A stretch of DNA of 64,000 bases from a virus: IMG/VR virus record IMGVR_UViG_3300017757_000001; one strand, written 5' to 3'. A program made the translations under genes and the position numbers. The notes beneath the pieces are model-generated. The model was not told the DNA's origin, did no database searches, and saw only the letters and a program-made list of their open reading frames with translations. Shown here one piece after another: positions 1 to 64,000 of the stretch (positions are counted from its first letter, which is position 1; every line of letters starts with the position of its first letter).

Positions 1-412
1 TTTCTTGAAGTTCTTTAGGGGTTGCAAAAAATGAAACTGAAGCTGCCCATGATCTATCATCATCAATATCGGTTTCATAATCAGAAACACTTCCATACTC
101 ATAATCAAATTTATTAGTTATTTTATTTACTTTTTCAAATGCTTTTTGTAATTTTAAAATATCATCATTTTCAAAGTAATGATAACCTCTACCTGACATT
201 CTTATATAATATCCTTTTCTACCATCTGACATAGAGCCTCTAACTCTATCATCAAATTCTAACCCTGTTTCATCATTTATAGTTTTTACTAATTTTTTAA
301 GATCATCTTCTTCTTCCATTTCATAAGGAGAAAGAGAATTTTCATTTAATTTAGAATATGATTCTTCTAAATATTGTTTTTTTAAATAATTATGTATACT
401 GAATTTTTCCAT
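1..412 (-). CDS. Hypothetical protein, truncated by window edge (N-terminus MEKFSIHNYLKKQYLEE)
   Basis: ATG at 412, frame appears open to the window edge; ATATTTATA motif upstream at 433-441. Confidence 0.7.
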   Translation of the reverse strand, partial: MEKFSIHNYLKKQYLEESYSKLNENSLSPYEMEEEDDLKKLVKTINDETGLEFDDRVRGSMSDGRKGYYIRMSGRGYHYFENDDILKLQKAFEKVNKITNKFDYEYGSVSDYETDIDDDRSWAASVSFFATPKELQE

Positions 413-448
413 TATAGGTATGTTTTATATTGTATAAATATATAAGAA

Positions 449-1033
449 TTATTTAGCATTATTAATTTTTAAACTCTTTAAATATTCAATCATTTTCTCA
501 AGACCTAGATCTACTCTTTTATCATCTGGTTTTCCTACCCAAGTTTCTATATCTCCTTGTTCTGTAATAAAATTGTCATTAGTTACTAACATTTCTTCTT
601 TTACCCATAAACTAAATTCAGAAATTAAATTATCAATTTCTCCATTATGTATTTTATTATGGTATTCTTCCCATACCCCATTAGCTTTTAAATCATTTTC
701 AAATTGAATAACACAACCCCAACACATTTTATGTAGTTTATAATAATCATTATCAAACCTATGCTTCATTACTGTGTTACAGTTAGGACAAAAAATTGGA
801 GTTTTTCCTAATTTTTTTATTTTATCCAACTTAGTAATATTTTGTTTTATACCTTCTTTAATAGTCCAAGTTTTACCACTTTCTTCCCATATATCTCCTT
901 CTTCATAAAATGATTGTTTTTTTGAATAACCAACCCCTTGAGTTGTTTTTTCTCCTGTATTTCCTGTAATTAAATTTCTAGCTCTTTGAACATCCTTTTT
1001 ACTCCATTCTTTTCTTAAAACATTATCTGACAT
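449..1033 (-). CDS. Phage hypothetical protein with Zn-binding motif
   Basis: CPNC...CWGC cysteine pairs. Confidence 0.6.
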   Translation of the reverse strand: MSDNVLRKEWSKKDVQRARNLITGNTGEKTTQGVGYSKKQSFYEEGDIWEESGKTWTIKEGIKQNITKLDKIKKLGKTPIFCPNCNTVMKHRFDNDYYKLHKMCWGCVIQFENDLKANGVWEEYHNKIHNGEIDNLISEFSLWVKEEMLVTNDNFITEQGDIETWVGKPDDKRVDLGLEKMIEYLKSLKINNAK

Positions 1034-1038
1034 AGCTT

Positions 1039-1845
1039 TTATTTTTTATATCCTACTGCTAGGGTGTTTATTTTATCTTTTGGTTTTTGTTCTTTTACTT
1101 TAGGTAATTCAGGTAATTGAGTTAAATATAATATTGATACTTCTTGAATTATAAAATTTAATTGTGTATGTGATAATTTTTCATCACTATATAAAGTTTT
1201 AATAAATTCATATGTTTTATTTAAAAAAAATGACATTGGGGGATTAACAGAATTAGAATTTTGTTTTAATTTTAATAAATACATTTTAAAATTATCTAAT
1301 TCATCTTTTGAAAATTTTCTATCTAAATAATAATCTTTTATTTTATTTATAATTGATTTTAATTCTTTAGCTTTTACTAAATTATTAATAACTTTTTTTA
1401 CTTTTGGGGTTCTAACATTATTTGATTGGGGAGTTGGTAATGATGAAATTGTTTCATTTTCAACAGGTAATGTATTATTATCTTCTTTTATAGGGTATAT
1501 ATTTATTTGTTCTAAACCCTTTATTACACATTTTAAATATAAATTATTAATTTTATCATCACTATATAAATTTTCAATAGCTGAAATAAATTTATTTGTA
1601 ATTATACCTGGTGTTAAAACTTGGGCTCCCATCATATTAGTACCAGTTTCTAATGTTTTACATCTATTTATTATAAATTTTAATTCTTGTATTGAAATAG
1701 TATTTTTTAAAAATTGTTGTTCTATAACATTAATTAACTTTTCTGCATCTGTTAAATCATATATTTTAGGTGATTTAGTTGGTTTGTATTCATTCCTGTT
1801 TCTAGGAGAACCACCATTATACCCTATATTATTAATAATACCCAT
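1039..1845 (-). CDS. Hypothetical protein with internal duplication
   Basis: Two similar helical segments (LYSDDKI / LYSDEKL); coupled to upstream gene by TAATG overlap. Confidence 0.6.
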   Translation of the reverse strand: MGIINNIGYNGGSPRNRNEYKPTKSPKIYDLTDAEKLINVIEQQFLKNTISIQELKFIINRCKTLETGTNMMGAQVLTPGIITNKFISAIENLYSDDKINNLYLKCVIKGLEQINIYPIKEDNNTLPVENETISSLPTPQSNNVRTPKVKKVINNLVKAKELKSIINKIKDYYLDRKFSKDELDNFKMYLLKLKQNSNSVNPPMSFFLNKTYEFIKTLYSDEKLSHTQLNFIIQEVSILYLTQLPELPKVKEQKPKDKINTLAVGYKK

Positions 1846-4742
1846 TAAAGTCCTAATTTTTTTAATTGAGAAATAGTATCAGCAGCAGATGTATGTAGTA
1901 TTCCTATACCCCCCTGTGATATCCATTGATCTATATTTGATTTTCTATCATCAATTAATATGTGATTAGGAGCAGCATAATTTTGTTTATGTGATGCTTG
2001 TGCTAATGTTAATTTTATACCAGGCATATTATTTCTTACCCATAATCTTTTACCTAATCTAGATGTTGAAGATCTTGAAGGAGAAGATAATAACTCTGTA
2101 TCATAATCTTTAATATAATCCCAATATTGTTTTCCATCTTCCATCCAAGGCATTCCTACCCAAAATCCAACTTTACCAGTTCCATCAATTAACTCCCAAA
2201 ATTTTTCTTTACCGAATTTTTTTTCATAATCTCTAGGTGCTATTCCTTTTGAATATTTTTTAAATGATTCATCAAAATCAGTTAATACTCCATCCATATC
2301 AGAAAATATTTTATAATTTTCTGACTCCACTATTGGGTGATCCATTTCAATATCTTTTGCAAGCATATCACTATTAATAGCTTCTTCTAAACCCATAGCT
2401 AATTCTCTAGCATATGCATTTAAACCAAATGGATCTTTTGTTTTTTTCTTTTCCTCTATACTAGATGTAATATCGCCATCTAAAGAATCAGTCCAATTTC
2501 TAAATACCATATTACCTTCTTGATAAGCTTCTCTTTCAATTGCATCTAAATCTTCACTATCATTAGTATTATTAGTATTAATGTTATTTAATCTATCTTC
2601 TAACCATTGAGTATGGTGAACCATTTCATGAGAAAATGATCTTACTATATCTTTTGGATGTCTACCTTCAGTATATAAAGCTATTATTTGACTATTAGGA
2701 TCATAATAAGCAGTTTTTCCAAAAAAATCTTTAGCATTTTCATTATCCCCATCTATAAATTCTATTTTAGGTAAAGGTTCTATATTTCTACCCTTTTCTA
2801 TCATATAATTAGTTAAATCTTGAATCATTTGTTTATAATCAATATAATCAGAATATGTAGCATTTTCATTTAAATATTCTTTATCTAATTGTGGGTGATA
2901 TCCTAAATATACATTTTTAATATCCCCAAATGACTCACCGTCACCTCTTAATTCTGCAGGAACAATATTATCAGGTGTTTCATACCAATATTGTACATCA
3001 TACCCTCCATCACTTTTCCAAGTAACAATTAAACCTCTTTCATATTTTTCTGAATCTGCTTGTAATATTACTGGTTCATCTACTGGTAATACAATATTAT
3101 TTTCTTTTATTAATTTTATTATTTTTTCCTCTAAAGCAATTACAGGTGTTGATGTTTTAAAATCTTTTTTTCTCATAACAGTTTTTGCAACTAAATCAAT
3201 ATCATTAGGCATTACATTTATAGCAAATGGAATGTTAATGTTACTATTAAAATCTTTTACTACAGCATCAAAGTCATTATCAATTTTAGATAAAGATTTA
3301 CCATGTTTTTTATGTAAACGTTTAAACATACCTATGAGTTCAGCTACTGATATAGGTTTATTATTACGTTTATCATTTAATCTATCTAAAAAATGTTTTG
3401 TAAATTCAATATCAATTCCTAATTTAGCAAATAATTTATCAGCATAATCTTCAATACTATCTAATTGAGTTTTAGTTACATTTTCATTTATACTCATCAT
3501 CATATCATATGATTTTGTTTTTAAATCATTTAATTGTCCTACAAAATCAGTTCTTCTTAAAACTTTAAAAGCTAAATTTTCTACACTATACTCTCCTCCT
3601 TTTAAAAGACCTGATGATCTCATATTTCTTAATCTTTCTTTTATTGAATTAACTAAGTCAATTACTTTTTGATATTCACCCCTATTAAATAATATTTCAA
3701 TTTGAGGTAATTGAGTTAAATATCCTTCAGCTTTTGATTTAATATCCTCTTTATCTATAACAATTTTATTTAAAACAGGTTCATTAATCCATTCATCATT
3801 TAATATTGAATACAATCCTGAAGCTGTATGATCATCGTTTTCATCCTCAACATAAACTTCAACTGGGTACCCAAACATATCTATATCATGTGTTTGGTTC
3901 CAAATTGATTTTTTAGCTAAAAAGTAATCTCTTGCAAATTCTTCATTATCTGCTATTTGGGAATAATCTAATACTAAATGTAAATCAACATCTGAAAATT
4001 TAGACCAATTATAATTTGCTAAACTCCCAGTTAATTTAATATCTTTTAATATTGTACCTTCAGGTAATTCTAATGAATCAAAAAAATCTTGAGCAATAAC
4101 TAATAATTTTTCTCTAATTTCAGGTTTTAATTTATTATCCTCCCAAACATCTGCAACTAGTGTGTCTTGTATATTAAATGAGTTTATAACTTCAGAAGGT
4201 ATATCTTCATTTAATTTTTCAGCTGGTTTTAGTATATTATAAACTTCAATTTTTTCATCTATTGTTAATTCAAACGGAAGATATTTAATAAATTCTTCTT
4301 GAGATGTTGTTAATGCTTTTCTAGCATTTGTACCGCTCATATTTGGATCATAAGTAGGAATAACTTTAACTTCAATATTAGGATATTTTTCTTTTAAATT
4401 TCCTGTTCTAGCTGCTACATCCAATAAATCATCATCTCTTCCTTCTCTATAACCAATAACAAAATAAATAGTATCTTGTGGGTTATTTTTTGCTAAACGA
4501 AGAATATCTCCAATAGGTTGTTTAACTGGTTCTATTTTAACCTTATTTGCTAAATAGTTGTGGTATATATCCCATACTAAAGTAGATTCTTCTTGATCCA
4601 TTCCTTCTCTTTCTTTAGCACCTACATAAATAATAAATTCATCAATTTCAGGATAATCATCTAATGCCTTTTTTACTATAGCAAAATGTCCTGCTGTTGG
4701 AGGTTTAAATCCTCCCCCGTATGCTGCTAATACTTTACCCAT
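1845..4742 (-). CDS. Multidomain (polyvalent) protein: HxGH-type nucleotidyltransferase, Pol-beta-like NTase, putative RNase-like domain, unknown domain, HExxH metallopeptidase, HAD 5'-nucleotidase
   Basis: Motifs GGFKPPTAGH and SGTNARK; GSLANYNWSKFSDVDLH; FTKHFLDRLND; HEMVH; DMDGVL...ILIDD. Confidence 0.8.
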   Translation of the reverse strand: MGKVLAAYGGGFKPPTAGHFAIVKKALDDYPEIDEFIIYVGAKEREGMDQEESTLVWDIYHNYLANKVKIEPVKQPIGDILRLAKNNPQDTIYFVIGYREGRDDDLLDVAARTGNLKEKYPNIEVKVIPTYDPNMSGTNARKALTTSQEEFIKYLPFELTIDEKIEVYNILKPAEKLNEDIPSEVINSFNIQDTLVADVWEDNKLKPEIREKLLVIAQDFFDSLELPEGTILKDIKLTGSLANYNWSKFSDVDLHLVLDYSQIADNEEFARDYFLAKKSIWNQTHDIDMFGYPVEVYVEDENDDHTASGLYSILNDEWINEPVLNKIVIDKEDIKSKAEGYLTQLPQIEILFNRGEYQKVIDLVNSIKERLRNMRSSGLLKGGEYSVENLAFKVLRRTDFVGQLNDLKTKSYDMMMSINENVTKTQLDSIEDYADKLFAKLGIDIEFTKHFLDRLNDKRNNKPISVAELIGMFKRLHKKHGKSLSKIDNDFDAVVKDFNSNINIPFAINVMPNDIDLVAKTVMRKKDFKTSTPVIALEEKIIKLIKENNIVLPVDEPVILQADSEKYERGLIVTWKSDGGYDVQYWYETPDNIVPAELRGDGESFGDIKNVYLGYHPQLDKEYLNENATYSDYIDYKQMIQDLTNYMIEKGRNIEPLPKIEFIDGDNENAKDFFGKTAYYDPNSQIIALYTEGRHPKDIVRSFSHEMVHHTQWLEDRLNNINTNNTNDSEDLDAIEREAYQEGNMVFRNWTDSLDGDITSSIEEKKKTKDPFGLNAYARELAMGLEEAINSDMLAKDIEMDHPIVESENYKIFSDMDGVLTDFDESFKKYSKGIAPRDYEKKFGKEKFWELIDGTGKVGFWVGMPWMEDGKQYWDYIKDYDTELLSSPSRSSTSRLGKRLWVRNNMPGIKLTLAQASHKQNYAAPNHILIDDRKSNIDQWISQGGIGILHTSAADTISQLKKLGL

Positions 4743-5532
4743 TTAAAAATTGTTTTAATCTCATTTGTGCCTCTTCTTTAGATATAGTGTATTCAACTAC
4801 ATCATATATAAAATCATCACTTAACATAGCTTGGATTTCTTCTTTATCTTTAGCCTTTCTTTCATCAGATTTTTTCTGTTGTGATGGTGTTTTAGGTTTT
4901 GTGCCCGTGGGTTTGAATGGTTCAAGATATTTATCTATGATTTTATCTATATCTTGCATTCTATCATCTAAGGTATTAGCTACAGCAACAAAATTATCAC
5001 CAAATAAATCAGCATATTTAGGTAAATTATCTGTTACACTTTTCCAAGTACGCATTACAATAGCAGGTGCTAAACTTCTATCTTTACCCTCTGATTTTTC
5101 ATATCTATCTTGGTTTTGACTTAGGGAACGTTGTAAATCTGTATAAACATAAAGCATAAATACTTCATATCCTGCTTCTTCTAATTCATTTTTTAATTTA
5201 GATGTTGCATTATATGAAGCTCCTGTACCGTCTAAAATAAATGATTCTTTTCCATCTATAGTAGCATCTACATCACCTTTGAATTGTTTATTTGCTGCTG
5301 CCATTTGTTTAGCTTGCTCACTTCTTTCTTCAGGAGTAGCATTTTTTAAATCTAGAGTAACATTAGCTTTTTTTAATAAAGGAACATAAATATCATCTAC
5401 ATTTAATATTTTTATACCTCCTAAATCTAAACCCCGTAATATATAGCCTTTACCTGCTCCTGGGGCTCCTGCTAATATAATGGCTTTTGGTTTATTTATT
5501 GCTTCTTTTAAAATGTTAATTAAGCTTATCAT
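4735..5532 (-). CDS. P-loop kinase (zeta toxin / AAA_33-like)
   Basis: Walker A GAPGAGK, NVDD, ILDGTG, R-x-x-x-x-x-R lid. Confidence 0.75.
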   Translation of the reverse strand: MISLINILKEAINKPKAIILAGAPGAGKGYILRGLDLGGIKILNVDDIYVPLLKKANVTLDLKNATPEERSEQAKQMAAANKQFKGDVDATIDGKESFILDGTGASYNATSKLKNELEEAGYEVFMLYVYTDLQRSLSQNQDRYEKSEGKDRSLAPAIVMRTWKSVTDNLPKYADLFGDNFVAVANTLDDRMQDIDKIIDKYLEPFKPTGTKPKTPSQQKKSDERKAKDKEEIQAMLSDDFIYDVVEYTISKEEAQMRLKQFLNG

Positions 5533-5553
5533 AATATAATTTTATTATAAATA

Positions 5554-6324
5554 TTACAATTTTCTTTTAGCTGTAGTTTTAAATTCAGTAAATATAGGAG
5601 AATGTCTTGGATTTTCTAAATCAAATAATTTTTTTACTGTTTTAAATATATCTATGTTGTCTTCTTGTGAACGTTTTGATTCATACATTTCCCATCCTTT
5701 ACCTTGCATTGCGCCTTCCTTAGGTCCTCGTTTTGAGGATTTTAACCATAGTATACCATAATGGTCTGCTTTTTTACCATAACATTCTTCATAACATTTT
5801 CCATAAACTGCTGTTTGTAAATCGTAAGTTGTTTGTAAATGATTTGATGTTTTAAAATCAATAATCCATAATTTACCATCTATTTCACATACCATATCAC
5901 AAGTACCTGCTACTTTTAATTCATCAGAAAATAAATGTACTTCGGTTTCAATTAAAGTTGGATTATAGGTTTCCCACCAATCTACAAACTTTAAAAACAT
6001 TTGCCATACGTCAGGATTATACATTGGAATTCCATTTTGTAAAAAATTTAATTCTTTACCATTAAGATAATCTTCACACATTTCATGTACTTGAGTACCT
6101 TCTTCTCCTGCTTTTCTAACAATCCAATCTGCACTATATCCTACTTTTTTTAGCCAATCTTGAAAGAATTTACCTTTAGGGTAATAACTTAAAACATATG
6201 TTATTGATGGGTAATATTTACCATTTCTTCTATAATATCTAGAATCAGGTAAGGTAATTTGTTTTGCATCTTCAGAAATTTGTAATATTCTGTTATAAGA
6301 TTTTTTTATTATTTTTTTCGTCAT
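5554..6324 (-). CDS. PD-(D/E)XK exonuclease
   Basis: YPSITYVL, GTQVH, AGTCD...IIDFKTS, LQTAVY motifs. Confidence 0.85.
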   Translation of the reverse strand: MTKKIIKKSYNRILQISEDAKQITLPDSRYYRRNGKYYPSITYVLSYYPKGKFFQDWLKKVGYSADWIVRKAGEEGTQVHEMCEDYLNGKELNFLQNGIPMYNPDVWQMFLKFVDWWETYNPTLIETEVHLFSDELKVAGTCDMVCEIDGKLWIIDFKTSNHLQTTYDLQTAVYGKCYEECYGKKADHYGILWLKSSKRGPKEGAMQGKGWEMYESKRSQEDNIDIFKTVKKLFDLENPRHSPIFTEFKTTAKRKL

Positions 6325-7250
6325 ACTGAGAATAACTTCTTTTCCATTAAATTATATTGTGTTAATGGGGTTGTATTTTGGATTAATTTTGTAAAATGAT
6401 TAAATCCCATTTCACTAGGGTCTTTCCCTTTTAATTCTACTAAATATACTTCTTTACCTTCATTTATAAATTCTTCAGCAAATCTAATTGCTTGTTTTAT
6501 AGCATCTGTATCTAACGCTATGTATATTTTTTTAACTGTTGATGTTACTATCTTTTTCATTAAATTAGATTGAATATTTTTACCTAATAAAGGTATTGCA
6601 TTTCTTTTTATAGCAATAGCATCAAACATTCCCTCACATAATACAAGAGGTAAATTCCAATTTATTAAATGTTCATTAGGGATTATATTTCTTGAGGAAT
6701 CTGGGTTTCTAAATTTTATATATGGTTCTTTTTCAAATGAACGTGCTGTAAAATAATTTAATTTTCCTAAATAATCATAAGATGGAATAATAATCATATT
6801 ATGATAATTTCCGTATTCACAATACCCTATATTATATTTTATAATATCGCTATCTGTAATACCTCTACTTTTTAAATAATAATATGCCTGTTTCCATGTT
6901 ATAGTTTTATCATCTGGAAATATAGGAACAAATTCTTCAGGTAATTTTACATCTATTGTTTTTTCTATTATTTCATATTCTGTTTCTTCTGCTACTAATT
7001 TATATAATTCTGTAAATTTATCTGGTGGGGCTTTTACTTGTTTAAATAAATTTGATATTCTAGTACCTTTTTTATTACATACCCAACAATGCCATGGATT
7101 ATATCCTTTTTTATTTTCTGAAAAATTAACTTCTAATTTAGGTTTAGTATGATTACAAAAAGGACAATGGTAAGATTGATTACCCCTTGCAGTACGTTTA
7201 CCGTTGCCTAATACAGAATTAACTAGGTTAACTAATAGTTCATTTATCAT
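6321..7250 (-). CDS. DNA primase (Zn finger + TOPRIM)
   Basis: CPFC...HCWVC zinc finger, YLKSRGI, CEGMFDA, ALDTDA, KDPSE. Confidence 0.9.
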   Translation of the reverse strand: MINELLVNLVNSVLGNGKRTARGNQSYHCPFCNHTKPKLEVNFSENKKGYNPWHCWVCNKKGTRISNLFKQVKAPPDKFTELYKLVAEETEYEIIEKTIDVKLPEEFVPIFPDDKTITWKQAYYYLKSRGITDSDIIKYNIGYCEYGNYHNMIIIPSYDYLGKLNYFTARSFEKEPYIKFRNPDSSRNIIPNEHLINWNLPLVLCEGMFDAIAIKRNAIPLLGKNIQSNLMKKIVTSTVKKIYIALDTDAIKQAIRFAEEFINEGKEVYLVELKGKDPSEMGFNHFTKLIQNTTPLTQYNLMEKKLFSV

Positions 7251-7256
7251 ATGGGG

Positions 7257-7286
7257 AATATACGGAAATTATTTTATGTCTCCAAA
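7257..7286 (-). promoter_or_regulatory. Host-type promoter upstream of primase
   Basis: TTTGG-N17-CGTATATT, same spacing as the repeated promoters. Confidence 0.65.
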
Positions 7287-7727
7287 GTCACGTGTAAAAA
7301 ACTTACCTAATATATTATCATTAAAATACTCATCTGGTTTTTGTAGAACTTCATATAAAAATTGATATTTAGTTTCAAAATAAGTTAAAGATTTTTTACT
7401 AGTACATAAATGCAATATTTCTCTTTTAAAATTTTTTTTATCTTCTTTTTTTAAGAGTTCTGTAAGTTGTTTATTGGATCCAAAATATGTTTTCCAATCA
7501 GATTCTTTTGAAACTATTTTAAATTTAGGAGGTCTACCTTTTTGACCCTCAAATATTTTTAATTCTTTTTTACCTAATTTTTGTTTACGAGTAAAAACAA
7601 GAAATTTTTTACCAATATATTTTTTATTTGAAGGGATATGGGTTGTAACATATACAAATCCCATTATGTTAGTATCAAAATCATTAATGGAATTTATTTC
7701 TTTATTTCTATATATCCACTTATCCAT
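7269..7727 (-). CDS. GIY-YIG family nuclease (stand-alone)
   Basis: GFVY...KKYIGKK, YFGSN, conserved E and YFN. Confidence 0.7.
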   Translation of the reverse strand: MDKWIYRNKEINSINDFDTNIMGFVYVTTHIPSNKKYIGKKFLVFTRKQKLGKKELKIFEGQKGRPPKFKIVSKESDWKTYFGSNKQLTELLKKEDKKNFKREILHLCTSKKSLTYFETKYQFLYEVLQKPDEYFNDNILGKFFTRDFGDIK

Positions 7728-9115
7728 TATGAAATATCAAAATTAACTAATACAGTTGTATCTGAAAATTTAGATATAGGTGTTGGGTTTGATAGTTTAC
7801 CTACAGCTAATAATTGTTTATTATCATCATATAAACCTACAGTAGTTAAGTATGGAGAAAAATAAGATCCAGTCATATCATTTCTATAAGTAGATTGATC
7901 AAATGAAAAATTAGTAAAAGCTTCTGGTTGGAGTTCTAACTGTATTTGAGGATAACCTGCTTGAATCATACCTACGGGTTGACCCGGTGTATAGCCTTTC
8001 CAAGAATTATCTGAATTATTTGGTGTAGAAGGAAAGCCTGCATATTGGACTGTTATTGAATCTAAAGTAAGATTTTGAATTGTACCTCCAACTACTATAG
8101 TTGCTGTAAATTGTGGGCTGACTACATTAGGATCTAAAGAACCACCTGTAAATTGAAATAATAAATCTGTATAAGTACCAGGTGAAAAGTTTACATTACT
8201 TTGAAAATAAGTTATACTTGATAATAAAGCATCTTTTTCTGTTGATAATACTGATTTATTTAATAATGACGTTGGGTTTTGTGTATAGGTAAATTCATTT
8301 TCTCCTGCTGTACATTCATAAGAATGTTCATATAATCTATATGATGATGAATAGAATAAAAAATTATTATCTAATCCTGATGATCCTAATCCACCATCTA
8401 AATAACCATTCATTTCTTTTCCAAAATTTTCTAATCCACCAGATGTAAATGTAATTATACCATGAGAATAAAAAATATTACCTACATATATAACTTTATT
8501 TCCTTGACCTGATAATGATTGAGAATAATATAAATTTCCTTCTCCATCATCTTTTACATCCCATCTTCCTAAAATATTATTCATAGTCATTCCTGATCCT
8601 GTGTATCTCATTTCAAAAGTAGTAGGTACTATATTTTCTCCATATAATTTAGAAGGAATTGAAATAACAGAACATGAAGGGATTGTATTATTATGAAACG
8701 AACTTTGTATGAATCTTACTTGAGGTATAGTAGATTGTAAATAATTTTCATATCTAGGATTAGTTAAAACCCCTACAGTTCTATCTGAATCTATATTTGG
8801 ATCTTGTACTCCTGGGATTAATACAGGTCTTTGGATTGTTGAAACTGGAGTAGAACCTGATGCATCTTGAGAAGATGAAATATAATTAGTATAATACATT
8901 TGTTTTACACTATGGTATACTCCTACTACTGATTTTTTAGATGTTTGACCTGATGTATTGGTTTCATTACCTATGTAAGGCAAATCATAACCTTGATAAA
9001 ATTCTACTTGAGTAGTGGATCCAGTGCACTCATTAGGGGATAATCCAAACCCCTTCATAGCATCAAATGGAGTAATTACTACATCCTTAGTTGTTAATTG
9101 TTTGTATGCTCTCAT
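7727..9115 (-). CDS. Virion structural protein (baseplate/tail-collar-like C-terminus)
   Basis: DDGEGNL, VGNIFYSHG, C-terminal YLTTVGLYDDNKQLLAVGKLSNP; paralog of next gene. Confidence 0.7.
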   Translation of the reverse strand: MRAYKQLTTKDVVITPFDAMKGFGLSPNECTGSTTQVEFYQGYDLPYIGNETNTSGQTSKKSVVGVYHSVKQMYYTNYISSSQDASGSTPVSTIQRPVLIPGVQDPNIDSDRTVGVLTNPRYENYLQSTIPQVRFIQSSFHNNTIPSCSVISIPSKLYGENIVPTTFEMRYTGSGMTMNNILGRWDVKDDGEGNLYYSQSLSGQGNKVIYVGNIFYSHGIITFTSGGLENFGKEMNGYLDGGLGSSGLDNNFLFYSSSYRLYEHSYECTAGENEFTYTQNPTSLLNKSVLSTEKDALLSSITYFQSNVNFSPGTYTDLLFQFTGGSLDPNVVSPQFTATIVVGGTIQNLTLDSITVQYAGFPSTPNNSDNSWKGYTPGQPVGMIQAGYPQIQLELQPEAFTNFSFDQSTYRNDMTGSYFSPYLTTVGLYDDNKQLLAVGKLSNPTPISKFSDTTVLVNFDIS

Positions 9116-9120
9116 TCATT

Positions 9121-10176
9121 TTAAAAATCTAACTTAACTCTTACTAACATTTCTTTAGTAAAATCTTTTGGCAATGGTCTTGATAATTTAGCTACTGCTA
9201 ATAATTCATCAACATCATTATATAATCCTACTGTTGTAATATAAGTTTGTGGGTTATTTATAAATGAATTAAATACTACTTCACCTGTTGATCCCGAAAT
9301 AAATGATGGATTTTCAGAATAATTAAATTCACTATTTTGGGCTCTAACAAAAACAAAATCAGAAGATAAAGCTTCTTCACTATTTAAAGTCCAACCTGAT
9401 GAAGCTGAATATGCCATTCTTTGTAAACCTTCAATTACTTTAGCTGGGTTAGTATCATTTGTATTGGAGTTTCTTCCTGTTCCTAACGCTATACCAAATG
9501 AGTTAGCCATAGGAGCATCTAAAGCTGCGCCATTTAATAGTATCATTGATATATCCGGTAAAAACCAACCATATGAACCTGATGCTGATGATGTTCCACC
9601 TGCCCATCCATTAGGATTTTGTGATGTATTAACTGTACCAGCAGAACCTGAAACTAAATTAAATACTCTACCTGCATCTGTAAATGTTACTGATGGAGCT
9701 ACTTTACTATCATCTGTTAATGTTAATTTTGATGTACTTGTAGATCCTGATATTTGGAAGGTTGTTGTTCCAGGAAGTAGTGATTGTTTATATCTAGCTC
9801 TTTCTATTGGTAATGCATAAAAATATGATGCTGAATAGTTACCAAATACAAATGAAGCGTTTTCATCTCCTAATATTAAAGTTCTATATTGACCATATGA
9901 AGTTCTTGAAGGTGAAATTCCAGGAACTAATGCATTATACCACAAACTTCCACTACCTTTAGAATCACAATAAGCTACATCAAATTGTAATGCTGATTCT
10001 GAATTAGATGTTACTAAATTATATACTGAATAATAAAATTGTGCTGTAGTAGTTGCTACTTGTACTGATGAAGTAAAGTATGTTTGTAGTGTTGGATTAT
10101 TATTACTCCATACCGTAGCTGTAACTGAGTCTGTACTTATTACTAAATCTTCTGGTGTTAATGCTTTATATCCCAT
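9121..10176 (-). CDS. Virion structural protein (baseplate/tail-collar-like C-terminus)
   Basis: EFNYSENPSF, YITTVGLYNDVDELLAVAKLSRP. Confidence 0.7.
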   Translation of the reverse strand: MGYKALTPEDLVISTDSVTATVWSNNNPTLQTYFTSSVQVATTTAQFYYSVYNLVTSNSESALQFDVAYCDSKGSGSLWYNALVPGISPSRTSYGQYRTLILGDENASFVFGNYSASYFYALPIERARYKQSLLPGTTTFQISGSTSTSKLTLTDDSKVAPSVTFTDAGRVFNLVSGSAGTVNTSQNPNGWAGGTSSASGSYGWFLPDISMILLNGAALDAPMANSFGIALGTGRNSNTNDTNPAKVIEGLQRMAYSASSGWTLNSEEALSSDFVFVRAQNSEFNYSENPSFISGSTGEVVFNSFINNPQTYITTVGLYNDVDELLAVAKLSRPLPKDFTKEMLVRVKLDF

Positions 10177-10187
10177 TTTTTATTTTT

Positions 10188-10853
10188 TTAAACTGCTGTT
10201 TTTGTTATCATAATTGGTACTTGTAATCTAGCTCCACTATCTCTTCCTACAATTGTTAATGTACCATATAATGTAGTTTGTGTACCAAATAATGTATTTA
10301 CTCCTGTAGCTTGTAATGACAATGTAGTCCCAATTACTGTTTTAGAAACATTAGTTCCCATTGTTTGAGTTGAATTCATTGCTTGTGCTTGCGGAGTATC
10401 TATTCCAGTACCTACAAATCCATTTTCAGACATTAATCTTACATCTGATATTGTAAATGAATAACCTGATGATTCATTACTTGTTGTATTACCTAAATAA
10501 TTTAATGTTGAAGGTGTAATTCCATCTTCATCTAATTGAGGCATCGATATATTAGTTCTAGCTATAGAAATTATAGGCATTTTAGCTGTTCCTCTAGGTA
10601 AAGTAGCTAATTTATATTTCATTACTTGAGTTTCATTAGGAAATGCTTCCATAAGAGGCATATTTTCAATAGCTTCTCCATAGTAAGCAGAGCCAGAGGG
10701 GTGAGTTGGATTATAAAGAGTATAATCTATTTCATCATCTGCTAAAGCAAATTGTGTTATTTTAAAAGAACCATCTCCTTTAGCTAGTAATTCCCTTCCT
10801 TTATTTGTCAAGATAGCATCTACTGTTATTACTTGATTATTTAAATATCCCAT
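10188..10853 (-). CDS. Virion structural protein (tail-collar-like N-terminus)
   Basis: AILTNKGRELLA...ITQFALADDEIDY. Confidence 0.65.
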   Translation of the reverse strand: MGYLNNQVITVDAILTNKGRELLAKGDGSFKITQFALADDEIDYTLYNPTHPSGSAYYGEAIENMPLMEAFPNETQVMKYKLATLPRGTAKMPIISIARTNISMPQLDEDGITPSTLNYLGNTTSNESSGYSFTISDVRLMSENGFVGTGIDTPQAQAMNSTQTMGTNVSKTVIGTTLSLQATGVNTLFGTQTTLYGTLTIVGRDSGARLQVPIMITKTAV

Positions 10854-10872
10854 TATGTTAGTGTATTTTAGT

Positions 10873-10906
10873 TATAAATATATGTATTTTTAATTTTCAC
10901 TCCAAA
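10873..10906 (-). promoter_or_regulatory. Composite promoter (TTTGG-N17 plus ATATTTATA motif)
   Basis: TTTGG-N17-CATATATTTATA in the intergenic gap. Confidence 0.55.
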
Positions 10907-10924
10907 TTATATTTTTCTTTTTTT

Positions 10925-13900
10925 TTATTTTGAAGGTTTTATATTATCATTCGTAAAGTTTCTTTTAGATTTTAATTGTTTTATTAAAGTCTGTGTGTTT
11001 TTTAATTGTTGTGGTGATAAATCATCTGGTATTAAATATCCATCACCTGTTGGAGTATTTATTCCATATGAACCTGATGGTTGTTTAATATCTACAACTA
11101 CTCTATCATCTGCCTCTACTCTTTTTCTAATAGTAGCAGCAAATATTTGACCTAATGATCCTGATTTATTTGCATTTATTGGTAATTTCAATGTTCTTGG
11201 ATCTGGATGTACTATAAATCTATTTGATTGAAGTCCAGCATCAGCTGGGATTGCACCATAAACAGATGTAGCATATGAAGCAGTATTTAGAAATGATTTC
11301 CAACCAGGTGTAGTACCACCTGATGAGAAATCGTTTGTTGGTGGCCATAAAGATGATGATAAACTATAATTTCCTATAAATTGATTTTGGTAAAATACCA
11401 TATGAGTTGGATCAGTTGCTGAGTAACTAGGTAATAGACTCATTGAAATTTGTACTGCAATACTTCCAGATGAATTATATACACCACTAAAATAAGGGGA
11501 TGTAGGATCAGTTGATTCTAAAATTCTAACATCCATTATAGAACCACTACCTGTTCCTGGCTGACCATCTAAAAAATAATTACCAGATAATCCTGTTCTC
11601 ATAAAAACTTGACCATTAGTAGTACGTTTAGCATGAAAATTATTTGCTGTATAATTACCTACACCTGACATATCTCCTCTACTTTCAGTAGCCATCATTT
11701 GAAGTCTTTTATATAATTCTTCAGCTGAATATATACCTTCTTGGGGCAAAGCTGAACATGTAAACCATTGTGTTTCACCTTGTGAAACCCAATCTGATGT
11801 TGGAACTGCTTCAGTCCATATTGCTGGGGTTGGTTTAAAAATATCTACAACTGTAAAATCTTGATCAATAGTATTAACTTGTTTTGGAGCAGATCCTGTT
11901 GGAGAATATCGATATGTTACTCTAATTTCATCACCTACATCAACTGAAAGTGGTATATTAAAATCTTCGTAAGCTCCGACTTGAGATTCTGAGTAATTAT
12001 ATGAAAATAATTGTTTGGGATCATTAGGATTTTTTAAATTAGGCATTTGTTGATAAAATGCACTATAAGCACTACCTGTATTAAAATAATGAATATCTGT
12101 AGTATTATTAACATTACCAAATTTAATTGTTGGAGTTGAAAAATTTGCTTGAGAAAAAGCTCCTACAGCCCAACCTAGCAAGGCATCATAAGGGTAATTA
12201 TAACCATTAGGGCTTTGTAAATATCCATATGATGCATTACTACCAGTTCCTTCAGACACAAAACCCCCGGATTGTACAAGATTATTAATGTCATTCATTC
12301 CTTGTAAATTAGGACCAACCCAATCATATAATGATGATACATCTTCAAATGCGATAGCAGGACCTTTTAATTCTAATATTCCTAAATCTTCTCCAGAAGC
12401 TGGTTCTTGTAAGAAAGATTGGTTAACTACAATTATAATTTCACCTGTTCCTCCTGGGGATGAAAATGCTGAATTTAATGTTGCTTCGTTAAATGTAATT
12501 GTATCACCTATTTTATATCCTTTACCTAATAAATCTGGGGTATCTATAATATTACCTGAAGAATAATTACTAATTTGTCTAATAAATCCAGCTCCACCAC
12601 CTTGTATTGAAAATTTAAATTTACCTCCAATTCCTGCTCCTGATGTTGAAGAAGGAAGTACAGCAATAGGACTTGTACCAGGTGCACCACCATTATATCC
12701 TGTTGTATTATTTTTAATAACTATATCAGTAGCACCTGTATATATCATTTGACTCCATCCAGCTTTAAATGAATTAGGACAATATTTATAATCTCTTACT
12801 TCAAATAATGCATTATGTTGATTTTGACTACCAATGAACTTTCTTAAACCTTGACGTTCGTCTGGTTGAGCACCACTAATATCATCTATTCTTCCTCCAA
12901 AAATATTTAAACTTTCAGATGCTTCACTTTGATAATTTTTCACTTCAGGAGTATTTCCAAATCCTGTATACCATATAGGGATTGAAAAAGATTGGGTTAC
13001 ACATAATGTTGATGGTGTAATTTGATTTGTAAATTCTGTTTGAAATTCTGTTGCTCCTGCTATAATTTCATTAGATCCTACATTTAAAGCTGTATAATTA
13101 ACAGTTACTTTTGATTCTGAATTTGATAAATCCCAATCAGCAACATCATAAAGAATTGAAGAATTATTATAAACAACACCAACTTTTCTAGTTTCCCAAA
13201 AAGTTGAGGATACATCTAATAAATTTTCATTATTACCATTTAACTGAATGATTTCAGCAGTTGGATTTCTCAATTTTGTTATTGATGATGTTGGAACTGT
13301 TATTAATGAATCTATAGCAAATGTAGTAGATCCAAAATATTGATCTGATTGGTGAGATGTTTTAAAATGAGCAAAATAAATAGGACGATAATCAATTACT
13401 GCTGTTTTACCAAACGATTTATCACCTTCATAACTTCCAGTATTTCCTGACTGAAATTTTATTTTATTTTTCTTTAGTAATTTATTGGATAAAAGTGGGC
13501 TTTTTACTCCTCTAGCATATTTAGCAGGCATTCTAGTTTTTCCTTGAAAACTTGCTGATGGTATCCCTGTATAAAAATTATAATCTACACTATATAATTC
13601 ACATCCATTATATCTTGGATCAATTACTCTTCTAGAAGTATAATTACTATCTGGTACTGCTGCTTTAATTGCTGTATTATCTATAATTTCTACTATGTTA
13701 ACTGGAACTGTTGGTGAAAATGAAAATAAATTAGATGTTTGAATTATACCTGGGTTATTAGTTATACCACCTGTACCTGAAGATACTGATGATGCATTTA
13801 ATTGTGCTTGTGTAAATGTAATTGCTTGACCTGCATAATAATTTTCAGATGCTCCATTATTAGTTGATACCCTTATTGCTTCTACAGATTGGAATGTTCC

Positions 13901-15187
13901 TCCTGCTCCAATTGTTATATCAAATCTACCTCCTGTTCCTATAACACCACCATTAGATGTAACTGTTCCTTCTACATTAGTAAGTACTCCTACATCATAA
14001 CCATTAATTAATCCATTAGGAAGTATTCCATTTGCCCCCACTAAACTTGATGATGGTTTTAATTTGTTAGTAGTTGTACCCCCATCAGCTTGGTTATAAT
14101 CAACATCCATTAAAAATGAACTAGGTCTACCAATTATTGCATTATTTTGTAAAACATCAGCATCACTATATCTAAATGGATTTGAAGTACAAGCTTCTAT
14201 TCCACCTAATGCTCCTCCAGCTTGTTGTGCTAAAGTTTGAGCATTTTGGGATGCTGAATTTTCAAATGCAATTTGTCCTGCTGTTGTATTAAATTTTGGT
14301 GCTATTGAGGTTGAAGGATATGTTAGTGAAAATGTAACATCTTTAATTTCATACATTCTATCTCCAGTTTCAGCGCTTGATTGATACGCTGCTCTAACAG
14401 CAGGCCAATAAGCTGATTGTGAATTAAAATCTGAAGGTTCAAATGTTCCTGATATATGAAAACTTGTCCACATTGCATAAAAAACAGGAACATTTCCAGT
14501 TCCTGAAGATGTTGGACCATCAGATTGAGAAATACCCCAAGAAAACTTTCCCATTTTAGGATCTGTTGATACACCATAAGAAGCAGCATAATGTTCTATC
14601 CAGCTATTTACTACTGATAAATTTGGTTTATTAACTGTTACTAACCCAAAATTCACCGACCAAGGATTTGAATTAGGTCCCATAATTCTATGAGAGCCAG
14701 ATAATTCAAATGTTATTGGAACGTTTGGTGTTCTACCAAAAGTATAAGCACGATTTGAACCAAGGTTTGCCGGGGAGTGAGATTTAAATTCATCAAGTCC
14801 ATTAGATGGAGGAGCTACAGAAGTGTCAGTTAAACTTAAAGTATGCCAAGTATTATTACCAATATTGGTAGTCTTTTCTAAAGTATGAGTTTTTACAGCT
14901 GTTCCATTATTATATGTAAAATTATAATTATCAACTGCTGTTAATTCTACTATTTTATTTGTTGCTCCTGAACCTGGTGATTCATATACATTAACATAAA
15001 AATAATTTTTACCATTTTCATTTCTTGTTTCATAACCAGAAACATAGAATTCTGCAGTAGCTCCCCCTGAACTTAAAAATTCTAAGGGAACTTGTTGTTG
15101 AAGAGCTTGTACTAGTATCGATTCCTCAAATTCAACCCCATTATTATCTCTAGTTGCTATTCTTAATGTTTGTATATTATTTGCCAT
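10925..15187 (-). CDS. Large virion structural protein (tail fibre/baseplate-associated)
   Basis: 1420 aa, G/S/T/N-rich beta-type composition, inside baseplate module. Confidence 0.6.
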   Translation of the reverse strand: MANNIQTLRIATRDNNGVEFEESILVQALQQQVPLEFLSSGGATAEFYVSGYETRNENGKNYFYVNVYESPGSGATNKIVELTAVDNYNFTYNNGTAVKTHTLEKTTNIGNNTWHTLSLTDTSVAPPSNGLDEFKSHSPANLGSNRAYTFGRTPNVPITFELSGSHRIMGPNSNPWSVNFGLVTVNKPNLSVVNSWIEHYAASYGVSTDPKMGKFSWGISQSDGPTSSGTGNVPVFYAMWTSFHISGTFEPSDFNSQSAYWPAVRAAYQSSAETGDRMYEIKDVTFSLTYPSTSIAPKFNTTAGQIAFENSASQNAQTLAQQAGGALGGIEACTSNPFRYSDADVLQNNAIIGRPSSFLMDVDYNQADGGTTTNKLKPSSSLVGANGILPNGLINGYDVGVLTNVEGTVTSNGGVIGTGGRFDITIGAGGTFQSVEAIRVSTNNGASENYYAGQAITFTQAQLNASSVSSGTGGITNNPGIIQTSNLFSFSPTVPVNIVEIIDNTAIKAAVPDSNYTSRRVIDPRYNGCELYSVDYNFYTGIPSASFQGKTRMPAKYARGVKSPLLSNKLLKKNKIKFQSGNTGSYEGDKSFGKTAVIDYRPIYFAHFKTSHQSDQYFGSTTFAIDSLITVPTSSITKLRNPTAEIIQLNGNNENLLDVSSTFWETRKVGVVYNNSSILYDVADWDLSNSESKVTVNYTALNVGSNEIIAGATEFQTEFTNQITPSTLCVTQSFSIPIWYTGFGNTPEVKNYQSEASESLNIFGGRIDDISGAQPDERQGLRKFIGSQNQHNALFEVRDYKYCPNSFKAGWSQMIYTGATDIVIKNNTTGYNGGAPGTSPIAVLPSSTSGAGIGGKFKFSIQGGGAGFIRQISNYSSGNIIDTPDLLGKGYKIGDTITFNEATLNSAFSSPGGTGEIIIVVNQSFLQEPASGEDLGILELKGPAIAFEDVSSLYDWVGPNLQGMNDINNLVQSGGFVSEGTGSNASYGYLQSPNGYNYPYDALLGWAVGAFSQANFSTPTIKFGNVNNTTDIHYFNTGSAYSAFYQQMPNLKNPNDPKQLFSYNYSESQVGAYEDFNIPLSVDVGDEIRVTYRYSPTGSAPKQVNTIDQDFTVVDIFKPTPAIWTEAVPTSDWVSQGETQWFTCSALPQEGIYSAEELYKRLQMMATESRGDMSGVGNYTANNFHAKRTTNGQVFMRTGLSGNYFLDGQPGTGSGSIMDVRILESTDPTSPYFSGVYNSSGSIAVQISMSLLPSYSATDPTHMVFYQNQFIGNYSLSSSLWPPTNDFSSGGTTPGWKSFLNTASYATSVYGAIPADAGLQSNRFIVHPDPRTLKLPINANKSGSLGQIFAATIRKRVEADDRVVVDIKQPSGSYGINTPTGDGYLIPDDLSPQQLKNTQTLIKQLKSKRNFTNDNIKPSK

Positions 15188-15211
15188 TTATATTTAAATT
15201 ATTCATTTTCA

Positions 15212-18200
15212 TTAAAACCCTACAAAAGGATATGGTTGATTTTTTGCTACTTTTTGAAGTCCTCCTTGATCTACTCCTGAAAAGAATTGAATTTCTCCAG
15301 TATCTGGATTGGAATACCCCATATTTAATACATTTACATCTGAATAACTACCTGATGCAAAATATAAACTATAATCATATAAATTTCCCCCAAATTGAAG
15401 AAAACAATTATCAAATAAAGATTGTGTTGTTGCTGGAATTGAACTACCACTAAATTCTCCATCATAAAATTCATGGGAATTTATTGCTATAAATTTTACA
15501 TCCCCTGCTATGGTAGATTGAGTAAATGGATAAGTTTGTGCAAAATCACTATCTGTTCTATTTACATATCCTTCTTGATAAAAGAAAGCTCTTGCTTTTA
15601 CATCAACACTCATACCTGCAAAAGGTTTAACAAATATTTTAAAATTAGTAATTTGTCCTACCTCAACAGCTTCTGGTGTTATAAAACTGGTTGTAAATTG
15701 ATTAGCGAATATTCCACTTTCAGGAGACATTTCATTTGTTGGAGTAAAACTAATATCTTGATAAGTTGTAGTAAAATCATCTTGAGATGATGACCATCTT
15801 ACATCAACAAAATCAATATCATCATCCTGCTGCACATATAAATCTAATCTAACTCTAGCTTTTACTGATCCTGAATTTACATTATTTAATAATTCATATG
15901 AAGGATTACCTGTACCAGTAGATGTAACATTATTGAACCACATAGATCCAAAATTAGAAAATGATGAACCAGATACTGTTCTAAAACCAGAACCAAATTG
16001 TAAAGGATTATAAACATTATCAGTAAGTGTATCTGTATAATCACCTCCAAAATCCAAAAAGTATTGAACTTCATTAAATACATTAAGTGATCCTCCTGTA
16101 CTACCTGTTATATTAACTATTTGTGGAAGTATTACTCTTGGTACAGAATTAGGATTATTTGGATTAGGATTATAAGCAAATCCATTATTAGGTATACTTT
16201 GAGATAATGCAATATCTATATAATCTATAGGACTATTCCAACTTTCTGAAGGTGATACTACTCCATGAGGTGTTGAACCTGTTTCTGGAGTAACTGCTAA
16301 TTGTGTATGTGAATTAATTGAAGCTGGTACTACCCTACTACGTTCTAATAAATGTTGTTTTATTACTATTCCTGTTGTAATACTTGAACGTGCAGGAACA
16401 TAATTTTTAATTGCTTTAAATAATGAATTATCAAAGTATTTTATTAATCTAAGATAATCATATGGATTTCCTTGAGTATATTTTTCAAAATATATATTAG
16501 CTGTTCGTCTTAATGCTGGATAGTAATCTGGTGCATTTATTCCATAATATAAATTTCTTGGATCTGCTATTGCGTCAGCTATAACTCCAAATCCATATGT
16601 TTGTATAATATCATCATCTACTTCATCTTGAGGTGAAAATGCTACTTCTATTCTATTAATATCTTCAGTATAGCTTCTACTTATTTGATAATCTTGCTGT
16701 ATACTAGTTTCTCTCATTAAAACATTACCATAATATTCTCCATCATCAATTTGGATCTTATTAGTAATTCTATTTCTTACCCCCATTGCAGGTTGATCTA
16801 ATAAATAAGTTTCAACATTAGTTTCACTAAATGTTCTTTTTGAATTATTACCATAATATACTACATAATAATCACTGGATGTATTATTTGTAGATGTACC
16901 ACTACTACCTGATACAAATGATGATGTTGTTAAAAATGCTGCTTCAGGAGCTACAGCAGGGTGTACTGATGTTAAAGGTTCTACATATGAAGTACTTATT
17001 GATGAAGTAAAGAAATGTTCTAATTCATTACCTAATGGTGCTCTAAAATTAACCATTCCAAATGAACTATGGGATCCTGTTATTTCTGTTCCTTCAATTG
17101 ATTCAGGATTCATTGTAAAGTCATGGAATCTTGGTTCATTTAAAGTGAATGGTGAAACTTCTGTCCCCAACCCAAAACGATAATATCTTAATTCTTGAAG
17201 TGATCCTGAAAATATTTTTCCTGGGGCTGTAAATGTTTTAGAACCTGAAACTGCTGAAGGATTTCCTATACGAGTTCCATTTTGAAGTCCTCCTATATAT
17301 AAACCAGAAGCTGAACCTGATTCATTCCATCCCATATCCCATGCAGGCATATAATAATTTAAATTTCCTGGATATGATGCACTTGTAACTAATACAGTTG
17401 AACCTGTAAATCCTACTGCATTTCCATCAAATCCATCATATATTTTATTAGCTGCAGCTAATGTATAATAAAATTTACCACCCGCCATAGTACCTTCAAG
17501 TTTAAACTTTACAGGTGATGTAATTGTTGTCCCCTCATTTGACCCCAATCCATCTAAAATATTTAATATATTTGAACTAATTGTTACAGGTGGTTGTATT
17601 GGGGTTTGGTTTGTAAGTAAAACTACGACTACAACTGGGGTTCCATATGCTTGTAATTTTAATGGACCTCCTCCAATTGCAGCTGCTGAATTAATAGCTG
17701 CTGCAAGATTATTATGTTTAGTTAATCTGGAAGTCATATCACTAAGCCAAACATATTGATTTGTTGTGCCAGATATTAAATCTCCATTTGTTAATCCTGA
17801 AGCTGTGTCTGTTGCACAAATGTATGCTACATTTCCTTGATCATCTTCTATTTTAATAGCTTCTGATGTACCTGGAGCTAATAATCCATACCCTGCAGAA
17901 TTACTAAAAATAAATTGAAGTGAAGGAGTATTATAATCATCTTTTGGACGTGTATGTCCATTTTCTGGGTTATAATATGTTCTTTGTAAGATAACACTCC
18001 ACCAACCTTCATCAAAATATGGTAAATAAATTGGATCTGATTCTACTACTTCATAACCTGAATCTGATCCTGTTCCAAGTGAAGATGAAACAGCAAATGT
18101 TAATTCAGCCCAAAGTCTATAATCACTATCTGATGATCCAGAATATGATCCTGATGTTGAACCTGTATAATTTAAATTAATTGAAAAATCAGTTAATCCA

Positions 18201-20689
18201 GAATAGGGAGAATTTAATACTCCTCCTGTTTCTAATTCTCCTGCATCATGAATTTTAGCTACTAGTGATTGAGAATAAAATTCTCCAGCTTGAGATGATG
18301 AAGGATATCCTGTTGTTTTAAATCTAAAAGCTAATCCATTTGGACATCCCCACTGATCAAAATTATTTGTTTTATCTAAAACATTTGATTGCAGTTGAGT
18401 CCATGGAACTACTATAGATGAACTAGCTACATTTTGATTAGCTATAGGTTTATAAGCATAACTATATCTTTTATACCACAAATCATAATCATCTGAATTA
18501 TCTTTATTTTTTCCACCAAATTCATTTATTCTTAATATAGTACTAGGTATACCCCATATATTAATTAATTCTCTTAATCCTGCTATTGTACCTTTTTTCT
18601 TAACTAAATAAGACATATTATGGAATAATCTTTTGAAGATTTCCTTACTTACTCTATCTATAGCATAAGGCCAACCTGGGGATTCTATAGACTCTACATA
18701 ATCATCCCATGAATAATCATCTTGCCAATAATTAATAATTTCTCCTTTATTAATAGCAATATAATTAGTAATTAATTCACTACCTGTTGGAGGAACATAT
18801 ACCCCATTATCTTCTCCTGTTAATCCAATAAAATTATCTTGGTCATTGTAATTATTTCCAAAACCATCATATCCTAAAGCAGCTATAGCATCATCTGCTA
18901 ACTGTAGAGGAATTCCTTGATCTAATTGATTTGTAGTATTGTATCTTTCAGATAATGCTTTTGTATATAACCATAATTCATCAAAATGCTGACCTGTCAT
19001 ATTAACAAAATCTAAATAATTTTCATTTTGTTGGTTATCTCTTATGAATTCAGGTACAGTATAATATAACCAGTTTGGATTACTTTCATCAAAGAAAGAA
19101 GCTGATAAATAAACTCCACCATAAACTGAACTTGTATTTTCAGTACTTCCTAACCATTCAGAAGCTGATACACTATTAGTTGGATATAAATCATAAGGGT
19201 AAGAATATGATGATGAATTTATTCCTATTTTAGGATAAGAAAGTGATGATGTATTATAATATAAAAAATATTCATATCCATCAAAGTTTGTTATTATATT
19301 TTCTACTTTATTATCTAATGTAGATATACTTTGTGAATTTAATGTTTGATTTGGTATTACAGCAGCATAACCGCTACCTGCAGTGGTAGCATTTATTGAA
19401 GTAACAGTATTACCAGATACAATTATAGACAAAAAAGCACCTGATCCTTGTCCTGTATTTGAAGGACTTATTCCAATATAACTTCCATTAGTTGCCGTTG
19501 AAGTTTGTTGGGTTATTGAATTTGCTAAATTACCAAATGTTCCTGCACCCCCAGTATTTTGAGCATATATTAAACCTCCATTTGCGTTATGATTATCTAT
19601 ATCACTTTGTTGTAAAGTAATTATAACATCATTATCTCCACCAATTATATTTTTTGAAATTGTTAATTTATCTCCAGTTACACCTGATAAAGTTTTAATA
19701 TCTGATTGGTATGATAATATTGTTGTCAACTTTTCTGCAAAATTTCTAACTCGTGCTTGGGCAGATGAGAAATTTACAAACTCCCCAAAATTATTATAAG
19801 AATAATCGGGTTGTAAATAAACTCCTTTTCTATTTAAAACAGCTTGAAGTTGAAATTCAGATGCAGTTGATGGAGAAGTAATTAAATCATTTTTAGATTT
19901 TAATTCTGTTGAATTATTTATATAATTACTTAATTTTACATTAGTATTTGGACCCTGTATATAATCAACATCATCTAAAATAATATCATCAATAACAAAA
20001 TTTACTTTATATGCTTGAGACTCAGCTACTTTTGTTGCAACATAAAGTGTATCCTTTAAAGAATATTGAGATGGTAACCCATCATATAATTTAATTAAAA
20101 CTGAATATTGTTCTTCTGATGTATCTAAATCACAATTAACACATATATGATATTCATTTTGCCCAAATGTAATATAAAATTCATCAAAATACTCTGAATT
20201 GTCTAAAGTACTTCTAAGAATATCATAAGATTGTTGTAATTCTTGATTAGAAATAAAATTAGATTTTAACCTTAACTCAGATCTGTCTGATGATATTTCT
20301 GATATATAAAATAATTTATTATATGAACTATTTAATTCTAAATTAATAAAATTATATAAAGCATATATTGTATTGTTTTGGTATCCTGCTTTATAAACAT
20401 CTTGTACAGGAGTAATAGTTAATTGATTAGTACTTGTTAATGTAGAATTGTCTGTATTAACATTATCATTTATACCCCATTCATTAAATTCATAATTAGA
20501 GGTTAATACATTATAATTTTCATCATAAACATAAAATTCAACTGTATTTATTCCAGGTTCAAAAGAAGATGAGAAATCAAAACTTGGGATTATGTTTTGA
20601 TCTGATAACTCAAACCCTTCACCATATAATAACTGTGGAGTTACTTGTTGTACAGATGAAGATATAATATTTTTATTATCAAACTGCAT
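15212..20689 (-). CDS. Large baseplate wedge protein (P2 gpI/T4 gp7-like core) with lectin-like inserts
   Basis: VPEFIR...FVNMTGQHFD and KKGTIAGLRELINIWGIP motifs; FSGSLQELRYY LamG-like motif. Confidence 0.65.
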   Translation of the reverse strand: MQFDNKNIISSSVQQVTPQLLYGEGFELSDQNIIPSFDFSSSFEPGINTVEFYVYDENYNVLTSNYEFNEWGINDNVNTDNSTLTSTNQLTITPVQDVYKAGYQNNTIYALYNFINLELNSSYNKLFYISEISSDRSELRLKSNFISNQELQQSYDILRSTLDNSEYFDEFYITFGQNEYHICVNCDLDTSEEQYSVLIKLYDGLPSQYSLKDTLYVATKVAESQAYKVNFVIDDIILDDVDYIQGPNTNVKLSNYINNSTELKSKNDLITSPSTASEFQLQAVLNRKGVYLQPDYSYNNFGEFVNFSSAQARVRNFAEKLTTILSYQSDIKTLSGVTGDKLTISKNIIGGDNDVIITLQQSDIDNHNANGGLIYAQNTGGAGTFGNLANSITQQTSTATNGSYIGISPSNTGQGSGAFLSIIVSGNTVTSINATTAGSGYAAVIPNQTLNSQSISTLDNKVENIITNFDGYEYFLYYNTSSLSYPKIGINSSSYSYPYDLYPTNSVSASEWLGSTENTSSVYGGVYLSASFFDESNPNWLYYTVPEFIRDNQQNENYLDFVNMTGQHFDELWLYTKALSERYNTTNQLDQGIPLQLADDAIAALGYDGFGNNYNDQDNFIGLTGEDNGVYVPPTGSELITNYIAINKGEIINYWQDDYSWDDYVESIESPGWPYAIDRVSKEIFKRLFHNMSYLVKKKGTIAGLRELINIWGIPSTILRINEFGGKNKDNSDDYDLWYKRYSYAYKPIANQNVASSSIVVPWTQLQSNVLDKTNNFDQWGCPNGLAFRFKTTGYPSSSQAGEFYSQSLVAKIHDAGELETGGVLNSPYSGLTDFSINLNYTGSTSGSYSGSSDSDYRLWAELTFAVSSSLGTGSDSGYEVVESDPIYLPYFDEGWWSVILQRTYYNPENGHTRPKDDYNTPSLQFIFSNSAGYGLLAPGTSEAIKIEDDQGNVAYICATDTASGLTNGDLISGTTNQYVWLSDMTSRLTKHNNLAAAINSAAAIGGGPLKLQAYGTPVVVVVLLTNQTPIQPPVTISSNILNILDGLGSNEGTTITSPVKFKLEGTMAGGKFYYTLAAANKIYDGFDGNAVGFTGSTVLVTSASYPGNLNYYMPAWDMGWNESGSASGLYIGGLQNGTRIGNPSAVSGSKTFTAPGKIFSGSLQELRYYRFGLGTEVSPFTLNEPRFHDFTMNPESIEGTEITGSHSSFGMVNFRAPLGNELEHFFTSSISTSYVEPLTSVHPAVAPEAAFLTTSSFVSGSSGTSTNNTSSDYYVVYYGNNSKRTFSETNVETYLLDQPAMGVRNRITNKIQIDDGEYYGNVLMRETSIQQDYQISRSYTEDINRIEVAFSPQDEVDDDIIQTYGFGVIADAIADPRNLYYGINAPDYYPALRRTANIYFEKYTQGNPYDYLRLIKYFDNSLFKAIKNYVPARSSITTGIVIKQHLLERSRVVPASINSHTQLAVTPETGSTPHGVVSPSESWNSPIDYIDIALSQSIPNNGFAYNPNPNNPNSVPRVILPQIVNITGSTGGSLNVFNEVQYFLDFGGDYTDTLTDNVYNPLQFGSGFRTVSGSSFSNFGSMWFNNVTSTGTGNPSYELLNNVNSGSVKARVRLDLYVQQDDDIDFVDVRWSSSQDDFTTTYQDISFTPTNEMSPESGIFANQFTTSFITPEAVEVGQITNFKIFVKPFAGMSVDVKARAFFYQEGYVNRTDSDFAQTYPFTQSTIAGDVKFIAINSHEFYDGEFSGSSIPATTQSLFDNCFLQFGGNLYDYSLYFASGSYSDVNVLNMGYSNPDTGEIQFFSGVDQGGLQKVAKNQPYPFVGF

Positions 20690-20690
20690 A

Positions 20691-21086
20691 TTAAGAATTA
20701 TTTGCTATTTCTCTTTGTACTTGTACTTGTGCTTCTCTAATTTCTCTAGAGTTTGTCATTATATTTGCCATATCTGTTCTCAATGTTAAATTTTCTTCTC
20801 TTAATTCAGCAATTTCATCAAGTAAAGCTTGTACTTCAATATTATTTGCTAAAAAATCTACATATTCACCACTTTCAGCAGCTAAAAATTGGTGAGAATT
20901 AACATCACCTTGTTTAGGAATTTCATAAAATAACTTGTTGTATAAATTAAAAAAATCTTCTACAGTAGCCAAATTTAGATCAAAAAATTGTAAATCAGAT
21001 TTATCTAATAATTGATTAAATCCTGTGTCTACAGTTTCATTAAATTTATTTTTATCAAATACTTGTCTATTTAAAATTATATTCAT
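20691..21086 (-). CDS. Hypothetical virion protein with coiled coil
   Basis: Position in structural operon; LLDEIAELREENLTL. Confidence 0.55.
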   Translation of the reverse strand: MNIILNRQVFDKNKFNETVDTGFNQLLDKSDLQFFDLNLATVEDFFNLYNKLFYEIPKQGDVNSHQFLAAESGEYVDFLANNIEVQALLDEIAELREENLTLRTDMANIMTNSREIREAQVQVQREIANNS

Positions 21087-21088
21087 AA

Positions 21089-22504
21089 TTATCCATTTAC
21101 TACTTTAAATCTCATATCTTCATCAAATACTTGTGTTACTCCTCCAATTACAGTTTTTATTAAAATTGTATAATCTCTTTCAGGTTCTAAACCATTCATG
21201 TATACTGTAAAATAACTACTTTCACTATCAGCACTTATTTTAGTATATGTGCTGTCAAAGTCTATAATCATTTCATTAGTTTCACTATCTTTAATAGCAT
21301 ATAATGATGTATCTTCAGGTAAAAAATAATTTACTCCAAATTGAGATGCTGTTTGAAATACTCTAATTGGATATTGAGGCATAGCGGCTACTCTAAAATC
21401 AACAATACTTTGAGAGTAATATACTTGTTGATTGTTATATATAGACATTAATGCTTGATTATTTTTTAATACAGTATTAGTACTAGACCCTGTTGAAAAA
21501 TAATAATTATCCCATTTCATTTCTAATTGTGGGGGATATATAGTATTTGTATCTATTGAAAAAAATCTAAATGTAGCTTGTGTATTTATATCATTTAAAA
21601 ATTCCTGACTTCCTGATTGTTTTACAATAAAACCTTCATTTTTCTGACCAATAAGTGGATCTTTGTAATAATCTAATTGTTCTACAATTGAAGGTTTAAC
21701 ACTAACATTTAAATCAATAGGATTAGCATAAGTATAATCTTGTTTAAAATTATAAATTGTTCCATTTGAAGTAGCATAATACCATGCTGCTCCTCCTTCT
21801 TGCCCAGATACCCATGATGCTGTTACATAAGGAGAACCTACTGCAAATCCGGATGTCTGCCATTTTGTAGAACCTGAAAATGTATTCCAAGTCCAACTTG
21901 CACCATTTTGAGTTTGAGGAGAATTATAATATTTTCCTGTACCCATATCCCAACTTTGTGATATAGGATATACTTCTAAAGCTGCATCTTGACTTAGTCC
22001 ACTTACTACTGCTGCAAATAATCTAAAATTACTATCAAAATCTAAATTTTTAGTTATTACATTTAATGATACTTGGGATGAACTTACTCCTAAAGCTCCT
22101 GGTTTTATAGTATTTCCACTATCACTATAACTTGATCCTGCTTGGGTAACAAAGATTGATGTAATCGCACCCGTTCCATTTATTATTACTGTAGCTAAAC
22201 CATCTTGACCCTTACCACTTGATTCAATAGGTACATTAGTATATGTTCCTGGTGTACCATCGCTAATATTTGGAGAAAAAGTTATAAAAGAACCTACTAA
22301 TAAGCCTGTTCCTTTTATTATATAATTACTCCAAACATCATTTATTTCCTTATCTGAAAATTTTACAATAGATCTAGCCACTTGTCCCGTACCATCAGCT
22401 ACATAAGTTGAACAGTCTAGTATTTCATCTATACCAGTATTCATACTCTTAGATATAGAATATAATGTTGTGTCTTTTTCGGGAAATAATTTATATATGG
22501 CCAT
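21089..22504 (-). CDS. Virion structural protein (DNRLRE/CBM96-like domain)
   Basis: KDTTLYS...NTGIDEIL, RSIVKF, LEVYPISQSWDMGTG, YPPQLEMKW. Confidence 0.55.
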   Translation of the reverse strand: MAIYKLFPEKDTTLYSISKSMNTGIDEILDCSTYVADGTGQVARSIVKFSDKEINDVWSNYIIKGTGLLVGSFITFSPNISDGTPGTYTNVPIESSGKGQDGLATVIINGTGAITSIFVTQAGSSYSDSGNTIKPGALGVSSSQVSLNVITKNLDFDSNFRLFAAVVSGLSQDAALEVYPISQSWDMGTGKYYNSPQTQNGASWTWNTFSGSTKWQTSGFAVGSPYVTASWVSGQEGGAAWYYATSNGTIYNFKQDYTYANPIDLNVSVKPSIVEQLDYYKDPLIGQKNEGFIVKQSGSQEFLNDINTQATFRFFSIDTNTIYPPQLEMKWDNYYFSTGSSTNTVLKNNQALMSIYNNQQVYYSQSIVDFRVAAMPQYPIRVFQTASQFGVNYFLPEDTSLYAIKDSETNEMIIDFDSTYTKISADSESSYFTVYMNGLEPERDYTILIKTVIGGVTQVFDEDMRFKVVNG

Positions 22505-22515
22505 TTTTTATTTTT

Positions 22516-24378
22516 TTATAATGCTACTACTCTACCTTTTATATCTGATGTAGGATTTTTTAATTCAAAAATCATTGGATCAATAGATGGGTAAATAACT
22601 TCATCTATAGTAGCACTTTCTACATCATAAGCGTATTTACTATATCCTAAATTTTCACCAGTTAAATTATTAACTGTTACATTTTTAACAGTTTGAACTC
22701 CTTCTACCTTATCTAATAAAATATATAAATCTTTCATTATAATAGGTTCATTTATCTGCCATTTATCAATATGGAAATACTCTGATAGAGCATCTATACA
22801 TGCTGTTAGTACTTTATTATTATTATAATTTGGTAAAACAATTATATTAAATAATACTTCTATATTAATAATAAAAGCATTTTTAATTTTAATTGAATCA
22901 TTTATCATTCTATATTGTGAAAGATAAGTCATCAAATTTCTTTTTAAAGCTTTTGATGCTGTTCTTAACTTATTGTTTATATCTTTAGTTAAAACATACA
23001 TATCTAATATTGTTGGTATTTCTCCAGGTTGATATTCTGCTATTTTAACAGGTTGAGTATATGCTTTAGCTATTGAACCTAAATTAGAAGGCATAGACGT
23101 TGCTCTAATTAAATAATCTTGTTCAGTTACTGTTCTTAATTGATTTTGAAAATTACCTACTGCATTTTGTCTTAATTCTTCAATAGTATCTCCATCAGAA
23201 CCCCCATCAGCAGCTAAAGAGTTATTAGTAGCTAATGAATTAAATATTTTATCAGCTAATGCTCCATTTGATAAATTTTTATTTAAAAATACTACATTTG
23301 TATCATCTACTATAGTTAATACATTAGAATTAACATTAGCATCTACTCCACCTCCTGTTAGATACCTTATTGTTAAAGTAGTATCAGTAGGAACTATTCC
23401 GTAAGTATCAGTAAACACAAAATTAAGAGGAGAAAATGCTGTTGTTAGTTTATTTTTTTCAAATGGTAAACCTAAACCTACATTATCTGGATTAGGAACA
23501 ATTTCTTCATCAGTTGTCTTTTGAGTACCTGCTCCAAATTGTAATTCTAAAGAACCAGAATCTAAAAATCTAGTTGCAAATCTTCTTTGAACTTGTTTTA
23601 ATCTTAATAAATAAGGAACTTCAGTATCATCTGAATAATTTGGATCATTAAATGATGTATTTCTAATGGTGTCAAACACACTTTCTTGTGCTAAATTAGG
23701 TACTTCATACCATTCATTTATATCAGAATCATATACATCTAATATTCCTATAATATCAGCAGCATTAATAGTTCTAGTAACAAACTTATCAGGTGTTGTA
23801 AAAGTTAAATTTTGTATATTAATTTTAGCTGATATAGCTTTTCTTGTCTTTTTTAATAAATAATAAGTAGGGGTTTGATTTGCTATTTGATATACTGTTA
23901 CTTCTGTAGGATCCATAGAACTTGAAGAAGAAAAATCAATTACATCTTCTACTAAAAATTGCATACTATCATCTTCATTAGATGTAACTTGTGTATTTTC
24001 AGGAATTAATAAGCAATAATCATAATCTGGTACTACTATACTACCACTTAATTTTGCTGGTACTTGTTGGTAAAAATCAATATCAACATGAGCTGCTGTT
24101 GTAACTTTAGGAACATACCCCAACATATAAGATATATGAAACAAATTTTCTTGTTGTCTGGCATATTGTATAAATGTTTCTTGGATTTGATTATCCATAT
24201 AGAAAGATAAAACATCTCCTACATAAGAAGCCATTTCCATAAATAACATACCTGTTGAAGTATCTGTAAAATCATTATAAGTATCAGGAAAGTATGTTTT
24301 TGAATATTGGATTAAAGAACTTCTAAAAGTTCCAAAATCTCTATTTAGATATCTTATATCTCTATTTATATTAGCCAT
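22516..24378 (-). CDS. Baseplate wedge subunit (T4 gp6 / baseplate J-like)
   Basis: YLNRDF...SYVGDVLSFY, LQFGAG, YLTGGG..AN, QLRTVTEQDY. Confidence 0.85.
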   Translation of the reverse strand: MANINRDIRYLNRDFGTFRSSLIQYSKTYFPDTYNDFTDTSTGMLFMEMASYVGDVLSFYMDNQIQETFIQYARQQENLFHISYMLGYVPKVTTAAHVDIDFYQQVPAKLSGSIVVPDYDYCLLIPENTQVTSNEDDSMQFLVEDVIDFSSSSSMDPTEVTVYQIANQTPTYYLLKKTRKAISAKINIQNLTFTTPDKFVTRTINAADIIGILDVYDSDINEWYEVPNLAQESVFDTIRNTSFNDPNYSDDTEVPYLLRLKQVQRRFATRFLDSGSLELQFGAGTQKTTDEEIVPNPDNVGLGLPFEKNKLTTAFSPLNFVFTDTYGIVPTDTTLTIRYLTGGGVDANVNSNVLTIVDDTNVVFLNKNLSNGALADKIFNSLATNNSLAADGGSDGDTIEELRQNAVGNFQNQLRTVTEQDYLIRATSMPSNLGSIAKAYTQPVKIAEYQPGEIPTILDMYVLTKDINNKLRTASKALKRNLMTYLSQYRMINDSIKIKNAFIINIEVLFNIIVLPNYNNNKVLTACIDALSEYFHIDKWQINEPIIMKDLYILLDKVEGVQTVKNVTVNNLTGENLGYSKYAYDVESATIDEVIYPSIDPMIFELKNPTSDIKGRVVAL

Positions 24379-24794
24379 TATTGTAATGATATATTTAACT
24401 CATCTTCTATTCCAAAATTTTGTATTTGATATATTAAGTTAAACTGAATTACATTTCTATCAGTTTGACCATTTTCTTTATCAAATTTTATTTCTTTTAC
24501 TTGAACAGTTGGAAAGTATGTGTTAATACCTTCTTGAATTATTGTTATTAATTGATCTTCAGTTATTTCATCTATTTGTTGAAAAAATAATGTTCTTAGA
24601 TTTCCACCAAAGTTAGGATTAAAAACTCGCTCACCTTTATTAGTTAAAATAAAGTTTAATAGATTTGCTTGAATTTGCTTCCTAGTTGTGTAAGTTGGTA
24701 CAAACACAGCATTCCCATCTAAAGGAAAACCAAAACCAATGGCTTTTCTTTTTTGAGAGTCTAAAGGATATCTATTATTAATTATTTGAGCCAT
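24378..24794 (-). CDS. Baseplate wedge gp25/GpW-like protein
   Basis: QIQANLLNFILTNKGERVFNPNFGGNL. Confidence 0.9.
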   Translation of the reverse strand: MAQIINNRYPLDSQKRKAIGFGFPLDGNAVFVPTYTTRKQIQANLLNFILTNKGERVFNPNFGGNLRTLFFQQIDEITEDQLITIIQEGINTYFPTVQVKEIKFDKENGQTDRNVIQFNLIYQIQNFGIEDELNISLQ

Positions 24795-25156
24795 TATTTT
24801 TTATTCATTAATCCCATTATTTGATTCATGTCAACTTCACCTGCAGGTAATTGACCATTTGCTGTATCCATTGCTGGGTTTGGTCTAAAAGATTGTGCTT
24901 GTGAAGAATTAAATGCTCCACCTTGAGATGTTTCTCCTAAAATATTTTTATATGCTAATCTTTTTTCTGCTTCTGTCATTTGTGGTTGTGAAACATTTGG
25001 AGATGATATATTTTCTTCTATCTTTACATTTTGTGATGGAGAAGATGTAATTATATTAGGAGATTTAACAGCCTCCAGTAAAATATCCTTTAATTCTTCT
25101 TGAATTGCTTCTTTTACTGATTCTTTAATTAATTTTTTTAATGCTGATGTCTTCAT
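24794..25156 (-). CDS. Hypothetical, possible head-internal protein
   Basis: LKKLIKESVKEAIQEE N-terminus; ATATTTATA motif upstream. Confidence 0.55.
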   Translation of the reverse strand: MKTSALKKLIKESVKEAIQEELKDILLEAVKSPNIITSSPSQNVKIEENISSPNVSQPQMTEAEKRLAYKNILGETSQGGAFNSSQAQSFRPNPAMDTANGQLPAGEVDMNQIMGLMNKK

Positions 25157-25190
25157 TTTATTTATAAATATTAAATTATTTAACTTTTTA

Positions 25191-26867
25191 TTAACTTGTA
25201 GTCATTTCTCTTGATACAAAATTCCACTTATAATAAAAATTATTCCAATTATAAGTATCTTGTACAGGAAGTCCATTTTCATTTACTGTATTGTTTACTT
25301 TTGATTCAGATATAGATCCTGTTGTATTAAAAGGTTCTAAATTAGGAGTATAAATATCCCAACTCTGACTTGGTGGATTCCATTGATAATAATATGGTGT
25401 GTTTATGGATGATGTAGGAGATAATTTGTTAGAAGCATAGTTTATTCTAACTTGTTTTAAATTATCTATACCTGTTGTACCAAATGGAGAATACTGCATT
25501 AATTCTTCTGTATCCAACATAATAGGATCAATTTGAACTTCTGCTCGTGATTCTAAAGAAGCACTTATATCTGATGTTATTAAAAATTCTCCTGTTCTTT
25601 TTTCTATTAATGAAAAATCTTTTGGATAACCATAATAAGATCTATGACCTTTCCATTCTGCTCCTGTTATTGCTCTAGTATCTCCATTAACTTTAGTATA
25701 ATAAACAGTACCACCATCAAATGATGTATCTTCATACATCCAATATTGTCCTTGTAATGTTCCTCTACTACCAGCTGCTGTAGTAATTGAAGATGAAGCT
25801 GCCAATTCAGTATCTACTGTAACAGCTCTAGCTGCAGGAAGTAAATCTATTACAAAAAATAATTCTTCAACTAATACTTTAGTAGAAGAAGAATAAGAAT
25901 ATCCTCCACTTATGTTATATACAGTTTGTTCAAAATTATTTTTTAAACCTTGACCAGATATCACAATACTTTCTTCATTTCTTACTCCTTTTGTTCTTCT
26001 TGAAGGAAATGAAAATTCATTTTCTGGGTCACTTTCTATAGTTATTTTAAACCCTTTATAATATAGGGGATTATCAGAATTAGGATTTAATCTATCTAAT
26101 AAATCAGCATCTTCTATTTGGTTAATACTAATATCATTAAAATCTCCTACTTCAGTTAATGCAAAATTAATATCACTAAAATATTTATCTTTTACATTTG
26201 ATTCTGTTGTTTCTTCCCACCATTCAAACCCAGATGTAGATGGATTATGGTTTAAATTTCCACCCCCACCTTCAGATCCTGATCCTGCTAAAGACCCATA
26301 ATATAAACCTTCATATGTAACATTATCTCCAAAAGAATAATCTACAATATCAGACCATTCTTGACTATCTTCTAAAAACTGTTCATTAATACACATAGTA
26401 AATAATCCATCTACTTCTGATAGTCTTGATAATACATTTTTAACTTGGTCATTAATAATTTTTACAGATTCAGGTATTACTCCTACTATTCCTTTTCCTT
26501 TTTTTATTAATTCCCCAAGCATATCTAATGAATCAGCAAATATTGTAATTATATTAACTGGAATACCTACACCAGGAGGAACTGATGTTGGTAAGGGGAT
26601 TGCTTTAATTACTTTTACAGCTGCACTTAAACCTTTTAATAATTTACTTGTTGAAGTACCTACTTTTTCTAATGTAGTTAATGTTGCTGATAGTGCTTGT
26701 AACCCATTACTAATTTGATTTTTCTTTTGGATTAAAGCTAATAATTCAGGTTTAGGAGGGCATGCCTCTTCAAATTTTGCAATAAGGTCATCAATAGCTA
26801 CATCAAACTTAGTTGTTGCTTTTGCGGAACGTAGTACTGAACTTAATATAATTTTGTCTAAACCCAT
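25191..26867 (-). CDS. Hypothetical virion-associated protein
   Basis: Helical N-terminus with PPGVGIP; YSYSSSTKVLVEEL; coupled to spike gene. Confidence 0.55.
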   Translation of the reverse strand: MGLDKIILSSVLRSAKATTKFDVAIDDLIAKFEEACPPKPELLALIQKKNQISNGLQALSATLTTLEKVGTSTSKLLKGLSAAVKVIKAIPLPTSVPPGVGIPVNIITIFADSLDMLGELIKKGKGIVGVIPESVKIINDQVKNVLSRLSEVDGLFTMCINEQFLEDSQEWSDIVDYSFGDNVTYEGLYYGSLAGSGSEGGGGNLNHNPSTSGFEWWEETTESNVKDKYFSDINFALTEVGDFNDISINQIEDADLLDRLNPNSDNPLYYKGFKITIESDPENEFSFPSRRTKGVRNEESIVISGQGLKNNFEQTVYNISGGYSYSSSTKVLVEELFFVIDLLPAARAVTVDTELAASSSITTAAGSRGTLQGQYWMYEDTSFDGGTVYYTKVNGDTRAITGAEWKGHRSYYGYPKDFSLIEKRTGEFLITSDISASLESRAEVQIDPIMLDTEELMQYSPFGTTGIDNLKQVRINYASNKLSPTSSINTPYYYQWNPPSQSWDIYTPNLEPFNTTGSISESKVNNTVNENGLPVQDTYNWNNFYYKWNFVSREMTTS

Positions 26868-28099
26868 TATTTATCTACAATTGCTGTTTTTGATTTATAT
26901 CTTTCTATTTTATTTAACATAGTATTAGCTGCTGATTGTAATTGTACAGCAGCTGCAGGAACAGCTGGATTTGGAACCCCCGGTGCAGGTGTTCCTATTG
27001 GTGTTTGTAATGCTAAACTTGTTGTTATTATTTTTGCTACTAATTTTTGGAAATCTCTTAAAAATTCTTTTCCTAAAATTACTGGTTCTTTACCATTTTT
27101 ATCTCCTAACATAATTTTATCAGAGGATATTATTGTTTCTTTAGTATCAATATTAATACTATTTATCGAATTTAAATTTATTGATTCTTTTGAACTAAAT
27201 AAAATAGAATCTGTTTTTGAATTAAATAATAATCTTCCTGAATTTAAAATTATTTGATTACCATTATATACATTTGTTCCTATAGGTTGAGTACTATATG
27301 AATCATAATCTTTACTTGCTACTTCTATAGGTAAATCTTGTGTTGAAGTTAAATATATACTTGATTTATCTTCATTTATATTTTCTAATATAGGAATCCA
27401 TGGATCTTGATCTTCTTCAGTTTGTCCATTTCTTATTATAGTAAGAGGATCACCATTTTCCCCTGAATCAGACCATGGGTTTGGTATATTTGCTTCTTTT
27501 ACAGTTGAACCAAATCTTATACTTTGACCCCATCTTCCCTCATGAAATATATCTCCCTCATAAGGTTGTAAATTTCTAATATCTAAACGTTCTTCAAATG
27601 TATCCCCTAAATCTATTTCAGTTCCTCCATCTGTTACTCTTCTAACAGCTCCAGCTTCAGTTTGTTGATAATCAGATTGTTGAGCTGCTGGTAATTCTTC
27701 ACCATTAATTGGATCTGGTATTGCATTGTGGTGGGTACTTCCCCAAATATTAATAGGTTGAAAATAATAATAACTTGTAGAACTTACATTTGATTGAACA
27801 TTAGAACTAGGTAAAGCTATAATATATACTACTTCATTTTCTAATGGAAAATTTTTGTTACTAGGAAATAATGGTCTTGCAAAGTTATCAGTTGAAAAAT
27901 TTCCAGGATTAGGCGCTCCTAGTCGTGTATAAAATATACATCCTATAGATGCCCACTCACCAAAATCTTTAAAAACTTGTGGTTCAGTTTTATCATCTAA
28001 AACACAATATCTTACCCTACCAGCAAATACTCCTTTACCTGAGGATTTTTGGTTTGATTTTGAATTTGCTGAACTTAAACCTGTAGCTCTTCTAGCCAT
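26867..28099 (-). CDS. Baseplate hub/spike protein (gp5/VgrG-like)
   Basis: OB-fold-like FPLENEVV, GDIFHEGRWGQSIRFGS, beta-helix region QIILNSGRL, LG...EPVILG. Confidence 0.7.
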   Translation of the reverse strand: MARRATGLSSANSKSNQKSSGKGVFAGRVRYCVLDDKTEPQVFKDFGEWASIGCIFYTRLGAPNPGNFSTDNFARPLFPSNKNFPLENEVVYIIALPSSNVQSNVSSTSYYYFQPINIWGSTHHNAIPDPINGEELPAAQQSDYQQTEAGAVRRVTDGGTEIDLGDTFEERLDIRNLQPYEGDIFHEGRWGQSIRFGSTVKEANIPNPWSDSGENGDPLTIIRNGQTEEDQDPWIPILENINEDKSSIYLTSTQDLPIEVASKDYDSYSTQPIGTNVYNGNQIILNSGRLLFNSKTDSILFSSKESINLNSINSINIDTKETIISSDKIMLGDKNGKEPVILGKEFLRDFQKLVAKIITTSLALQTPIGTPAPGVPNPAVPAAAVQLQSAANTMLNKIERYKSKTAIVDK

Positions 28100-28440
28100 T
28101 ACTCTTCTTTATTATTTTGTAATTTTTCCATTTCTTCAAGAAGTTGATTTTTTTCTTCATCACTAATTCCAAACCCACCATCTTCATCTACATTTTGAAG
28201 AGCACGTTGAACTATTGTTGCCATTTTAATAAGTTGTTCATCATTTTTGACACCAATTTCCATATACTCCTTAATAAGAGGTACAATAAGTGTTGCATCT
28301 CCTATTTCTTGAACTAATGGTTTTAATTCTGAAATTAAAGTAGTAACTTGGTTTTGTTTTGTTTTTTGATTAGTGTAGATTTCTTCAAGTATATCCGAAA
28401 ATTTTTTCTTACCAAAAACTATTGAATCTAATTGTCCCAT
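28099..28440 (-). CDS. Phage hypothetical protein
   Basis: Intact ORF, ATATTTATA motif upstream. Confidence 0.55.
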   Translation of the reverse strand: MGQLDSIVFGKKKFSDILEEIYTNQKTKQNQVTTLISELKPLVQEIGDATLIVPLIKEYMEIGVKNDEQLIKMATIVQRALQNVDEDGGFGISDEEKNQLLEEMEKLQNNKEE

Positions 28441-28479
28441 ATTTTATTTATAAATATACATAAATAAAAAGACTAGGAT

Positions 28480-29295
28480 TTACTTTTTAGGAAAATAACC
28501 ATATTCTAAATAAAACATATATTTTTCTTTAAAAATACCATGTAATACATTAGCTATTTTTGTAATTTTAGGAGTTTTTACATCAACCATTTCACGAATG
28601 TAAATATATAATGCTTTTTTATTAAAAACATCTATATTTTGTCTTTTTCTAAATAATTCTAAGATACAATCTGCTATTTTAGCATCATATTCTTTAGGAA
28701 ATAATTCAAATATATTATCTGTTACATATTCAACATATTCATCTATAAATATTGATAATTTATCTTCATATTTATAACCTTGCATTGCTAAATCATCACC
28801 CTCAAATTCCTCAGCTTTAAATTTATTAATTCCTTCTTCCATTTTAGAAGATCTAATAAAATTAGGATCATCTGAATCTTGGTTTCCATAATTATTAATA
28901 TCTGTTACTTGAACATTATTAATTTTTTTAGTATAATTTTTTTGATTATAAACTATTAACCATCTTTTTACTATGGTACCAAAATAAGAATAAGCTTTAG
29001 CTCCATTTTCTGGGTTAAATAGATGAATTTTTGATAAAAGAAATACCATAATTTCATGTTGTAAATCTTCTAAATTTTCAACTCCATCTGTATAATAAAA
29101 TTTAAATGTATGAATTATATTTTGAGTCAATTTATAAAAGGCATAATGGACTTCTTTTTGGTATATATCACTACGTTGCTCAGCCTCTAATTTTGGATCA
29201 AGGTTATTATATCTAACAATAGCTGCCTCAGTATCTTTTGTAAAATAGTTTCTTTTTTGCCTTTTTTTCTTGGCATTTCTAATAACCGAATCCAT
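28480..29295 (-). CDS. Phage RNA polymerase sigma factor (gp55-like)
   Basis: NYFT, EDLQHE, FNPENGAKAYSYFGTIVKRWL sigma region 2-like motif. Confidence 0.7.
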   Translation of the reverse strand: MDSVIRNAKKKRQKRNYFTKDTEAAIVRYNNLDPKLEAEQRSDIYQKEVHYAFYKLTQNIIHTFKFYYTDGVENLEDLQHEIMVFLLSKIHLFNPENGAKAYSYFGTIVKRWLIVYNQKNYTKKINNVQVTDINNYGNQDSDDPNFIRSSKMEEGINKFKAEEFEGDDLAMQGYKYEDKLSIFIDEYVEYVTDNIFELFPKEYDAKIADCILELFRKRQNIDVFNKKALYIYIREMVDVKTPKITKIANVLHGIFKEKYMFYLEYGYFPKK

Positions 29296-29573
29296 TATTT
29301 TATATTTTTAATATTAAACTCATTTAATATATCTTGTATGTTTTTAATGGTTTTAAAGAAATGTCCTACCTCATCATCCCCCTCAAAAGAACCTTTAATG
29401 TCTACTTTTTTAATTTTTTCATTTGAAATTTCTATTATTCTTGATATTCTATCTAAATATTGGAGATATCCTACTACAATATCTTCTTGTCTTTCATTTT
29501 TTCTTAATAGATTAATAGTCGTAAATCCTAAGACTACGACTATTATTGATAGTATTATTATTGTAATTATCAT
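29295..29573 (-). CDS. Small membrane-anchored protein
   Basis: N-terminal TM helix; FEGDDEVGHFF. Confidence 0.55.
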   Translation of the reverse strand: MIITIIILSIIVVVLGFTTINLLRKNERQEDIVVGYLQYLDRISRIIEISNEKIKKVDIKGSFEGDDEVGHFFKTIKNIQDILNEFNIKNIK

Positions 29574-30361
29574 AAATTATCTAACATATTTTTTAATCCT
29601 TGACTTTTAATATTTCCTAAAGCTTTAGATTTTGTTGAAGTACTTTTATTAGTACTTTTTGAATTTGACCCCAATGTAAAATTCTTTTTACTGGTATCCA
29701 AGTTATCTTTAGAAAACTTAGGTAACCATTCTTTTTCAAATTCAATTCTAGCTGCCATCATATCAGCTTGATGTAATATAAATGTTAATGATGTTCTTGG
29801 TTTTTGTTCAGGCATCCATCCTTTTAAATATTTATCATTTGCTGAATCATATAATCCATCATGAGTTTGAATTGCTACCATTTCATTAAAAGTATATTTA
29901 ATATCATATTGCTGTAATAACCACAATCCTCTATCAGGAACAGATGCAAAAGGAACTTTATTATTAAACATATAATCTTCTCCTAACTTATCTCTTCTCC
30001 ATTTATCTGTCTGGGGAATATATGAGTCTTGTTCTTCATCTCCCATTTTACCTAAATCATGGTTAATTGCTGAAAATACTAATTCTTCTTTTGTAAATGT
30101 AGACATATCACATCCTTCAGATTTCCAAAGATCAGATTGTTTAAGAGCACAACGAACTACTCTATTAACATGATCAATGTATCCTCCTGGAAATGCATTA
30201 TGATACTCTTTTTTATGAGCAGCAGGCATTAATATAAGACGATCTTCAAATTTTTTATAAAATGTAAGTAATTTTTCTTTTCTATCCCCTGAGATGTGTT
30301 CTTCAATGTTAGTTAAGAACATTTCCCAATTTGCTTGGATTATATCTGCGGTTAATTTCAT
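29570..30361 (-). CDS. HD-domain phosphohydrolase
   Basis: YHNAFPGGYIDH, HDLGK, HDG, LHQAD. Confidence 0.85.
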   Translation of the reverse strand: MKLTADIIQANWEMFLTNIEEHISGDRKEKLLTFYKKFEDRLILMPAAHKKEYHNAFPGGYIDHVNRVVRCALKQSDLWKSEGCDMSTFTKEELVFSAINHDLGKMGDEEQDSYIPQTDKWRRDKLGEDYMFNNKVPFASVPDRGLWLLQQYDIKYTFNEMVAIQTHDGLYDSANDKYLKGWMPEQKPRTSLTFILHQADMMAARIEFEKEWLPKFSKDNLDTSKKNFTLGSNSKSTNKSTSTKSKALGNIKSQGLKNMLDNL

Positions 30362-30379
30362 AACTTTTATTTTAAATTT

Positions 30380-30574
30380 TTAAACGTGTCTAAACACTTC
30401 ATCATCTTTTTCTAACATATTTTTGATGTATGCTAATGTTTCTTCTGCGTTTTTTATTCCATCCTGGAATTGTTGTGCTGTTCCTTGTCCTTTTGTAAGA
30501 AAAGTTAGTTGTTTAAGTTGACCTTCTAATTTTCGAACTTTTTGGTCAAGTAACTGTTTATTGCGTATTGCCAT
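30380..30574 (-). CDS. Hypothetical protein
   Basis: ORF track; promoter motif at 30675-30704. Confidence 0.5.
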   Translation of the reverse strand: MAIRNKQLLDQKVRKLEGQLKQLTFLTKGQGTAQQFQDGIKNAEETLAYIKNMLEKDDEVFRHV

Positions 30575-30710
30575 TGTGTGTTATTTAATTAATATTAATG
30601 TTATTTCCCCTTATCCCCTTATATCTTAATCCCTTATTCCTCATTTCTCTTTATTTCCTTAACCCTGTATTTCCAAGATACCAAAGAAAAATGGTGTAAC
30701 CAAATTAAGT

Positions 30711-31169
30711 TTAAAATTTTTTTGAGATTTCTAGAATTTTATTGAGTTGAGCACATTTTTCATACTCTTCAGTTTCAATAAAGAATGAAATACCTAATTC
30801 TAGAGAGGTTTGAAGATATTCATCAGTATAATATTGTATAGCATCAATATGTTCATCGATATTTATATCAATATTTTTTATATATGACCATGCTTTATTG
30901 TATGTAATGTGTTCACCAGCTTCTTTCACATCTTGTATGTCAAATTCACCGTTCATTTTACTAAACATTTGTAGTACTTTCTTATTAAAATTAATATGAT
31001 TTAATACTAATTTTTTATACATTCCTATAAAGTAAACAGGTGAGTCTTTTATATCTAATAAAGCAGCATTATCGTATTGTGATACATCACTATCATCATG
31101 GTTAGATGGAAAAAGTGGAAATATGTTTTCTATATTTATCATACATTTATACATATCCCCAACTTCCAT
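30711..31169 (-). CDS. Hypothetical protein with C-terminal UVR-like motif
   Basis: FIETEEYEKCAQL. Confidence 0.55.
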   Translation of the reverse strand: MEVGDMYKCMINIENIFPLFPSNHDDSDVSQYDNAALLDIKDSPVYFIGMYKKLVLNHINFNKKVLQMFSKMNGEFDIQDVKEAGEHITYNKAWSYIKNIDINIDEHIDAIQYYTDEYLQTSLELGISFFIETEEYEKCAQLNKILEISKKF

Positions 31170-31182
31170 ATTTTAACCTTTT

Positions 31183-31374
31183 TTAATGTTTTTTATCTTT
31201 ATTGTATTGTTTAATTACTTTTTCATATGCATAAGACCATTTATCTCTAACTTCTTTATATTTATGTTTGTCTTGACTTCTCATTTTTTTTAATTGAGCA
31301 TCAAATTCATTTTTTAACCCTTTAGATTCAATAGATTCTGTGATTTCATAAAAAAGATCTTCATACATTCCCAT
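31183..31374 (-). CDS. Hypothetical protein
   Basis: ORF track, TGATG coupling. Confidence 0.5.
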   Translation of the reverse strand: MGMYEDLFYEITESIESKGLKNEFDAQLKKMRSQDKHKYKEVRDKWSYAYEKVIKQYNKDKKH

Positions 31375-31751
31375 CAGTAAATATTTTTAGTGGTGCTACT
31401 TTGTTCTGCTTTTTTTATTAATTCTAACATAGTTTTAAATTCTGTTGAATTTCTCCAACTATTTAAATACTTTTTAGTTGATTCTTCAACATTTAAATCA
31501 CCAGATGTAATTTTATTTGATAAATTAATTTGAGATTCACTTATTTCTGTTTTTAAATTATAAAGCTTTTTATTATAATTATGTTCAAATTTATCAAACT
31601 TTTGATTTACTTTATTGTGATCTAATTTATTGGCATTTTTTAATAATTCAACATTATATTCTAAATTATTAATAGTTTTAATATTTTTTCTAATAATATT
31701 TCCTAATAGAGCTATTATTAATAATGATGCAGATGATAAGATTATTCCCAT
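31374..31751 (-). CDS. Membrane-anchored coiled-coil protein
   Basis: N-terminal hydrophobic helix; promoter motif at 31770-31799. Confidence 0.5.
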   Translation of the reverse strand: MGIILSSASLLIIALLGNIIRKNIKTINNLEYNVELLKNANKLDHNKVNQKFDKFEHNYNKKLYNLKTEISESQINLSNKITSGDLNVEESTKKYLNSWRNSTEFKTMLELIKKAEQSSTTKNIY

Positions 31752-31805
31752 AGTTAGTGTTTTATTTGTAATGTATAAAATAAATATGGGTAATCCAAGT
31801 TATGT

Positions 31806-33011
31806 TTATCTTAAAATAGTAAGATGTCCTGATTTTTGGTAAATTTCTGGGGAGTTAAATTTTCTAGCATAAAAACTGTAAACATAAACTCCATCTACTA
31901 CATAGGAGGGACCTCCTTGCATACTACCATCCCAATAAGGATATGAGCCATAATCATCACCATAACCCTCAAAAACTAAACCACCCCATCTATTATAGAT
32001 CTTAAACTCTACATCAACCCAGCAATTTAAATCAAGGATAATTTGCCAAATATCATTAAACCCATCATTATTTGGTGTTAATACATTAGGTATAAAAATA
32101 CTCCAAGGCCAACATTCATCTATTATTAATTCATTACAAGGTAAATTAGTATCACAATCTACTTCAATAATTTGAGTAATAGTATCTGTTAAAAAAACAT
32201 ATTCTAAAACTTCAATCTCTAAAGTATCTGCGATATATTCAACGACAGTGTCTATTTCATATATATTGACATACTCTATGAGTGTATCGGTTATATACAC
32301 GTATTCTTGCATTATAATGGTATCTATTTGCGTTTGAATAATAGTATCTGGTGGAAGTTCTATATATAAAGTATCTGTAATATATTCTACAATTGTATCA
32401 GGTTCACATTCATTATAACAAACTGCTATTCTATTATCATCTATATTAATATCAGGGTATGTCTGTGTCTGATTAAAACTATTACCAACAGTCCATCCGT
32501 TATCTGGAAAATCATCATAACCTGCAGTTTGAGAAAGATTAATCTGCCATATTACTACTTCCCAACAATACCCTTCAATAGGAGTAGCTAAAATACACTC
32601 CCAACTAAATGGTGGATTTATTTCAATAGTTGCAGTTGTACCAGTTTCCCAACCACCCCAATTTGTAGAAACTGCAAAACTCCAACCAGGATGGAAGGTT
32701 GCTGAAGTACAATCTGTATTTTCTCCTAAATCTTGTCCAGTTATTTCATCTACATAATGAATGCCAAAAACAAGGCTGGTTATATTTTCATTATTATTTA
32801 CAGAACTAGATCCATTATCATCACAACTATTACCATCCCACTGTGTGTACTCATTACAGCCGCAGCTTTCAGCATTAATAAATTCAACTACAAATGAGTG
32901 AGTATCATCTGTTGTAGCAGGTGGTGTTTGACTTACAAGTTCTAAGTTACACGTTTGGGAATATGTAGTGTAAGACATAGTGGTTATTAAAACCAAAAAT
33001 AATTTTTTCAT
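31806..33011 (-). CDS. Secreted protein with T9SS type B (gliding motility/CHU_C) C-terminal domain
   Basis: Signal peptide ending YSQ; IFIPNVLTPNNDGFNDIW...IYNRWGGLVF...WDG...GVYVY...GHLTILR. Confidence 0.85.
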   Translation of the reverse strand: MKKLFLVLITTMSYTTYSQTCNLELVSQTPPATTDDTHSFVVEFINAESCGCNEYTQWDGNSCDDNGSSSVNNNENITSLVFGIHYVDEITGQDLGENTDCTSATFHPGWSFAVSTNWGGWETGTTATIEINPPFSWECILATPIEGYCWEVVIWQINLSQTAGYDDFPDNGWTVGNSFNQTQTYPDINIDDNRIAVCYNECEPDTIVEYITDTLYIELPPDTIIQTQIDTIIMQEYVYITDTLIEYVNIYEIDTVVEYIADTLEIEVLEYVFLTDTITQIIEVDCDTNLPCNELIIDECWPWSIFIPNVLTPNNDGFNDIWQIILDLNCWVDVEFKIYNRWGGLVFEGYGDDYGSYPYWDGSMQGGPSYVVDGVYVYSFYARKFNSPEIYQKSGHLTILR

Positions 33012-33063
33012 TAAGGGGAAGTAAGGGGGGAGGGAATAACGTTTTATCCCTTATACATATGGG

Positions 33064-33140
33064 TAGGCAAGAAGAGACTTGAACTCTCATGTAACCAATT
33101 ACTCTTTCTACAAGGTATAAGCTTGAGGAGATACATGCCT
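33064..33140 (-). ncRNA. Atypical tRNA-like RNA, anticodon TAT (Ile?), no D-arm at the canonical position
   Basis: Acceptor AGGCATG/CTTGCCT-A; T-arm GAGAG-TTCAAGT-CTCTT; CAAG-CTTATAC-CTTG anticodon arm; GTAA-TTGG-TTAC hairpin 3' of the anticodon arm. Confidence 0.7.
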
Positions 33141-33146
33141 ATGTAG

Positions 33147-33220
33147 TGAACCAGACAGGATTCGAACCTGTGACCGTTAGCTTAGAAGGCTAATGCTCTA
33201 TCCAACTGAGCTACTGGTCC
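33147..33220 (-). tRNA. tRNA-Arg (TCT)
   Basis: GGACCAGTAGCTCAGTTGGATAGAGC...CTTCTAA...GGTTCGAATCC; CCA not encoded. Confidence 0.95.
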
Positions 33221-33240
33221 ATGTATTTATTTATGAAGGG

Positions 33241-33326
33241 TACTCGGGGTGGGACTCGAACCCACACTCGCTATTCAGCAAATCAGATTTTAAGTCTGAC
33301 GTGTCTACCAATTCCACCACCCGAGC
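33241..33326 (-). tRNA. tRNA-Leu (TAA)
   Basis: GCTCGGGTGGTGGAATTGGTAGACAC...CTTAAAA, long variable arm, GGTTCGAGTCC; CCA not encoded. Confidence 0.95.
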
Positions 33327-33336
33327 ATTCGAGGAT

Positions 33337-33525
33337 TTACTTATTTAATTTTTCTACTTTTTCTTGTAGTTCTTCTATAGCTTTGTCAATTTTGGGTATT
33401 TCAACAGTAACATCTACAGAATGGGGGTTAGCAGGGTGAAAACTCCAATATTCATCTCTTATTTTTGATAATTGGATAATTTCATTAATTAATTCTACTT
33501 TTGGATCTTTTTTTGTATTTGACAT
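33337..33525 (-). CDS. Hypothetical protein
   Basis: ORF with AAAGTT-ATG leader. Confidence 0.55.
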   Translation of the reverse strand: MSNTKKDPKVELINEIIQLSKIRDEYWSFHPANPHSVDVTVEIPKIDKAIEELQEKVEKLNK

Positions 33526-33534
33526 AACTTTATT

Positions 33535-33732
33535 TTAACAATCCCAATCTTCTGCTGCTATTTGTAGTGCAAGCAGAGGAGAGGAATTTGGATTATTTTT
33601 CATTTCTTTTAAAGCTGTATATACTACTTCAAGTGTAAGCCCAAATTTTCCAACTCTTTCTAAAATTGAAAGGACTTCTAGCATTTCTTTAGTATTAACT
33701 TTTTCTAAAAAATCTTTACGAATTTGATTCAT
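33535..33732 (-). CDS. Hypothetical protein
   Basis: ORF track. Confidence 0.5.
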   Translation of the reverse strand: MNQIRKDFLEKVNTKEMLEVLSILERVGKFGLTLEVVYTALKEMKNNPNSSPLLALQIAAEDWDC

Positions 33733-33991
33733 CTTTTACTTCATTAGGAGTTGGTATATAAGCTTCTTCACTTTGAGGTGCTAATTCAATTTCTTGTTTA
33801 GTTTGAAATATATCACTATATTCAATTCCTTGTGGAAACGCTGTAGCAATTATTTCTCCTCCAAGTTTCATATATTGTTTAATGATATGGTTATTACATT
33901 TTTGCCTATGTTTATATTCTTCATAGGTTTCATTTTCATTTCTAGATGGACTTAAATCCAAATTTCTAAATACACTTTCTCTTTCTGTCAT
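33716..33991 (-). CDS. Hypothetical protein
   Basis: AAAGTT-ATG leader, promoter at 34008-34037. Confidence 0.55.
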   Translation of the reverse strand: MTERESVFRNLDLSPSRNENETYEEYKHRQKCNNHIIKQYMKLGGEIIATAFPQGIEYSDIFQTKQEIELAPQSEEAYIPTPNEVKDESNS

Positions 33992-34038
33992 AACTTTTTT
34001 TGTTTATAATATACGAATGATTTTTTACTTATCCTAAT

Positions 34039-34770
34039 TTATTTAATAATAACTTTAATTTTATCTTCAACTATTTCATTTTCTCCCATATCGGTATTAA
34101 AAACAGTTTGAATAAATATGTTTATAGTATCTCCAACCATCTCATCATCAACAAATATATTTTGAGTTGGTTGATATGTGTTTTTTGAGTATGTACCTAA
34201 TAGAGTAGTAGCATATGGACACTCCACGCAAAAATATCTAGGTATTTGATATCCAACAACATTAAACGGTGGATGAAGATCAATCATATCTATTAAAGTA
34301 ATATCATAATTACCAACAGCTATAGGATTATTAAGAGTATTATCATTAAACCACCCTAAATAAGAATACATTGGGGTTTGAAATGTTAAACTATCTAATA
34401 CAACCCAATAATCAGAATCAAATCTAGCTTCAATTAAAGGAACATTATTAATTTCATATTCTTCATTTAACGGAGTTAAATAACCTGATATTTGAAAATA
34501 ATTTAGATTATCCCACTCAACTTCATAGAAATTATCTATATTAGGTACTAGTAATTGATTTTTATAAATAACTTCATAAGAAGTTTCACAATCACCCATA
34601 CATGGAGTTAGATCAATATTTTCTTTAGTACATGATGATAGTAATATTAGAATAATCCACATTCCTCTTCCACTTTTTATCATACATTCCATACGAATTT
34701 TTTCAATTTTAGCCCAATAGGCATTCCATTTTTTAATTCTTAAAGTAATTTTTTTAAATAAATTTTTCAT
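34039..34770 (-). CDS. Putative lipoprotein
   Basis: Hydrophobic stretch with lipobox LLSS-C; true start uncertain. Confidence 0.55.
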   Translation of the reverse strand: MKNLFKKITLRIKKWNAYWAKIEKIRMECMIKSGRGMWIILILLSSCTKENIDLTPCMGDCETSYEVIYKNQLLVPNIDNFYEVEWDNLNYFQISGYLTPLNEEYEINNVPLIEARFDSDYWVVLDSLTFQTPMYSYLGWFNDNTLNNPIAVGNYDITLIDMIDLHPPFNVVGYQIPRYFCVECPYATTLLGTYSKNTYQPTQNIFVDDEMVGDTINIFIQTVFNTDMGENEIVEDKIKVIIK

Positions 34771-34771
34771 A

Positions 34772-35113
34772 TTATGAAATTTTAATTAGTAAACCTGGTG
34801 AAGCATTAATCATACTTTTTGAACCATCTAAAGCCATTATCTTAATATTTTTATTATTAATTTTTTGAATTAAGAATTGAGCATTAGGATCAACTTTTTT
34901 ATGATTAACCTTAACTGTATCTCCAACTTTAAAATCTTCCCTTGTTGATTTTGGAGTAGCTTCTCCAACTCTAGCTATCATTTTTGCTCTTAATTCATTA
35001 GAATCAAATCTAATTGTACCTAATGAAATTGTAACACCATAATCTTTTTCTAATTGTGCTACTGCTTTTTCGAAATCACCTCTAAATGTTTGAACTTTTT
35101 GTTTATTTAACAT
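34772..35113 (-). CDS. Hypothetical early protein with KOW/SH3-like C-terminus
   Basis: FKVGDTVKV motif; has its own promoter repeat. Confidence 0.55.
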   Translation of the reverse strand: MLNKQKVQTFRGDFEKAVAQLEKDYGVTISLGTIRFDSNELRAKMIARVGEATPKSTREDFKVGDTVKVNHKKVDPNAQFLIQKINNKNIKIMALDGSKSMINASPGLLIKIS

Positions 35114-35161
35114 AACCTTTATTTTAATTTTAAATGCTTGGCTTCATGCCTCATTTACCCT

Positions 35162-35210
35162 GTAAATATACGAACGCTTCCTCGCTTCTCCAAATTTTTC
35201 CGCGCAAGTC
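35162..35210 (-). promoter_or_regulatory. Repeated promoter element, copy 1
   Basis: GACTT...TTTGG-N17-CGTATATTTAC. Confidence 0.75.
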
Positions 35211-35386
35211 TAACGCCTATTTTTAAAGTGAAGTTCTTGTCTTAAATATTCTAATTCACGCTTTGCTTCGCCTACTTGACCACTATCAAGATATTCTTGA
35301 ATTACGGTTATTTTATTATAAATTTCATCAACTTTAACGTAATTTTCACTTATAATTTCTTTTAATCTTTGTTTAAATTTACTCAT
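35210..35386 (-). CDS. Small hypothetical protein (58 aa, not in ORF track)
   Basis: MSKFKQRLKEIISE..., overlaps the bS21 stop. Confidence 0.5.
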   Translation of the reverse strand: MSKFKQRLKEIISENYVKVDEIYNKITVIQEYLDSGQVGEAKRELEYLRQELHFKNRR

Positions 35387-35567
35387 CGTTTTTTAATTTT
35401 TGAATGTATTTAGCTTTATCAATAACATTTCTTCTTTTTGAAGAAGGCTTTTCGTAAAATTTATTAGATCTAAGTTCTTTCAACAATCCAATTTTTTTTA
35501 TCTTTTTTTTATAGCGTTTTAAAGCCCTATCAATTTTTTCATTTTTTCCAAGTTTTATTATAATCAT
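35379..35567 (-). CDS. rpsU: Ribosomal protein bS21
   Basis: MIIIKLGKNEKIDRALKRYKKK...FYEKPSSKRR...KAKYIQ; start re-called at 35567. Confidence 0.9.
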   Translation of the reverse strand: MIIIKLGKNEKIDRALKRYKKKIKKIGLLKELRSNKFYEKPSSKRRNVIDKAKYIQKLKNDE

Positions 35568-35631
35568 AAGCGTCTCTCTAAAAGGTTTTCTCTTCCACAT
35601 ATTAGTATACAGAAATACATATATACTACCA

Positions 35632-35967
35632 TTATGGCGTAATTGTTAAAGTATAATGTCCAGTTCCTTGGAGTTGTGCATTAGGTGATGGAATTGCTTG
35701 GGATGGAGTGAATATAAATGATTGATCGCCAGTTCCATCAACAAAAACACTAATTCTATTGTCGTTTTGAACTAATGAGGAAGTAAATGCAGTTGTACTA
35801 ATTGTACCCTTTAATGGTTTTCCAGAAATGGTAAAGTAACTACCACCCGCTGATGATGACACTTCCGTATTACTAAAAAGGAATGTATAAGCTGTTCCTG
35901 CATTCATCGTAGTTGAAGTAGGTGATCCTTTACCCCATAAAGATCCTGAATTTATTGTTTGAGCCAT
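35632..35967 (-). CDS. Small S/T/G-rich, probably virion protein
   Basis: Beta-sandwich-like composition; ATATGTATA motif upstream at 35981-35989. Confidence 0.5.
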   Translation of the reverse strand: MAQTINSGSLWGKGSPTSTTMNAGTAYTFLFSNTEVSSSAGGSYFTISGKPLKGTISTTAFTSSLVQNDNRISVFVDGTGDQSFIFTPSQAIPSPNAQLQGTGHYTLTITP

Positions 35968-35979
35968 AGTTATATTTTA

Positions 35980-36417
35980 TTATACATATGACGTTTTGTG
36001 GGTTCCATTTATAATATTTGAAGAACTCAATCCACCATATCTTGGAACATATATGATATTTTCAATATACTCCGATCCAATTATTTCTTTTTCTTTATAA
36101 TCATCCCCAATTACCATAAATTTTGGAAGTTGAACTTCAATTAAGTTCCTCAACATATCATCACTATGAAAAGCGTAAACTTCATCAATGTATTTTATAG
36201 CACGTAGAAATTCCATTCTATCCTTTAGCTTATTTACTGGCCTACCTACTCCTTTTGCTTCTCTTATTCTCTCATCCGTATCTACTCCAACTACTATCTT
36301 CCATGAAAAGGGAGGTAACTCATCATTTGCTAATTCATGTGCTCTTTCGAATAATTTGATGTGCCCCATGTGGAGCACATCAAAAGTTCCATTTAACCAA
36401 ATTACATTATTGTGCAT
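35980..36417 (-). CDS. Cytidylyl/adenylyltransferase (RfaE/HldE domain II-like)
   Basis: NGTFDVLHMGH, KGVGRPVN, GDDY, SSSNII. Confidence 0.85.
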   Translation of the reverse strand: MHNNVIWLNGTFDVLHMGHIKLFERAHELANDELPPFSWKIVVGVDTDERIREAKGVGRPVNKLKDRMEFLRAIKYIDEVYAFHSDDMLRNLIEVQLPKFMVIGDDYKEKEIIGSEYIENIIYVPRYGGLSSSNIINGTHKTSYV

Positions 36418-37222
36418 ACTCTAAAGCTACATTAAATAGCTCTTTATTAATTTTCATATCTTGTTTGAAATTTTTAATCTCACGAGCTTTTCTTGCTTTA
36501 CCCGCTGAACGGTAATCGAAGTCTCCTGTAATTAATTTTTCTTGAACTACATTAAATACACTCCAAAGATCGCTTCCTGCGTCTTCTTTTCTAACTGGAT
36601 TGATAAATGCATCCAAATCAATTTGAATTCTATTCATCTCTGGCTTTGTAAACCTTGTTAGCAATGCATCTTTGGCAAATTGAAGAATTCTTTCTTGCTC
36701 CATTTCTGTAGCTTTCATTCGATTCATAGATTCAACTGTCAATGGTAGCTTTTCAACCATATCCTTAATCATATCTTGAAGATCTTCAAATGAATAACCC
36801 ATATGACGCATTTTAACATCTTCAAATTGCTGATCTGCAATTACAAGACCATTTGAGCAAATCAACCTATACAAACCTGCTTGGAATGTAAAAGCATTTT
36901 TACCATCATGAGAGTTAGTCATTAGGATTTGTGGAAATACTGTATCACCATCTTCTCCATTAATAACAACATCATCATTTCTAAACACCAATAAGTGCTT
37001 CTGAAAGCCCTTAGTTGAAATTTTACGAGCTTTTACCTCTTTCGCCTCAATTGGCTTCCAACCTAATACTTCCATATCATCAATTACTCTTTCTGTAGGA
37101 ATGTGAGTGTAATGTTTAGAAACCTCATTACTAGGCTTTTCTGCGAATACTGACGGCGCTACGCTTAAAATATTCCCTTTTGTTAAATACTTTGCTGATT
37201 GCAAATCTTCTGAATTCATCAT
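36407..37222 (-). CDS. DUF932/DUF945 family protein
   Basis: APSVFA...YTHIPT, KHLLVF, NSHDG, GLYRLICSNGL, DLWSVFNVVQE. Confidence 0.85.
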   Translation of the reverse strand: MMNSEDLQSAKYLTKGNILSVAPSVFAEKPSNEVSKHYTHIPTERVIDDMEVLGWKPIEAKEVKARKISTKGFQKHLLVFRNDDVVINGEDGDTVFPQILMTNSHDGKNAFTFQAGLYRLICSNGLVIADQQFEDVKMRHMGYSFEDLQDMIKDMVEKLPLTVESMNRMKATEMEQERILQFAKDALLTRFTKPEMNRIQIDLDAFINPVRKEDAGSDLWSVFNVVQEKLITGDFDYRSAGKARKAREIKNFKQDMKINKELFNVALEYAQ

Positions 37223-37268
37223 AACTTTTATTTGTTTTTTGTGATTATTAATTATCCTTATTTACCCT

Positions 37269-37318
37269 GTAAATATACGAACGCTTTCTCGGGTATCCAA
37301 GCACTTTACCGGAAGTCT
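37269..37318 (-). promoter_or_regulatory. Repeated promoter element, copy 2
   Basis: CTTGG-N17-CGTATATTTAC. Confidence 0.75.
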
Positions 37319-37938
37319 TCAAGAAGTTGTTTATATCTGTATATAATTTGTCGATAGTGAAAGATCGTAGTACTCTACGATTTGCGAATTTGCAATTTTT
37401 ACAACGCTTATGCTATATGGTTTTTGGCCTTAAATTGCTAAAGCAAAAACAACAATCATTATTGTAATATAGATAATTGGTGTTACGTCTACTGATTTTC
37501 TTTCCATGATCATATATATTTTACTATTATGTTAATCTAATGCCCTTAATATGAAGCAGTTATGAATCTGTTATGCCCTAGATATAAGTATATACTCATC
37601 GATCCTTTATTTTTATACTCGATATATGAAAACCGCTACACCCTTGGTCCCACATACCCACCATATATGGACATCAGCGCGCGGTGGTTATTACATACAT
37701 ACGCCGGCGGTACGCCGCACAACTACTACTATACTATATTACTATTACCACCCATACTACTTAATATGTAAGTATAAGGTATGGCATGCACAACATATTA
37801 TTATATATAAGGTACTTACGATTTACATCATTGGTATAATAGATTGTATAGGTAGGTACCCAGTATGGGGGTTATGCGACCCATACTAGGTGTAACTACC
37901 GCCGGCTAAGGAACCGACATCGTAAATGTATCATTCGA

Positions 37939-38730
37939 TTACGCCATATTCAACGGCTCATCATGCAACCATGACACCTTATTATGTGTATCTAAATTAA
38001 AATATAATTTATTACCATTTCCACCACGACGATTCTTACTGAAATGAAAATAACGTCCCATCTCATCGAATTTCAAATGCCCCATCGCTGTTGTCATGTG
38101 CTTAATCTTATTCGATCCAACAAATGTACCTCCTTTAGTAACTTGTTGAATTATCAAAAACGTACTATTAATATTAGCATCGTTATTTGCTTGATTATGT
38201 TCATCTAGTAATTGTAGAATACGGTTGGTGTTTGACTTACCTGTACCACCAAAATAATCAACATAATTATCTGATATCTCAGCAAGTGAATCAATTAACA
38301 CACAATCATATCCTTCCTTCAATGCTGTTCTTAAAACAACATCAGGATTGGTATCTGAATAATCACCCATAAATAGAATATCTAGGGCACCAAACTTTGG
38401 GAATCTACGAACATAACCAACCATGTCGATAGCATTCATCTCACCTGAAATAAACAAACATTTCTTACCTGCTTGATTCAAATCAGCTAATATGTCTAGC
38501 AACACAGTAGTCTTACCAACACCTGGATCACCTGTTATTACAACATTTGTTCCTGGCATAACACCTTTATCTGAACTAAAGAATTGATCAACTTTCGTTT
38601 TAGTTCTCATTGGTGTAAATAATTTATCATTAAATGTCAAATCATCCATTTTCACGGTTTTAACATTCAATTTCATCTGTGGCGTCTCAACTGTTTTTCT
38701 TGGACGACCTCTTTTTACTTCATTTTGCAT
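37939..38730 (-). CDS. RadA/Sms-like RecA-fold ATPase
   Basis: GDPGVGKTT, ISGEM, VLIDS, QVTKGG, KNRRG; N-terminal AT-hook KRGRPRK. Confidence 0.8.
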   Translation of the reverse strand: MQNEVKRGRPRKTVETPQMKLNVKTVKMDDLTFNDKLFTPMRTKTKVDQFFSSDKGVMPGTNVVITGDPGVGKTTVLLDILADLNQAGKKCLFISGEMNAIDMVGYVRRFPKFGALDILFMGDYSDTNPDVVLRTALKEGYDCVLIDSLAEISDNYVDYFGGTGKSNTNRILQLLDEHNQANNDANINSTFLIIQQVTKGGTFVGSNKIKHMTTAMGHLKFDEMGRYFHFSKNRRGGNGNKLYFNLDTHNKVSWLHDEPLNMA

Positions 38731-38791
38731 AACCTTTATTTTTAATTTATAACCTTTTTAATTCCGTTAATGGCCTTAACTCATTAACATG

Positions 38792-38824
38792 GTAAATATA
38801 CGAACGGAATCTCGCTTCTCCAAG
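38792..38824 (-). promoter_or_regulatory. Repeated promoter element, copy 3
   Basis: CTTGG-N17-CGTATATTTAC. Confidence 0.75.
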
Positions 38825-38841
38825 CTATTCCGCAATTACCT

Positions 38842-39120
38842 TTAAAATGTTGCTGGATGTCCTTCAAATGCTAATTGATCCTCAACGCTAGCATTCATGT
38901 ATTTGGAACGTTGCTTAAAATAATGTAAGAATAAATCACTGTTGGTGAAATATCGATCGATACGTTCTGTCCATGTTGATAATCCCCATTTAGGAGACAT
39001 ATATGTTCCAGTTAATATTTTTTGTCCGTTGTCGGGATCGGTAGCGACGGTGATCGTTACTCCAGGTACTAACTTATCAACTTCAACTTGTGTTTCTTTA
39101 ACTAATTTTCCTAAATTCAT
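38842..39120 (-). CDS. Hypothetical early protein
   Basis: AAAGGTT-ATG leader and own promoter. Confidence 0.6.
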   Translation of the reverse strand: MNLGKLVKETQVEVDKLVPGVTITVATDPDNGQKILTGTYMSPKWGLSTWTERIDRYFTNSDLFLHYFKQRSKYMNASVEDQLAFEGHPATF

Positions 39121-39159
39121 AACCTTTATTTATTTATTTGACCTTAACCTCAATAACAC

Positions 39160-39208
39160 GTAAATATACGAACACTCCCTCGCTTCTCCACGCATCTCCG
39201 CGGAAGTC
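39160..39208 (-). promoter_or_regulatory. Repeated promoter element, copy 4
   Basis: GTGG-N17-CGTATATTTAC. Confidence 0.7.
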
Positions 39209-39210
39209 GT

Positions 39211-39250
39211 TGTGAACAGTTGTGAATAATTGTGAAATCGTGTGGTTCAC
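39211..39250. repeat. Four TGTG-initiated units in 10-bp phase, one a DnaA-box match
   Basis: tgtgaacagt/tgtgaataat/tgtgaaatcg/tgtggttcac. Confidence 0.55.
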
Positions 39251-39385
39251 GTATATACTTCGTTACCTACACTATAGTTTGGATGCGCTAGGGGGAGGGG
39301 TTAATGCGGGATTGATTTTAGGTCACATAGCAACATAGTAGATTTGTCACATACTATACTACTTTTCATTAACCCGTGTCACATT

Positions 39386-39637
39386 TTATGTTAGGTGGTC
39401 ACACTTGCATTGAATATTATTATCATTCAAATAAGCATTAAGTGTTTTCAATTGTTTGAATGTAATTGATCCAACCATTAACGTATCCTTCCACTCCATT
39501 AAACAATATCTGTCAGGAGCTAATTGAAGAACTTTCCACGTCGACTCAATCACCGTCACTTTCCCCATCGCTGGATTATTAATATTCATTGCTGTCATCT
39601 CCCCCATCTTCATCTCTACTAGGTTCAGGTCTTTCAT
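39386..39637 (-). CDS. Hypothetical protein
   Basis: ORF track; start probably later (MNINNP). Confidence 0.45.
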   Translation of the reverse strand: MKDLNLVEMKMGEMTAMNINNPAMGKVTVIESTWKVLQLAPDRYCLMEWKDTLMVGSITFKQLKTLNAYLNDNNIQCKCDHLT

Positions 39638-40046
39638 CTACGAAATCTTCATAAATGTCATCATCATCTAAATAGTTATTTACTGCTTTTTGTAAATCCC
39701 CATACTCATAACCTTCAATTATTTTTTCTCTACCTTCATCAATGCTATGCTTAACATTTCCATTATCATCAATTGTAGTAACTTCACCCTCATCATTTAA
39801 ATCATTTTCCATTTTAATTTTATCTTCAATCTCCACAGTTGGTGTACTCCATTTTTCAATCATTTCATCTGTAGGATTATCAGTCATATAAGCAATTTTA
39901 CTCTCAAATTCTAATCTTCCCACACCATGCATCTTCATCACCATATCAAAATTAAGATCTAATGCCTTATATTTCTCTTGGAAATTATCTACAAATTCAA
40001 TATATAATTCATTGAATTTATCTTGTGTCATTACTTCTTTAGGCAT
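39579..40046 (-). CDS. Acidic hypothetical protein
   Basis: D/E-rich ORF. Confidence 0.55.
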   Translation of the reverse strand: MPKEVMTQDKFNELYIEFVDNFQEKYKALDLNFDMVMKMHGVGRLEFESKIAYMTDNPTDEMIEKWSTPTVEIEDKIKMENDLNDEGEVTTIDDNGNVKHSIDEGREKIIEGYEYGDLQKAVNNYLDDDDIYEDFVDERPEPSRDEDGGDDSNEY

Positions 40047-40047
40047 A

Positions 40048-40203
40048 TTAGTTAGTAATTGTAAGGTTAAGTATAGTTAATCTAAATGATCGTTTTGAAC
40101 CATCAAAACTAAATTCAAATATAGTTAATGATCCAATTCTCACTTCTAATGCAATTTTGTCTGTTTGCTTGGCATTTGAAGCCCAGTCGTTAATAAATTT
40201 CAT
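40048..40203 (-). CDS. Small hypothetical protein (51 aa, not in ORF track)
   Basis: MKFINDWASNAKQTDK...; fills the intergenic gap. Confidence 0.5.
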   Translation of the reverse strand: MKFINDWASNAKQTDKIALEVRIGSLTIFEFSFDGSKRSFRLTILNLTITN

Positions 40204-40230
40204 ATTTAATTGTTTTATTGTGTTATTATA

Positions 40231-40722
40231 TTAATATCCCCATTTCCTCAATTTATTCATTGATTCTATGTTATAGCCTTTTAATTTAGCTACATGAAAA
40301 TACAAATCTTCAGTTGTTCCACCAAATTCATTTGTAATTTCCTTTAATTTATCCTTTTTCATTTTAAATGATTTAGATAAATTACTTATTAGACTATCCA
40401 TTCTGTCATTTTCATCTTTCATACCGTCTTCATACAATTTATTATAGCGTTTTCTTGCTCTAATTTCTATATCACTGTATAATTTATCTTCTAATGGATT
40501 CCTACCCTGGTATTCATTAATAAATTCCTCTTGCTCATCTTTCATCCATTCTAATTCCCATCTAGCTTGATCAAAGAAAGGTGAATACTCAAAATCACCA
40601 TTTCTTATCTTATCAAGTAAATTAGCTTTATAAGGTAATGATTTGTGAGTCCTAAAACGTCTCCACCAATAAAAGGGTAGTGCTCGTCTACCACTTGGTT
40701 TTTTAGGCGCGCGCGCACTCAT
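40231..40722 (-). CDS. Hypothetical protein
   Basis: FYWWRRF, KIRNGDFEYS. Confidence 0.6.
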   Translation of the reverse strand: MSARAPKKPSGRRALPFYWWRRFRTHKSLPYKANLLDKIRNGDFEYSPFFDQARWELEWMKDEQEEFINEYQGRNPLEDKLYSDIEIRARKRYNKLYEDGMKDENDRMDSLISNLSKSFKMKKDKLKEITNEFGGTTEDLYFHVAKLKGYNIESMNKLRKWGY

Positions 40723-41198
40723 AATCCAAGATATTTTTTATATTTTTCACTCATTTTATCAAAATAACTTGTTTTCATTATCTTTTTATGTGCTTGATTA
40801 ATTTCTTTTTGATTATTAATTAATACCATAAAGCAAGGAGCTAATGATCTAGCATTAAATCCATCTACTTCTAAATCATCTTTAGGGTTTATACATAAAG
40901 CTTTGTGGTTTATGTAAGCATTCTTTAATAATTCTTTATTTAAAAAATGTTGATAACGTTTAGTATCTGTATTAGGCATTTCAACATCATTTATAAAAAT
41001 TGCATTATCTTTTCCAGATTCATAAAACTTTTCCATACAAGTTATGAAATCATTGCCTTCTCCCATATAATCTATGTAAAGATTATCACCTTCACGTTCT
41101 TTTTTAGCAAAAGGACAAGTAGGCATGCCATTATACTCATCCCTTGGTACTTCTAACACATATTTAATATAATTTAATACTTCTTCTTTTTTATCCAT
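40719..41198 (-). CDS. Hypothetical protein (DUF1415-like CPFA motif)
   Basis: MPTCPFAK; start re-called at MDKKEE. Confidence 0.5.
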   Translation of the reverse strand: MDKKEEVLNYIKYVLEVPRDEYNGMPTCPFAKKEREGDNLYIDYMGEGNDFITCMEKFYESGKDNAIFINDVEMPNTDTKRYQHFLNKELLKNAYINHKALCINPKDDLEVDGFNARSLAPCFMVLINNQKEINQAHKKIMKTSYFDKMSEKYKKYLGL

Positions 41199-41373
41199 TG
41201 ATCCAACGTTTATAAAAATAAAGTTCAATAGGTGATAACCCATCATACCAATTTTCAAATTCCCCACCAGTTACTTTTTGTGCTTTTAGTTTAAATTCCT
41301 CAAACCACTTATCTAATATATTTCTATCACCAAGTTTATCCATCCAATCCCATTCTCTTCCTGAATTAATCAT
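41191..41373 (-). CDS. Hypothetical protein
   Basis: ORF track. Confidence 0.45.
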   Translation of the reverse strand: MINSGREWDWMDKLGDRNILDKWFEEFKLKAQKVTGGEFENWYDGLSPIELYFYKRWING

Positions 41374-41375
41374 AA

Positions 41376-41897
41376 TTATTTTATGTTTATATATTTTTTC
41401 CCACCTCTAATGTATATTTCACCTACTGGGATTTCATTTAATTCTCTACCTTTTAAATCATATATTATATTATTGTACCATCTAACTCCATCCTCTTCAA
41501 TTACAAACCCAGGAAGACCTGTAGAAACATTTCTGGCTATTACAACCCATCCAAACTGATTGAAATCATATACTAATGAATCACAATGTTGACATACTAT
41601 TGTCGTTGAGTCTAATGTGTATATGTAAGCATCATAACATAATTTAACGGTATCTGTCATATTTAGTAATGGAAATGAAAATGGATTATTACCCTGTGGT
41701 ATATAACATGCTACTGAATTACATGCTGTCCAATTCCAATCAATTGCTCCTACCATATTACCAATTCCTCCTGAACTTGGAGTTATAGTTAATATTGTAT
41801 TAGGAAATATTGAGTATGACAGAGAGTCACACCAATTAACTTGTGCTTGTGTTTGTAGTCCAAGCGAAACTAATACAGCTAAAATTAGCTTTTTCAT
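41376..41897 (-). CDS. Secreted protein with T9SS type A-like C-terminal signal
   Basis: Signal peptide ending AQ; C-terminal IYDLKGRELNEIPVGEIYIRGGKKYI. Confidence 0.7.
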   Translation of the reverse strand: MKKLILAVLVSLGLQTQAQVNWCDSLSYSIFPNTILTITPSSGGIGNMVGAIDWNWTACNSVACYIPQGNNPFSFPLLNMTDTVKLCYDAYIYTLDSTTIVCQHCDSLVYDFNQFGWVVIARNVSTGLPGFVIEEDGVRWYNNIIYDLKGRELNEIPVGEIYIRGGKKYINIK

Positions 41898-41908
41898 TGT
41901 TTTTGTTT

Positions 41909-42139
41909 TTAATTAATATTTTTTTTATAATCTATAAAAAATCCAACAGCTACTAAGATATTTAAACCTAAACTAGCTATTATTTCGTGTATATCTTGAT
42001 AAACATTTAAAGATAAATGAACATGACCTACAACCCAAAAAGGAATAGCCATTTGTTGGCTATACCAAATTAATCCAAACTCTAAAAACTTTTTTATTTT
42101 TTTAACTCCTCCCATTAACAACCTTCCAAATACTATCAA
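41909..42139 (-). CDS. Small membrane protein
   Basis: Two hydrophobic segments. Confidence 0.5.
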   Translation of the reverse strand: MIVFGRLLMGGVKKIKKFLEFGLIWYSQQMAIPFWVVGHVHLSLNVYQDIHEIIASLGLNILVAVGFFIDYKKNIN

Positions 42140-42293
42140 AACCTATATTACGCTTTACTTCAATTTCTCTCTTAAATTTTTCATTTTCTTCTTTTAGATT
42201 TTTCATTTCTTTCTTTAATTTATAAAGTTTAAAACCCAAATATCCTATTGAAATTTTTATGAGAAATAATGAAATAATCGCGTAAATTGCCAT
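42102..42293 (-). CDS. Small membrane-anchored protein
   Basis: N-terminal TM helix. Confidence 0.45.
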   Translation of the reverse strand: MAIYAIISLFLIKISIGYLGFKLYKLKKEMKNLKEENEKFKREIEVKRNIGFDSIWKVVNGRS

Positions 42294-42419
42294 GTTTAAA
42301 TGTGTATAACTGCGTTAAAAGCCATAATCATATATCCCATTCATCCGGGGCTTTCATTATTATATGATCGCTAACAAACTTCTTCCATCTTTTGAGGAAT
42401 TTATTATAAATACGACGAA

Positions 42420-42602
42420 TCATGAAGTAATCATTGTAATAACTAAACAAATTACAAATGCTACAAAACAAATTCCAATTGCTTTCAAAGAAAACTCTTC
42501 AGTTCTTCGTTTTCTATCACTATCGTAGTAAGGATGTTTGATTTGACTTTCATCTTTCCAACCCCATTTTTCTCTATTATATCTTCTACCTGAATTTCCC
42601 AT
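42420..42602 (-). CDS. Small protein with C-terminal TM helix
   Basis: ORF track. Confidence 0.45.
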   Translation of the reverse strand: MGNSGRRYNREKWGWKDESQIKHPYYDSDRKRRTEEFSLKAIGICFVAFVICLVITMITS

Positions 42603-42621
42603 TTATTTATTTTTTTATTTA

Positions 42622-43002
42622 TTATCTTGCTGGTTTAGCATTAGCTTGATCTATTATATTACCCATTTCTTTTACATAAGGAACATTTTTCCCATCAGGT
42701 GCTAGAGTAGATTTAGCATTTATTTGATTATTTGCAGAAAAGAAAATCCATTCAGCTACTTCATCTGCTGAACACCAACCTTTTACAAAATCATCTCCAA
42801 AATGATGTTTATGTCCATTTGAATCAGTAATCATAATTTCAGCTGTAAGTGTTTCTTCTTGAGTTTCAACTCTATTAGAACAGTAATTGGCAAATCCCCA
42901 TTGAATAGAAATTTCATTACCATTTTTAAATTTCATAAAAATACCAGCAGGTACTTTAGTGTTATCTCCTATACTTTTAGTATGTGTGCAACATTTTATC
43001 AT
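42622..43002 (-). CDS. Hypothetical early protein
   Basis: FKNGNEISIQWGFANYC motif; promoter at 43031-43060. Confidence 0.55.
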   Translation of the reverse strand: MIKCCTHTKSIGDNTKVPAGIFMKFKNGNEISIQWGFANYCSNRVETQEETLTAEIMITDSNGHKHHFGDDFVKGWCSADEVAEWIFFSANNQINAKSTLAPDGKNVPYVKEMGNIIDQANAKPAR

Positions 43003-43068
43003 AACTGTTTTTATTTAATTATTTGACCATAATATACGAACTATCTATGCGTTATCCAAATTAAACAC

Positions 43069-43095
43069 AAAAAAGGCGCTGATTTCTCAGCGCCT
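43069..43095 (-). terminator. Rho-independent terminator
   Basis: AGGCGCTGA-4nt-TCAGCGCCT hairpin followed by a T-run on the minus strand. Confidence 0.8.
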
Positions 43096-43120
43096 CTCTT
43101 TTACATTCTTATAAAGAAAC

Positions 43121-43357
43121 TTATTTCTTATCCGTAAAGAAAGAAACTACAAGGATCAATACAATTAATCCAACAAACCCTCCTTCACCAATAGCGGTTA
43201 CTAAGCTTGTTAAATTTGCAATGACATCCATACCAAAGATAGTTCCCCCAGTAAGTACTTGCCATAAGATAGTCAATGGCAAAACAGCCATTAATAAACT
43301 ACCTAATCCTGTTAAAAACCCTTTTACGGTGTTAAATACATTTTCCATTTTTATCAA
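43121..43357 (-). CDS. Two-TM membrane protein
   Basis: Hydrophobic helices, GFVGLIVL. Confidence 0.55.
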   Translation of the reverse strand: MIKMENVFNTVKGFLTGLGSLLMAVLPLTILWQVLTGGTIFGMDVIANLTSLVTAIGEGGFVGLIVLILVVSFFTDKK

Positions 43358-43367
43358 TTTTTAGTTA

Positions 43368-43781
43368 TTAAAATTTTAGACCTACTCCTAACATCATGTT
43401 AGTCGTCTTTTCTCCTGAATTGTAAACTACTTTAGGATCAACAAATACATTCTTGTGGAATGTAAACATTTTACCTAAACCAATGTTCATCGCATCAGTA
43501 CTCAAACCATCAGTTGCTACATAAGCAAAATATCCTTTGTAAAAATATCTTGCATGAAAGTCAACCTCCATGTCTGCAGATGAATCAGCTTGAGCAACAG
43601 AACAACCTATCATTAGGTCATCAGTTACAGCATATCCAACTGTTGGGCTAATAGACCACTCAGTCCAAGCCACGTTAGCAATATCGCCAGTACCTACGTA
43701 CCAGTCTCCTTTGGCATTTTGTGCCATAGCTCCAGCTGTTAAAAACAGACCTAAAGCTAGTGTTAAAATCATTTTTTTCAT
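43368..43781 (-). CDS. Outer-membrane beta-barrel protein (Bacteroidota porin-family-like)
   Basis: Signal peptide ending MAQ, AKGDWYVG, amphipathic strands, C-terminal GVGLKF beta-signal. Confidence 0.75.
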   Translation of the reverse strand: MKKMILTLALGLFLTAGAMAQNAKGDWYVGTGDIANVAWTEWSISPTVGYAVTDDLMIGCSVAQADSSADMEVDFHARYFYKGYFAYVATDGLSTDAMNIGLGKMFTFHKNVFVDPKVVYNSGEKTTNMMLGVGLKF

Positions 43782-44005
43782 TTTTTTGATTTTGGTTAAT
43801 AATTAATTTTATACTTTTGGGAAAAACGTAGAGGCCTCTACTATTTGTTTTAAAAACGAATCACCATTTTCTCGTGGTGTGCAGTATACATATACGCTTT
43901 TTTCCAAAAACATAGGGTAAACATACGATGATTAAATCTGCTATCCACACTATACTGAAAGAACTTCATAGTTGTGAATAATTCGTTGTTCACTACGCAA
44001 TTATC

Positions 44006-44221
44006 CTACAATTCATTTGGATCATCTAAATCCTTCATTCTCTTTAATTTATTACGTGTTTTAGTGCGTTCACGCTCAATTTTATCATCTGGTATGTCAT
44101 TCACAATATGACCACAATTTAAACACTTATAAATTGAAGTTTTCATACAAAACGTTATATCAGGCGAACCACAAGCCAAGCAAAAGGGTTCTTCGGGAAT
44201 TTCATCAATTTTAATTTTCAT
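44006..44221 (-). CDS. Zn-ribbon protein
   Basis: CLACGS...CLNCG. Confidence 0.55.
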   Translation of the reverse strand: MKIKIDEIPEEPFCLACGSPDITFCMKTSIYKCLNCGHIVNDIPDDKIERERTKTRNKLKRMKDLDDPNEL

Positions 44222-44447
44222 CTTCTACAATAATTGCATCTTCAATTGTTTCACAAAATAGAAATTCGCTTTGGGTTCTCAAAACATGATCACATCCTAA
44301 CCAATCCCTATAAGCTTTAACTAACTCCATATTTAATTTATTTGATTTAGGTTGGCTAAAGTGGTGGGTTGGCATTTCTCTTTTAACAATGTATGCCTTT
44401 TCTTCGGTTCCATAGTTTACATATTTTATATAATGCACTCCAATCAT
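44211..44447 (-). CDS. Hypothetical protein
   Basis: ORF track. Confidence 0.5.
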   Translation of the reverse strand: MIGVHYIKYVNYGTEEKAYIVKREMPTHHFSQPKSNKLNMELVKAYRDWLGCDHVLRTQSEFLFCETIEDAIIVEDEN

Positions 44448-44500
44448 TGTATATACGTATTAAATTGTTGATGTGTGTTGTAAAGAGCTCTGTTTTTTAT

Positions 44501-44848
44501 TTATTTCCATAATACTTGAACACCTACTAAAATAAAACATAATACTAAACTAGCTATTGTTTTATTTGTTAAACCCTCTCCCATTATTTGAGACGCTAAA
44601 ATAGCAAATATTAACATTCCGATAGAAAATCCAATAAATCTTCCGGGCCATATCAACCCTCCAAATGCTAGATAAGCATATTTTGTTCCATAAATGAATA
44701 AATATGAAATTGGTATACCACATAGTATTACAAACCAATTATTTTTTACAAACCAATTACTAAAAAATTGCCCGTTTAATTGAAACCAAGTTAATATGTG
44801 AGCAGCTAGGAAAAATCCTAACCCTAACAATAAGTTTTTTAAATCCAT
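44501..44848 (-). CDS. 4-TM membrane protein (DMT/SMR-like)
   Basis: Four hydrophobic helices, GE before the last helix. Confidence 0.55.
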   Translation of the reverse strand: MDLKNLLLGLGFFLAAHILTWFQLNGQFFSNWFVKNNWFVILCGIPISYLFIYGTKYAYLAFGGLIWPGRFIGFSIGMLIFAILASQIMGEGLTNKTIASLVLCFILVGVQVLWK

Positions 44849-45054
44849 TATTTTTTGTTATTAAAATTTTTAAATAAGATACCACTTAATACGTTTAATC
44901 CTATAGCTTGCCAAAATCCAATAACATATATTCCATCAATTGCTCCTACTAAGCAAGTGTTCCATAAAAATTGTAGTGGAAATCCTAATAATATACATGC
45001 AAACATGAATACTACTACTAATGTTAAATAATCTTTTAAATCGAAATTACCCAT
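44848..45054 (-). CDS. Small membrane protein
   Basis: LWN...IGFWQAIGL motif; promoter at 45071-45100. Confidence 0.55.
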   Translation of the reverse strand: MGNFDLKDYLTLVVVFMFACILLGFPLQFLWNTCLVGAIDGIYVIGFWQAIGLNVLSGILFKNFNNKK

Positions 45055-45110
45055 AACTGTTTTTGTTTATAATATACAACCTATATTTTACTTATCCTAA
45101 TTATATTATT

Positions 45111-45340
45111 ACCTCCAACCACCGAGGTTTTGACGACATGACCTCTTTTTACCGTTTGCTAGAGTGCCTTATTAGGCAGCCATCGCTAATTCAACTTGTT
45201 CGCCAGTTGTTACGTTGACCTTCCTTTTACCCTTATCACCCTGTCAAATCCGATCACCCCCATGCTTTAAATATTTTTTAGTGGAGGTGGAGGGAATCGA
45301 ACCCTCGTCCAAAAGTGTAGCTAATAAAAGTACTAGCGGT
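45111..45340 (-). ncRNA. ssrA: Circularly permuted (two-piece) tmRNA, tag (A)GEQVELAMAA
   Basis: Acceptor piece GGACGAGGGTTCGATTCCCTCCACCTCCA (to 45282) lies upstream of coding piece GGGGGTGATCGGATTTGAC (from 45261); G3:U70 pair; tag ORF 45172-45204; outer ends approximate. Confidence 0.9.
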
Positions 45341-45352
45341 CATTTATAATTA

Positions 45353-45760
45353 TTAATATTTTTCTGCTTCTAATACCTCTTCATCAGATGGCTCATAATC
45401 ATCCATATCACCAAATTCATTTCTATAGAACTCATCTTCTTCAGCTTGTTTAGCAGCTATTTCTTCATCTTTAGCTAAATCATCTTTCCAAGCAATTGGA
45501 GCTAGTAATCCACCATTTTCAATTACAGACCATATTCTTTCTTTCCATAAATTCATATGAACACCTTCTACAGTACATTCAAAACCTAATTTTTCAGTAA
45601 GTTTAGCTACTTTATCTAAAAATGCTGCTGTTAGCATATCAAATTCACCTTTTATAGGGAAGTTTTTACCATACTCATCTGTTCCATTTGTATTATTTTC
45701 ATACATTTCTTTAATATCTAACCAATCTGAGGTTAATATTGATTTTTTTGCTTTCGCCAT
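45353..45760 (-). CDS. Hypothetical protein with acidic tail
   Basis: AAAGTT-ATG leader. Confidence 0.55.
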   Translation of the reverse strand: MAKAKKSILTSDWLDIKEMYENNTNGTDEYGKNFPIKGEFDMLTAAFLDKVAKLTEKLGFECTVEGVHMNLWKERIWSVIENGGLLAPIAWKDDLAKDEEIAAKQAEEDEFYRNEFGDMDDYEPSDEEVLEAEKY

Positions 45761-45780
45761 AACTTTTATTTTTTTAATTA

Positions 45781-46020
45781 TTAAAATGGGAGTTCATCCC
45801 TTTCTTTTTTACTAATAGGTTCTGAATGGTCATCTATTTTTCTATAACTTAAAGATGCAAATGGTTGTTCACCTAATTCTAATACACCAACTCCCCCACC
45901 ATACTTTTTATCTATTTCTCTCCTTAATTTATGTGCTTGTTTTCTAGCCATATAATCATTATCAGCATAGATATACATTTCCAATTGTACTACATATCTG
46001 TTTTTATCTCTACTCATCAT
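45781..46020 (-). CDS. Hypothetical protein ending in DELPF
   Basis: SSB-like acidic LPF tip. Confidence 0.5.
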   Translation of the reverse strand: MMSRDKNRYVVQLEMYIYADNDYMARKQAHKLRREIDKKYGGGVGVLELGEQPFASLSYRKIDDHSEPISKKERDELPF

Positions 46021-46240
46021 CTACTGTTATAAATTCTCTATCTGTATCAATTTTATCAAGCATTTCAATTGCTTCTTCCATCATTTCTTTCATTTCAACT
46101 ACCATATTCTCTAATTCTGCTTCTCTAACACAATTATTAATTTCATATTTGTAATGATCTAATTCTTCAATTTTTTCAACTACTTCTTTCAATTCTGGGA
46201 CACAATCCCAACCATCTTCTATTGTTTTTATTTCACTCAT
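46010..46240 (-). CDS. Acidic hypothetical protein
   Basis: AAAGTT-ATG leader. Confidence 0.5.
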   Translation of the reverse strand: MSEIKTIEDGWDCVPELKEVVEKIEELDHYKYEINNCVREAELENMVVEMKEMMEEAIEMLDKIDTDREFITVDDE

Positions 46241-46346
46241 AACTTTTTATTTAATTTTTCATTAATATATTCTGCTATAGCTGAGCCTAATACTGCAACA
46301 CAGATAATAGCATAAATTCCTAATACTACTTGATACATTTCCATAA

Positions 46347-46583
46347 TTATATGCTTTCGTTATACCACTCATTATCTAACTCTTTTGAACAACCTACTTC
46401 AATTTCATCTTTAGCAAAACCACAATAAATCAATCCAGATCCTAACATAACTAATAGGATAAAAAATCCCATTTCATTCAGTGGATCTGCAAAATTGATA
46501 TAATTTAGAATTTCTCCTGTTCCAGTGATGTAAGCAAGATATAAACTGAAAATACCACTAATAATATACAATACATTTTTCAT
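46347..46583 (-). CDS. Two-TM membrane protein
   Basis: Hydrophobic helices. Confidence 0.5.
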   Translation of the reverse strand: MKNVLYIISGIFSLYLAYITGTGEILNYINFADPLNEMGFFILLVMLGSGLIYCGFAKDEIEVGCSKELDNEWYNESI

Positions 46584-46607
46584 TTTTTTTATTTTTTAAT
46601 TTATAAT

Positions 46608-46793
46608 TTACGAATTAGTTCTTGAATAAGCTCCATTATATTGATACATTATCCCTAATGTTGGATGCTTAATATTATTACCATATTCAACCATATCTAC
46701 TAATTTTTTAGACATTGCTTGAACTTTTAATGCTGTAATAAACACTACTTCATTTATTACTTTTGAATTTGATGGATTTAAATTTACTTTCAT
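46608..46793 (-). CDS. Hypothetical early protein
   Basis: Own promoter repeat upstream. Confidence 0.5.
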   Translation of the reverse strand: MKVNLNPSNSKVINEVVFITALKVQAMSKKLVDMVEYGNNIKHPTLGIMYQYNGAYSRTNS

Positions 46794-46846
46794 ATAACCT
46801 TTATTTTAATTTAATTTTGTTTTCCGGCTTCGCGCCTTATTTACCC

Positions 46847-46897
46847 GTAAATATACGAAAGATATCTGGCTTCTCCAAATATCTTCGCATAAGTCTT
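46847..46897 (-). promoter_or_regulatory. Repeated promoter element, copy 5
   Basis: AAGACTTATGCGAAGATATTTGG-N17-CGTATATTTAC. Confidence 0.8.
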
Positions 46898-46901
46898 TAA
46901 T

Positions 46902-47423
46902 TTATTTTTCATTAATTTGAAATGCACTTTCAATTACTCTTCGATAACCATTGAATCTTTTATCACCATTATCAATTAACACACCATCCTTAACACATAA
47001 TGCATGTTTTTCAACTAATACAATAAATGTACCTTTTGTGAATTTTTGCATAAATGCTTTAACAGTATAAGCAACTGGTTTGTGCTTATATTTTCTATTG
47101 ATTAATTTACCACCATTTTTGGGACAATCACCAATATGTTTAATTGTGAATTGATTTGAAGTTAATTCATTAAATAATGATAATTGAGCTCCTGTTTCAA
47201 TTGGAAATTCAACATCCGTAATTCCCTTTAATGTGGAATTCATCATTTTGGTTCCTTTTCTTGGTTTTCTATTTAATGCATCTGCACACCATTTGTGAGC
47301 AACATTATAACCAATTTCGAATGCATTTGCTACTGCTCTAACTGCACAATCATTTTTTTCACCTTGTGCTAAAATTGAACCACTAACTGCATAACCATTT
47401 GTAAATACTTTTGAATCTAACAT
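46902..47423 (-). CDS. Putative papain-like (Cys-His-Asp) protein
   Basis: NDCAVRAVA...HALCVKDGVLID. Confidence 0.5.
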   Translation of the reverse strand: MLDSKVFTNGYAVSGSILAQGEKNDCAVRAVANAFEIGYNVAHKWCADALNRKPRKGTKMMNSTLKGITDVEFPIETGAQLSLFNELTSNQFTIKHIGDCPKNGGKLINRKYKHKPVAYTVKAFMQKFTKGTFIVLVEKHALCVKDGVLIDNGDKRFNGYRRVIESAFQINEK

Positions 47424-47478
47424 AACCTTTATTTATTTTTAATTAATATTTGTGCTTTTTTGGCACCTCATTTACAGG

Positions 47479-47529
47479 GTAAATATACGAACTAGAATTC
47501 GCTTCTCCAAATATCTTCGCGAGAGTCTT
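47479..47529 (-). promoter_or_regulatory. Repeated promoter element, copy 6
   Basis: AAGACTCTCGCGAAGATATTTGG-N17-CGTATATTTAC. Confidence 0.8.
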
Positions 47530-47996
47530 TAAAAGCCCCCATGATCTGCATCACTAAATTTAATTAATTTATTAAAACAATTCATATTCAACATTTTATT
47601 TCGTTTCTTATCACCCATTTGATCCATTAATTTAATACGCATATGATTGCGTACTATATCATGAATAACATACACATCACCACCTAGATCGTTAATTAAG
47701 TCTTCATTATCCAATACAATTTGAGCTGATACTTTTTCATGGCCATAATGTGTAATATGTCCCTTTATAGGATGAGTTCCAGCAGTAACATCTTTACCAA
47801 TATCATGAAATATAGCTGCTAGTAATAAATCAATATCATCAAATTTCTCTAACCTACTAAATACTACACTAGTATGAGTTAAAACATCACCCTCAGGATG
47901 AAAATCTCTCCTTTGGTCAAAATTACTAAGGTTTAAAATTCTTAATCTTAAATCCTTAGGAAACTTACTAATTATTTTTAAAAATCTTTTATTCAT
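47529..47996 (-). CDS. HD-domain protein of the CCA-enzyme-associated type
   Basis: HPEGDVLTHT, HDIGK, GHEKVSA, HMR, DAD; TAATG coupling to upstream NTase. Confidence 0.85.
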   Translation of the reverse strand: MNKRFLKIISKFPKDLRLRILNLSNFDQRRDFHPEGDVLTHTSVVFSRLEKFDDIDLLLAAIFHDIGKDVTAGTHPIKGHITHYGHEKVSAQIVLDNEDLINDLGGDVYVIHDIVRNHMRIKLMDQMGDKKRNKMLNMNCFNKLIKFSDADHGGF

Positions 47997-48715
47997 TAGT
48001 GTTTTGTTGTGGGCATTAACCACATTCCATCTTTAAATATTACTTCCATCAAACCAGGAACTGTATCTATTGTTCTTAATGATCTTATAGTATCATGTTT
48101 CATCATTTTACTAACTTCTTCTCTTATTCTTTCTTGTGAAACTACTTCTTCTAATTTATCTAATAAATCAAGTTGCTTCATTGCATCACTTAATTCTTTA
48201 CATATTTTAAAATCTTTAGTAACACTAAATCTTAAGGCTCTTAGTAATCTTAAAGGATCATCCATTAAAGTAACCATTGGATCTAATGGAGTTCTTAATA
48301 TTTTATCTTCTAAATCTTTTAATCCCCCAAATAGATCAACTAATTGACCATCTTCAGTTTTACATAAAGCATTTACAGTAAAATCTCTTCTTACCATATC
48401 ATCTTCAAATGAACCTAACTCTAATATTGGCTTTCTAGTTCCAGGGATAACACCTATTTCCTTTCTAGCCATTACAAAATCAGCAACTAAACCTTCATGT
48501 TGGTGTCCTTTAGGAAACATAGCTCTAACAGTAAAACAATCTTTAGTTTTAAGAAATATTTTAAAACCTTCTTGTTTAAGAAAATCTAACATCTTCTCCC
48601 AACCTTCATCTACTGATAAAGTAAAATCATCTAGTTCAACAGTAAAATCTATATCTTTTGTGTGGAGTCCTAACAACTCATCCCTAACACACCCACCTAC
48701 TTCAAATAGTTTCAT
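47996..48715 (-). CDS. tRNA nucleotidyltransferase (class II CCA-adding/poly(A) polymerase family), head and neck only
   Basis: VGGCVRDELLG..KDIDF, RRDFTVNAL, DDPLRLLRALRF, SQERIREE. Confidence 0.9.
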   Translation of the reverse strand: MKLFEVGGCVRDELLGLHTKDIDFTVELDDFTLSVDEGWEKMLDFLKQEGFKIFLKTKDCFTVRAMFPKGHQHEGLVADFVMARKEIGVIPGTRKPILELGSFEDDMVRRDFTVNALCKTEDGQLVDLFGGLKDLEDKILRTPLDPMVTLMDDPLRLLRALRFSVTKDFKICKELSDAMKQLDLLDKLEEVVSQERIREEVSKMMKHDTIRSLRTIDTVPGLMEVIFKDGMWLMPTTKH

Positions 48716-48742
48716 AACCTTTATTTTTTCATTATTTACGGG

Positions 48743-48793
48743 GTAAATATACGAAGGCTCCCTTGGGGAGCCAAATATTTTCGCATAAGTCTT
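48743..48793 (-). promoter_or_regulatory. Repeated promoter element, copy 7 (with GGCTCCC/GGGAGCC inverted repeat)
   Basis: TTTGGCTCCCCAAGGGAGCCTTCGTATATTTAC. Confidence 0.8.
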
Positions 48794-48801
48794 TTTGGGG
48801 T

Positions 48802-49497
48802 TTACAGAGAATTTCTTAAATAACCAACTACATATGAAATTAAATCTTCTTTAGCTGGTTCAATATCTGTGATTTCAGTTGAAGGACCTTTACTCCATTT
48901 TTCAAATTCATAATGAATATTATCTAAATGATCATCTAAATCCATCAATTCAACATATCCACCATGTGTTAAGGATATTTCATTTAATTCTTTTTCATTA
49001 GGGTTATCTTTAGCTATCCCAGATAATTCTTCTGCTCCTTTAATAGCTTGATCTAAACCATCAAAAACATCATCACTTCCAACTACTTCATAAAAATCAT
49101 CTTTTATTTCTTTGATTTTCCTAATAAAAAGTTTAATGTCATCTGGATTACCCTTAGCCCAAACACCTTCTTTTAATGGCTCACTAAAATAATCATCTGC
49201 TCTTGTTTCTAAATCTTCAACTTCTTCATCTGACATTTTTCCTTTCATGAATACTTTATCCATGTCAATTGTTTTTGGATTTCGAGATAACTGAGTTTCA
49301 TCATACTCTGCTGTCCTACCATTAGGAAATGCAACAGTATAAGCCATTAAATTAGACCCAAACATTCTCCTCATATCAAGGACTTTTAATACCTCTTTGT
49401 CTGTAGAATTTCCTCTAAGTATTACTTCATCATCTATTGCAAATACCTCAGTTAATTTTCCTTCAGTTAGATATTTTTTTAAATTAAATTTGTCCAT
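48802..49497 (-). CDS. Modular hypothetical protein, possible head-internal protein
   Basis: MDKFNLKKYLTEGKLTE start; internal LKE and LNE junctions. Confidence 0.55.
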   Translation of the reverse strand: MDKFNLKKYLTEGKLTEVFAIDDEVILRGNSTDKEVLKVLDMRRMFGSNLMAYTVAFPNGRTAEYDETQLSRNPKTIDMDKVFMKGKMSDEEVEDLETRADDYFSEPLKEGVWAKGNPDDIKLFIRKIKEIKDDFYEVVGSDDVFDGLDQAIKGAEELSGIAKDNPNEKELNEISLTHGGYVELMDLDDHLDNIHYEFEKWSKGPSTEITDIEPAKEDLISYVVGYLRNSL

Positions 49498-49508
49498 TTT
49501 TATAATTT

Positions 49509-50162
49509 TTAAGAATCCATTCTATCTGCAACATAATTGCTGTAGTCTTCTAAGTAATCATCCATATCAAATTCAAGATAAGCTTCTACTCTTCCAGCTT
49601 TTATATCTCTTTCAAGTGATTCCATATAGGCATCTAACCCATAATTAACTTCTCCATCACCACCTTCTTCAGCACTAATATAATTTCTAATAGCATCTAA
49701 GTCTATATTTTCTTTAACTATATTACCTTCAGAAAGGAATTTTTGCCATTTTACTTCGTAACTTTCATCCATTGTTTTGTGTTCTTTTACATTCCATAAA
49801 TCTAATAATCTTTCATATGATGTTCTAATACCCTCATGTCTTAAAGTATTCCACATTCTCCCATCCCAAAAATGAATCCACATTGCACCACCCTCATCAG
49901 CAGCTTCAGCAAATTCCATTGCTAGATCATCTAAATTACCTTTAGTTATTATTTCAGCTCCACCATCATTATAATAATCAACCTCACCATCATACACCGC
50001 TCTAATTGATGACTTATTAACTAAATCTTGTGCCAAATTATCAGCGTTGAAGTTTTTATTTAATTCATCTTGTAGATCTGCACCACCATCAAAATGATTA
50101 TATACAGTTTTAACCATTCCATTTGGAAGATCTACTACTGCTATTTGTGCTCTTGTGCTCAT
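49509..50162 (-). CDS. Phage hypothetical protein
   Basis: MSTRAQI...YNHFDG motif plus acidic C-terminal module. Confidence 0.55.
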   Translation of the reverse strand: MSTRAQIAVVDLPNGMVKTVYNHFDGGADLQDELNKNFNADNLAQDLVNKSSIRAVYDGEVDYYNDGGAEIITKGNLDDLAMEFAEAADEGGAMWIHFWDGRMWNTLRHEGIRTSYERLLDLWNVKEHKTMDESYEVKWQKFLSEGNIVKENIDLDAIRNYISAEEGGDGEVNYGLDAYMESLERDIKAGRVEAYLEFDMDDYLEDYSNYVADRMDS

Positions 50163-50197
50163 TGTTTTGTTATTTAGTTATACATATTGCCCCTTCA

Positions 50198-50608
50198 TCA
50201 GAGATCATATTTTTCTTGATATTGTTTTACAAAACTATTACCAACACCAATTTCTAATATTATAGCATTATCAGGAACCCCTGGTAGTTTTGGTTTGGAT
50301 AGAATATAATCTATATTTTCATTCCTCCAAACTTTCATTTTAGTTCTAGCATTTGAACGATTTGATGATTTAAATACCATCACAACAGGCATTTTGTTAT
50401 ATGCTTTACCTTTTTCAGCTTTAACTTTTTGGGGTTTAAATCCTTTAGGATAAGATATTTCTGTTTTATATGGGCCATTAGCAAATTTATCTAAATCATA
50501 ATACCATGTATGAGTTTCACCCAATTCTGGTTTAGAAGGATATTGATGAAATACTTGAGTGTACTTCCTTTTTACTTCTACTTGTTCTGATGGTCTACCT
50601 CTACTCAT
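50198..50608 (-). CDS. Hypothetical protein with N-terminal RGRP
   Basis: MSRGRPS AT-hook-like start. Confidence 0.5.
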   Translation of the reverse strand: MSRGRPSEQVEVKRKYTQVFHQYPSKPELGETHTWYYDLDKFANGPYKTEISYPKGFKPQKVKAEKGKAYNKMPVVMVFKSSNRSNARTKMKVWRNENIDYILSKPKLPGVPDNAIILEIGVGNSFVKQYQEKYDL

Positions 50609-50832
50609 TATCTATACAATGTAATATAATCACCAAAATATTTATCAAATACTGAAATTAAATGTTCATAATCACCTTCCATCATTTGATTTTGAATATC
50701 TTTTCCATTTAGCCCTAATTGTTTAGCATAATGTTTAGCATAACCTAATAATGCAAATGCATTTCCATCAGGTCCTGTTAAATCAATCTCAATTGGAGAT
50801 TTCTTTTTAAGTTTAATATCTTTTATAGCCAT
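50608..50832 (-). CDS. Small phage hypothetical protein
   Basis: DLTGPDGNAFALLG...GDYEHL motif. Confidence 0.6.
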   Translation of the reverse strand: MAIKDIKLKKKSPIEIDLTGPDGNAFALLGYAKHYAKQLGLNGKDIQNQMMEGDYEHLISVFDKYFGDYITLYR

Positions 50833-50835
50833 AAT

Positions 50836-51042
50836 TTATTTATTTTTATTTAATTTATTTCTTATTTCCTCAAAAAGAGGTAGTAATTCATCTTCAAAAC
50901 CACAGGTCCAATTTTCTACATTTTCATTATTTATTTTCTCTTCAAACATATTTAATTCTTCCTCGGTTGCATCAAAATAATTTAGTAAAATTCCTTGAAC
51001 ATAAAATTTACTTTCTTTTATTAGTATCGGACTTATTGCCAT
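50836..51042 (-). CDS. Hypothetical protein
   Basis: ORF track. Confidence 0.45.
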   Translation of the reverse strand: MAISPILIKESKFYVQGILLNYFDATEEELNMFEEKINNENVENWTCGFEDELLPLFEEIRNKLNKNK

Positions 51043-51299
51043 ATTTTTATATTTTTATAGTTAATTTTACCTATTGATCTCTTACCTAACATATCAAATG
51101 TATATAATGTAACACAGGTAGGACCCCATTTAGTAACATTCATTCCTCTGAATTCAGCATTAATTGCATTTGCCTCTTTATTTACCTCAAATACTTTTGG
51201 ATTCATTCCATACTCACCATCATCACCTTTACAATAAGAAGTAATACCTTTAATTGTAAATTTTATATTACCTTTCTGCAACTGTTTTTTAATATTCAT
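51033..51299 (-). CDS. Hypothetical early protein
   Basis: Start re-called at MNIKK, downstream of promoter copy 8. Confidence 0.5.
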   Translation of the reverse strand: MNIKKQLQKGNIKFTIKGITSYCKGDDGEYGMNPKVFEVNKEANAINAEFRGMNVTKWGPTCVTLYTFDMLGKRSIGKINYKNIKIWQ

Positions 51300-51332
51300 A
51301 TAACCTTTATTTGTTTTTAACCTCATTTATAC

Positions 51333-51383
51333 ATAAATATACGAAGGCTCCCTCAGGGAGCCAAATTTTTATGCATAAGTCTT
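51333..51383 (-). promoter_or_regulatory. Repeated promoter element, copy 8
   Basis: TTTGGCTCCCTGAGGGAGCCTTCGTATATTTAT. Confidence 0.8.
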
Positions 51384-51391
51384 CAACTAAT

Positions 51392-51700
51392 TTAATGTTT
51401 TCTATGGAATATGGGTATAGTAATTGATATTGTTATTCCACCTAATACTGTAGCTAATAAATCTTTATTATCAAATTCTTCATCAATTACTTCTTTTGCA
51501 ATTCCAGCTGCACTTGACAAAACAATTCCACCCAATATAGCTTGTTTTTTATTGTGGGTTCTTTGCCAAATCATATCATATCCTAATGCCCCAAAAACTG
51601 TACCTGCTGTAAAATGTATTTGTTTATCTTTTTCATTTATTGATTGGGGAAACATAGTAGATGATATTAAAAATACTATAATCAATAAAATTCTATCCAT
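51392..51700 (-). CDS. YfiM/DUF2279-like membrane protein
   Basis: DKQIHFTAG, AGIAKEVID, DLLATVLGG. Confidence 0.65.
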   Translation of the reverse strand: MDRILLIIVFLISSTMFPQSINEKDKQIHFTAGTVFGALGYDMIWQRTHNKKQAILGGIVLSSAAGIAKEVIDEEFDNKDLLATVLGGITISITIPIFHRKH

Positions 51701-51702
51701 AT

Positions 51703-52404
51703 TTAACGTGGTCTTTTAGTTGATCTATTAGTTGATCTATTAGTTGATCTATTGTTATTAATTGGTTTACTATTGTTTATAATGGGTTTACTATTATTGT
51801 ATGTGGGTCTATTATTACGTATAGGTTTATTATTCCACACAGGTTTAGTATTATTAATTACTGGTTTAGTATTATTAATTACTGGTTTATTTACTATTAT
51901 AGGTTTATCATTATTAGGTTTTGGATTATTGTATACAATTCTATTATTATTTCTTTTATTAATTTTTATATTATTGCTAATATTGCTTCTTCTACTATAA
52001 TTATATACTACATTATAACTTTGGTTGTTAAATGGTCCTTGGTACCAACTATTATATGGTCTCATATACCAATCCCAATAATTCCAAGGAGTATAATAAG
52101 AATAAAAATTACCATAATAAAAATCAAAATCTAACCATAATGGTCTAGTATTCCAAAATCCATAATTATGTCCATAAATAAATCTTGGTCTAAGTGGCTT
52201 AAATTCTAAACGAATTGTAGAATAATTTAAAGTTGTAAATGAAGTAGTTCCATCTTCAATTTCATCAACATAAACTACATCAGTATCACAGCATTTATCT
52301 ATTTGATGCATTGTACCACAACCCACAAAGGTCATACTAAATATAAGTGATAATAATACTATAATTGTTCTTAATACTTTTTGTTTAAAATTTATTTCAT
52401 TCAT
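51703..52404 (-). CDS. Lipoprotein with Y/W-rich core and N/K/P/R-rich repeat tail
   Basis: Lipobox FVG-C; tandem repeats at 3' end. Confidence 0.6.
   Translation of the reverse strand: MNEINFKQKVLRTIIVLLSLIFSMTFVGCGTMHQIDKCCDTDVVYVDEIEDGTTSFTTLNYSTIRLEFKPLRPRFIYGHNYGFWNTRPLWLDFDFYYGNFYSYYTPWNYWDWYMRPYNSWYQGPFNNQSYNVVYNYSRRSNISNNIKINKRNNNRIVYNNPKPNNDKPIIVNKPVINNTKPVINNTKPVWNNKPIRNNRPTYNNSKPIINNSKPINNNRSTNRSTNRSTKRPR
51717..51752. repeat. 3 x 12-bp perfect tandem repeat (NRST)
   Basis: tagttgatctat x3. Confidence 0.9.
51842..51883. repeat. 2 x 21-bp perfect tandem repeat (VINNTKP)
   Basis: ggtttagtattattaattact x2. Confidence 0.9.
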
Positions 52405-52407
52405 AAT

Positions 52408-52974
52408 TTAAATGACTCCCGCCATAATTTTAGTTAATTCTTTTCCACCTATTGTTCTAGTGTACCAACCATCACCATCCTTTTTTCCATCTGGATGCCT
52501 TCCATGCCATTTTAATGGTTTATTATTTCCTAATACTGCTCTGACTATTCGTTCATCATCTATAGTAGGTACTCCTCCATACCCTACTAATGAATCAAAA
52601 GCTGTACCACTTACTTCTACATAATTACCAGGTGTTTTTAATAATTGTGTTTTTTTAGTTAGTAAATTTTTGATATTTGGTCTTTCCCCATCATGACCCA
52701 TTCCTGTATGTTTAACTCCATATGGTCCTTGCTTACCAAAGAATACAACATCAATTTCAGGATCCTCATCAATATCTGCTACTTGCCAATATGCTAAACT
52801 ACTTTGATTTATATCATCAGATGATTTAAATTTAACATGACCCCCTATACTAGCATAAGCATTTTGTATTAAATCAAATAATACTTCCTTTTCTTGATTT
52901 TTCTCAGTAGAAGTTGGTTCTACATACTTTCCTTTAGGGAAATCCTCCACTAAAATATCTATTAATTTTTTCAT
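52408..52974 (-). CDS. Hypothetical protein, possible head-internal protein
   Basis: MKKLIDILVE start; ATATTTATA motif at 53012-53020; WYTRTIGG. Confidence 0.55.
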   Translation of the reverse strand: MKKLIDILVEDFPKGKYVEPTSTEKNQEKEVLFDLIQNAYASIGGHVKFKSSDDINQSSLAYWQVADIDEDPEIDVVFFGKQGPYGVKHTGMGHDGERPNIKNLLTKKTQLLKTPGNYVEVSGTAFDSLVGYGGVPTIDDERIVRAVLGNNKPLKWHGRHPDGKKDGDGWYTRTIGGKELTKIMAGVI

Positions 52975-52978
52975 AATG

Positions 52979-53467
52979 TTATTGAGTTAGTAAAAAATGA
53001 TCTACTCCGTCTATAAATATCGGAAGAGGTACTCTATGCGCCATTTCATTTTCAATACTAACTGATAAACCATCAAAATTTTCTAATTCTTTTAATGTTT
53101 TACTTGGATCAATTACTTTATCATTTTTTCCTAAAATAACTAAACCTTCTAATTTTTCTTTACCTGATTTAGCTCCTTCAATCTCAATAGATCTACTATG
53201 TAATGCAGGATTAAATGCTAATACTTTTGTTTTTACATGGGTTGCTAATAGCATTGCAAAATATCCTCCCATACTAGAACCTATAATTAAATCTGGTTCT
53301 TCTCTTTGTACATAATCCAACCAATCTTCAAATACTTTTGGATCATTATAATCCATTGCTGGTGCGTCTACAAAATCAACTTCATAACTAAGAAATTGGA
53401 CTTTTTCACCACCTGGTGCACTTTCTAATCCGTGGAAATACAAAACATTTTTATATTTATTTGTCAT
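52979..53467 (-). CDS. YqiA/YcfP-like alpha/beta hydrolase
   Basis: YFHGLES, GSSMGG, FNPAL, catalytic D and H. Confidence 0.85.
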   Translation of the reverse strand: MTNKYKNVLYFHGLESAPGGEKVQFLSYEVDFVDAPAMDYNDPKVFEDWLDYVQREEPDLIIGSSMGGYFAMLLATHVKTKVLAFNPALHSRSIEIEGAKSGKEKLEGLVILGKNDKVIDPSKTLKELENFDGLSVSIENEMAHRVPLPIFIDGVDHFLLTQ

Positions 53468-53494
53468 AACCTGTTTATTCTCATTATTTACGGG

Positions 53495-53545
53495 GTAAAT
53501 ATACGAAGGCTCCCTTGGGGAGCCAAATATTTTTGCATAAGTCTT
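53495..53545 (-). promoter_or_regulatory. Repeated promoter element, copy 9
   Basis: Near-identical to copy 7. Confidence 0.8.
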
Positions 53546-53763
53546 TAACTACCCTTTTTAATCAGTAATTGATGTTCTTTTTCAAGTTGAAGATCTACTG
53601 ATAAGAATATGCACATTTTATGAAGAGCACTAGGGTTATATAATGCTAACTGGATTAAACTTTCATCATCAAACTCATTAAAGATTTGAGTAAATGAAGG
53701 AAAATATGTATCTAATTTATCTTTTGAATATCCCATATACTTTGGCACCATTGTGAGTAACAC
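53545..53763 (-). CDS. Hypothetical protein
   Basis: ORF track; start probably MGYSK. Confidence 0.4.
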   Translation of the reverse strand: MLLTMVPKYMGYSKDKLDTYFPSFTQIFNEFDDESLIQLALYNPSALHKMCIFLSVDLQLEKEHQLLIKKGS

Positions 53764-53872
53764 ACATTAATTTTTTTTCTACTTTTTCAGTTTCTGATTT
53801 TGGTTTTACAGTCTGATATTTAGGGTTTTTACTGTTTAATTTTCTTTTTTTAGGCATTTTTATTTATACATA

Positions 53873-54415
53873 TCAACTTGATAGATAATCCTCAACTTTT
53901 GTCCAGTAATAAGATGTTGCTTCTTTATCCATACCTCTTGGTCCTCCATTCCAACATCTTGCAATTTCTTCAGCTGTAGTTAATCCATAATGCTTACAAT
54001 AAACTTCAAACATTTGAATTGATTTATTTCTTAACCATCTATCATCATATGAAAATTTATATGTTTTACCTTGTCTTTTTAATATTCTGTTTACATCATC
54101 CACCATAGTTTTTCTTATTTGTAAACATCCAACAGCATCTTCACTAGCTGCATATGCTGAGTCATCATTACTACTTTCTACAAAAATAATAGCTGATAGT
54201 AAGTTAGTTGAATTTGAGATATTATAATCCCAAATTTCAGCTTCTAATTCTAAAGTATCTATTTCTAATTTTAAACTATCAATAGTATTATTTAAACTAT
54301 CTATTACTTCTAATTCTTGGTGTAGCGTTTCTATTTGATCTTCATAATCTAATATGTAACATAATGATATAAATGCAAATAATATTGTTGTTATATATGG
54401 AAAATAATATCTCAT
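53873..54415 (-). CDS. Membrane-anchored lysozyme-like protein (i-type/destabilase or SLT-like)
   Basis: N-terminal TM plus coiled coil; AIIFVESS, GCLQI, ARCWNGGPRG, YWTKV. Confidence 0.7.
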   Translation of the reverse strand: MRYYFPYITTILFAFISLCYILDYEDQIETLHQELEVIDSLNNTIDSLKLEIDTLELEAEIWDYNISNSTNLLSAIIFVESSNDDSAYAASEDAVGCLQIRKTMVDDVNRILKRQGKTYKFSYDDRWLRNKSIQMFEVYCKHYGLTTAEEIARCWNGGPRGMDKEATSYYWTKVEDYLSS

Positions 54416-54717
54416 AATTTTTTGTTTTTTAGTTTATCAATTAATATTTTTACTTCAGCACATTTTTCATATAATTCATGCTTAAGTAAAGTATCTAAAT
54501 TTTCTTCTAATGTATGTAAAAATAATTTTTTATCTACAGTTAAATCATAAATTTGATCTTCTTCCTCAATAGCTATAGATACTACATGAATATGTTTTTT
54601 CTTACTATTAAAGTTTTTTTGAATTACCTCAATTATAGCTAGTGATAAATCTTTATTTTTACTAGCAACAAATTTATCAAACTCCTCTCTTGTACTAAAA
54701 TTAAATTCTTTTACCAT
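54412..54717 (-). CDS. Hypothetical protein with C-terminal UVR-like motif
   Basis: HELYEKCAEVK. Confidence 0.55.
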   Translation of the reverse strand: MVKEFNFSTREEFDKFVASKNKDLSLAIIEVIQKNFNSKKKHIHVVSIAIEEEDQIYDLTVDKKLFLHTLEENLDTLLKHELYEKCAEVKILIDKLKNKKL

Positions 54718-54718
54718 T

Positions 54719-54931
54719 TTATAAATCTTTTAAAAAATCTCCTTTAATATTATACTTCTTTAATTTTTCTTTTTTCTCATCACCTTTTAAAATTTTGTTA
54801 GCTAATTTTTCAAGATGTTTTTCTTTTATTTTATCATAATCATTTACTATTTGATTATGTTTATTTCTTTTAATATTTCTTGTTTTTTTAGCCATATTAT
54901 TTATATGATATGTAATCTTCTTCTGGTTCAT
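54719..54931 (-). CDS. Basic hypothetical protein
   Basis: ORF track; start probably MAKKT. Confidence 0.45.
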   Translation of the reverse strand: MNQKKITYHINNMAKKTRNIKRNKHNQIVNDYDKIKEKHLEKLANKILKGDEKKEKLKKYNIKGDFLKDL

Positions 54932-55517
54932 CTCCTAATCCTAATTCTTCTAATCTTTGTCTAGTATAATCATCCATTTCCCATTTAGTTTCACTTTGAT
55001 TAACAGGTACATGATCTTCCATCCCTTTAATTTGTTTATCTGAAAATATATTTCCTACAGTTAAAAAATAATGATTATAACATAATAATTCTATATTTTC
55101 AATTCTATAATTTTTTTTATTTCCGTCTTTAAAATGAAGAAGTAAAGGTATTTTATAATCTGATACTCTACGTTCATGAAATTTACAAACAGCACATTCT
55201 TCAAGTAAATGACCCTCAGTTATTAATCTATATTTTATTTTATCAGGTGAAAATGATGATACATCAACTCTACCTTCAATAATATCTAATAAAGCAGGTT
55301 CTTTACCTTTACCTCTTAAAAATTTAGGTATACCTTTCCCAGATTGGTTTTTATGTTGTTCAAATAAATTATCATGGGTATCACTTTCATATAATTTTGC
55401 CCATTTTTTATAGTGTTGATAAGAACAATTTAAATACCTAGCAGCTGCTCTATTAGATAGAGTTTTAGACATAGCTGCTACTATTAATTCTTTATTTAAT
55501 GGTTTTGGTTTTGGCAT
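54897..55517 (-). CDS. HNH-like endonuclease with N-terminal HTH
   Basis: AAARYL; CAVC; LHFKDGNKKNYRIENIELLCYNH. Confidence 0.75.
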   Translation of the reverse strand: MPKPKPLNKELIVAAMSKTLSNRAAARYLNCSYQHYKKWAKLYESDTHDNLFEQHKNQSGKGIPKFLRGKGKEPALLDIIEGRVDVSSFSPDKIKYRLITEGHLLEECAVCKFHERRVSDYKIPLLLHFKDGNKKNYRIENIELLCYNHYFLTVGNIFSDKQIKGMEDHVPVNQSETKWEMDDYTRQRLEELGLGDEPEEDYISYK

Positions 55518-55771
55518 TAATCATCTTGAGGTTTATCCCATTTAGTTTTTTTCTTCATATTTTCATCTACTACTTTTGCCTGTTCGGGAGTCATGATTTG
55601 AATATCATTCCATGTATGATCACCTGTCCCATTGATTGTGGATATTGCTGTGTATGCCCCTGTTGTTGAACAATTAACACAAACATGATAACCAAATTTA
55701 GTTAGCCTTAATTCAGGCATTAATTCCCCACACTTTTTGCAAGGAATCATTTTTAAATTATTTCTATTCAT
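55517..55771 (-). CDS. C4 Zn-finger protein (DksA/TraR-like finger)
   Basis: CKKCGELMPELRL...CVNCS. Confidence 0.6.
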   Translation of the reverse strand: MNRNNLKMIPCKKCGELMPELRLTKFGYHVCVNCSTTGAYTAISTINGTGDHTWNDIQIMTPEQAKVVDENMKKKTKWDKPQDD

Positions 55772-55838
55772 AACTATAATTATACGTAACTATTGAAATA
55801 TTTCCGCTAATATACGAAATACAAATGATATATCCAAA

Positions 55839-56228
55839 TTATTTCGTAGGATAACGATATTTTATATAAGACCACAAATCATCAGGTGTAGTAATAATAT
55901 ATTGTTTACCATCTTCATCTTCTAATGGAATAACAGTACCATCTGGATTGAATCTATCATAGATGTACCATAAAATAGTATCAGCTGCTTGTTCCCCATA
56001 TACAAATTTTAATAAATTTTCAATTACAATCCATAAAGGATCTGTAACTTTATTACAATCTATCCCTCCAGTTTCTATTAATTCATTTTCAATTTTATTA
56101 GATTCTTCTAACTTCTTAATAAATAAACAAAATACACTTTTTTCTGTAACTTGTATATTATCTTTTATATTTACTTCTGATCCTAGTATTTTTTTAAATA
56201 ATCCTTTAATGTCATTAAATTCTTTCAT
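55839..56228 (-). CDS. Hypothetical protein
   Basis: ORF track. Confidence 0.5.
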   Translation of the reverse strand: MKEFNDIKGLFKKILGSEVNIKDNIQVTEKSVFCLFIKKLEESNKIENELIETGGIDCNKVTDPLWIVIENLLKFVYGEQAADTILWYIYDRFNPDGTVIPLEDEDGKQYIITTPDDLWSYIKYRYPTK

Positions 56229-56245
56229 TTTATTTATTTTTAATA

Positions 56246-56803
56246 TTATCTTTTAAACCCATAAAAATATAAATCGTGGGGTCCTTCATTACTAACCCAA
56301 TATTGACTAATCATACTATCATTAAATCCTGGAATTGATTTAAAATTCTCAGCTGTTAAATTTTTATAGTAATCTTGAAAAATATCATATTCAAAATCTT
56401 CAGGATGAGAACCTTGAATAGATGCTAAAGGATCTGATTTGCGAGTGCCATGTTCAGAACGACCTATTGAAGCACAAGTAAAAATTAATAATCCCTTAGG
56501 TTTTAAATTATGGATCATATTCATTATAGTCTTTTCATAAAAGGGATCGTGTTCAAAACACTCACAGCTTATAGCAGTGTCAAATAATTGACTAGACTTA
56601 AATTTATGACCTTTGCTTACAATATCAACATTGGGACCACTACTAACATCTACACCTGTATGATCACAATTTTTAAAATGGCATCTTATAGTTGGTTGGT
56701 TAGATATAGTTCTAGATCCTATTTCTAGTACTCGGGCATTGTTAAAATACTCAGGATATTGTTGTTTTTTTTCATAAACAAAATGTAACACTTCGTGATG
56801 CAT
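56246..56803 (-). CDS. SAM-dependent methyltransferase
   Basis: VLEIGS, GVDVSSGPNVD, ECFEHDPF, LKPKG. Confidence 0.8.
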   Translation of the reverse strand: MHHEVLHFVYEKKQQYPEYFNNARVLEIGSRTISNQPTIRCHFKNCDHTGVDVSSGPNVDIVSKGHKFKSSQLFDTAISCECFEHDPFYEKTIMNMIHNLKPKGLLIFTCASIGRSEHGTRKSDPLASIQGSHPEDFEYDIFQDYYKNLTAENFKSIPGFNDSMISQYWVSNEGPHDLYFYGFKR

Positions 56804-56962
56804 ATTATTTGATTTTTTCTACGTTAAATAACTTATTAAATTGATCTAATGTCAATCTTTTAATTTTACTAAAAACATTTGTAGCTTCATTTTCATTATT
56901 AGCTTGACATTTATTTATAGCTTCTTTACTCTTACTCCTTTTGGGATACATTTTAAATAAAT

Positions 56963-57316
56963 TCATATTTTTTTAATTAATTTTTTTATTATAATACACT
57001 TTTCATATTCTTCATATTCAACATAATGTTGAATAATTTTATTGAGAACTTTTTCAAAATTTTCTCTTTTTAATTCTACAATAATAGATAAATTTAATAT
57101 GTTAAATAATTCAACTTTTTGTAGGTTATCTTTTATTGCTTTTTTAATAGTTTTATAACTATCATTAATAATAAAACTAACAAAATCATCAGACCTAGAA
57201 AGTGAGATTAATTCTTCTTTAGTATTATAAGCAATTTCTAATGTAGTAACCTCTCTTTTAACAACTTTTTTCTCTTCTATATCTTTTTCCATAATATGAG
57301 GTTTTAAAGGGTTCAT
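56963..57316 (-). CDS. Hypothetical protein with C-terminal UVR-like motif
   Basis: YEEYEKCIIIK. Confidence 0.55.
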   Translation of the reverse strand: MNPLKPHIMEKDIEEKKVVKREVTTLEIAYNTKEELISLSRSDDFVSFIINDSYKTIKKAIKDNLQKVELFNILNLSIIVELKRENFEKVLNKIIQHYVEYEEYEKCIIIKKLIKKI

Positions 57317-57328
57317 CGATTATAAATA

Positions 57329-58207
57329 TTAAATGCTCTCATATTCAATTGAAGTATTTCCTAAACCCCAATCTTTTGTATTTTGTGTATCTGTAAAATT
57401 TTCTACCCATTTATAAACATCATTATATGCTTTAGAATCACCCTTAAAATCGCCTTTATTATCTAAATCAGCTACTCTAGTTCCATCATCTTTAGTGTAA
57501 TAAGCCCCATGTTCCATATGATAAAGTGGAGGATTATATAATACTTTTAAATCGCACCCGTTTAATACCGATTTTTTCTGAATATTAGTATCTACATAAC
57601 ATTGGTATATCATATTTTCTTCAAATCCTTTTATTTTATTCCAAACATCTTTATGTGCTATTTGAAAGTCTCCACAGCAGTTAATTAAACTATAATTATC
57701 ATTTGCTGTAACTTTAGCAGGGAAGTGTCTTTCAGGAATATTTGATAGTGATTGTCTTAGTTCTTTGATATTATGACCATGTTTATACACTAAATCTTTT
57801 GGTGCTTCTCTTCTAGATATAGTATAAAATGTATTTTTATCTAAAGTTTTAATTAGATTTAATAATTCTTCTCTAGTGGGGGGAATTATATCAATATTAG
57901 TAGAAACAACCCAATCACATTCACTTCTTTTAATTCCTATATTTCTACTTAATCCTTCATTACATTGTTGAGCTGTTGGCTCAGGGATTAATATTTTTGT
58001 AACTTCAGGTGGTATTATATAATGTTTTATTTTTCCTGTCTTAGATAATTTATCTTCTATTTCCCATAAAAAAGATCCTTCAGGAGAATTCCAATCAATA
58101 TAATTTACTTCATCAAAAGTTTCTAATGATGATTTAAAATGAATTATACCTCTTTCAAAGTCTTTATATCCATCATTTCTATTTACTACTACTACTCCTA
58201 CTTTCAT
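57329..58207 (-). CDS. Glycosyltransferase (GT-A fold)
   Basis: RNDGY, IDWNS, SRNIGI, TNIDII (DxD-like), GDFQ, YHMEH. Confidence 0.7.
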   Translation of the reverse strand: MKVGVVVVNRNDGYKDFERGIIHFKSSLETFDEVNYIDWNSPEGSFLWEIEDKLSKTGKIKHYIIPPEVTKILIPEPTAQQCNEGLSRNIGIKRSECDWVVSTNIDIIPPTREELLNLIKTLDKNTFYTISRREAPKDLVYKHGHNIKELRQSLSNIPERHFPAKVTANDNYSLINCCGDFQIAHKDVWNKIKGFEENMIYQCYVDTNIQKKSVLNGCDLKVLYNPPLYHMEHGAYYTKDDGTRVADLDNKGDFKGDSKAYNDVYKWVENFTDTQNTKDWGLGNTSIEYESI

Positions 58208-59066
58208 AATATTTAATTGTATTTTTTAAACCATTTTCTAAAGTGGTAAATTTATAATCTTTTAGATGAGTATTAATTAGTTTTTTATTAGGAGCCCCTA
58301 CAAAAGCATTTGTGTCCCATTCAATTTTATTATAATCATATCCTATAATATCACAAATGGTTTGAGCATAGTGGTTTAAAGTATATTCATTTCCTGAAGA
58401 TAAATTAAATATATCAGGTGCATCTGGGTTATTTATACAAGACATAATAATGTTTATAGCATCATCTATATAAATTAATTCTCGAGTTTGAGTTCCATCA
58501 CCCCATAAAACGACTCTTTCACCTCCATTTTTAGCTGTATGGATTTTTCTGATTAGGTCAAATATAAAATGTTTATCATCTAAATTATAATTAGGACCAT
58601 AAAGTACTGATGGAATCAAGTAATTAGAGGACATTAAATATTCTTTTTTTAATGCTTTTAAACCTACTAATAAATTACGTTTAGCATTACCATATACTTC
58701 ATAACCTTCTTCTACTTCACCTTTTAAATAATTTTCTTCAGTTTTAATTACATCTTTATTATAACCACAAGATGAACCAAAAGTAACCATATGAGCTCTT
58801 TGTTGGTATTGAGCCCAATAAGCCAACATATCAGCATTAATGCTAGAATTTACTATCCATTGTTCTCCTGGGTGTTCTTGACAATAACCTCCTGCTGCTG
58901 TTTTAACAGCCAAATGAATTACTACATCAATGGAATTTCTTTCTAATTCCCACATAGATGTAAAATTACTTGATGTGATTTCTATAACATCATGATTTTC
59001 ACTTTTTAATTTTTTTACTAATGGTTTTCCCACAAATCCACTAGCACCTGTGACTAATATTCTCAT
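58179..59066 (-). CDS. NAD-dependent epimerase/reductase (GDP-fucose synthase-like)
   Basis: GASGFVG, GSSCGY, YGNAK, WGDGTQTRELIY. Confidence 0.85.
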   Translation of the reverse strand: MRILVTGASGFVGKPLVKKLKSENHDVIEITSSNFTSMWELERNSIDVVIHLAVKTAAGGYCQEHPGEQWIVNSSINADMLAYWAQYQQRAHMVTFGSSCGYNKDVIKTEENYLKGEVEEGYEVYGNAKRNLLVGLKALKKEYLMSSNYLIPSVLYGPNYNLDDKHFIFDLIRKIHTAKNGGERVVLWGDGTQTRELIYIDDAINIIMSCINNPDAPDIFNLSSGNEYTLNHYAQTICDIIGYDYNKIEWDTNAFVGAPNKKLINTHLKDYKFTTLENGLKNTIKYYESRSSSSK

Positions 59067-59067
59067 A

Positions 59068-60012
59068 TTATAAATTTGTATATTTTTTATTATTATCTGT
59101 TATAATCATTTGAAAGGATTCTGATAGTTCATTAATACCTTTAGTAATAGTATAATCTGGAGACCAACCAGTTTTTTCTAATTTTTCATTAGATACAATA
59201 TAATCTCTATTATCAAAGTCAGATGAAAATTCATTTTCGATAATTACTAAATCTGGGAATTGTAGTTTTATAGCTTCTGCTAATTCTCTTTTATTAAGGT
59301 TAGCATCTGATAGACCAACATTATATACTTCCCCATTCATTGATTCATAATTTTCAATGCAATGTAAAAATGTTTTTGCTATATCGCGTACGTGTATGTA
59401 ATTTCTTTTAAATTGCGATTGAAACAATACTAAACACCCATCAGTCATAGTTTTATATACAAAATCATTAACTAATAAATCTGTACGCATTCTTGGTGAT
59501 GAACCAAATACTGTTGCTAATCTTAAACAAATACCATTCCCCCAATCCATAATATATTCTTCTGCTTGACATTTTGTTTTAGCATAGTGAGATAAAGGAT
59601 TAAATGGTGATTCTTCGGTAATTATATCTTTTGAACTACCATATTGACTATTTGTATTAGGCATTATTAACTTTTGCCAAGGTTTTAAATTATCTACAAT
59701 AGTTTGGATTTGCCCATAATTAATATTTGTTGCTAATTCTTTATTTGCATCACAAGCTGGTGCTCCCACAATTGCTGCTAAAGGAATTATTATATCATGA
59801 CGTTCAACTAAATGTTGTAAAAAATGATAATCAGTAATATCACCCTTAATAAAATTAAAATTATCATAATGACATAAATGTAGTAATGATGTTTGTTTGT
59901 ACATTAAATTGTCAACAACAGTTACTTGATAACATTTATTAACTAATACTTCTGCTAGGACAGAACCTAAATAACCAGCTCCCCCTGTAATTAAAACTCT
60001 TTTTTTATTCAT
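59068..60012 (-). CDS. NAD-dependent epimerase/dehydratase
   Basis: GGAGYLG, YAKTK, RLATVFG, RNYIHVRD. Confidence 0.9.
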   Translation of the reverse strand: MNKKRVLITGGAGYLGSVLAEVLVNKCYQVTVVDNLMYKQTSLLHLCHYDNFNFIKGDITDYHFLQHLVERHDIIIPLAAIVGAPACDANKELATNINYGQIQTIVDNLKPWQKLIMPNTNSQYGSSKDIITEESPFNPLSHYAKTKCQAEEYIMDWGNGICLRLATVFGSSPRMRTDLLVNDFVYKTMTDGCLVLFQSQFKRNYIHVRDIAKTFLHCIENYESMNGEVYNVGLSDANLNKRELAEAIKLQFPDLVIIENEFSSDFDNRDYIVSNEKLEKTGWSPDYTITKGINELSESFQMIITDNNKKYTNL

Positions 60013-60521
60013 AGTAAATCTGCATTTTTATCCCTTGAAGATAATATAGGATTATTAATAGGCCAAGGTATGTTAATTTTTGGATCATTCCATTTTACTG
60101 TAAATTGTTCTTTTACACCACCATATAAAGTAGATTGTTTATAACTAAAAACACCATAATCACTCATTACTAGGTGACCATTAGCAAATCCTGGAGGTAC
60201 TAAAATTTGATTTCTGTTTTTATCATTTATTGTAAATAGTTCCCATTCAAGATAAGTTTGACTTTCAGGTCTCATATCAACAACTGCTTGTAATAATGCA
60301 CCGTAAACACACTGTACTAATTTCCAAGTTTTAAAATCACCATGTAAACCTCTTAATGTGTGTTTTGATGATGTACTAATGTCATCTTGTTTAAATTGAT
60401 CACAATTAAAAACTTTATAATTTTCTATATTCCAAGTTTCAACATACTCCCCCCTATAGTCATAAAATATATCTGGTTGGATTATTGGTAGTCCTAATTT
60501 TTTACTATGTTCGTATTTCAT
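60009..60521 (-). CDS. rmlC: dTDP-4-dehydrorhamnose 3,5-epimerase family
   Basis: DYRG, TLRGLH, VDMRPES, VPPGFANG, WNDP; start re-called at MKYEH. Confidence 0.85.
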   Translation of the reverse strand: MKYEHSKKLGLPIIQPDIFYDYRGEYVETWNIENYKVFNCDQFKQDDISTSSKHTLRGLHGDFKTWKLVQCVYGALLQAVVDMRPESQTYLEWELFTINDKNRNQILVPPGFANGHLVMSDYGVFSYKQSTLYGGVKEQFTVKWNDPKINIPWPINNPILSSRDKNADLL

Positions 60522-61279
60522 AATTCTTTTATATTTATTTTTGCAGTTCCTTTTTTCTGTACTATTTGTGTTGAGCATTTATTTGCAAATTTTATTGCAC
60601 TTTCTATAGAATCGGTTTCTAAATAAGAATGTACTAATCCAGCTAAAAATGTGTCACCTGCTCCACTTGTATCTCTAACATCAACTTCCTCAACAGGATA
60701 TTTAATTCCCTGATATTGTGCTCCTTTACTTCCTAATGTTGTAATTATCTTTTTAGCAAATTCATCTTCATTATCATGTAAAAAACCAATACTTTGATCT
60801 AATTCTATTTCGTTAATTTTGATAAATTTAATATTATGAGCCCACCCATCAATTTCCTTTTTAGTATCTAAAAATGTTATAGGATGATGTTGAGCTATAT
60901 AGTCAATTTGGTGCCATTCTAAAAATCCTTTATCATAATCACTCATTACAATAGCATCATAATTATCCCAATCAATATTTTCTAATGTTTTTTGTTCAAT
61001 TGGGAAAATATCATTTTCACCTTCATCAATTCTAACAAACATATGATTTGTTCTATTATCAACATATCTTGTTTTTTTAATTTGGTTTGCATTTGATATT
61101 AGATCAACCTCTATATCTAATGCTCTTAAATTATCTGCAACATTACCTGCCATACCTTCAGTCGAAACATATGATTCAGGTTTTAAAATGGGTACTGGTG
61201 CATCTGGGCAAAATCTATTTGTTGTGCAGTAAATGTACTCATCTATACAACTATCTCCTATTACTAATACTTTCATCAT
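60518..61279 (-). CDS. PfkB-family sugar kinase (RfaE/HldE domain I-like)
   Basis: PDAPVP, GMAGNVA, SDYDKG, DTSGAGDTF. Confidence 0.85.
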   Translation of the reverse strand: MMKVLVIGDSCIDEYIYCTTNRFCPDAPVPILKPESYVSTEGMAGNVADNLRALDIEVDLISNANQIKKTRYVDNRTNHMFVRIDEGENDIFPIEQKTLENIDWDNYDAIVMSDYDKGFLEWHQIDYIAQHHPITFLDTKKEIDGWAHNIKFIKINEIELDQSIGFLHDNEDEFAKKIITTLGSKGAQYQGIKYPVEEVDVRDTSGAGDTFLAGLVHSYLETDSIESAIKFANKCSTQIVQKKGTAKINIKEL

Positions 61280-62172
61280 AGTTTATTTACTTTAATTATA
61301 TCATCCAACAATTCTTCTAATCTATCAAAATAAAATCCATTTTCTTGAACTGCTTTATAATTATTTTCTATTGCTTCTATTCTACTATAATAATCATTTT
61401 CATCTAAATTATTTAAAATTTCCAATAATTGGTCTTCATCTTGAAATCTAATAATACCTTTTTCATCATAACCCCATTCAGATATATTTTCAGCACCATA
61501 ATATATAGGTAAAGTTTTGGTAGCAAAACAATCTAAAATCTTATCTGCAAAATAATTATTTTCTTTTTTACTTTCAATAGCTACATGAAACATAGTATTT
61601 CTATCCCATACTTCTTTTTTACCTTCACCTTCAATAGGATTACCATACTTTGTAATTTTTTCTTCAAAATAACCTGGTCTTTGTCCTCTAGGATCAAAAT
61701 CTTTTAGTGTTTTATACCATTTATGAGGTATAGTAATTTTATCATCTAATGCTAATACTCTTTGTCTTAATTTATGACCTTCAAGTATCTCTAATACACC
61801 ACTTAAAAATGTTACTTCAAAATTTCTATTATTAATATCTTTATTTTCCCAACTTTCAATATATGGTCTATCTAAATTTGTTTCTCCATGAACAAATAAT
61901 AAACCATTTTCACAATGTTGTTGAATTAATTCCCATTGGGATAATATAAGACTAAAATGTTGTTTAATTGATATTGTATAATTACATAAATTAAAGATTT
62001 CATTAGGTTCATTTAGAATAATAATATTAACTGGATTAATGCTTAATTCTTCTTGAGTAGCAGGCCAATCACAAAATAATGTAATAGGTTTATCTTTATA
62101 TTTTTCACAGTTTACATCTATGAAAAATTCCATTCTTTCTTTTGCTATTGAGTTTTTAGTAAATATTTTCAT
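61276..62172 (-). CDS. Glycosyltransferase, GT10 (fucosyltransferase)-like
   Basis: FHVAIES...NYFADKILDCFATKTLPIYYGA. Confidence 0.75.
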   Translation of the reverse strand: MKIFTKNSIAKERMEFFIDVNCEKYKDKPITLFCDWPATQEELSINPVNIIILNEPNEIFNLCNYTISIKQHFSLILSQWELIQQHCENGLLFVHGETNLDRPYIESWENKDINNRNFEVTFLSGVLEILEGHKLRQRVLALDDKITIPHKWYKTLKDFDPRGQRPGYFEEKITKYGNPIEGEGKKEVWDRNTMFHVAIESKKENNYFADKILDCFATKTLPIYYGAENISEWGYDEKGIIRFQDEDQLLEILNNLDENDYYSRIEAIENNYKAVQENGFYFDRLEELLDDIIKVNKL

Positions 62173-63419
62173 TTAGGTACTTTTGTTATTTCACACACTG
62201 GGAAAGGAGTTATAAATGATACACCTTTATTATTAATAATGTCTTTATTCTTTTTTAATATTTCTTTTTCAAAATTATGGGATAATAATAAATAACTATC
62301 TGGTAATTCATTTTCATCTTCTTTAAATACTGGTATATGAGAACCTGGTGCGTAAGTTCCTATTTTATATGGGTTTACTTCTACAATCTTTTCAATCCAT
62401 GAACTATCAATTCCCATATAATTTAATAATGTATTACCTTTAACAGGAGCTCCATATCCCCACACTTTTTTACCTAGTATAAATTTAGAAAATAATAATC
62501 TTCTTAATTCAAATTTAATCTTACCAATACTTGCAGCAAACTGTCTAAATGAATTTAAATTATATTTCTTATCTCTTTTCTTTAATACTTTTGTTCTTTC
62601 TGTAATTTTACATTTATTTTTTCTGAATTTACATATTATACTACCACTATGAATTTCATCAAAATAAGTATCTTCTAAATGAAGATTATACTTTTTTAAT
62701 AATGTAGTTAAACTTTTTAAGGTATAATAACATAAATGTTCATGGTATATAGTATCAAAATTTAAATTATCAACCATAGCCCCCACATACATGCATTGTG
62801 CCACAAATACTCCATCATCTTTTAAACAATAATTAATTCCATTAATTACACTGTCTAATTCTTCTAAATGAAAAAATACACCAGATGCATTTATTAATTT
62901 AATACTATTGGGTTCTAGTTCATCTTTTACACTTGCTTCATTAAAAAATTCATTTATAGTATCAATATTTTTCTCTTCAGATAATTTACAGATATTAGTT
63001 GCTGATTCAAAATTAATAAGTTTTTTAAACCCTAATTTTTTATATTGTTCTAATTGTGACCCATCATTACCCCCAATATCTAATATAATATCATTTTCTT
63101 TATCTAAATTATAATCATTACTATTTTCTACTGCTAATTTATAAAAATGATCAATTAATGTTCTAGTTGTTCCTGATATATAAGAATGATCTAAAAACAT
63201 TGTTTCTTTTGGTACAAAATAACTTAATTGAAGTAATCCTGGTTTGTTACAATAAACTAATTGTAAAGGGTATGTAGGTTCTTTTCCACATTCGTTCTTT
63301 TTTAAAAAACCATTAGCCCAAGGTTGTTTACCTAAATCCAAAATAACTTCATAATCTGTTGTTAATTTGTTTTCACCTAATGAAAATATTTCTTTATTTT
63401 TTACCATGATATTTCCCAA
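62169..63419 (-). CDS. NDP-hexose C-methyltransferase
   Basis: LDLGKQPWAN, DIGGNDG, FDTIYHEH, YGAPVKGNTLLNY, PGSHIP. Confidence 0.85.
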   Translation of the reverse strand: MGNIMVKNKEIFSLGENKLTTDYEVILDLGKQPWANGFLKKNECGKEPTYPLQLVYCNKPGLLQLSYFVPKETMFLDHSYISGTTRTLIDHFYKLAVENSNDYNLDKENDIILDIGGNDGSQLEQYKKLGFKKLINFESATNICKLSEEKNIDTINEFFNEASVKDELEPNSIKLINASGVFFHLEELDSVINGINYCLKDDGVFVAQCMYVGAMVDNLNFDTIYHEHLCYYTLKSLTTLLKKYNLHLEDTYFDEIHSGSIICKFRKNKCKITERTKVLKKRDKKYNLNSFRQFAASIGKIKFELRRLLFSKFILGKKVWGYGAPVKGNTLLNYMGIDSSWIEKIVEVNPYKIGTYAPGSHIPVFKEDENELPDSYLLLSHNFEKEILKKNKDIINNKGVSFITPFPVCEITKVPK

Positions 63420-63796
63420 TCTTTAAATTCAGCTGCTATACAATCGATTTTATAATCTTTTCTACCATCACTGTGTTTTTGTATTTTATTTTTTGCAGTA
63501 TTTCTAATACCATTTAACCCATGGGTTAACCCTAAATTACCATCACCTGTTCCAGCGCGATATTTAGTTTCATTATGCCATATATGTAAGTTCATTTGAG
63601 ATAATACTATTATTGCCCTTACATCTTCTCCAGTTAATTGGATTTTATCTTCTTTTAGTATTTCTTCTATATCATGAGTTATTTCAGCTATTTCTTTAGC
63701 ATATTCTTTTTTATGGTCAGTAATGAATACTTCTTTTAATTGAACAATTGATAAACGATCTACTAATTCAGATAATGTAGGTAAGTATTTTCTCAT
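63401..63796 (-). CDS. Hypothetical protein of sugar cluster
   Basis: TLSELVDRLSI...NLHIWHNE. Confidence 0.55.
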   Translation of the reverse strand: MRKYLPTLSELVDRLSIVQLKEVFITDHKKEYAKEIAEITHDIEEILKEDKIQLTGEDVRAIIVLSQMNLHIWHNETKYRAGTGDGNLGLTHGLNGIRNTAKNKIQKHSDGRKDYKIDCIAAEFKDWEISW

Positions 63797-64000
63797 AATG
63801 TGTTGTAATAATTATTTTGTTTTTCTTGTTTTTCTATTGTTTTAGGATGATATAAGCACCATTCTTCTTCAGCTGGTAATTCTGCTACATAGTCATATCC
63901 ATCTAATATTTCATGTACTTTATTTTTCCACTTGATTTTACTATTGTTTTTGTAAATTCTCCATTGATAGTCTGGGAAATTAATCCATCCTTTATCGTTG
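63793..64000 (-). CDS. Glycosyltransferase (GT2-like), C-terminal part only
   Basis: ...FPDYQWRIYKN...KWKNKVHE...YHPKTIEKQEKQNNYY. Confidence 0.7.
   Translation of the reverse strand, partial: NDKGWINFPDYQWRIYKNNSKIKWKNKVHEILDGYDYVAELPAEEEWCLYHPKTIEKQEKQNNYYNTL

What the first reader, a model, noticed from the sequence alone, without database searches (positions are those of the whole stretch)
33064..33140. tRNA-like RNA with rearranged arms and a UAU anticodon
Seen (5'-3'): AGGCATG TA TCTCCT CAAG-CTTATAC-CTTG TAGAAAGA GTAA-TTGG-TTAC AT GAGAG-TTCAAGT-CTCTT CTTGCCT A. The acceptor stem, U8A9, T-arm and anticodon loop (U33, UAU, A37) are canonical. There is no D-arm before the anticodon arm, but a hairpin with a D-loop-like UUGG sits after it, and TCTCCT could extend the stem by pairing with AGAAAGA. 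It lies 6 nt downstream of tRNA-Arg. With Leu-UAA and Arg-UCU it would complete a set for the AT-rich codons TTA, AGA and ATA. Established: bacteria normally read AUA with lysidine-modified CAU, and UAU tRNAs are rare. Inference: a topologically rewired functional tRNA-Ile, or a decoy against anticodon nucleases. Standard tRNA finders may miss it.
Basis: partly seen in the sequence, partly recalled or inferred. Interest (0 to 1): 0.85.

Follow-up and report, generated by a model that had tools for sequence, protein, structure and literature searches.

The report
Phage isoleucine tRNA with permuted core
This 77-base phage gene is very likely an isoleucine tRNA whose standard parts are joined in a different order, a layout shared by well over a hundred phage contigs, missed by tRNA finders, and not described in any paper I could find.

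Summary
The flagged sequence is real: 77 nt on the minus strand (33140->33064), 6 nt after tRNA-Arg(UCU). ARAGORN and Rfam both miss it.

It belongs to a large phage family. I collected 87 distinct sequences from more than 180 loci, all inside tRNA gene arrays. These include the cultured crAss-like phage Kehishuvirus 'tikkala', where it sits in an unannotated gap.

Covariation supports the acceptor stem, the T stem, the anticodon stem and a D stem. The D stem forms between nt 10-13 and nt 37-40.

In canonical numbering the segments run 1-9 / 22-45 / AAA linker / 10-21 / 46-73. Reordering them in silico makes ARAGORN of 20 members a normal tRNA; it calls none of the native forms.

Only UAU, GAU and CAU anticodons occur, and the discriminator is always A.

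In this phage ATA, TTA and AGA are the dominant A-ending codons, matching its three tRNA-type genes.

Charging and decoding are inferred, not shown.

Earlier follow-ups in this scan reached the same reading on other phage DNA.

The parts
33064..33140 (-). Whole 77-nt permuted tRNA-Ile(UAU) gene. Element position p corresponds to window coordinate 33141-p.
   Evidence: CM R1 scores it 99.9 bits. It is 97-99% identical in 17 related loci whose neighbouring protein is only 70-88% identical.
33134..33140 (-). Acceptor stem 5' strand (nt 1-7), pairs with nt 70-76.
   Evidence: All 7 pairs show changes on both sides; 95.6% of cells are paired.
33132..33133 (-). U8 A9, invariant.
   Evidence: Invariant in A2.
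33128..33131 (-). nt 10-13 (UCUC), equivalent to canonical D-stem 3' strand 22-25. Pairs with nt 37-40.
   Evidence: Pairs 11-39 and 12-38 covary; 13-37 is invariant C-G; 10.40 is always U.U.
33127..33127 (-). C14, equivalent to canonical position 26.
   Evidence: Invariant. Placement follows from the de-permutation test.
33110..33126 (-). Anticodon arm (nt 15-31): 4 Watson-Crick pairs plus U15.U31 (canonical 27.43). Loop CUUAUAC. Anticodon UAU at 33117-33119.
   Evidence: Pairs 17-29, 18-28 and 19-27 show compensatory changes in divergent members. Anticodons across the family are UAU, GAU or CAU only.
33105..33109 (-). A32 G33 (equivalent to canonical 44, 45) followed by the A34-A36 linker that joins 45 to 10.
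   Evidence: GAAAG is invariant, including in the members found by BLAST and by the first pattern, which did not fix these letters.
33101..33104 (-). nt 37-40 (GAGU), equivalent to canonical D-stem 5' strand 10-13 (G10).
   Evidence: Covariation with nt 10-13.
33092..33100 (-). Open D loop, nt 41-49: A14, R15, Y16, Y17, G18, G19, U20, N20a, A21.
   Evidence: A41, G45, G46, U47 and A49 are invariant or nearly so. Positions 43 and 48 vary freely. Position 42 covaries with 52 as A-U 69 / G-C 11.
33089..33091 (-). nt 50-52 (CAU), equivalent to canonical 46-48. U52 is the Levitt partner of A42.
   Evidence: 42-52 covariation.
33072..33088 (-). T arm, nt 53-69, loop UUCAAGU. G53.U69 wobble in this copy.
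   Evidence: 4 of 5 pairs show compensatory changes; 98.6% of cells are paired.
33064..33071 (-). Acceptor stem 3' strand (nt 70-76) and discriminator A77. No CCA is encoded; CCC follows.
   Evidence: A77 is invariant in 87 sequences. Trailers were tabulated.
33147..33220 (-). Canonical tRNA-Arg(UCU), 6 nt upstream of the element.
   Evidence: RF00005 73.8 bits; also called by ARAGORN.
33238..33327 (-). Canonical tRNA-Leu(UAA), first gene of the three-gene array.
   Evidence: RF00005 61.3 bits; also called by ARAGORN.

Best explanation
The element is a gene for an isoleucine tRNA (anticodon UAU, codon AUA) with a permuted core.

It keeps the following canonical parts:
- A 7-bp acceptor stem, discriminator A73 and U8.
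- A 4-layer D stem.
- A D loop with A14, R15, G18G19 and A21.
- Position 26.
- A 5-layer anticodon stem and a 7-nt anticodon loop.
- A 5-nt variable region and the T arm.

The segment holding the D-stem 5' strand and the D loop (canonical 10-21) lies after the anticodon arm instead of before it. The order is 1-9 / 22-45 / AAA / 10-21 / 46-73.

The result is one long hairpin (D stem stacked on anticodon stem) and an open D-loop strand. I infer that this strand still reaches the T loop to form the elbow.

I also infer the following steps:
- It is co-transcribed with tRNA-Leu(UAA) and tRNA-Arg(UCU).
- It is cut out like a tRNA and given CCA.
- It is charged by the host IleRS through its NAU anticodon and A73.
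- It supplies AUA decoding for an AT-rich phage.

The architecture and its selection are shown by comparative data. Processing, charging and decoding are inferred.
For: 1. Conservation exceeds that of neighbouring coding sequence. The element is 97-99% identical where the adjacent protein is 70-88% identical.

2. The family is large. Members always lie in tRNA arrays on the same strand as the tRNAs.

3. Covariation on 87 distinct sequences gives a score of 0.663, against 0.179 for shuffles and at most 0.126 for slid registers. There are 442 doubly changed cells against 108 expected. RNAalifold independently predicts the same four helices.

4. The 42-52 pair switches between A-U (69) and G-C (11), as the Levitt 15:48 pair does.

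5. De-permutation test. Moving nt 37-49 between nt 9 and 10 and dropping A34-A36 makes ARAGORN, at default settings, of 20 members a 74-nt cloverleaf tRNA. Nineteen are called Ile and one has CAU. None of the 20 native forms is called.

6. Anticodon exclusivity. Among 2.9 million viral contigs there are no family members with a middle base other than A or a third base other than U. The anticodons found are UAU, GAU and CAU. A73 is invariant.

7. Codon usage in the window: ATA is 47.9% of Ile codons, TTA 75.3% of Leu codons and AGA 78.8% of Arg codons. This matches the three tRNA-type genes.

8. A relative whose genome is 100% complete (G001, 164 kb) has only Leu(UAA), Arg(UCU) and this element. 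A sister lineage (G002) has a canonical tRNA-Ile(UAU) and no permuted copy.

9. Phage 'tikkala' has a canonical Ile(UAU) plus a permuted Ile(GAU) and no canonical GAU. One contig, L160, carries permuted GAU and permuted CAU copies.

10. Contigs from RNA libraries of three studies cover the family-specific core at word depths up to about 4000. The flanking coding sequence has depth 0.
Against: - No experiment or read-level data show mature ends, CCA addition, aminoacylation or ribosome use. The RNA-library evidence comes from assembled contigs, which cannot show ends and could include DNA.
- The proposed fold is on average about 4 kcal/mol above the single-sequence MFE. For this copy it is -8.8 against -12.6 kcal/mol, and the MFE is no better than shuffles.
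- In 7 of 18 arrays that also hold a canonical tRNA-Ile, the canonical gene has the same anticodon as the permuted one. Simple gap-filling therefore does not explain every case.
- With the segments put back in canonical order, the body of the sequence is not clearly closest to canonical tRNA-Ile genes.
- Some invariance, and the fixed 77-nt length, were imposed by my search patterns. cr130_1 has one extra D-loop U.
- The tertiary contacts (8-14, 18-55, 19-56, the base triples) rest on invariant letters and on my knowledge of tRNA structure. They were not modelled in 3D.
Confidence: 0.6

Rival explanations
1. The architecture is the same permuted tRNA, but the RNA is not used for decoding. It could act as a decoy or competitor for a host tRNA-directed nuclease or modification enzyme. 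It could also be an Ile-charged donor for a phage aminoacyl-tRNA-dependent transferase.
For: It co-occurs with a canonical tRNA-Ile of the same anticodon in 7 arrays. The restriction to NAU anticodons would also be needed merely for IleRS recognition or for mimicry. Phage enzymes that use aminoacyl-tRNA outside translation exist (title and abstract of PMC13219725).
Against: The anticodon switches among UAU, GAU and CAU, and the split follows the phage groups: all 52 UAU variants came from the marine pattern hits, while the GAU and CAU variants came from the crAss-like, huge-phage and MAG hits. A decoy would be expected to copy one target. When a canonical Ile gene is present it more often carries the other anticodon (11 against 7 arrays). 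The complete genome G001 has no other Ile tRNA, while ATA makes up about half of Ile codons in this phage. No conserved partner protein lies nearby across clades.
Confidence: 0.22
2. The primary transcript is rearranged after transcription (cut and re-ligated) into a canonical tRNA-Ile, by analogy with the permuted tRNA genes of a red alga.
For: The de-permuted order is a perfect cloverleaf. Permuted tRNA genes that are restored at the RNA level are known (cited in PMC10085705).
Against: Swapping two internal segments needs two cuts and two ligations. Circularisation alone cannot produce it. No bulge-helix-bulge or intron-like motif is visible. The invariant AAA linker and the covarying long hairpin point to selection on the encoded order.
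Confidence: 0.04
3. One reading: a D-armless tRNA with a separate D-loop-like hairpin (nt 39-50) in the variable-arm position.
For: In this single sequence GUAA/UUAC can pair. Pairs 39-50 and 40-49 are conserved.
Against: Pair 41-48 is broken in 22 of 48 variants and no pair of this hairpin has a compensatory change. G39 and U40 are instead accounted for by the covarying 11-39 and 12-38 helix. Position 42 covaries with 52, not with 47. RNAalifold does not predict the hairpin.
Confidence: 0.03
4. It is a decaying pseudo-tRNA or a chance tRNA-like sequence.
For: tRNA finders reject it, and the single-sequence fold has z = +0.55.
Against: There are 87 distinct variants with compensatory changes in four helices. 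The element is better conserved than the flanking genes. Length is constant and the CM scores 75-109 bits.
Confidence: 0.01

Closest known systems
Canonical bacterial or phage elongator tRNA-Ile (Rfam RF00005), e.g. L007:6824-6901 (UAU) and L154:836-910 (UAU)
   Same: 7/5 acceptor/T branch, A73, U8, G10, A14, R15:Y48, G18G19, A21, the same anticodon loop CUUAUAC (U33, A37), the same T loop UUCAAGU, a 5-nt variable region, and a location in phage tRNA arrays.
   Different: Segment 10-21 follows the anticodon arm rather than preceding it, and a 3-nt AAA linker is added. There is no D hairpin, so the secondary structure is a three-way rather than a four-way junction. It falls below the RF00005 cut-off and is invisible to ARAGORN.
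D-arm-lacking mitochondrial tRNAs (metazoan tRNA-Ser(AGY), nematode mt-tRNAs; review PMC7609411)
   Same: There is no D hairpin between the acceptor and anticodon arms. On paper the shape is acceptor / long anticodon arm / T arm.
   Different: Those tRNAs have lost the D stem and D loop. This one keeps both, including G18G19 and the Levitt pair, and only relocates them. It is full length and comes from phages of bacteria.
Circularly permuted tRNA genes of Cyanidioschyzon merolae (Soma 2014, as cited in PMC10085705)
   Same: The gene order of tRNA segments differs from the canonical order.
   Different: There the permutation is circular across the whole molecule and is undone by RNA processing, so the mature tRNA is canonical. 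Here two internal segments are swapped, a non-circular permutation of the molecule, and the evidence points to the encoded order being the functional one.
Natural non-circular permutations in self-cleaving ribozymes (Eckert et al., NAR 2023, PMC10085705)
   Same: Structural elements are re-ordered along the chain while 3D neighbours are kept.
   Different: It is a different RNA class. That paper states that no such permutation was previously known in natural RNAs, and it does not report one for tRNA.
allo-tRNAs and (8/4), (9/3) tRNAs of bacteria and phages (Mukai et al., PMC5389517)
   Same: Non-canonical tRNAs found in metagenomes and in phage tRNA clusters. UAU anticodons are common among allo-tRNAs.
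   Different: Those keep the cloverleaf order and change stem lengths. Their anticodons are very diverse (35 codons). This family is 7/5 and restricted to NAU.
Two-piece (permuted) tmRNA, present in this same window at 45081-45372
   Same: A translation RNA with a tRNA-like acceptor/T domain whose gene segments are in non-standard order.
   Different: tmRNA permutation is circular and gives two RNA pieces. It has no anticodon arm. It is a separate gene (RF04321, 71.8 bits).

Membership tests
tRNA (cloverleaf, Rfam RF00005) | 7-bp acceptor stem plus unpaired discriminator | tested here: met
   Pairs 1-76 to 7-70 all covary and 95.6% of cells are paired. A77 is invariant.
tRNA (cloverleaf, Rfam RF00005) | 5-bp T stem with a 7-nt T loop (U54 U55 C56 R57 A58) | tested here: met
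   Pairs 53-69 to 57-65 are 98.6% paired and 4 of them covary. The loop UUCAA is invariant or nearly so.
tRNA (cloverleaf, Rfam RF00005) | Anticodon stem with a 7-nt loop carrying U33 and purine 37 | tested here: met
   Four covarying or invariant pairs plus a conserved 27.43-type mismatch. The loop is C-U-NAU-A-N. Anticodon stems of 4 bp that are open at the top are common in bacterial tRNAs (PMC13092985).
tRNA (cloverleaf, Rfam RF00005) | D hairpin located between position 9 and position 26 | tested here: not met
   No hairpin is present there. The D stem forms between nt 10-13 and nt 37-40, around the anticodon arm, and the D loop follows it.
tRNA (cloverleaf, Rfam RF00005) | Score at or above the family's gathering threshold (29 bits), or detection by ARAGORN | tested here: not met
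   No hit for the window copy at E<=10. Two relatives score 27.3 and 24.5 bits. ARAGORN finds nothing in any mode. After in-silico de-permutation ARAGORN of 20.
tRNA (cloverleaf, Rfam RF00005) | Conserved core nucleotides for the L shape (U8, A14, R15:Y48, G18G19, A21) | tested here: met
   All are present at the mapped positions and are invariant, apart from the covarying 42-52 pair. That they form the canonical contacts is inferred.
tRNA-Ile identity | Ile-type anticodon (GAU, UAU, or CAU to be modified) and discriminator A73 | tested here: met
   52 UAU, 28 GAU and 4 CAU distinct variants. No other anticodon was found in viral contigs. A77 is invariant.
tRNA-Ile identity | Aminoacylation by IleRS | not testable with these tools
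   No charging data are available. The body identity pairs known from E. coli (4-69, 12-23, 29-41; from my own knowledge) are not conserved here.
D-arm-lacking (mitochondrial-type) tRNA | Loss of the D stem and D loop, replaced by a short connector | tested here: not met
   The D stem (11-39, 12-38, 13-37) and a D loop with GG are retained.
Anticodon-nuclease decoy | Cleaved by, or binds, a host tRNA nuclease in place of the host tRNA | not testable with these tools
   No nuclease partner was identified. No conserved neighbouring protein exists across clades.

The most novel reading that the evidence does not exclude
This is a natural, fully translation-competent tRNA whose D/anticodon domain (canonical 10-45) is circularly permuted inside the molecule, which amounts to a non-circular permutation of the whole tRNA. 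It is kept in many phages, mainly of Bacteroidota, because the rewired backbone lets it escape a host tRNA-directed nuclease or modification enzyme, or a phage-encoded one. It would still be accepted by RNase P, the CCA-adding enzyme, IleRS, EF-Tu and the ribosome.
Probability: 0.2. Interest if true: 0.95.

Novelty: new variant of a known kind. Interest (0 to 1): 0.85.

Why it matters
All known decoding tRNAs with a full set of arms share one chain topology. The known exceptions either lose arms (mitochondria), change stem lengths (Sec, allo-tRNA), or are permuted only at the gene level.

A widespread, selected tRNA that keeps every core element but threads the chain differently would have several consequences:
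- The L-shaped core would be shown to be reachable by another connectivity.
- It would be a first tRNA example of a non-circular RNA permutation.
- It would be a natural test of what RNase P, the CCA enzyme, IleRS, EF-Tu, modification enzymes and the ribosome actually read: shape rather than backbone path.

It also has practical consequences. tRNA finders and Rfam miss these genes, so phage tRNA complements are under-counted, including those of cultured crAss-like phages. The scaffold could also be useful for orthogonal tRNA design.

One member lies in a cultured phage-host pair, so the claim can be tested directly.

Tried and rejected
1. ARAGORN with lowered thresholds, intron mode and mitochondrial mode found nothing at the site.

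2. The Rfam 'evalue' scan of the region gave only chance-level hits over the site, such as a fungal snoRNA at E = 8.5.

3. An exact 25-nt T-arm/acceptor pattern found nothing in viral contigs. This copy has a private U69.

4. Megablast of 12 kb around the site against GenBank phages found no match. No whole genome is held for the window.

5. I looked for paralogues with the same architecture and other loops in about 0.86 Mb of loci. None was found: the family scores 96-109 bits, and the best other match in that search, an ordinary tRNA, scores 25 bits.

6. I asked which canonical tRNA type is closest in sequence to the de-permuted forms. The result was mixed (Ala, Gly, Arg, Pro, Ile) and uninformative. 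My anticodon mask in that script was also off by one.

7. I searched for a conserved partner protein within +/-4 kb across clades. The only recurrent clusters were spurious ORFs over tRNA genes, the T9SS-type cargo protein of this lineage, and HNH endonucleases.

8. The promoter/terminator consensus scan and a fold of the 3' flank gave nothing above shuffles. Bacteroidota promoters are not covered by that scan.

9. Thermodynamic support was not obtained. The model is about 4 kcal/mol above the MFE on average, and only 2 of 87 MFE structures resemble it.

10. RNA-library contigs cannot show ends or strand. Parts of the stretch without cover are not evidence.

11. Five literature searches and four papers checked gave no description of this architecture.

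Full report
OBSERVATION

The quoted letters are present on the minus strand at 33140->33064. The element starts 6 nt after the discriminator of a canonical tRNA-Arg(UCU) (33147-33220). That gene follows a canonical tRNA-Leu(UAA).

The window is AT-rich (about 28% G+C). Nearly all its genes are on the minus strand, and it has baseplate and tail genes, so it is a tailed phage. No whole genome is held for it.

Standard finders miss the element:
- ARAGORN finds nothing at the site in default, relaxed, intron or mitochondrial modes.
- Rfam has no hit at gathering score or at E<=10.
- The same gene in two relatives scores 27.3 and 24.5 bits against RF00005, under the cut-off of 29.
- Folded alone, the sequence is no more stable than shuffles (z = +0.55).

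On this one sequence the case is weak. It is decided by relatives.

IT IS A CONSERVED GENE

Loci fetched through the downstream 401-aa protein hold the element at 97-99% identity in 17 cases. The protein itself is only 70-88% identical in those loci. L013 holds a diverged copy with compensatory changes.

Further members came from four searches:
- A second pattern that left the anticodon arm free hit 10 MAG contigs among the genomes of 185,579 species. All lie in dense, phage-like tRNA arrays.
- The same pattern, restricted to a wobble base other than U, hit 41 more viral contigs.
- BLAST against GenBank phages found three unannotated members. They are in Kehishuvirus 'tikkala' (a crAss-like phage of Bacteroides cellulosilyticus, in the gap between tRNA-Trp and tRNA-Met), in crAss phage cr130_1, and in a 462-kb uncultured phage.

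In total I aligned 87 distinct sequences (A2). Members always lie inside or at the end of tRNA arrays, on the same strand as the tRNAs.

A covariance model scores members at 75-109 bits, while no ordinary tRNA exceeds 35 bits. Most phages carry one copy. One contig carries two.

The largest clade sits in roughly 60-kb podovirus-like contigs. Their terminase is closest to those of Flavobacterium and Cellulophaga phages. Together with the crAss-like members and the Bacteroidota-type features of this window, this suggests that most hosts are Bacteroidota. That is an inference, not a demonstration.

STRUCTURE

Mutual information and pair counts give four helices:
- Acceptor stem, 1-7 with 70-76: all 7 pairs show double changes.
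- T stem, 53-57 with 65-69: 4 of 5 pairs show double changes.
- Anticodon stem, 16-19 with 27-30: three pairs show double changes once divergent members are included.
- A helix between nt 11-13 and nt 37-39. Pair 12-38 occurs as C-G 43, U-A 38, G-C 4 and A-U 2. Pair 11-39 occurs as C-G 73, A-U 10 and U-A 4. Pair 13-37 is always C-G.

The whole-structure covariation score is 0.663. Shuffles give 0.179 and registers slid by 1-3 columns give at most 0.126. RNAalifold, run without my structure, predicts the same four helices.

Pair 41-48 is broken in 22 of 48 variants, and no pair of that hairpin has a compensatory change.

One further pair, 42-52, switches between A-U (69) and G-C (11) on several different backgrounds.

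MAPPING TO A tRNA

Canonical numbering and the core contacts used here come from my own knowledge of tRNA structure. The letters then fall into place as follows:
- nt 1-9 are canonical 1-9.
- nt 10-13 are 22-25.
- C14 is 26.
- nt 15-31 are the anticodon arm 27-43, with a conserved U.U at 27.43.
- A32 and G33 are 44 and 45.
- A34-A36 are an extra linker.
- nt 37-40 are 10-13, beginning with G10.
- nt 41-49 are the D loop: A14, R15, Y16, Y17, G18, G19, U20, N20a, A21.
- nt 50-52 are 46-48.
- nt 53-69 are the T arm.
- nt 70-76 are the acceptor 3' strand, and A77 is A73.

On this mapping the covarying 42-52 pair is the Levitt pair 15:48, which is G-C or A-U in ordinary tRNAs. The freely varying positions 43 and 48 are 16 and 20a, which are variable D-loop positions.

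The molecule therefore has the segment order 1-9 / 22-45 / AAA / 10-21 / 46-73. Equivalently, the D/anticodon domain (10-45) is circularly permuted inside the tRNA. Its old ends are closed by AAA and new ends open between 21 and 22.

The three new joints (9->22, 45->10, 21->46) connect residues that I recall as neighbours in the canonical core, through the 9-12-23, 45-10-25, 8-14-21 and 13-22-46 layers. I could not measure these distances here.

The number of stacked layers from the D stem to the anticodon loop (4 + 1 + 5) is unchanged.

DIRECT TEST OF THE MAPPING

In a script I moved nt 37-49 to between nt 9 and 10, dropped A34-A36, and added neutral flanks and a CCA. ARAGORN at default settings then called 20 of 20 diverse members a 74-nt cloverleaf tRNA with the anticodon at position 35. 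Nineteen were called Ile (UAU or GAU). One was called 'Met' (CAU), which in this family more likely marks a lysidine-type Ile tRNA. None of the 20 native sequences was called.

WHAT IT DOES

Nothing in this section is shown experimentally. The inference rests on six lines.

1. Anticodon restriction. Family members with a middle anticodon base other than A number zero in 2.9 million viral contigs. The same is true for a third base other than U. The variants are 52 UAU, 28 GAU and 4 CAU, and the discriminator is always A. tRNAs whose identity does not depend on the anticodon, such as allo-tRNAs, show very diverse anticodons (PMC5389517). The restriction here therefore fits anticodon-dependent recognition, as by IleRS.

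2. Codon usage in the window. ATA is 47.9% of Ile codons (36.8 per 1000), TTA is 75.3% of Leu codons and AGA is 78.8% of Arg codons. These are exactly the codons read by UAU, UAA and UCU.

3. tRNA complements of relatives. A relative with a 100% complete genome (G001) has only three tRNA-type genes: Leu(UAA), Arg(UCU) and this element. A sister lineage (G002) has Leu, Arg, Lys and a canonical Ile(UAU), and no permuted copy.

4. Complementary anticodons.
- 'tikkala' has a canonical Ile(UAU) and a permuted Ile(GAU), but no canonical GAU.
- Contig L160 has permuted GAU and permuted CAU copies.
- Among 18 arrays that also hold a canonical Ile gene, 11 carry only the other anticodon.
- The remaining 7 include the same anticodon, so redundancy exists.

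5. RNA libraries. Assembled contigs from RNA libraries of three studies cover the family-specific core at word depths up to about 4000. The flanking coding sequence has none. This hints at a stable RNA, but contigs cannot show ends and DNA carry-over cannot be excluded.

6. The 27.43 mismatch. A 27.43 mismatch is common in functional bacterial tRNAs (PMC13092985), so it does not argue against function.

Several points weigh against over-reading:
- The model lies about 4 kcal/mol above single-sequence MFEs.
- My patterns imposed part of the invariance and the fixed length. cr130_1 has one extra U in the D loop.
- Loci are partial, so 'no canonical Ile' in a locus does not mean none in the phage.
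- The de-permuted body is not clearly closest to tRNA-Ile.
- No conserved partner protein was found.

RIVALS

- A non-decoding role for the same RNA, as a decoy or an amino-acid donor, remains possible (about 0.2).
- Restoration of the canonical order at the RNA level is unlikely. It would need two cuts and two ligations, and selection acts on the encoded hairpin.
- A pseudogene is contradicted by the data.

COMPARISON AND NOVELTY

The element works like a tRNA-Ile and keeps the tRNA core. It fails two formal membership features of the cloverleaf family: a D hairpin between positions 9 and 26, and the Rfam threshold.

How it differs from related cases:
- D-armless mitochondrial tRNAs have lost the D stem and loop. 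This RNA retains them.
- In the permuted tRNA genes of a red alga the permutation is circular and is undone at the RNA level.

What the papers say:
- A 2023 paper on permuted ribozymes states that non-circular permutations were otherwise unknown in natural RNAs (PMC10085705).
- A review of non-canonical tRNAs lists only Sec, allo, Pyl and mitochondrial types (PMC7609411).
- Five full-text searches found no description of this layout.

After I had derived the model (note), a look-up showed that earlier follow-ups of this scan reached the same reading on other phage DNA. The family has therefore been seen before within the scan, though apparently not in the literature.

I rate it a new variant of a known kind and of high interest. 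Confidence is about 0.9 that the permuted architecture is real and under selection, and about 0.6 that it is a working AUA-decoding tRNA-Ile.

Noticed in passing
window 45081-45372 (-): Permuted (two-piece type) tmRNA gene. Rfam RF04321 scores 71.8 bits. ARAGORN gives the tag peptide as GEQVELAMAA. The phage therefore carries a second translation RNA with a non-standard segment order.
   Followed up: no
window 31806-33011 (-): A 401-aa protein lies directly downstream of the element. It has no PHROG match. Earlier notes of this scan call it a type IX secretion cargo with a type-B C-terminal domain. Its homologues served to fetch related loci, and its N-terminal half is missing in several relatives, where matches cover only residues 204-401.
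   Followed up: partly
L154:596-672 (= OQ198717.1 95577-95653): The cultured crAss-like phage Kehishuvirus 'tikkala' has a 90-nt unannotated gap between tRNA-Trp and tRNA-Met. The gap holds a permuted tRNA-Ile(GAU). The record annotates 25 tRNAs but not this one.
   Followed up: yes
L160:2617-2693 and L160:3550-3626 (-): A 400-kb contig binned as an Erysipelotrichaceae MAG carries two permuted copies about 0.9 kb apart, with anticodons CAU and GAU. The contig may be a huge phage rather than a bacterial chromosome.
   Followed up: partly
L155:582-659: The crAss phage cr130_1 member has one extra U in the D loop (78 nt). It lies between protein genes, and ARAGORN finds no tRNA in the 1250-nt stretch I fetched. 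Not every member is 77 nt or sits in an array.
   Followed up: partly
3' flanks of 84 members: The base after discriminator A is C in nearly all members (CAA 23, CUU 13, CCU 9, CCA 8 and others). A full CCA is encoded in only 8. This suggests selection on C74 or on a processing signal.
   Followed up: no
L163:2629-2795 and 4183-4257: A 363-kb contig (binned as Paceibacterota; also in IMG/VR) has a permuted Ile(GAU) 17 nt upstream of a canonical Ile(GAU), plus a canonical Ile(UAU). This is full redundancy, which simple codon gap-filling does not explain.
   Followed up: partly
tRNA arrays of many loci, e.g. L208:9864-10280: HNH-type endonuclease genes recur inside the tRNA arrays that hold the element (cluster 8).
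   Followed up: no
window 33012-33063 (-): The 52-nt spacer between the element and the next ATG is C-rich and has no Shine-Dalgarno sequence. It contains the AUAUGUAUA motif that other notes of this scan call a late promoter. No terminator-like site was found.
   Followed up: partly

Follow-up and report, generated by a model that had tools for sequence, protein, structure and literature searches.

A compact two-piece tmRNA gene in a family of marine T4-like phages with probable Bacteroidota hosts

The stretch of viral DNA analysed here, 64,000 nt of the IMG/VR record IMGVR_UViG_3300017757_000001 (in the following the window), carries what is very probably a functional and conserved two-piece tmRNA gene of marine Bacteroidota phages. 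tmRNA is an RNA by which stalled ribosomes are set free. Genes of this type form a family that is common in ocean viral metagenomes, and it can be stated with considerable confidence that the window gene is a working member of this family, which is widespread among T4-like phages of Bacteroidota. It is a structurally unusual variant of an already known type of phage gene, as it has no PK1 and instead a hairpin round the resume codon. A circularly permuted tmRNA in a phage had been proposed by a sequence-only reading of the region, and two independent programs agree with that proposal: ARAGORN calls a 'tmRNA*', i.e. a permuted tmRNA, at 45081-45372(-) with the tag GEQVELAMAA, and the Rfam model tmRNA_permuted (RF04321) matches the gene with 71.8 bits at a gathering score of 47 (E = 8e-12).

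Layout and conserved structure of the gene

On the minus strand, the 3' half of the tRNA-like domain comes first and is followed by an intervening segment and then by the 5' half (Table 1). The domain consists of a 7-bp acceptor stem and a T-arm with a loop of the GTTCGAnnC type. The T-arm, the acceptor strand with the following A, the 20-nt segment and the start of the coding piece at 45261 are all found in the minus-strand letters as they had been read, and so is the tag, for which the frame from GGC (45204) to GCC TAA TAA can be read directly and gives the same peptide as ARAGORN. The G3:U70 pair that had been pointed out as an alanine determinant is not only present in the window, it is G:U in 52 of 52 family sequences. 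From the sequence, it can be expected that a precursor is cut into two RNAs that stay held together by base pairs, and that the spacer between them is excised. The 5' end of the acceptor piece is placed by the promoter-like box and the first covarying pair. The 3' end of the coding piece is not sharply defined and may extend to about 45111 via a conserved purine-rich tail.

Table 1. Predicted features of the tmRNA gene and of its surroundings in the window
Feature	Position	Strand	Details
Acceptor piece	45282..45340	-	~59 nt before CCA addition; order 5' ACC (P2c), 3'-side strands of P2b and P2a, GGAC, T-arm, CACCTCC, discriminator A45282; based on ARAGORN, Rfam and helix tests
3' acceptor strand	45289-45283	-	CACCTCC, then discriminator A at 45282
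T-arm	45290..45306	-	5 bp and loop TTCGATT; letters GAGGG-TTCGATT-CCCTC
Intervening segment	45262..45281	-	20 nt; starts with CTA at the CCA position
Coding piece	45124..45261	-	at least 138 nt; G1 = 45261; 5' strand GGGGGTG
Acceptor stem	45255..45289	-	7 bp, 45283-45289 with 45255-45261; G3:U70 = 45259:45285
Inter-piece helices	45218..45340	-	P2a, P2b, P2c; based on covariation
P2a	45312-45317 with 45237-45242	-	6 bp, CACTTT with AGGGTG
P2b	45323-45330 with 45224-45231	-	8 bp, CTTTTATT with GGGTAAAAG
P2c	45338-45340 with 45218-45220	-	3 bp, ACC with GGT
Resume-codon hairpin	45192..45209	-	45205-45209 with 45192-45196; GGC in the loop; at the usual place of PK1
Tag frame	45169..45204	-	GGC..GCC, 10 codons GEQVELAMAA, then TAA TAA
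Stop-codon hairpin	45162..45181	-	equivalent of helix 5; stop codons in the loop
H-type pseudoknot 3' of the tag	45124..45155	-	S1 45151-45155 with 45133-45137; S2 45141-45145 with 45124-45128
Promoter-like box	45345..45352	-	TAATTATA, one mismatch to the phage motif TATTTATA; 4 nt before the first paired base
CCA-adding-enzyme-like pair	47529..48715	-	two overlapping ORFs; head domain 47996-48715, HD domain 47529-48023

A structure of 50 base pairs was derived from 14 sequences and tested on these, and it was then retested on 52 distinct sequences, in which 95.4% of the cells are paired. Double-sided changes are found at 23 pairs and in 267 cells, compared with 87±11 cells in shuffles (none of 500 shuffles was as high) and with at most 43 cells in controls that were slid away from the true register, and the test with 14 sequences agrees with that with 52. 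Folded as a single sequence, the window gene is unremarkable (z = -1.66) and the P2 helices are not reproduced, which is why the case for the structure rests on the comparative evidence. The acceptor stem and the T-arm are paired in 100% of the cells of the 52 sequences, with compensatory changes in both: at the acceptor pair 5:68, 28 sequences have A-U and 23 have G-C, and two pairs of the T-arm have changed, with up to four pair types.

The two pieces are predicted to be joined by four helices with altogether 24 pairs, namely the acceptor stem (7 bp), P2a (6), P2b (8) and P2c (3). All three P2 helices covary across the family, whereby the MAFFT alignment requires a gap correction at P2a, and the middle pair of P2c is C-G in 27 and U-A in 25 sequences. 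Three inter-piece helices had been suggested from the letters of the window, and two of them, AGGGTG with CACTTT and TAAAAG with CTTTTA, were recovered by this analysis. The third one, ACCGCTAG with CTAG..CGGT, is not conserved: it is complementary only in the window, the CTAG part occurs only there, and it is the ACC that covaries with the GGU at 45218-45220.

PK1 normally sits between helix 2 and the resume codon and is normally important for tmRNA function. It is absent here, as the linker between P2c and the resume codon is too short to accommodate it; this linker varies in length (13 nt in the window) and is mostly taken up by the 5-bp hairpin round the resume codon. This hairpin is 99% paired in the 52 sequences and shows a compensatory change from U-A to C-G in variants with long tags. 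The stop-codon hairpin is likewise 99% paired, with a change from C-G to U-A at one pair in 14 sequences. In the pseudoknot behind the tag, all five pairs of S2 show compensatory changes, one pair of S1 occurs as C-G, U-G, U-A or A-U, and two more pairs of S1 have double changes. The RNA is compact and lacks PK1, which agrees with its earlier description as a compact form with most pseudoknots lost, and one H-type pseudoknot has been kept after the tag.

The tag frame comprises ten sense codons and a stop in 52 of 52 family members, and of the codons that were left free by the search pattern, codon 6 is only L, M or Y and codon 11 is only a stop. Among the loci that were found with a pattern of the tag, GEQVELAMAA occurs 41 times and GEQVEMAMAA 25 times, and the core QVE(L/M/Y) is conserved in the family. 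There are three kinds of long-tag variants, one of them with 27 additional codons, which are in frame and keep the AMAA end, and tags of 37 residues exist. The intervening segment is poorly conserved in sequence. Among 59 distinct junctions, it measures 16-22 nt in 54; the other five have longer segments of 68-90 nt, four of them 68-70 nt. In the IMG/VR relatives L050 and L082 a complete tRNA-Ala gene lies inside this segment, and such a variable spacer with a nested tRNA fits a removal by tRNA-processing enzymes. The triplet 3' of the discriminator is CTA in 35, CAA in 14 and CCA in only 7 cases in the family, and as it is mostly not CCA, the CCA end would usually be added later.

The phage family and its host

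IMG/VR was searched with a pattern of the junction and with a pattern of the tag. The junction pattern found 58 permuted tmRNA loci, about 25 of which belong to the same family as the window gene when the long-tag variants are included, and the tag pattern found 85 loci, so that the family is present in at least 85 contigs. The ARAGORN calls among the tag-pattern loci are permuted in 80 of 80 cases and never one-piece, and the phage proteins that the contigs of the family have in common with the window are 30-69% identical. Among 50,697 deposited phage records the family is absent, the only blastn match of the window gene being 37 nt at the T-arm of Cellulophaga phages, and megablast with 20 kb of the window found no match. 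Permuted tmRNAs were also not found in Flavobacterium phage immuto, which is the nearest isolate, in Microcystis phage Mel-JY01 and in LR756508. In 185,579 species-representative genomes of bacteria and archaea, the junction pattern had no match and the tag pattern had one, on a contig that has been binned with a Nitrosopelagicus MAG and that is probably a mis-binned phage contig. With this single archaeal-MAG match, the species-representative genomes point to no cellular lineage and give no evidence of a prophage.

Judged from its genes, the phage very probably has a host among the Bacteroidota, as had been assumed before, and this rests on T9SS sorting domains, on the scarce use of Shine-Dalgarno motifs and on the nearest isolate. 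All genes of the window are on the minus strand, the G+C content is about 28%, and baseplate genes are present; the baseplate wedge protein is 47% identical to that of immuto at the amino-acid level. At the end of the ORF at 31806-33011 there is a T9SS type B sorting domain that is recognized by the Pfam model CHU_C with 54.2 bits, above the cut-off, and by the NCBIfam model TIGR04131 with 36.3 bits at a cut-off of 35. The two largest related IMG/VR records, which have a tmRNA of the same family, both contain a gene for a protein longer than 1000 residues with a C-terminal T9SS type A domain (Por_Secre_tail, 41.8 and 43.4 bits). Outside the family, there is one weak match to T9SS domains in the records with beta-type tmRNAs and none in those with compact AND-tag tmRNAs. 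A Shine-Dalgarno-like motif precedes only 3 of 79 ORFs of the window. The -7 motif of Bacteroidota sigma-A, TAnnTTTG, is not enriched on the coding strand of the intergenic DNA and does not help with the host.

Where the window has the promoter-like box, the relatives have TATTTATA, which precedes the first paired base by 3-5 nt. The window itself contains 11 copies of TATTTATA on the minus strand, of which 7 are intergenic and are followed after 12-27 nt by the start of an ORF of a structural gene, and the box may therefore be a late-type promoter. The window also encodes two tRNAs, the ribosomal protein bS21, and the two ORFs of the CCA-adding-enzyme-like pair, which match PF01743, PF01966 and the models of CCA tRNA nucleotidyltransferases. 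The pair is possibly a helper and not a part of the tmRNA gene. As a fixed partner of the tmRNA the CCA-adding enzyme was rejected, since it is absent from five related records. A phage SmpB, the search for which had been proposed along with the first interpretation, was found neither among 76 ORFs of the window nor in five related records that are 23-80% complete, and the RNA would therefore have to fit the SmpB of the host.

Known relatives and the origin of the permutation

The gene had been regarded as a novelty, and in this general form the claim does not hold, as two-piece phage tmRNAs have already been published and as a related compact form occurs in Maribacter phage Panino. Of the 133 unique phage tmRNAs of Buchholz et al. 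(2022, PMC9004378), 53 are permuted, and these come mostly from aquatic phages. Their systems include the OM43 phage Melnitz, pelagimyophages and cyanophages. Like the window gene, these tmRNAs are permuted, were found by ARAGORN, come mostly from marine T4-like phages and need no phage SmpB. Unlike the window gene, they match alpha- or cyano-type models and have tags with an Ala resume codon, whereas the window family has a Gly resume codon, no PK1 and a probable Bacteroidota host, and stays below the clade cut-offs. In Melnitz there are a glutamine riboswitch and an early promoter, in contrast to the probable late-type promoter box of the window family. The sole Bacteroidota entry that is listed there as 'Permuted' (Table S1) is that of Cellulophaga phage phi4:1, and it is an artefact of ARAGORN: the call, which is 662 nt long and has a nonsense tag, extends over the genes of tRNA-Tyr, Ser and Asn, and the best RF04321 score is 15.6 bits. 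The tmRNA database of 2025 contains 79 unique sequences from phages, and it also has a small number of permuted instances from Bacteroidota assemblies.

The Panino tmRNA (GenBank PP540027, 27557-27889) is permuted and compact, scores 62.2 bits with RF04321, and comes from an isolated phage of Flavobacteriia. Like the window gene, it has a hairpin that holds a Gly resume codon with the context AACUGG, and CTA is found in place of CCA; it differs in the tag (GKVMNVSFAPTVRQFA), in the spacer of about 37 nt, and in that the phage is a podovirus with the gene inside a tRNA array. With 45 bits in a search with the profile of the window family, it belongs to a different family. The gene is simply labelled 'tmRNA' in the Panino paper (Steiner et al. 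2024, PMC11590407), and in the literature that was searched, no description of a permuted tmRNA of a flavobacterial phage was found. The Cellulophaga phages phi38:1, phi40:1 and Calle are Bacteroidota phages as well, and in their tmRNAs 35 of 37 nt of the T-arm and 3' end are the same as in the window, UUUGACAGGGU follows the acceptor stem, and CUA stands in place of CCA, but the gene order is the standard one, the length is 362 nt, and RF00023 recognizes them with 87 bits. Beta-type permuted tmRNAs (RF01850), which are phage-borne in L020, L023, L042 and L055, have the same stacked P2 layout and tags ending in ..AMAA or ..ALAA, and some phage members start with Gly. Compared to these, the window gene has no block of a hairpin and PK1 between P2 and the tag and is about 40-100 nt shorter. 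The cellular tmRNAs of Bacteroidota, which were compared by tag and gene order, share the Gly-Glu start and the A-x-A-A end (Bacteroides tag GETNYALAA) and are one-piece in more than 99% of the assemblies.

The origin of the permutation is the point at which interpretations diverge. According to the sequence-only reading, it arose independently in a phage lineage from a one-piece tmRNA of the Bacteroidota type, which would add a further event to the alpha, beta, cyano and mitochondrial ones. The GGC resume codon for Gly and the GE...A(M/L)AA tag do resemble the native Bacteroides tag, cellular tmRNAs in the presumed host group are recorded as 24,380 standard and 48 permuted instances, Cellulophaga phages phi38:1 and Calle have one-piece tmRNAs, and the window gene passes none of the three clade-specific Rfam models. 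Of the phage controls, L042 (168.6 bits) and L020 (114.5 bits) pass the beta model and L011 (76.9 bits) passes the alpha model. Against an independent origin stands that beta_tmRNA (RF01850) is still the best clade model, with 54 bits at a cut-off of 84 and an alignment over the full length, alpha_tmRNA (RF01849) and cyano_tmRNA (RF01851) being lower and suppressed as weaker clan hits, and that phage tmRNAs of the beta type are matched by the profile of the family with 55-59 bits over a region that extends well past the tRNA-like domain. The one-piece tmRNA of phi38:1, the only one-piece form of a Bacteroidota phage that was compared, shows no special likeness, being 50.6% identical to the window gene and 52.5% to the beta type. 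Two trees were calculated from about 150 nt that comprise the tRNA-like domain and the P2 region, one of them including the phi38:1 tmRNA after permutation in silico, and in these unrooted trees with few one-piece sequences, the topology of which is unstable and shifts when one sequence is added, the nearest outgroups are compact permuted phage tmRNAs with the Ala-resume tags ANDNFALAA and ANDEFALAA. As such tags occur in the outgroups, tags appear to change on a shared permuted scaffold, and the GE tag therefore need not mark a separate origin. An independent permutation is for these reasons considered rather doubtful, and the analysis leans against it.

A slightly better than even chance is given to the interpretation that the family branched off in reduced form from an older permuted lineage that was already phage-borne, whereby it lost PK1 and its tag was adapted to Bacteroidota hosts. 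The parent lineage could be beta-like, or it could be a compact clade to which Panino, L003/L004, L016 and L010/L022/L052 belong. In favour of this are the graded scores with the family profile, which decrease from L016 (77 bits) via L003/L004 (69), L010 (63) and the beta type (55-59) down to Panino (45) and the classical alpha- or beta-like forms (37-47), and also that Panino and L003/L004 have the same resume-codon hairpin. Since all tmRNAs are homologous, such a likeness alone does not prove a common permutation event, and the trees are subject to the instability already described. It is also conceivable, albeit with no great probability, that the family, perhaps together with Panino-type and other compact forms, goes back to a separate permutation of a Bacteroidota-type tmRNA that was born in phages, with the resume-codon hairpin in place of PK1, and that it represents a natural minimal tmRNA with a tag, of about 60 + 140-150 nt, that works with the unmodified SmpB of the host.

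Proposed working and significance

For the window gene, a pathway can be proposed that begins with a single precursor, which would be transcribed from a late-type phage promoter. RNase P would cut before G1 (45261), the spacer would be removed up to A45282, and since CTA and not CCA follows there in the gene, CCA would be added by the CCA-adding enzyme of the host or of the phage. The acceptor piece would then be charged by the host AlaRS, and host SmpB would take the complex to ribosomes that are stalled on broken messages. Translation would resume at GGC and append (A)GEQVELAMAA, the ribosome would be freed at TAA, and the tagged fragment would be passed on to host proteases. Charging, the use of host SmpB and tagging are presumed activities of the predicted two-piece tmRNA. 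The likely benefit is that ribosomes would stay available in late infection, while host RNA is being broken down or defence nucleases cut RNA, and a rescue in situations in which host tmRNA or mRNAs are cut, as originally suggested, is plausible.

It could be asked whether the RNA rescues ribosomes at all, as it might instead mainly tie up host SmpB, AlaRS or ribosomes and thereby block trans-translation of the host. There is a precedent in phage DS6A, whose tmRNA consists of the TLD alone, and in E. coli, tmRNA is inhibited by a molecule similar to it; also the missing PK1 and the SmpB-free gene lists would be compatible with a decoy. But a decoy has no need for a tag frame, and in this family the frame is conserved together with its resume codon, its stop codons and the hydrophobic A-M-A-A end of the tag, and even the long-tag variants remain in frame, which makes the decoy function very improbable. 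Somewhat less improbable, although still not what would be expected, is that the phage gains something beyond ribosome recycling because its tag differs from that of the host, so that the products are degraded more slowly, faster, or via another adaptor. The conserved tag core, which is unlike GETNYALAA, and the existence of 37-residue tags would agree with such a role, but codons 3-4 (CAA GTT) are at the same time the 3' strand of the resume hairpin, and it may be the RNA structure that fixes this part of the tag.

If the RNA works as proposed, a tag-encoding tmRNA can function without PK1 and with a single pseudoknot, and this one, with about 200 nt split over two pieces, would be a naturally minimal version on which the structure and mechanism of trans-translation could be studied. 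The family is the mark of a lineage of T4-like marine Bacteroidota phages in which tRNAs, a CCA-adding enzyme and bS21 are carried as well, and this suggests that such phages tend the translation machinery of the host late in infection. There are also consequences for annotation: tmRNAs of the window type are missed by the clade-specific Rfam models, the published 'permuted' call in phi4:1 is a false positive, and the copy in the archaeal MAG is probably mis-binned.

Variants of the permuted tmRNA gene

Within the tmRNA family to which the window's gene belongs, some variants (in records L012, L013, L015, L019, L050, L051, L054 and L056) encode far longer tags, in one example extended by 27 codons to about 37 residues, with the frame maintained and the ..AMAA terminus retained; the tags of these variants are misread by ARAGORN. 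In two family members, L050 and L082, the segment between the acceptor piece and the coding piece contains a complete tRNA-Ala(UGC) gene (in L050 within the tmRNA gene at 4512-4957, minus strand). As the tRNA lies inside the spacer, a single precursor would give the tRNA and both tmRNA pieces. Downstream of the pseudoknot there is a conserved purine-rich tail, for which no covariation with any partner tested was found, and at the equivalent site of some relatives it is replaced by an intrinsic terminator.

Another group of compact permuted tmRNAs (records L010, L022, L052, L057, L061 and L063) has the tags ADGEFALAA, ANDEFALAA and ANDNFALAA, and its genes sit inside large phage tRNA arrays. 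The only model that they passed is RF04321 (tmRNA_permuted), and in trees of about 150 nt, the topology of which is unstable, this group is the closest outgroup to the window's family.

Database entries listed under archaea and phages

A family tmRNA with the tag GEQVEMAMAA is found at 4220-4511 of a 15-kb contig (L148; CALBOT010000027.1) that has been binned with a Candidatus Nitrosopelagicus MAG, i.e. an archaeal one. Most likely this is a mis-binned phage contig, and it is a possible origin of 'archaeal tmRNA' records. The 'permuted tmRNA' of Cellulophaga phage phi4:1 in a published supplement (NC_021788; L072, 11919-12580) is an ARAGORN false positive that covers three tRNA genes.

Other genes of the window and a candidate late promoter

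The nearest phage relatives of the window's CCA-adding enzyme include those of Cellulophaga phages phi4:1 and phi17:2 (45% identity). The phage-encoded bS21 had no tblastn match among 50,697 phage records. The type B sorting domain of another phage protein implies export of this product through the type IX secretion system of the host. Matches to dTDP-4-dehydrorhamnose 3,5-epimerase and to a cytidylyltransferase were obtained within the 64,000-nt window as a whole.

Features of the window
Feature	Position	Strand	Details
CCA-adding enzyme	47529-48715	-	split over two overlapping ORFs; domain matches
nucleotidyltransferase head of this enzyme	47996-48715	-	
HD domain of this enzyme	47529-48023	-	
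ribosomal protein bS21	35382-35600	-	PF01165 (52 bits); equivalog model TIGR00030, cut-off exceeded
protein with T9SS type B C-terminal sorting domain	31806-33011	-	
sugar-nucleotide gene cluster	57329-63419	-	two NAD-dependent epimerases/dehydratases, one C-methyltransferase
purine-rich tail GG(T/A)GG-N4-5-GAGG	45111-45123	-	after the pseudoknot; equivalent position in relatives
motif TATTTATA (variant TATGTATA)	5553, 10880, 25170, 28456, 57328 and others	-	

The motif, including its variant, is strongly enriched in the intergenic DNA of the window, where it lies 12-27 nt upstream of ORF starts. In this phage lineage it is a candidate for a late promoter; its reverse complement is the T4 late box TATAAATA.
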